From an uncultured virus (IMG/VR IMGVR_UViG_3300012147_001294) (taxonomy: Duplodnaviria > Heunggongvirae > Uroviricota > Caudoviricetes): a stretch of 20,000 nt of DNA. A model generated the notes under the pieces. The model ran no database searches and was not told the DNA's origin. It worked only from the letters and a program-made list of their open reading frames with translations. Both the position numbers and the translations under genes were made by a program. Below, one piece after another: positions 1 to 20,000 of this stretch. The stretch's first letter is position 1, and every line of letters begins with the position of its first letter. The stretch lies in the IMG/VR virus record IMGVR_UViG_3300012147_001294; one strand, 5' to 3'.

Positions 1-486
1 TAACCCCTCCATTACTTCGGTCTTTGTTTTTTGTGCCTTAGCCGCTGCAAATAATGTATTAACTCTTAATTGCTGTTTTACACTTTTATCTTCAGTATGC
101 TCTTTTTTTGTCCTAGCACCTTTACTTTCACCCATATCGATTTGAATCCTTGAATTATCAAATTTAATATCCTGAAATATAACACCATCTTTACCAAAAC
201 GAGATTTAAGTATTGCCATAGTTGCTGTACCATCATCTTTTTGGTCTAAAGTTTTAGCGATTGACACGATAAAGTGACCAATCTGACCTTTTTTAATAGA
301 ACCACCCATTTGGTTTGCTTCCACCACTTCTGCTGAAAGAGAACTATTGTGTGTATAGATATCATTAGCGTAAAACATATGTGTTTCCTCTACTGTTATA
401 TCAATGGTGTCCTCTTCTCCGATTAATTCTATTGATTCAATTTCATCTAACTCAAAATCGTCTAAGTTTAAATTGTGTTCTATCAT
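1..486 (-). CDS. dnaB: C-terminal half of split DnaB/gp41-like helicase: 47-aa C-intein fused to the helicase C-extein (3' end runs off the window)
   Basis: Not in the ORF track; translated by hand from ATG 486 with no stop to position 1: MIEHNLNLDDFELDEIESIELIGEEDTIDITVEETHMFYANDIYTHN|SSLSAEVVEANQMGGSIKKGQIGHFIVSIAKTLDQKDDGTATMAILKSRFGKDGVIFQDIKFDNSRIQ... Contains the intein end THN|S and the DnaB-family KSRFG arginine-finger motif that the upstream ORF lacks. Confidence 0.93.
   Translation of the reverse strand, partial: MIEHNLNLDDFELDEIESIELIGEEDTIDITVEETHMFYANDIYTHNSSLSAEVVEANQMGGSIKKGQIGHFIVSIAKTLDQKDDGTATMAILKSRFGKDGVIFQDIKFDNSRIQIDMGESKGARTKKEHTEDKSVKQQLRVNTLFAAAKAQKTKTEVMEGL
346..486 (-). 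other. C-intein (IntC, 47 aa) of a naturally split intein
   Basis: Block F/G pattern DEIESIELIGEEDTIDITVEETHMFYANDIYTHN followed by Ser+1 (codon 345-343); 15 D/E and no K/R. Confidence 0.93.
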
Positions 487-549
487 TTATTTTTTTTTAA
501 CTCCATAATCCTTACTAATTAAATAGTAACAGAAATAGAAATATTTACA

Positions 550-2871
550 CTATTTTTTAGTTAATAATTTATCACCAACACTTAACCCAGTAGATATTGA
601 CCTTAATTTACCACATTTAACTGGGAATTCATGTTTACTAGAAACAAATATTTCCTTACCAGACTTTAATTTAATTTTATAAACTGGTTGTTTTTCTATT
701 GGAAAAACAGTAGTAATTTTTTTATACCCATCATTTGTTAATATTTCATCACCCTCAATAACATTCTTTATTTCTGTTTTACCCAACCTAATTATTTGAA
801 CCTCAGTATCTATTCGCACGCAACGATTTCCTTGAACCGCTGTCCAACCAGCCATATCTAGTTCAGATAACAACGTCTCAAATTGTCTCATTACACTTCC
901 TTCACCAGCGTTTATATCATCAAATTTTCTTGATGGTTCAACGCAATCTATGTAGTCTAATAAGATTAAGTCTGGTCTAAACCCTTGTGCGATTAATTTT
1001 CGGATATATTGTCTAATCATAGGTATTGTTGTCCCATCGCTTGAAAATTTTACTAATCTTAAATCACCTAGCTTTTGTTTTTCAGCGACAATCGTCATAA
1101 CTTCATCATGATGTGACGACAAATCATTTAGAGGGATGCCTGTCCAACAAGATAAGTGTTTTCTTTGAATAACTTTTGGGTTATCTTCGAAAAATATTTG
1201 TAAAACATTATAACCATCATTAGCTCCAGTATTCGCTATTTTTGTCATCATTGTTGTATTATGTGTGACGATAAAATCGTCTGTAACATATAAATGCTCT
1301 GGGTCATCAACCATAATACATTTAGCTTCTTCATCATGTGAATATTCAATACTTTCTATGAACTTATTGTCAGAGTGGTTATCGTTATTAACCACTCTGA
1401 CTAACTTACTGTTTAATTTAAATGGAACTACACCATTTTCTTTAGGAAATGAAATAACTAATCTATAAGTTAATTCCCCTACTTTATTAGAAACTAAACA
1501 AGAACCACCCAAAGATAGAACTAATTCTTTAACGTCATCACATAGCTGTTTAGAAACGGTATTATATCCAACACTACCATCTTTTCCAACACTACCATCG
1601 TTATCTAATAACCCTTGTAGAATCTCTTGTCTATTGTTAATTGAGTTATATAGATATTCTTTAGGTATAAATTTATTATTAGATGACGAATCAAATAACC
1701 CAAGTTTTTTTATTACATCGGTGATTTGATTTATGGTTACGATAACATCATCTTTATACATTTCAACACCGTATGTTGAATCACCACTCATACTTTGTTT
1801 AATGTATTCTATCAGTTCAAAATCTTTAGTTACTATTATAGAAGACTTGAAGTATTCATCACCTATTAATAACCCCAAAAGGTATGGGTTTAACGGTAAT
1901 TCTTTTTCGTCAAAAATAACTGGTTTAACTGTTGGAATCTTATAGTTAAACTCACCTTTAGGGTCAGAATTTAACTTTTCAATAATATCACTGGTTTTCA
2001 TAACAGTAAAATCATCGTTTGGGTCCAATTTAGTTTGTTGATTAACTGACCATAAGTGTTCTTTATCACACATTGTTGATGTTCCATCATTAAACTTTAC
2101 TTGGTAAATTGGTCTGATACCTTGTGGGTAAACCCCAGTAACATTTGTTTGTCTACCTAACCTATTAATTACCCTATCACCAACTTTAATATCACCCATT
2201 AAACAATAACCACTTGGAGTATAAATTTTACTCGAAACACCTTGTGCTTTACCAACACCAAATGGTGCTAATATAACACCTAATTCACCTTTGGATAGAC
2301 CACCATCCATTATTTCGTCTAACCCAGAAATACCAGTTGGTATTGGTTTCCTAAAATCAACATCTAAAACACTACTTATGTTGTCATAGACACTCATTCC
2401 TTGGTCTTTGTTATCACCAACTTCGAGTGATTTTCTTAACATAGCTTCGATTTGGTCGAAATTATCCAATCCACCACTTTTATTTAGTTTTTCAACATTC
2501 ACTAAAGTCTTCAACATGTCTTGCTGTTTACAAAACCTCATAGCCATGTCTTGGACTTTTAATGTATCATTTAAATCGGCTTCTTGTATTTTTCTAAGTT
2601 GTGCAATGACGTATTTTTGTTGTATATCGTCTTTAACTTCTTCTAATAATCTAAATTGTAGACTACCAATATCTGGTACTATGTTATCAATTCTATGTGC
2701 ATCTTTAATTGTAGCAACAATTATTTTCAAATACGAGTCAGCAAAATAATTTGGGTCAACGATATCTAAAATAGATTCACTAAATTTTCTATCCGTTATA
2801 AATTGTGCAATTAGTCTAATTTGATAATCGTAACCTAAATAACCAAAACTATCTCTATCTAACACCGCCAT
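550..2871 (-). CDS. dnaB: N-terminal half of DnaB/T4 gp41-like replicative helicase, with a contiguous intein in the P-loop and a C-terminal N-intein
   Basis: PIPTGISGLDEIMDGGLSKGELGVILAPFGVGK|T Walker A (interrupted), LQIFFED, LILLDYID Walker B, WTAVQGNR motif; then switches to intein sequence and stops at TAG 552-550. Confidence 0.95.
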   Translation of the reverse strand: MAVLDRDSFGYLGYDYQIRLIAQFITDRKFSESILDIVDPNYFADSYLKIIVATIKDAHRIDNIVPDIGSLQFRLLEEVKDDIQQKYVIAQLRKIQEADLNDTLKVQDMAMRFCKQQDMLKTLVNVEKLNKSGGLDNFDQIEAMLRKSLEVGDNKDQGMSVYDNISSVLDVDFRKPIPTGISGLDEIMDGGLSKGELGVILAPFGVGKAQGVSSKIYTPSGYCLMGDIKVGDRVINRLGRQTNVTGVYPQGIRPIYQVKFNDGTSTMCDKEHLWSVNQQTKLDPNDDFTVMKTSDIIEKLNSDPKGEFNYKIPTVKPVIFDEKELPLNPYLLGLLIGDEYFKSSIIVTKDFELIEYIKQSMSGDSTYGVEMYKDDVIVTINQITDVIKKLGLFDSSSNNKFIPKEYLYNSINNRQEILQGLLDNDGSVGKDGSVGYNTVSKQLCDDVKELVLSLGGSCLVSNKVGELTYRLVISFPKENGVVPFKLNSKLVRVVNNDNHSDNKFIESIEYSHDEEAKCIMVDDPEHLYVTDDFIVTHNTTMMTKIANTGANDGYNVLQIFFEDNPKVIQRKHLSCWTGIPLNDLSSHHDEVMTIVAEKQKLGDLRLVKFSSDGTTIPMIRQYIRKLIAQGFRPDLILLDYIDCVEPSRKFDDINAGEGSVMRQFETLLSELDMAGWTAVQGNRCVRIDTEVQIIRLGKTEIKNVIEGDEILTNDGYKKITTVFPIEKQPVYKIKLKSGKEIFVSSKHEFPVKCGKLRSISTGLSVGDKLLTKK
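553..822 (-). other. N-intein (IntN, 90 aa) of a naturally split intein
   Basis: Starts at Cys684 after QGNR: block A CVRIDTEV, block B-like KSGKEIFVSSKHEFP, and LSVGDKL end, then stop. No block F/G in this ORF. Confidence 0.93.
1258..2247 (-). mobile_element. Class 3 (Ala1, W-C-T) intein with LAGLIDADG homing endonuclease domain, 330 aa
   Basis: Inserted at GVGK|T. Begins AQGVSSKIYTPSG (Ala209); block B CDKEHLW (Trp274); block F AKCIMV (Cys518); block G VTHN (Thr536) then Thr+1. LAGLIDADG-like motifs YLLGLLIGDE and LQGLLDNDGSV. Confidence 0.92.
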
Positions 2872-2912
2872 TTATCATTTTTTTAATTATTAATTCAAAC
2901 TTTGATATAAAT

Positions 2913-3386
2913 TTATCTTTTATTAGTAAATTTTCTATTACTAAAACATTCTCTAATTTCATAAATTATTTCTGGGATTATCTCTTTTATGTTTACATTC
3001 ACTTTTAATGATAAGTGAAAAAACTCATTTGGAAAGATTGATTCCCCACGAACTTCTTTATCTAAAAGAAATTGAAACTTAAACTCATCCATTTTTTTTG
3101 GTGGTGATTTATAAGTTTCTTGCGATTGGTCAATGTACGGGTTGTAATTGGACCACATATAATCATTCGATTGTTTTTTTAAAAATGTAGGGATTATACC
3201 TAATCTACCTAAATCGTTTAAATGCATACCTGAAACTTCATCTAACATTTCTTTCATGTTTGTCATGTTTTCATCAAAATCAAAAATATGAAAACCTCGT
3301 TGACAAACAATATTATTGTTTACATAAAGGATAAATTCAAACCTATCATTGTCGAATTTTTTAAACGCTTCTTTGTTATTTTCCAT
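2913..3386 (-). CDS. Hypothetical phage protein (157 aa) between the exonuclease and helicase genes
   Basis: ATG-start ORF that tiles the gap on the coding strand; no motif recognised. Confidence 0.8.
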   Translation of the reverse strand: MENNKEAFKKFDNDRFEFILYVNNNIVCQRGFHIFDFDENMTNMKEMLDEVSGMHLNDLGRLGIIPTFLKKQSNDYMWSNYNPYIDQSQETYKSPPKKMDEFKFQFLLDKEVRGESIFPNEFFHLSLKVNVNIKEIIPEIIYEIRECFSNRKFTNKR

Positions 3387-3409
3387 TTGTTTATTATTAA
3401 TTATTTATA

Positions 3410-4462
3410 TTAAAATTTTATTTTTTCTCTTGCAATTAAGTTCTTAAACGGAACTAAATAATCAGGATATCTATATTCACCAATTACTATATCTAAACCA
3501 TCTCTTTTCATAAAAGATAGTACGTTTTTTAATTCTCTACCACTATCATCTAATGTCCCTTCAATCAAGGTTTCTAAATTAGCTATTCCTTTATTAGTCA
3601 TCATTGGAGAACTAAGGTCAACTAATTGTTTATTTATTTCATATACCTTAGTACCTTGAACACCATCTGTAATGGAATATAGTAAGTTTTCTAAAACCAA
3701 TAAAGGTTTCTTTTTAGTTAAAACTCTTTCATCGCTTAATATCTTAGCCTCAACTAATAACTCTTCAATAGAGAACTTTCGGTTAGTTATTTCTGGGAAT
3801 AATTTTATTAGCGTTTTTTCCCCAACACCTTTTATACCTTTAATTGAATCAGAATTGTCGCCAATTATTGTTTTCATTAGTACAGCATTGTCTCTATGGT
3901 AACAAAAGTACGAAGAAAAATTGTCTATCCCAACGTATTTTTTCAAATCTAAGAAATAAATTTTTATTTTTTCCTTAACTAACTGAGCCATATCTCTATC
4001 GTTAGTCGCTATGGTTATTTTTTCGTTTTCTTTTTTATTTAAACAATAATAAGCGATAAAGTCATCACCCTCTATTATATCATCCTTTAACTGTCTGATA
4101 TACATTTCATTTAAATATTCCCAAACAACTTCTCTTTGTAATAGTTCGGATTCATCTATTGGTTTAGTGCCGTTGATGTAATCTTTACCTCTATCACTTT
4201 TGTATGGTTTGTATATATCATACCTTAGTTTACCACTGAAATTACCATCCCAGAAGACGTATACTCTATGATATACGTCTTCTGATAGTAACATCCTTAA
4301 TATAGTAATAAATTGGTAAATACCGCCTATATGTTGCCCATTATTATTATAACTATTTTTAGCTCCAAAAAAACTAGTTTTAAACAATGCTGAACCATCT
4401 ATGAGTAAAGTGTTTTGTATTTTTTTTACTACTTCACCGTTTTTTGGTGGTCTTTTATTCAA
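3410..4462 (-). CDS. 5'-3' exonuclease / flap endonuclease (PolA N-terminal domain, T4 RNase H, T5 D15 family)
   Basis: Motifs LLIDGSAL, VFWDG, YKSDR, EGDDFIA, NDRDMAQL and the helix-3-turn-helix GDNSDSIKGIKGVGEKT; TTG start. Confidence 0.92.
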   Translation of the reverse strand: MNKRPPKNGEVVKKIQNTLLIDGSALFKTSFFGAKNSYNNNGQHIGGIYQFITILRMLLSEDVYHRVYVFWDGNFSGKLRYDIYKPYKSDRGKDYINGTKPIDESELLQREVVWEYLNEMYIRQLKDDIIEGDDFIAYYCLNKKENEKITIATNDRDMAQLVKEKIKIYFLDLKKYVGIDNFSSYFCYHRDNAVLMKTIIGDNSDSIKGIKGVGEKTLIKLFPEITNRKFSIEELLVEAKILSDERVLTKKKPLLVLENLLYSITDGVQGTKVYEINKQLVDLSSPMMTNKGIANLETLIEGTLDDSGRELKNVLSFMKRDGLDIVIGEYRYPDYLVPFKNLIAREKIKF

Positions 4463-4500
4463 AATAAATAATTTAAAAATTAATATTCTTTTGTTTTTTT

Positions 4501-5613
4501 TTATTTACTGAAGCTTTCTTCAGGGATAGTTTCTTCCGTAACTTCGAATTCTTCAAAATTAGTACCTAACTTAGCATTGATAAAGTCTTTATTAACTTTA
4601 ACATAATTGTTTTTTTCATCTGGATTTAAAAAACCGTGTGGTGTTGAACAAATAGAACCAGAATATTCGATTCCATTTACGTGGTTTTTAACACACTTAA
4701 TATCAGTTCTGACACCAAAATTATAGCTTTGACCACCACTTACAGCATCTAATTTTTTACTTGATGAAGTTGTCATACCACCCATGTGGAAAATTAATCT
4801 TACACCGTATTTAAATCCTTCACCACCATTATGCATAACCGTTGGTTGTCCGACCGCATTAGGTCTTAACCATATTTTTTGAACCGCAACAAATGTGTTT
4901 GTGTATAAAGAACTTTCACGTCTTGAAGCTGGTATTCTAAAATTTAATATTGATTCGAATTCTCTTTTAAGTGCTCCAGCAGTCCATTGATTGTTGTTCG
5001 TGTTTGAAACCGCACCTTGATAACAACCTATAGAACCAATTGAATCCCAAAGAAAGACTAAATTGTATGGTAACTCACCTTTTTCTTGTTTATCTAACAA
5101 CTCGTTTATTAATTTTGCAACGTCTTCAACAACTGGGATATATCTTTGAGGTGTAGTTTTCATTTTAGCGTCTTTATAATCAAAGTTTTGATATAATGCT
5201 AATAAATCACTACCACCAAAATACATAAAGTCGTCACCATCGTAGTCTAAAATCTCACCCGTTTCTTCGTCTACTGTTTCATTAAAATTAAAACCAACTA
5301 GTCTGGCGTGTTCCCAATTAAAACTACCTTCAGTGTCTATGATTATACAATAGTCACCTATTTTTTGGGCACCAGCTAACGATTCATAAATTCCAGTTGA
5401 TTTACCAACGTCTGAAAACCCTCTAAATTGTGATGTATAACCTCTTGGTACTCCTGGTAATCCGACAGCGTCATGGAATGCTTTTTTGAAAGGTAACCAT
5501 GTTAATTCTTTTTCCTTAACTACTTGTTCACCTAACCCAATACTTTTTTTGAAATCTTTGTTACTAAACCCAACTTTGGTTAATGGTTTCTTTTCTGGAT
5601 GCTTTTTAATCAT
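4501..5613 (-). CDS. uvsX: RecA/UvsX-like recombinase
   Basis: GVPRG preceding Walker A GFSDVGKST, IIIDTEGS, Walker B VFLWDSIGS, GGEGFKY and VKNH motifs; adjacent to SSB. Confidence 0.88.
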   Translation of the reverse strand: MIKKHPEKKPLTKVGFSNKDFKKSIGLGEQVVKEKELTWLPFKKAFHDAVGLPGVPRGYTSQFRGFSDVGKSTGIYESLAGAQKIGDYCIIIDTEGSFNWEHARLVGFNFNETVDEETGEILDYDGDDFMYFGGSDLLALYQNFDYKDAKMKTTPQRYIPVVEDVAKLINELLDKQEKGELPYNLVFLWDSIGSIGCYQGAVSNTNNNQWTAGALKREFESILNFRIPASRRESSLYTNTFVAVQKIWLRPNAVGQPTVMHNGGEGFKYGVRLIFHMGGMTTSSSKKLDAVSGGQSYNFGVRTDIKCVKNHVNGIEYSGSICSTPHGFLNPDEKNNYVKVNKDFINAKLGTNFEEFEVTEETIPEESFSK

Positions 5614-5646
5614 TTAACTTATTTTTAAAATTTAATTATTTTAGAT

Positions 5647-5675
5647 AAAAAAAGAGGTTATACACCTCTTTTTTT
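5647..5675 (-). terminator. Intrinsic terminator-like hairpin (bidirectional shape) downstream of the SSB gene
   Basis: Perfect 12-bp inverted repeat AAAAAAAGAGGT-tatac-ACCTCTTTTTTT, giving a short stem plus a 7-T tract on either strand. Confidence 0.75.
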
Positions 5676-5697
5676 GTTTTATTTTATTTTAGGTTCA

Positions 5698-6579
5698 CTA
5701 AAATGGTAAATCATCATTTTCATCTACATCAACTTTATTTTCTTCTACAGCGGTAGTGGTAAGTTGCATTTTGTTTTTAACGCTTTCAATACCTGAATTA
5801 ACATCTTTAGTTTCTTCTACCTTGTCTTTGGTTAAACTGTTTACGAATTTCTTTTCTTCTTTGTCCCATACAGGAATTCCACCATTTACTATAATTTCTA
5901 AATATTCGTAATTTCTTTCAGCGTAAACATCTCTCCAAGTTCTAGTATCATTTACCCACAATTCTTTAAGTGCTGGGTCTAAAGTTAATGGGGTTGGGTC
6001 CAAAGTAGCTATCCCAGATACGATTGCGATGTCTCTTGAGTTTCTAGTGATTGTTAATAATAAATCACGACCAGTTTCTTCGTCAGTAATATCTTTTTTA
6101 ATCGCATTTAAAATACCGATAACTTTATCGTAAACACCATCTTTACTGTAACTGTGATTAAATCTCCAGAATTTAACTCCATCTGCTTCGTTCTCTCTAT
6201 CAATTACTTTAACAATATACATTTGTTTTTGGTTGTACTTTTTTGCATATTCTCTATCAGAATCTTTACCAGTAGCCATCAATGCTTCTCGTGCTTCACA
6301 AAATGGACACGCTTCATTATTTTCGGCTTTTAAACATGCAAATGTTTTCCATTCACCATCTACTTGAACTTTATGTCCAAAAAAATCTTGAAAAGGTGAA
6401 CCACTTTCCGTAGGGATAATTCTGATTTGTTTTGTGGCTGAGTTTGTTCCTTTTGGGAGATAAGTTGTAAAGTAGTTGGCTAAATCATAAACCTTTACTT
6501 CTTTTTTCTCAAACTTTGGTGAGTTGTTTTTTTCGTACTGTGCTATCATAGCTAGTAATTTGTCTTGTCCTGTGCTCAT
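5698..6579 (-). CDS. ssb: Single-stranded DNA-binding protein, T4 gp32-like
   Basis: IRIIP..PF, putative Zn ligands GH..CL..CPFCE, VKFWRF, DITDEETGRDL, and acidic C-terminal tail DENDDLPF. Confidence 0.88.
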   Translation of the reverse strand: MSTGQDKLLAMIAQYEKNNSPKFEKKEVKVYDLANYFTTYLPKGTNSATKQIRIIPTESGSPFQDFFGHKVQVDGEWKTFACLKAENNEACPFCEAREALMATGKDSDREYAKKYNQKQMYIVKVIDRENEADGVKFWRFNHSYSKDGVYDKVIGILNAIKKDITDEETGRDLLLTITRNSRDIAIVSGIATLDPTPLTLDPALKELWVNDTRTWRDVYAERNYEYLEIIVNGGIPVWDKEEKKFVNSLTKDKVEETKDVNSGIESVKNKMQLTTTAVEENKVDVDENDDLPF

Positions 6580-6618
6580 GTTTTTTTGCTTTATTTGTTA
6601 TGCTTATGTGTAATTACA

Positions 6619-6626
6619 TATAAATA
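6619..6626 (-). promoter_or_regulatory. TATTTATA motif (candidate phage-specific promoter) upstream of SSB
   Basis: Same 8-mer recurs upstream of several minus-strand starts; 39 nt before ATG 6579. Confidence 0.45.
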
Positions 6627-6671
6627 TAATTAATTTTATTTAAAAGTAAATCGTATCGTAATAATTACATA

Positions 6672-6702
6672 CAAAGATACTAATAAAAATATTTTTAACA
6701 AC
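6672..6702 (-). promoter_or_regulatory. Bacteroidota-type housekeeping promoter (-33 TTG / -7 TAnnTTTG) upstream of SSB
   Basis: Minus strand reads GTTG-N19-TATCTTTG in the 133-nt intergenic gap. Confidence 0.65.
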
Positions 6703-6712
6703 TTTTTTTTAT

Positions 6713-7498
6713 TTAAAATTCGTTATCATCTTCTTCTTCGAATTTATTATCGTCAAAACCAAAACTTTTTTTAACGTTTGGTTCACTGTAAGAATAATCT
6801 ACATCACTTTTTTTAAGAACGTATTCTTTCTTTTTTATTTCTTCATTACCCATAACATCATATGCTCCTTCTTTATCTTTCCAATAGTCAGTTAATTTCT
6901 GGCTGTATGGAAATGAATCTAGTGAACGCATCTCTAGTTTTTCAACTGGTGTTGGGTTTCTTTTTATAATTTCTTTTTCTAAATTTTCAATTTTACTTGA
7001 AACGGCATCCATTTTAGCAATTCTGTTTTCTAAATCACTTAATTTTGATAACAACATTTCTGAGTTTTTACTGGCTTCTTCTGCCGCTGATTTAGCTTCT
7101 TCTGAGCCTTGAACTAAAGAAGTAACGTCAATCTCTACTTCGTCATCAACTGGTTCTTCCATAGGTTCTCCTAATTCATCTGGAGTCTCTGGTTCTAACT
7201 CTCCTTCTGGTTCCGCTTCTGGTTCTGGGAGTTCTCCAACTGGGGCTTCTGGGTCAGCATCTAACCCTAGTTCATCACCAATTTCACCAGCAGCTGCCAT
7301 ATCTATGTCGCTATCAGGTTCATTATCTGTAGGTGGTAAATCCTCATTTGTTTCTTCTTCTTCTTCAGCTTCGTATAACCCCTCATCGTACTTTGGTTCT
7401 TCTTTCCTTTCTTGGTAGAAATCATAACTTTCTAATACTTTAAAACGTTTCAATTCTTCTTTCAGTAATTCTGGGTTTAGTTTAGTTTTTTTAAACAT
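6713..7498 (-). CDS. Hypothetical acidic protein (261 aa) with Glu/Pro-rich disordered region and coiled coil; possibly head-associated
   Basis: E/D/P-rich tract (PEPEAEPEGELEPETPDE) followed by heptad-like LLSKLSDLENRIAKMDAVSSKIENLEKEI; start overlaps the upstream stop by 1 nt. Confidence 0.8.
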   Translation of the reverse strand: MFKKTKLNPELLKEELKRFKVLESYDFYQERKEEPKYDEGLYEAEEEEETNEDLPPTDNEPDSDIDMAAAGEIGDELGLDADPEAPVGELPEPEAEPEGELEPETPDELGEPMEEPVDDEVEIDVTSLVQGSEEAKSAAEEASKNSEMLLSKLSDLENRIAKMDAVSSKIENLEKEIIKRNPTPVEKLEMRSLDSFPYSQKLTDYWKDKEGAYDVMGNEEIKKKEYVLKKSDVDYSYSEPNVKKSFGFDDNKFEEEDDNEF

Positions 7499-7686
7499 TA
7501 GTATAATAGTTGTCTTCCGTCTTCTGTAATTATTTTTTTATTTATTCTTTCAACCAAACTTCTATCACCTTTGATAATGCAAACACCATCAGGACAATTT
7601 GGTTTATATTCATTGGTAGTATCTAAAAATTCGTCTAAATCACTATTTAGTTGTGTTTTTTTGTTATTTTGTTTCTTATCTTCCAT
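7498..7686 (-). CDS. Small hypothetical protein (62 aa) with CPDGVC motif
   Basis: ATG start, 1-nt stop/start overlap with the next gene, preceded by the TATTTATA motif. Confidence 0.72.
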   Translation of the reverse strand: MEDKKQNNKKTQLNSDLDEFLDTTNEYKPNCPDGVCIIKGDRSLVERINKKIITEDGRQLLY

Positions 7687-7720
7687 ATTAAATTAATTTT
7701 TTATTTAAATTATTGTTATA

Positions 7721-7728
7721 TATAAATA
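7721..7728 (-). promoter_or_regulatory. TATTTATA motif (candidate phage-specific promoter)
   Basis: In the 49-nt gap, 34 nt before ATG 7686. Confidence 0.5.
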
Positions 7729-7735
7729 TCTTAAT

Positions 7736-8140
7736 TTAATTAAAAACTCGACTTATACTTAAAATTTTAAGTTCTTTATTACTAATTAATATTATTTTAT
7801 TATTGTATTCACTCCAATTTAATTTTACTGTTTTGTTTTCAATAAAATCATAGGTGTCTGGATATTTTTCTTTTATTAAAAGATTTAAACCATTTATTGT
7901 GTATAAAACGTTTAATCTTTTATGGATTATGATTGAATTTGGGAACATTTCTTTTATATTTATTGGTTCATCCTTCAATACGTTTACTCTAAAAGTAAAA
8001 ATTAGTTTTGAGTCATCATCTATATTTTTAAATATAAAAACTTTATTTTTTTTTATATTAAAATCATTTTCTAAATAGTTTAGAAAATAATCGATTTTAT
8101 TTGGATTTATGAATGATGCTAGTAGGACTGTTTTCTTCAT
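7736..8140 (-). CDS. Hypothetical phage protein (134 aa)
   Basis: ATG-start ORF on the coding strand, 44-nt overlap with the upstream gene; no function recognised. Confidence 0.75.
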   Translation of the reverse strand: MKKTVLLASFINPNKIDYFLNYLENDFNIKKNKVFIFKNIDDDSKLIFTFRVNVLKDEPINIKEMFPNSIIIHKRLNVLYTINGLNLLIKEKYPDTYDFIENKTVKLNWSEYNNKIILISNKELKILSISRVFN

Positions 8141-8732
8141 TGTTTGTTATTGAAAATAAAAATGGTGTATAACGAACATTATTTTCAAGTCCAGTTATAT
8201 TAGTTTTATCCTCTATAAATATGGTATCATCTGTGAAAAACACAGAACTTTTAGCCTTAATTTTATTTTTAATCTTAGAAACATTTATACCTACAAATCT
8301 CAATAATTTTAAATCTATCCCTAGTATAATATTTTCCGCATATATATAAATCATTTGACCATTTTGATAGCTTATTTTATTCTCCATATTAAAGAATTTT
8401 TTCACTATTTTTTTAATGGTAATGTCTGAAAATTGTATTACGTCTACAAAAACATATGAAATTTTATCAAATAATTGTGATACCACTAAATTAACAAACC
8501 ATCTCAAATCTTCCTCGTATTTATCTCTTCTTTCTGTTTTTTTGAATGTCCAATATAGGTTTTCACCCAATTTTCTCTCCAAAATATCAAAATCTGGATA
8601 ATTATTGTTCACATAATAAAACCCTAAAATTAAAGTGGGTATTCCATGGATGATTTCATCCATGGAACCCACAATATTAAATGCTTTACTTACATTTACT
8701 GAATGTGTTGAGACTATATTTGCTATTTTCAT
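8097..8732 (-). CDS. Hypothetical phage protein (211 aa)
   Basis: ATG-start ORF directly behind a Bacteroidota-type promoter; no function recognised. Confidence 0.78.
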   Translation of the reverse strand: MKIANIVSTHSVNVSKAFNIVGSMDEIIHGIPTLILGFYYVNNNYPDFDILERKLGENLYWTFKKTERRDKYEEDLRWFVNLVVSQLFDKISYVFVDVIQFSDITIKKIVKKFFNMENKISYQNGQMIYIYAENIILGIDLKLLRFVGINVSKIKNKIKAKSSVFFTDDTIFIEDKTNITGLENNVRYTPFLFSITNNEENSPTSIIHKSK

Positions 8733-8736
8733 AAAG

Positions 8737-8768
8737 CAAAGTTACTAAATTATTTTAAATTATGCAAA
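8737..8768 (-). promoter_or_regulatory. Bacteroidota-type housekeeping promoter (-33 TTTG / -7 TAnnTTTG)
   Basis: Minus strand reads TTTG(8768-8765)-N20-TAACTTTG(8744-8737)-CTTT-ATG. Confidence 0.7.
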
Positions 8769-11700
8769 TTGGTCCCATCTTTTAATAGCTGAATTATAAA
8801 TAGCTAATTTTTGATTAAATGTAGGTGTTCCTAAATTAAAATTAGCTTTATCCGCTGGTGACCACCATCGATTAATATATGTTGTTACCCAATCATTAGC
8901 ATTATCACTATTGAATCCTTTACTTCTGACTCTATCAACCATAAATTTTAAGAAACCATCATCATCATCAAATACAGCAAACGCTCTTGTTTTACCGCCA
9001 CTATCAACTCTACAATATTGACCAGTAATCCCAGGTGAACCCCATTTACCACCATCCGTCTGAACACCAGAATAATTAAAACCACCAGCTGATTTGAAGC
9101 TAGTTCTTTCTGCATTTTTACTAGCTTCCGCAAACATAATAGCAAAAACAGCCTTACCTAACCCAATATCGGATGTTATTAATTTAATTTTATTAACTGT
9201 CGTATTATAACCAATTAGTGTAGGTTCTGGGATTGGATTTTGGAATTTAAAATCATATTTTGGTGATTTACACCCAATCGCTCCTTCTATACCATTTTGT
9301 CTATCACTGGCGTTGATTGTCTTATAATTACACCCAATGTATACCGCTTCTTTTCCATCTTTGCCTTTAGGGTTTTTAACAAATGGTTTAATTAATTCTT
9401 CTTTTATTTCAGACAATGGATTGTCAGAGGCTTTATTGCCTCCAGCACCTGGTATTGGTCTATTCCTTAACATACAAATAGCTGATTTACCATGATATTC
9501 CCAATGCCAGTGTTCTTCACCATTTACTTTACCTAATCCTTGACCATCGTTGGCCCAATATGGTTGTACGAAACCATATTTGTAAGAATTTCTATATAAC
9601 CAACCAATTGCTGGGTTTTCTTCAAAATTAAAAAATTTAGCTGGGCTACCAGTGGTGAATTCATTTCTAAAAATACCTTCCGAACCATTTCGCCTAAACA
9701 TTTGTAAATCAACAGCAATACCCCAACCATGTGGTGAGTTTTGTTTGGGTCTCACTCTATACATAGAGGTTATATATGCATGTATAGCGTTATCTCCAGA
9801 ACCAGAAACTGGTGTGAAATCGTTTTCACTCATCCATTTACCCCAATCAGTTAACATATTAGTTAATGGTACAGCAGCCTCAGTAAGCATTCTTTTATCT
9901 GGGTCTAATTCAAAACTAATATATTTTATTTTATCTATTTTAGTTAAAGTTATATTATTACTTTCTATTATTGAATTAAGACTACCATTTTCTATTATTG
10001 TTTGGATTATTGGTGCATAACTTCCAGTTTTAAAACTACCAGTTTCACCATCTATAACACCAGTCCCAGCATTTTCCGTATCTATTGAATCAGTAAGTGA
10101 CATAAATAAATCATATGCCGTAATCAATGGTGTGTCAGAATATCTAGTCCTTGTACCAGTAAATACTGTTGACATATAATTTGGTTTTATATTATGTTTT
10201 ACTCCTGTAATCATATAAGCACCATGAAACATGGGTATGTTGTCCAATTGAAAATACATCATAGGTTGAATCATGGCGTTACCCATCATTTCAACTTGTG
10301 CTTTGTAACTTCTGACTGAATATACATTAAAAATATTTTGTCCAGCTAAAGACCTATTAGTTTGACCACCTTTTTGTGAAATGTCCTCTTGAATTTGTAA
10401 AGACTCATCAGTTTCGATAAATTCACTTTGGTCTAATAAAATATCTTTAAATATATTTTGATTTTGTTGACCATAAGCAACTTTAAACACTGCAACTGGG
10501 TCTTCCCCATCTGATATATCGGTAGTGAAATCATTTGGTGCATCGGTAGAAACGTTTCCATCATTACACTCAAAATCAAAACTATCATTACCATATTCTG
10601 AATTATTAAAATCTAAATGTTTTGATGGTTGTCCAGCATAAACACAAACAAAGTTAGGTCCGCATGAACCGTTTGCTATTGCTTCTTCGTAATTTGGGTA
10701 TGTCCCAAACATGGCTTTAAGGTTTTCAGGGTCTTTGTAGTTCACAAAAGTAGGTAATGCATTGAAAACAAATTTATTTGAATCCAATAACCCACTAATA
10801 GCGTCATATGCAGAAGTGTTAGGTGATTTTATTAAATAGTTATTAACAGGTATAGGGTTGATAAATAATTTGTCGCCTATGTCTTGAAATGACCTACTGA
10901 CAAATCTAAAACTATCAATAAGACTTGGTGTATCACGACCATTATTTTTGGCAAGTTCTAAATCTACCTTACTCCTCACACTTCTACTACTACTATCACC
11001 ACATTGAAAAATTAAATTCTTTGGGTCGGTAGCTCCAGCTAACCATTTATCGTTTATGTTTTTACATGTTGTATATAAAATAAATTTAATTACACTCTCA
11101 TCTGTTGTCCCAAAAACTTGTTGTTCAATTTTTCTTTTAATTAATGTTGGTGAAAAAGAGTCAATTTGTGTTTTTATTTCAGTAATTAGAGCCGATAAAT
11201 ATATGTTAAATGATGCGACAGAAACGGAGTTTATGTATCTGTTATTACCAGAGTCAGTTTCATCCCTCCATATTTTATAATTATTGTTAACGATAATAAC
11301 TTCTTGTTTCATAGCATCGATTAATGCCTTAACCCCAGAATTAGTGGCATAGTTACCACCCATTTCTAAAGCTAAATAATCGTTATCCCGACTAGACACA
11401 TTCGATTCATTTCTTGGGGGGCCAATAGGTGTCATTATAACATAATTTTTACTTTTAAATTTGTCATTTATATAGTTAACAACACTTATCGTGTCGTTTT
11501 TTTCATTTACAGCGTTTTTTATGGTATTTAAAAATGAATTAAACTCAGTAGAGTTGCCTGAAAAAATTTCTAGTTCATTTTTAAGTTCATTCCAACTTAC
11601 CTTATCATCAGTTCCATTAACAAAACTGAAAAAAGAGTTTTTAAATTCTTCAATTACTTGAATAGGTAATCTTCTAAAGAGAGAATCTTTATCAATGTTT

Positions 11701-14700
11701 ACGTAATCTTTACCTAACGATAGACCCCATTCTAGCCACTGTAACAACTCGTCCCTATCATGGTTGCCACCAAAAGTTACATCCCAAAGTGTTTCACCAT
11801 TTTTACTCCAAAATATGGGGTCTTTAGGGTTATCGTTGGTTCTGTTTCCATCACTAACACCAGAACCACCACCAATTAATAAACCGCCCTCAATGATTGG
11901 GTCCTCTGAAGATAATCTCCATAATATGCTCCCAACCCAAGCACACCATAGTCTTGGAGAATGAATGAACCCAGCTTTTTGATTGAATAAATGTTTTATT
12001 TCGTTTACTTCAAAAGGTGAACCATCTGATGTATTCCAAGGTAAGTTGTTTAAAAACAAAAAGGCTTTGGAATAATTTCCACAGAAATAAATACTTCCAT
12101 CTTGAGATTCAATCTTTGCTCTACTCTGACCATAATAAAATTTACTACCAAATAATGAAAAAGAATGATTATCAGTACTACTCCTATATTCTTCAGTGCC
12201 AAAACCAGTAGTAAAACTAGTATCGAATGCTGGTTGTTCAAAATATGGGAAGGTAATTGATGTATCACCATTAATTAACGCATTAAATAATTCTCTATTA
12301 AGCCCGATATCTTCATGTAAAACATTATCTTCATTATCTAAAAAAAATTTTTCTTTTTCTTTAGGTGTACTTCTAGTAGTCATCAGACTTTCTTTATCAA
12401 AATCATACTTTGTCTTGAGTGGTGTAATCTTATCTGCCGATAATTTTCTGCTTCTACTTAAACCTTTACTGGCTGAATTTCTGTAAAAGACGTACATTAA
12501 AGGTAGTTTTGACCCAATACTACCACCAAAATCCATTTTAACATATTCTTGAATACCCAAAGAACCACCAAATGAATTATAGCCAGCTGTTGAATCCACT
12601 GTGTCATCTGACATTTTAGCTAAATCAAACAAACTTTCAGTTTCAATATTATCTGAGGTTGGAAATAATTTTACGTTATTTTTAAATGAATCAACAGGGA
12701 TTATTTTCATATACATACTTCCATCAATTGGTTTTTTATTTGATAATCCATCACCGTGATAGTTGGTTAAAAAGAAACTATCTGTTGCTTTATTAGCATT
12801 ATTATCCCACCTAGCTTTTTCTTTTAACTCATCTGGGGAAATTAACCATTCACCACTAAAGGTATCGCTAATTGGTATTATGCTTTCCCTTCTTTCAGCC
12901 CTTGGGTTAGCGTATATGTAGTTATTTTCGGCTTTTATTAATAAATTTTTAAAACCATCATTTTTATCTATTTTTACATTAATATAATCTTCTAAACTTA
13001 ATTGAGAAATTGACTGCAAAAGGGTTTTATTTGTGATGTTTCTTACTATCGCATCAACTTCTATTTTAGCCATTACCTCAATTTCTTTATTCTCGACATC
13101 TAAAGTGTTACTACCATTAGTATAACCTAGAAATGTTATACCTCTGTGTATAATCATACGTATCACTTCTTCTTTAGTGGTATAAGTTGTTCTGGCATAC
13201 GGTTCTTGTTCATTAAATAATTTAGTATCTAATGGGTTTACTGGGAACCAAGTTGTTTCAATCGTAGCTATTTCTGTTTCTACTTGATTGGTTAATTCTT
13301 GAGAAATTATAAATGCTTTTAATAAATCATCAATAAAGTTTAATTCATCAACTAATTGAGGGTTTTCCAAAACGCCATAATCACCAAGATATTTATCAAC
13401 AAAATTACCGTCAATCTCTTTTTCTTTATAATCTGGCCAAGCAAAGAATTTATTTTTATTTATGCTATTTTTTTTAATGTCTGTAGAACTAACTAAATCG
13501 GTTGTGAATTTTTTTGCTAATTCTTCAGTTCTGGTTATATTTAGTTCTGCCGCATTAGATACAGTATAGATAGTTTCCATCATTACCTCAATAGCTACAG
13601 TGAAAATCTCTGTTATATTTTTGACCGTTGGTTCAAAACTTAAGTTATTGCTAAAAGAATTTTTTAATTCCTCGGCCAAAACCATCTTTGTATTTTTTTC
13701 GGTTTTTTTCAGTTCGTTAACGCTGTTAGCTAACGTTTTATATATTTTAGTTAAATTATACGCATCAAAAACTAAATCGTCACTTAAACCATTTTTATAA
13801 TATTTATTCAGATAATTATTTATATTTTTTTTGTATTGTAACATACCATCAAATGACCCAATTACCCCAGTTAAATAATCATCGGTTTCAGACCCAGATA
13901 AAGATTTTTTAGTTTCAAATACTGTTAAACCTTTGTCTATTCCAATTGTAGTTAAATCAGTAAAATCAATTAATTTAAGGGTAACAATATTAGTTGTTAG
14001 TTTGTTAAATTTTTCTATATTTAATGAAATCATTGAAGTATAATCGTTGATGGCTTTATTAACTATATCAGGTTTTTTATTATTAGGTTTTATAATGAAA
14101 GTAAATTCAGGTCTAGCTAACTCTGGAATAACATCTAAAGCAACACCTAGAATATTTAGATTATTTTTAATTTCATCTATTAGTTTTAATGCCTCGTTTA
14201 TACTATTGAGATTTTTTGACGCATCAGAATTATTTGATATTTTTGGGATACCTTCATTTATTTTACCAATGGCAATCATTAACTCGTTTAAATCTAAAAT
14301 TTTTGAAGTTCTTTTTAAATTTATGGCGGCATATATCGATTTACCGATTTCAGTATATGGTATTGCTTTCATATACCCAATAATTAAATCCGATAACATA
14401 GCATAAGTATAACCAACAAATTGACATTGAATTTCAAAGTTACCAGTTTTTGAATTAAATTTAGCGTTAAATTTAAGCATATGAAGACAGTAAGTTACTG
14501 GCTTACCGTAATAACCTTTTATCTCCAACTCAAATAACGGGTATGGTAATTGAAAAAAAACGCCATATTTATTCCCTGAATTATTACCAGAAATATTTTC
14601 CTCGTTTTGAAAAATAGAGCTACCTCTCACATCAACGAAATCAATACTAATCATTGGTGCCATTGATGGATTAAAAGAAATATCGATATTTGTGATACCT

Positions 14701-15011
14701 AAAGTTTCACTATTTAATGTTCCTTTATCAAATACCGTAGTTAAATCAGTATACTTAGTTGTTAGTGATTTACCAGCTCCTGTTTCACTTCCTTCAATGA
14801 AATTAACAGATATTTTACTAGAACTTTCTACCGAACTACTTTCACCTGTTGTGCTTAATACTGTTCTAGCCTTTCTACTTGTTCTTAAAATAACAGATAT
14901 GTTTAAATCCTCTAAAGGAACTGACATATTATTACTTGAATCAAACCCATCTCTATCGTTTGGGTCAACTATTGTTAACTTACCAGCACTACACCCTATT
15001 TTATTCTCCAT
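8760..15011 (-). CDS. Giant baseplate hub-like virion protein (~2083 aa) with C-terminal M15/VanY-type Zn peptidase and lysozyme-fold (GH73-like) domain
   Basis: Hub/gpD-like segment VEMMGNAMIQP...GAYMITGVKHNI...TVFTGTR (~10150-10320); M15 motifs SMYR, SPHGWGIAVD, YGF, EHWHWEY (~9490-9770); C-terminal AIMFAEAS..FNYSGVQ..RAFAVF. Start placed at ATG 15011, which overlaps the upstream stop, rather than 15059. Confidence 0.78.
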   Translation of the reverse strand: MENKIGCSAGKLTIVDPNDRDGFDSSNNMSVPLEDLNISVILRTSRKARTVLSTTGESSSVESSSKISVNFIEGSETGAGKSLTTKYTDLTTVFDKGTLNSETLGITNIDISFNPSMAPMISIDFVDVRGSSIFQNEENISGNNSGNKYGVFFQLPYPLFELEIKGYYGKPVTYCLHMLKFNAKFNSKTGNFEIQCQFVGYTYAMLSDLIIGYMKAIPYTEIGKSIYAAINLKRTSKILDLNELMIAIGKINEGIPKISNNSDASKNLNSINEALKLIDEIKNNLNILGVALDVIPELARPEFTFIIKPNNKKPDIVNKAINDYTSMISLNIEKFNKLTTNIVTLKLIDFTDLTTIGIDKGLTVFETKKSLSGSETDDYLTGVIGSFDGMLQYKKNINNYLNKYYKNGLSDDLVFDAYNLTKIYKTLANSVNELKKTEKNTKMVLAEELKNSFSNNLSFEPTVKNITEIFTVAIEVMMETIYTVSNAAELNITRTEELAKKFTTDLVSSTDIKKNSINKNKFFAWPDYKEKEIDGNFVDKYLGDYGVLENPQLVDELNFIDDLLKAFIISQELTNQVETEIATIETTWFPVNPLDTKLFNEQEPYARTTYTTKEEVIRMIIHRGITFLGYTNGSNTLDVENKEIEVMAKIEVDAIVRNITNKTLLQSISQLSLEDYINVKIDKNDGFKNLLIKAENNYIYANPRAERRESIIPISDTFSGEWLISPDELKEKARWDNNANKATDSFFLTNYHGDGLSNKKPIDGSMYMKIIPVDSFKNNVKLFPTSDNIETESLFDLAKMSDDTVDSTAGYNSFGGSLGIQEYVKMDFGGSIGSKLPLMYVFYRNSASKGLSRSRKLSADKITPLKTKYDFDKESLMTTRSTPKEKEKFFLDNEDNVLHEDIGLNRELFNALINGDTSITFPYFEQPAFDTSFTTGFGTEEYRSSTDNHSFSLFGSKFYYGQSRAKIESQDGSIYFCGNYSKAFLFLNNLPWNTSDGSPFEVNEIKHLFNQKAGFIHSPRLWCAWVGSILWRLSSEDPIIEGGLLIGGGSGVSDGNRTNDNPKDPIFWSKNGETLWDVTFGGNHDRDELLQWLEWGLSLGKDYVNIDKDSLFRRLPIQVIEEFKNSFFSFVNGTDDKVSWNELKNELEIFSGNSTEFNSFLNTIKNAVNEKNDTISVVNYINDKFKSKNYVIMTPIGPPRNESNVSSRDNDYLALEMGGNYATNSGVKALIDAMKQEVIIVNNNYKIWRDETDSGNNRYINSVSVASFNIYLSALITEIKTQIDSFSPTLIKRKIEQQVFGTTDESVIKFILYTTCKNINDKWLAGATDPKNLIFQCGDSSSRSVRSKVDLELAKNNGRDTPSLIDSFRFVSRSFQDIGDKLFINPIPVNNYLIKSPNTSAYDAISGLLDSNKFVFNALPTFVNYKDPENLKAMFGTYPNYEEAIANGSCGPNFVCVYAGQPSKHLDFNNSEYGNDSFDFECNDGNVSTDAPNDFTTDISDGEDPVAVFKVAYGQQNQNIFKDILLDQSEFIETDESLQIQEDISQKGGQTNRSLAGQNIFNVYSVRSYKAQVEMMGNAMIQPMMYFQLDNIPMFHGAYMITGVKHNIKPNYMSTVFTGTRTRYSDTPLITAYDLFMSLTDSIDTENAGTGVIDGETGSFKTGSYAPIIQTIIENGSLNSIIESNNITLTKIDKIKYISFELDPDKRMLTEAAVPLTNMLTDWGKWMSENDFTPVSGSGDNAIHAYITSMYRVRPKQNSPHGWGIAVDLQMFRRNGSEGIFRNEFTTGSPAKFFNFEENPAIGWLYRNSYKYGFVQPYWANDGQGLGKVNGEEHWHWEYHGKSAICMLRNRPIPGAGGNKASDNPLSEIKEELIKPFVKNPKGKDGKEAVYIGCNYKTINASDRQNGIEGAIGCKSPKYDFKFQNPIPEPTLIGYNTTVNKIKLITSDIGLGKAVFAIMFAEASKNAERTSFKSAGGFNYSGVQTDGGKWGSPGITGQYCRVDSGGKTRAFAVFDDDDGFLKFMVDRVRSKGFNSDNANDWVTTYINRWWSPADKANFNLGTPTFNQKLAIYNSAIKRWDQFA

Positions 15012-15321
15012 ATAATAATTTATGATTTTTAACTTCCCCCATGTATCTATTGATTGCACTTTCGAATGGGAAAGGAATCCTAATCATGGACATATCTGGT
15101 ATGTTAAATTCTAACCCACCGTATTGTGGATTGGCTAACATGATTAGCCAACCACTATACGGATTATTATAATACAAATTACTTAATTTGTCAAGTCTAG
15201 TTAAGCCTTGTTTATATACCATACTTTTATCTTCACCAGAAAGTGGTATTTTAATACCTGGAATTGGTGAAATATTTTCATTAATTCTAAATCTACTATA
15301 TCTATCGAAATATTCGTTCAT
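15001..15321 (-). CDS. LysM-like baseplate protein (P2 gpX / T4 gp53-like), ~106 aa
   Basis: YKQGLTRLDKLSNLYYNNPYSGWLIMLANP...IRIP matches the LysM/tail-X pattern; lies between tube-initiator-like and hub-like genes. ATG 15321 preferred over TTG 15372. Confidence 0.8.
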   Translation of the reverse strand: MNEYFDRYSRFRINENISPIPGIKIPLSGEDKSMVYKQGLTRLDKLSNLYYNNPYSGWLIMLANPQYGGLEFNIPDMSMIRIPFPFESAINRYMGEVKNHKLLYGE

Positions 15322-15404
15322 TTTATTTGTTTTTTTAACATGTTGTACCAGATAAAGGACGCTTTGTCTCAAGTATCATGGATTACTTTTTTATAACCTA
15401 TAAA

Positions 15405-18400
15405 TTAATTTACGAAATCAATCAAGGTCTTTGAATCACGTAAATATTTTCTATCGTAAAAAAACTTTATATCTAATTCTGGTATTGAAATAACGAAAGT
15501 TAATTTATTACTTGGTTCAATAGCGAAATCACCTATAATAGCACCCCAATTTTTTACTTCAGATAAAAATACCGTATTGTTTTCTTCTGTAATATTTTTA
15601 AGTTTAAACGATACTAATTCTAATGAATTCATTGTTGTTACATTAGAATTTAAAGTTATTTTTACGTCATATTCTTTTGATAATTCTTGATTAGAATCAA
15701 ACCCAAATTTACCACCTAAAGTGTTAAATGTACTTATCTGAATCGTAAAATAATCTTTTTTTAACGTTAAAAAATTTTTCAGAATATCATAATCACTAAC
15801 AGTAACTTCTAAATCAGTGTTTACTGATGTCGATTGACCACTTTGTGAGACTTCCGTTTCATTTTCTTTTTCTTGATTTATATTTTCATTATCAATAATT
15901 TCCATACCGTTTTCATCTTTTTCTATTTCAGATATATCTTTTATTCCATTGTGTAAATACCATGGTCTAAATGTATTAACTATTTCGACTCCTGCTAATT
16001 CAATCCCATTAAATGGTTCATCAATTACTGGTGCTATCTCACTAACTTTAGCTGGGGCAATCATTGGTTTATCTTTTGATATGTAATCAGCTCTAGGGTC
16101 GTAAACTTGTGTGTTTGCAAAATAGTTAAACGATAACGCATTTTGTAATTTGTTAATTGGCCCCATAAGGGTAGAACCACCAATAAATTTAAAACTCATA
16201 CTAACATTGGCAATCATTGGTTGGACACCAATACCCTCTGGATTTAAATCCCAAACCAATGGCTCATAATCAATACTAACGTTATCAATCACTATTTTAG
16301 TATTATAAAAATCACCAATTCTTAAAATACATATCGGTGGTCTACCAAATGCTAAATTTGTCGCACCTTGTTCTTCCATAGTTGGTCCTTGTCTAGTACA
16401 TTGTAATAAAAAAGTTAACCTAGAATTTAATCCTTCTGGTGTAGTCGAATGGAAAGCTGGGTGAAAATATTTTATTTTTTGTCTAAAACTATCAAACACT
16501 AATGGGTCTTCATCAGTTAATTTGTCAAAATATAAAGTTTCATTGTAATATTTACCACTTATTTTATTATTTATTCTTCTATTGTTATTATCGTCATTAA
16601 TTACTTCTTTTTTAGGTAAGTCTTCACCAGCAATGTCTTTACTGTAAATAAACGATACTTTGGCTACCCTGTCTTGTTTACAAGCTAATGAATCGGTAGG
16701 ACACTCTGCCGCTTGTCTTAATTTTGGTATTCCTTCGCAAGGAATGCAGCCAATTGATTGAATCTCTATCGTTTCACCAATAATAAACCTTTTATCAAAG
16801 TCAGCGTCAGTTAATTTAGGTGAACCAGCTTTTATTGATGGCCACCATCTTTGTTTAATGTCTTCCTTTAGATTAATTGCTCTATCTTTAGCTAATTTAT
16901 TATTATAAACAATATTTCCTTGTCTACTAGCATAGCCAGTTATCGTAGCAATAAAGTTTGGTGATACTTCAATTAAATGTTTTGTCATTAATTCAACAAG
17001 TTTAGGGTCAAAATAACCATTTAATACTTGACTATCTGCACAAACAATTGTTGGTGAAGTTGCTGGGCTTCGTTTTTCTTCAATATTTTCAGAATAATTT
17101 AACCCAAAATTATATCTGTCTGGCCAACCTTCACCATCGGATTGGATGCTGTTGTTTCTGGCACCAGGGGTGTAATTAGCCATATAATTTCCAAGTCCTT
17201 GGTCTTCACCGTTTTCATTGACTGAATAATCTATGGGTGTTGAATCTGTTTTGTTATTAAGACCGTTTTCATATAATAATTCAATAGCTGCGTTATCGTT
17301 AGGAAAATAAACTGATATATCTGTGGGTACCACTTCTTCTTCAATAACTTTAACATCTTCATTTATTGGTGTTGATTTAACTATATCGCTAATTTGGGAT
17401 GGTGTTAATTTTTCACTAAATTTACTATCTGGGTCAATACATCCAGCCCAAAATGAAGCCATATAACTGTCATCTGGTCCTTCTTCCCCTCTAAAACTAT
17501 TTATATAACTAGGGTGGTCAACAATAATTTGAAATGATAAATTACCTGTTCTTTCAGTATTATTGTAAGTGTATATTGGTTCTCCACGCCCAATAAAATT
17601 ACTTGTTTCCCAACTTAAACTACTATTTTCACTAAAGTTAATATTATATGGTGGAAACCACATGATTCTACCTTTTTTACCAGTTAGTAGGTCTCCTGGG
17701 CCACGCTCTGACCTAGGCAATAAAGTATTACTATCAGCCCAAGCAAGGTTTTCAATAGAAAACATATATTGTTTTGGGTCTGTAGGTATGTCATCAGTGT
17801 AAGGTGTTATTTTTGGAATACCAAATTCACTTAATATTGACCCTTGAGTATTATTACGATATGGAACTGTAGTATTAATTCCGTTTACTGTAGTTGCACC
17901 CTTATTATCAATACCATCGGTACCACTTCTAACTAACTTTTTAACTCTATCGTATCTATCAAGAGTGGTCCAACTTCTACAATAAGTATCATTAGCTGAT
18001 ATGTTCTCTTCACCTTTATATCTACCTTGTTCGTTAAATAATGAAGCTTTTAATACTGCATTACCTTTGGAAAAACCTTTACCGTTGGCTGTCTGTATTT
18101 GAGATGATTTTTTATCCATATCCCCTTTAGCTGTAATGATATTAATCATACCTTTACTGTTGAATAGTTTTTGGGTTTTAATTAATAAAGATTTTCTATC
18201 ACCTACAAGTTCATCATTTCGACCAATTATATCTTGTATAAATCTAAAATTATCTGGTAATATTAGTTCATTTATGGTATTTACAGCCTCACCATTTGTA
18301 GATGTCCAAGTAAAGTTAACATCACTTACTTTTCTGTTTTCGTATCCACTATTACCTCTTGGTCCAGCACCTATTTCTTCTGGGCTTAAAAATCCAGACT

Positions 18401-19739
18401 CTATTACTTTTTGTTCTCTATTATAACTTAAACTTGGTATAACACCACCAGTAACCCCAAACTCCATACTACTCAATAAATTAACAAAATGTCCTTGTCC
18501 GTTACTGTAAGCATAAAGGTTTGGTGAAGATATTGCGTCTTTGGAATAATCTCCCTTATTATTTGAATAAGCTGGACTATAGCCGCTTCTAAATACACTA
18601 TTTAAAGGTGAGTCTACCCCACCGTTACTAATACCATCTAAGTTGGCTTTAAAATTACTAATTAACGCCAATGCTTGACCACTACCAGTATATTTAAGCA
18701 TCTCATTTGCTCTATCAATATTCTCTGAATCCCCATTTTCTGTTTGAAAAATAGAACCAGCATCACCTAAATAACTTCTTGGTATCGTAAAGCCTAGTAT
18801 TTTGCCCGCTGTGTCCAAAATTCGTCCACCAGTAGTACTTGGTACCGTAATCTTATAAGTAGGTCTTAAACCGACTAATCCATCGCCTTTAATAAGACTT
18901 AAAATATTGTCTTTAACATTTAAAGCACCCAATAGTTCTTGTTGAACATTAAATGCTGCATTATTAGCTAAAGCTAAGGCTAATTGTTGTCCACCAACCA
19001 TGCCAAGTTTGGTATCATTGATAATCCCAGTTGCACCTAGTAATCTACCAGCTATTGAAGACCTAATATTAAAACTAGTAGTTAAACCACCACTACCAAA
19101 ACCCAATCCTTGTCCACTTAAAACACTACCAATGATATTTGCTGTTTTTATCGCACCCCCACCACCAATATTCAAACCACCTTTTTCATCTAAATAACCA
19201 GATATTTGGTTTGTAAAATTTACTTGGTCATTGACGATAAAATCAGCTACATCTAATTGTTGTGATTCATCTTTATATAAGTTCTTTTTAAGATTTTTAT
19301 TTTTTGTTTCAGCTAACTTAGTTTTAGCTAATAAACCATATTCAATAATACTTTCGTTAACACCAATTGGATAAGATATTGGTGTATTTGGCCAATTTGA
19401 ATCTGGATTTGAAGGTAAATATTGAACACCTAATAAATCATTTGCTGTTGATGCTGTATTTTGGAAAGTGTTTACGGAAATGTTGTTATCCTTGAAAATA
19501 ATACCATTTGTTTCTAATGGTAAAAAATTAGGAATTACGTTAACATTATTATTTACGGTTAAATCCAATAATGGTTCACCAATCCTTGGACTACCATTTA
19601 AAGAAGTTGAAATAGTAGGATAGCTTGGGGGGAGATTTAAATTTAATAAAAAATCCCTAATCCCGTAATCAACTGTAACACCATTTATTGTATTTTTTGT
19701 TGAATATGAAGGAGATGCTGTATTATAGTAAATTGGCAT
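15405..19739 (-). CDS. Large baseplate/tail-tube-initiator-like protein (1444 aa) with internal OmpA-like peptidoglycan-binding domain
   Basis: Tube-fold-like halves FSENSSLSWETSNFIGRGEPIYTYNNTERTGNLSF (~17530-17670) and PPICILRIGDFY...VSIDYEPLVWD...QPMIANVSMSF (~16190-16340) flank an OmpA-like VYFPND...ITGYASRQGNIVYNNKLAKDRA...CKQDRV (~16660-17315). Confidence 0.72.
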   Translation of the reverse strand: MPIYYNTASPSYSTKNTINGVTVDYGIRDFLLNLNLPPSYPTISTSLNGSPRIGEPLLDLTVNNNVNVIPNFLPLETNGIIFKDNNISVNTFQNTASTANDLLGVQYLPSNPDSNWPNTPISYPIGVNESIIEYGLLAKTKLAETKNKNLKKNLYKDESQQLDVADFIVNDQVNFTNQISGYLDEKGGLNIGGGGAIKTANIIGSVLSGQGLGFGSGGLTTSFNIRSSIAGRLLGATGIINDTKLGMVGGQQLALALANNAAFNVQQELLGALNVKDNILSLIKGDGLVGLRPTYKITVPSTTGGRILDTAGKILGFTIPRSYLGDAGSIFQTENGDSENIDRANEMLKYTGSGQALALISNFKANLDGISNGGVDSPLNSVFRSGYSPAYSNNKGDYSKDAISSPNLYAYSNGQGHFVNLLSSMEFGVTGGVIPSLSYNREQKVIESGFLSPEEIGAGPRGNSGYENRKVSDVNFTWTSTNGEAVNTINELILPDNFRFIQDIIGRNDELVGDRKSLLIKTQKLFNSKGMINIITAKGDMDKKSSQIQTANGKGFSKGNAVLKASLFNEQGRYKGEENISANDTYCRSWTTLDRYDRVKKLVRSGTDGIDNKGATTVNGINTTVPYRNNTQGSILSEFGIPKITPYTDDIPTDPKQYMFSIENLAWADSNTLLPRSERGPGDLLTGKKGRIMWFPPYNINFSENSSLSWETSNFIGRGEPIYTYNNTERTGNLSFQIIVDHPSYINSFRGEEGPDDSYMASFWAGCIDPDSKFSEKLTPSQISDIVKSTPINEDVKVIEEEVVPTDISVYFPNDNAAIELLYENGLNNKTDSTPIDYSVNENGEDQGLGNYMANYTPGARNNSIQSDGEGWPDRYNFGLNYSENIEEKRSPATSPTIVCADSQVLNGYFDPKLVELMTKHLIEVSPNFIATITGYASRQGNIVYNNKLAKDRAINLKEDIKQRWWPSIKAGSPKLTDADFDKRFIIGETIEIQSIGCIPCEGIPKLRQAAECPTDSLACKQDRVAKVSFIYSKDIAGEDLPKKEVINDDNNNRRINNKISGKYYNETLYFDKLTDEDPLVFDSFRQKIKYFHPAFHSTTPEGLNSRLTFLLQCTRQGPTMEEQGATNLAFGRPPICILRIGDFYNTKIVIDNVSIDYEPLVWDLNPEGIGVQPMIANVSMSFKFIGGSTLMGPINKLQNALSFNYFANTQVYDPRADYISKDKPMIAPAKVSEIAPVIDEPFNGIELAGVEIVNTFRPWYLHNGIKDISEIEKDENGMEIIDNENINQEKENETEVSQSGQSTSVNTDLEVTVSDYDILKNFLTLKKDYFTIQISTFNTLGGKFGFDSNQELSKEYDVKITLNSNVTTMNSLELVSFKLKNITEENNTVFLSEVKNWGAIIGDFAIEPSNKLTFVISIPELDIKFFYDRKYLRDSKTLIDFVN

Positions 19740-19754
19740 AAATATTTATTTTTA

Positions 19755-19762
19755 TATAAATA
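19755..19762 (-). promoter_or_regulatory. TATTTATA motif (candidate late promoter) heading the baseplate operon
   Basis: 15 nt before ATG 19739; same 8-mer as at 6619 and 7721. Confidence 0.5.
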
Positions 19763-19764
19763 GT

Positions 19765-19990
19765 TACTAATTTCATATAAAAATATATAAATTTAGTTTT
19801 TTTTAGTTAGAGGAACTATAAATCCCTCTATCATAAATATTAATACTTGCATTATAATCTGCATCTATTTCATATTTACAACTTGTACATTTGAAGGTCT
19901 CGCCTTGGCGAGACTTCTTATCTACATGACCGCAACTAGAACATGTTTGTGAGGTATATGCTGGTGAAACCTTCACCAGCATAATACCGT
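19765..19990 (-). ncRNA. Candidate omegaRNA/reRNA scaffold overlapping the tnpB 3' end (boundaries uncertain)
   Basis: Three inverted repeats within the last ~185 nt of tnpB (19957-19983, 19897-19914, 19808-19830); TnpB guide scaffolds are known to overlap this position. Confidence 0.5.
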
Positions 19991-20000
19991 TATCCTCACA
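19803..20000 (-). CDS. tnpB: 3' end of a TnpB-family RNA-guided nuclease gene (IS200/IS605 or IS607); 5' part outside the window
   Basis: Not in the ORF track; hand translation ...CEDNGIMLVKVSPAYTSQTCSSCGHVDKKSRQGETFKCTSCKYEIDADYNASINIYDRGIYSSSN* shows PAYTSQ, a CxxC-CxxC zinc ribbon and RuvC-III DADxNA. Confidence 0.92.
   Translation of the reverse strand, partial: CEDNGIMLVKVSPAYTSQTCSSCGHVDKKSRQGETFKCTSCKYEIDADYNASINIYDRGIYSSSN

Follow-up and report, generated by a model that had tools for sequence, protein, structure and literature searches.

In an uncultured lake phage with AT-rich DNA, the replicative helicase is encoded by two neighbouring genes, each of which carries one half of an intein. 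In the stretch of 20,000 nucleotides analysed here (the window, which belongs to the 65-kb virus record IMGVR_UViG_3300012147_001294), a functional, naturally split class 1 intein very probably interrupts a gp41/DnaB-type replicative helicase directly after its conserved Q-x-N-R motif. No splicing residue is missing and all are conserved, so that the locus is best read as a case of trans-splicing, and the proposal of an earlier note on this DNA that the helicase is assembled in this way is supported at the level of sequence.

Results

Anatomy of the locus

The helicase locus lies on the minus strand at the beginning of the window and is made up of the following segments:

2248..2871, minus strand: helicase extein 1, 208 aa, with the Walker A P-loop GVGK at its end
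1258..2247, minus strand: intein 1, 330 aa, contiguous, in the P-loop
823..1257, minus strand: helicase extein 2, 145 aa, ending in ...AVQGNR; Pfam DnaB_C at residues 539-683
553..822, minus strand: N-intein (IntN), 90 aa, Cys1 first, net charge +7
550..552, minus strand: stop codon TAG of the N-part gene; identical letters in contig L002
487..549, minus strand: spacer, 63 nt, without an ORF
346..486, minus strand: C-intein (IntC), 47 aa, ending in THN, net charge -15
1..345, minus strand: helicase extein 3, from Ser+1 (SSLSAEV...), 115 of its 119 aa inside the window

Two polypeptides are specified, each with one intein half fused to an extein. The N-part ORF (550..2871, minus strand) encodes 773 aa with the C-terminal sequence ...AVQGNR|CVRID...LLTKK, which is the helicase ORF with a 90-aa N-intein tail that the earlier note had described. 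Beyond the TAG at 550-552 and the 63-nt spacer, a fresh ATG at 486 opens the C-part ORF (1..486, minus strand), and here too the sequence bears out the earlier description of a separate downstream ORF with a 47-aa C-intein and the helicase C-terminus: a 47-aa segment ending in ...YANDIYTHN is followed by SSL... and, further on, by KSRFG. The C-part ORF comprises 166 aa in full (L001:1486-1986), its last four codons and its stop lying beyond the window start, and the spliced helicase would thus have 208+145+119 = 472 aa; the collinear helicase of at least 468 aa (208+145+115) proposed earlier had counted the in-window part of the last segment.

The two intein halves share a frame and are 21 codons apart, and a second in-frame stop, the TAA at 487-489, stands immediately before the ATG. 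The spacer includes nine consecutive A, an error-prone context for sequencing, and a GGAG at 501-504, 14 nt ahead of the ATG and hence at a greater distance than usual. Promoter and terminator scans found no promoter-like or terminator-like sites in the 63-nt spacer. A hairpin has been described upstream of the gp41-7 C-part (Dassa et al., 2009; PMC2677866), but we do not claim a regulatory hairpin of this kind in the spacer, as the predicted RNA fold is only weak (-15.5 kcal/mol over 114 nt, a value without a shuffle control).

Intein-free relatives are continuous over both junctions, so that the boundaries are known to the residue. The 476-aa helicase of one such relative, L010, reads uninterrupted through GVGK-TTMMTKIANT and AVQGNR-SSISADVV and is 71%, 82% and 80% identical to exteins 1, 2 and 3, respectively, and the segment preceding IntN adjoins the segment following IntC in one frame in 60 of the 80 related viral loci. 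Extein 1 matches the PHROG DnaB-like replicative helicase family (E 7e-37), and the host protein is a DnaB/gp41-type replicative helicase. Its lineage is without a close isolate: cultured phages gave neither a megablast match to window positions 1-3000 nor a tblastn match to the C-part ORF at E 1e-5.

The intein halves and their splicing residues

The solved gp41-1 intein is the best structure match for both halves (6QAZ; E 4e-14 with IntN, E 2.5e-4 with the C-part ORF, in which IntC matches 6QAZ residues 91-128), and from this similarity IntN and IntC are predicted to assemble into a HINT fold. IntN is 46% identical (38/83) to the gp41-8-like representative P0303 and 41% identical (37/90) to P0335, to which IntC is 48% identical (20/42); P0335 corresponds in sequence to the gp41-1 that Dassa et al. 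print in their supplement. The two halves score 20.0 and 18.4 bits against Pfam Intein_splicing, under the gathering cut-off of 35.8.

IntN starts with the nucleophile Cys1 directly after QGNR, and this residue is the same in all 16 IntN sequences aligned, as are the Ser and the His of block B, where S-S-K-H fits the pattern (T/S)-x-x-H and aligns with the gp41-1 block. At the end of the C-half, THN|S supplies H46, N47 and S48, which are invariant in all 32 aligned C-parts, and HN followed by S, C or T occurs at residues 45-62 in 118 of 120 C-part homologues among the matches listed. The dN/dS ratio on the intein halves lies between 0.03 and 0.38 in the 10 of 13 pairwise comparisons with computable dS, with dS saturated in several.

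The split is reproduced in other contigs and in relatives

Some relatives have a contiguous allele of this intein (L021, L038 and 8 of 120 longer proteins), the two halves share a frame across a 21-codon gap and the spacer holds the error-prone run of nine A. An intein that is truly a contiguous mini-intein, with the TAG at 550-552 and the TAA at 487-489 as errors, would agree with these features. However, such an artefact would need errors at two separate stops, and the same letters recur elsewhere. A separate 105.5-kb contig (L002) has a single difference in 4,486 bases and an identical spacer, and contigs of X4, a run without a source flag, cover 401-551 with no difference and 523-775 with one; the second contig and the non-source-run contigs are otherwise letter-identical and without insertions or deletions. 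The comparison with sequencing runs used assembled contigs, and among those of non-source runs no single contig bridges IntN and IntC with a 31-letter margin at either end. Moreover, the diverged loci L003, L005, L006 and L014/L015 have the same intein split point with their own stops, starts and frames, the break lying in another frame or involving a stop/start overlap in relatives such as L005 and L014, and 118 of 120 C-part proteins among the matches listed begin at one common Met position, give or take a few residues. An artefact is therefore extremely improbable, and the 487-552 spacer with both its stops, for which the earlier note had sought confirmation, is reproduced in assembled contigs, namely the second contig and those of other lake samples.

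One intein family in three forms

The C-part belongs to a family of 448 similar proteins (E <= 1e-3). Among the 150 best representatives of 50% clusters, 125 have the N-half at the C-terminal end, although some of these may be genes cut by a contig end, and NR|C occurs in 73 of the 150. Given these counts for a single family, the earlier statement that natural split inteins are rare is overstated.

Twenty of the 80 related loci examined carry the window's intein. In six of these the split halves are -1 to 63 nt apart and in 11 they flank an insert of 1.08-1.27 kb, while the intein is contiguous in two (L021, L038) and cut by the contig end in one. An ORF of 352-410 aa is found in nine of the 11 inserts, and the three insert ORFs tested all match Pfam DUF559 above the cut-off, and MTES_1575 below it; in the 1,095-nt gap of L041/L042, a script scan found no Met-started ORF of at least 80 aa. 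A contiguous intein of 128-143 aa is present at Q-x-N-R|C in eight of 120 longer homologues. The family occurs as a contiguous mini-intein, as an intein split around a free-standing Vsr-like endonuclease gene and as an intein split without such a gene, the last being the form in the window, where the 63-nt spacer between the halves has no ORF. Across related loci, exteins with 30-65% identity accompany intein halves with 55-89%, and the loci with the closest exteins (L010, L017) are without the intein.

Further inteins on the same record

Intein 1, which is missing from the L010 helicase, has Ala as its first residue, ends in THN|T and contains a LAGLIDADG endonuclease domain (Pfam LAGLIDADG_3, Hom_end). 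Class 3 inteins combine a non-nucleophilic first residue with a Trp in block B, a Cys in block F and a Thr in block G, and intein 1, with Ala1 and the Trp/Cys/Thr triplet, looks like a member of this class. Its best PDB match is 6BS8/6OWN (E 8e-12), and its H-L-W, K-C-I-M-V-D and T-H-N align with H-Q-W, R-C-V-E-V-D and T-H-N of 6BS8. These entries and 6RIX, whose PDB titles say only 'Replicative DNA helicase', we take to be class 3 DnaB P-loop inteins; the P-loop insertion, the non-nucleophilic first residue and the triplet are shared with intein 1, whereas the crystallised forms have 139-146 aa and intein 1 adds the LAGLIDADG endonuclease domain.

The 65-kb record holds five intein-like elements. 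Two further split inteins divide nrdA into three genes, and a mini-intein lies in a Rad50-like gene. Among the papers listed by a literature search, no title or abstract described a natural gene divided by two split inteins; one text (PMC3653736) mentions pairs of putative inteins in phage nrdA genes, though not split ones.

Discussion

How might an intact helicase arise from this locus? The anatomy, homology, conservation and forms in relatives are observed, whereas co-transcription, the sequence of steps and the chemistry of splicing are inferred. Both genes are probably on one transcript, and the 773-aa N-part would lose its P-loop intein in cis first. The basic IntN (+7) and the acidic IntC (-15) would then associate and fold as one HINT domain, in which a Cys1 thioester would be attacked by Ser+1 of the C-part, followed by cyclisation of Asn47 and an O-to-N shift, to yield a helicase of 472 aa joined at GNR-SSL. 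On this reading, the locus is the endonuclease-free end state of a 'fractured gene'.

It is conceivable that the intein halves merely act as a clasp that holds the helicase fragments together without joining them covalently, and the Aeh1 NrdA provides a precedent for a fragmented phage enzyme that assembles without splicing (PMC3045599). Yet Cys1, the block-B His, the final His-Asn and Ser+1 are all present and family-invariant, and a clasp would not need them, which makes this scenario very unlikely. Even less probable is that the locus is decaying, with a helicase gene that has been inactivated by mobile elements and has fallen out of use. While the two inteins in the helicase gene and the five intein-like elements in 65 kb could be taken to point in this direction, each extein remains intact and runs collinear with the helicase of the intein-free relative (71-82% identity), dN/dS stays below 0.4 on the intein halves, and tblastn queries made from the helicase pieces did not turn up another helicase copy in the 65-kb record, which is only approximately 19% complete.

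The fractured-gene arrangement was already described by Dassa et al. (2009), including an endonuclease-free gp41 locus, gp41-7 (PMC2677866), an allele of gp41-1 which, like the window, has no endonuclease gene between its halves. The system at hand is therefore not of a new class; the kind has been known since 2009 and has hundreds of members in public metagenomes. The earlier note had put forward a candidate new split-intein pair, and this is fair in that there is no near-identity to any characterised pair, whereas novelty of kind is overstated given this precedent (PMC2677866).

The likeness to gp41-8 that had been suggested earlier is seen both in the flanks, GNR|S versus SQLNR|S, and in the N-half, given its 46% identity to P0303. 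The host of gp41-8 is likewise a phage gp41-type helicase, and this intein is in use as a ligation tool with the flanks SQLNR / SAVEE (PMC11168065), compared with VQGNR / SSLSA in the window; NR|Cys1 and HN|Ser+1 are common to both. The halves of gp41-8 as printed in the Dassa supplement measure 89 and 45 aa versus 90 and 47 aa, with a basic N-half and an acidic C-half as in the window, and a by-eye count on the printed sequences gives approximately 45% identity for the N-half and 53% for the C-half. An endonuclease gene occupies the gap of gp41-8, as it does in relatives of the window's intein but not in the window itself. Judged from five residues per side, the window's intein sits at a gp41-8-type site, after the helicase Q-x-N-R, and its sequence marks it as a distinct lineage at this site rather than an allele of gp41-8.

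The gp41-1 intein (6QAZ/6RIZ) shares the split point and the charge polarity with the window's pair, at 41% identity in the N-half and 48% in the C-half. Its native flanks are TRSGY|SSSDV and its integration point differs, and when the Arg residues are aligned the gp41-1 site would lie three residues downstream of the window's. Different integration points for gp41-1 and gp41-8 are also reported by Dassa et al., as are opposite net charges of the halves for both inteins (PMC2677866). We considered the charge polarity as a special device against mispairing and set this idea aside, as the polarity matches that given by Dassa et al. for each intein lineage (PMC2677866).

Fast, mutually orthogonal split inteins serve as protein-ligation tools, and the gp41 family is among their best sources. 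The window's pair is natural, diverged, endonuclease-free and 41-48% identical to characterised pairs, and its contiguous and endonuclease-bearing relatives at the same site give engineering several natural variants built on the same split point. For evolution, all stages of the 'fractured gene' model are found within a single intein lineage. An appealing extension, towards which we lean only slightly, is that this phage is a natural multi-intein assembly line, with three mutually divergent endonuclease-free split inteins at work in one cell along with two contiguous ones. If so, orthogonality in vivo is required of the helicase pair and of both NrdA pairs, and most of all of the latter, since the middle piece would be lost from the product of a mis-pairing, and the window's pair would be part of a ready-made, co-evolved orthogonal set for multi-fragment ligation that is distinct from gp41-1 and gp41-8.

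A two-piece gp41 with an IntN tail and an IntC head, as here, also occurs in a T4-like isolate, Shigella phage ESh36 (ON528746). Its IntN is 36% identical to the window's IntN, its insertion site is further downstream (...SDIAE|C, ...TKN|S) and, unlike in the window, a 333-aa ORF lies between the halves; the ESh36 helicase is at most 29% identical to the window's helicase lineage.

Layout of the split helicase gene

The viral record has 65,429 bases (G+C 29.8%) and is about 19% complete by estimate; the window is its final 20 kb. The helicase gene and the adjoining region comprise the following features (a slash in motifs marks a splice junction):

550..2871, minus, N-part helicase ORF of 773 aa, with C-terminus ...AVQGNR/CVRID...LLTKK
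1258-2247, minus, intein 1, contiguous, 330 aa, in the P-loop (GVGK/A...THN/T)
550-552, minus, stop codon of the N-part, TAG in the sequence
487-549, minus, 63-nt spacer between the N-part stop and the C-part ATG
486 to beyond the window, minus, C-part ORF, 166 aa in full by the flanking DNA of the record (L001)
8763-15011, minus, very large ORF of 2,083 aa in the adjoining region
15408-19739, minus, very large ORF of 1,444 aa in the adjoining region

The N-part consists of extein 1 (208 aa), intein 1, extein 2 (145 aa) and the N-half of the split intein (IntN, 90 aa). Residues 1-47 of the C-part are the C-half (IntC, 47 aa), ending ...YANDIYTHN, and the remainder (SSLSAEV...KSRFG..., extein 3, 119 aa) is the helicase C-terminus. 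Thus the 90-aa N-intein, 63-nt gap, 47-aa C-intein and KSRFG-containing C-terminus claimed in the earlier note were all found, on the minus strand. Within the spacer, GGAG lies 14 nt upstream of the C-part ATG, which is immediately preceded by another in-frame stop, TAA. Exonuclease, UvsX-like recombinase and SSB genes lie near the helicase in the window, and nrdB and then nrdA follow the C-part ORF in L001. No PHROG family was found for the two very large ORFs at E <= 1e-5.

Boundaries were mapped by cutting both products into six pieces and searching each against 80 related viral loci. Extein 2 adjoins extein 3 in one frame in 60 of these 80 loci, and the intein-free relative L010 has an uninterrupted helicase of 476 aa in which GVGK-TTMMTKIANT and AVQGNR-SSISADVV read through (71%, 82% and 80% identity to exteins 1, 2 and 3). 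Since these joins are uninterrupted, both inteins are delimited to the residue. The predicted spliced helicase would be 472 aa, which sharpens the earlier figure of at least 468 aa by counting the full 166-aa C-part ORF.

Identity of the split intein

Among solved structures, IntN best matches the gp41-1 intein (6QAZ, E 4e-14), and the C-part ORF matches residues 91-128 of 6QAZ (E 2.5e-4), with DnaB and other inteins next among its matches. Pfam Intein_splicing matches both halves, in each case under the Pfam cut-off. All 16 aligned IntN sequences share Cys1 and the block-B Ser and His, and all 32 aligned C-parts share His46, Asn47 and Ser+1. With both halves matching 6QAZ and the splicing residues invariant, the proposal of a trans-splicing split intein in the helicase is supported at the level of sequence. 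The dN/dS of the halves is 0.03-0.38 in the 10 of 13 pairwise comparisons with computable dS, the other three being dS-saturated. Net charge is +7 for IntN and -15 for IntC, a polarity that Dassa et al. (PMC2677866) also describe for the gp41-1 and gp41-8 halves.

Reality of the split

L002, on a different contig of 105.5 kb, shows a single difference across 4,486 bases, and its spacer is unchanged. Window positions 1-1300 were compared with Logan contigs (assembled contigs, not reads) from four runs of lake or aquatic samples, and these showed no insertions or deletions. A possible source run covers 1-871 with 0 differences; run X4, not flagged as source, matches 401-551 exactly and 523-775 with a single difference, and contigs of runs X3 and X6 extend from IntC into the spacer. 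None of the non-source Logan contigs alone bridges the full gap plus 31 letters to either side. The stronger argument for a real split is the comparative evidence from diverged relatives: L003, L005, L006 and L014/L015 are split at the same intein point, the gaps being 36, -1, 12 and 14 nt long and the relative frames of the halves differing, and the same IntC stands at the start of 118 of 120 C-part homologues among the matches listed.

Proposed splicing route

Because no promoter-like or terminator-like site was found in the 63-nt spacer, the N-part and C-part are likely co-transcribed. One transcript would then serve both genes, IntN and IntC would pair and fold, and the paired halves would splice by the standard four-step class-1 reaction, which is established intein chemistry, with Ser+1 as second nucleophile. 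Intein 1 would also have to be removed from the N-part, so this one helicase gene would need one cis- and one trans-splicing event. Intein 1 has Ala as its first residue and contains a LAGLIDADG domain; in alignment with PDB 6BS8 its block-B His-x-Trp, block-F Cys and final Thr-His-Asn correspond. With Ala1 and the Trp/Cys/Thr pattern, the class 3 signature, it resembles an intein of class 3.

Relation to gp41-8, gp41-1 and ESh36

The native flanks are TRSGY/SSSDV for gp41-1 and SQLNR/SAVEE for gp41-8 (PMC11168065 supplement), and the window flanks, VQGNR/SSLSA, follow the gp41-8 pattern. Against the gp41-1 and gp41-8 inteins printed in the Dassa supplement (PMC2677866), identity to gp41-8 is about 45% (N-half) and 53% (C-half), counted by eye; in computed alignments, IntN is 46% identical to the gp41-8-like representative P0303, and the protein corresponding to gp41-1 (P0335) is 41% identical to IntN and 48% to IntC. 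The likeness to gp41-8 that the earlier note proposed is therefore borne out by the NR/S flank and by P0303, and comparison with both pairs gives no near-identity (halves 41-53% identical). Judged by the five flanking residues on each side and by the identity values, the window pair forms its own lineage at the site of gp41-8 and is no allele of a characterised pair. No close cultured relative of the helicase lineage was found, the best tblastn identity being 29% among 2,445 matching records. In the T4-like isolate Shigella phage ESh36 (ON528746; L082:1382-4362), gp41 is likewise broken in two with intein halves at the break, and its IntN is 36% identical to ours. The site differs (...SDIAE/C), and a 333-aa ORF lies in its gap, whereas the window gap holds none. 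The ESh36 gp41 pieces are annotated simply as 'DNA primase/helicase' and 'hypothetical protein'.

Abundance, forms and mobility

Natural split inteins had been called rare, a view that does not fit the 448 database homologues of similar length to the C-part ORF (E <= 1e-3). The window pair thus belongs to a kind of system already known and abundant in metagenomes; the practical interest of the pair is moderate and its conceptual novelty low. IntN has 242 representatives (50% clustering) at E <= 1e-3 and 78 at E <= 1e-10; among the best 150 of the 242 it is the C-terminal end in 125, some of which may be genes truncated by contig ends, and the NR/C flank occurs in 73. A contiguous intein of 128-143 aa at Q-x-N-R/C was seen in 8 of 120 longer homologues among the matches listed.

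The helicase split intein is present in 20 of the 80 related loci.

Forms of the helicase split intein in the 20 loci
Split with short gap: 6
Split around a 1.08-1.27 kb insert: 11
Contiguous mini-intein: 2 (L021, L038)
Locus cut by contig end: 1

Nine of the 11 inserts contain a 352-410 aa ORF, and all three tested match Pfam DUF559 above and REase_MTES_1575 below the cut-off. The window locus is endonuclease-free, as is gp41-7; Dassa et al. (PMC2677866) found this state a single time (gp41-7), and their model has it as a late stage. The intein halves of relatives are closer to the window than their host exteins are (82% and 89% versus 47-65% in L003; 66% and 83% versus 32-42% in L009), and the relatives with the closest exteins are without the split intein, which fits a mobile element. 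In the relatives L041/L042 (2060-2200) an IntC-like block lies immediately upstream of helicase extein 2, an intein-like piece at another site.

Further intein-like elements in the record

Outside the window, other parts of the record (L083 and L084) hold these features:

G000:C1:41154-44396 (L083:4155-7397), minus, nrdA in three adjoining ORFs of 528, 327 and 205 aa, just outside the window
G000:C1:7586-10387 (L084:587-3388), minus, Rad50/SbcC-like ORF of 933 aa with a mini-intein-like P-loop insert
G000:C1:39023-40705 (L083:2024-3706), plus, 560-aa ORF beside the nrdA pieces on the opposite strand

The nrdA ORFs are separated by 1 and 53 nt and carry two more split inteins, at ...SSNL/C and ...PTAS/S, with no endonuclease gene between the pieces; nrdA is uninterrupted in relatives L017, L023, L024, L027 and L045 (80-86% identity). 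The three split pairs are mutually 26-33% (N-halves) and 37-43% (C-halves) identical. A relative (L016:6640-7854) with an 85%-identical NrdA extein also carries the first NrdA intein; the N-half there is 99% identical, and about 800 nt of inserted sequence separates the halves, which suggests recent horizontal movement of this intein. In another relative (L026:5941-7151), an intein-like insert of about 1.2 kb lies within the first NrdA extein. The Rad50-like insert begins after ...NQGGK/C and ends ...SHN/T, and over 36 aa its C-terminal block shares 47% identity with the window IntC. In the 560-aa ORF, zinc-ribbon-like motifs recur (DUF4379, DUF723) and the Mom family gives a weak match; this ORF is possibly a mobile, free-standing gene for a nuclease or for modification.
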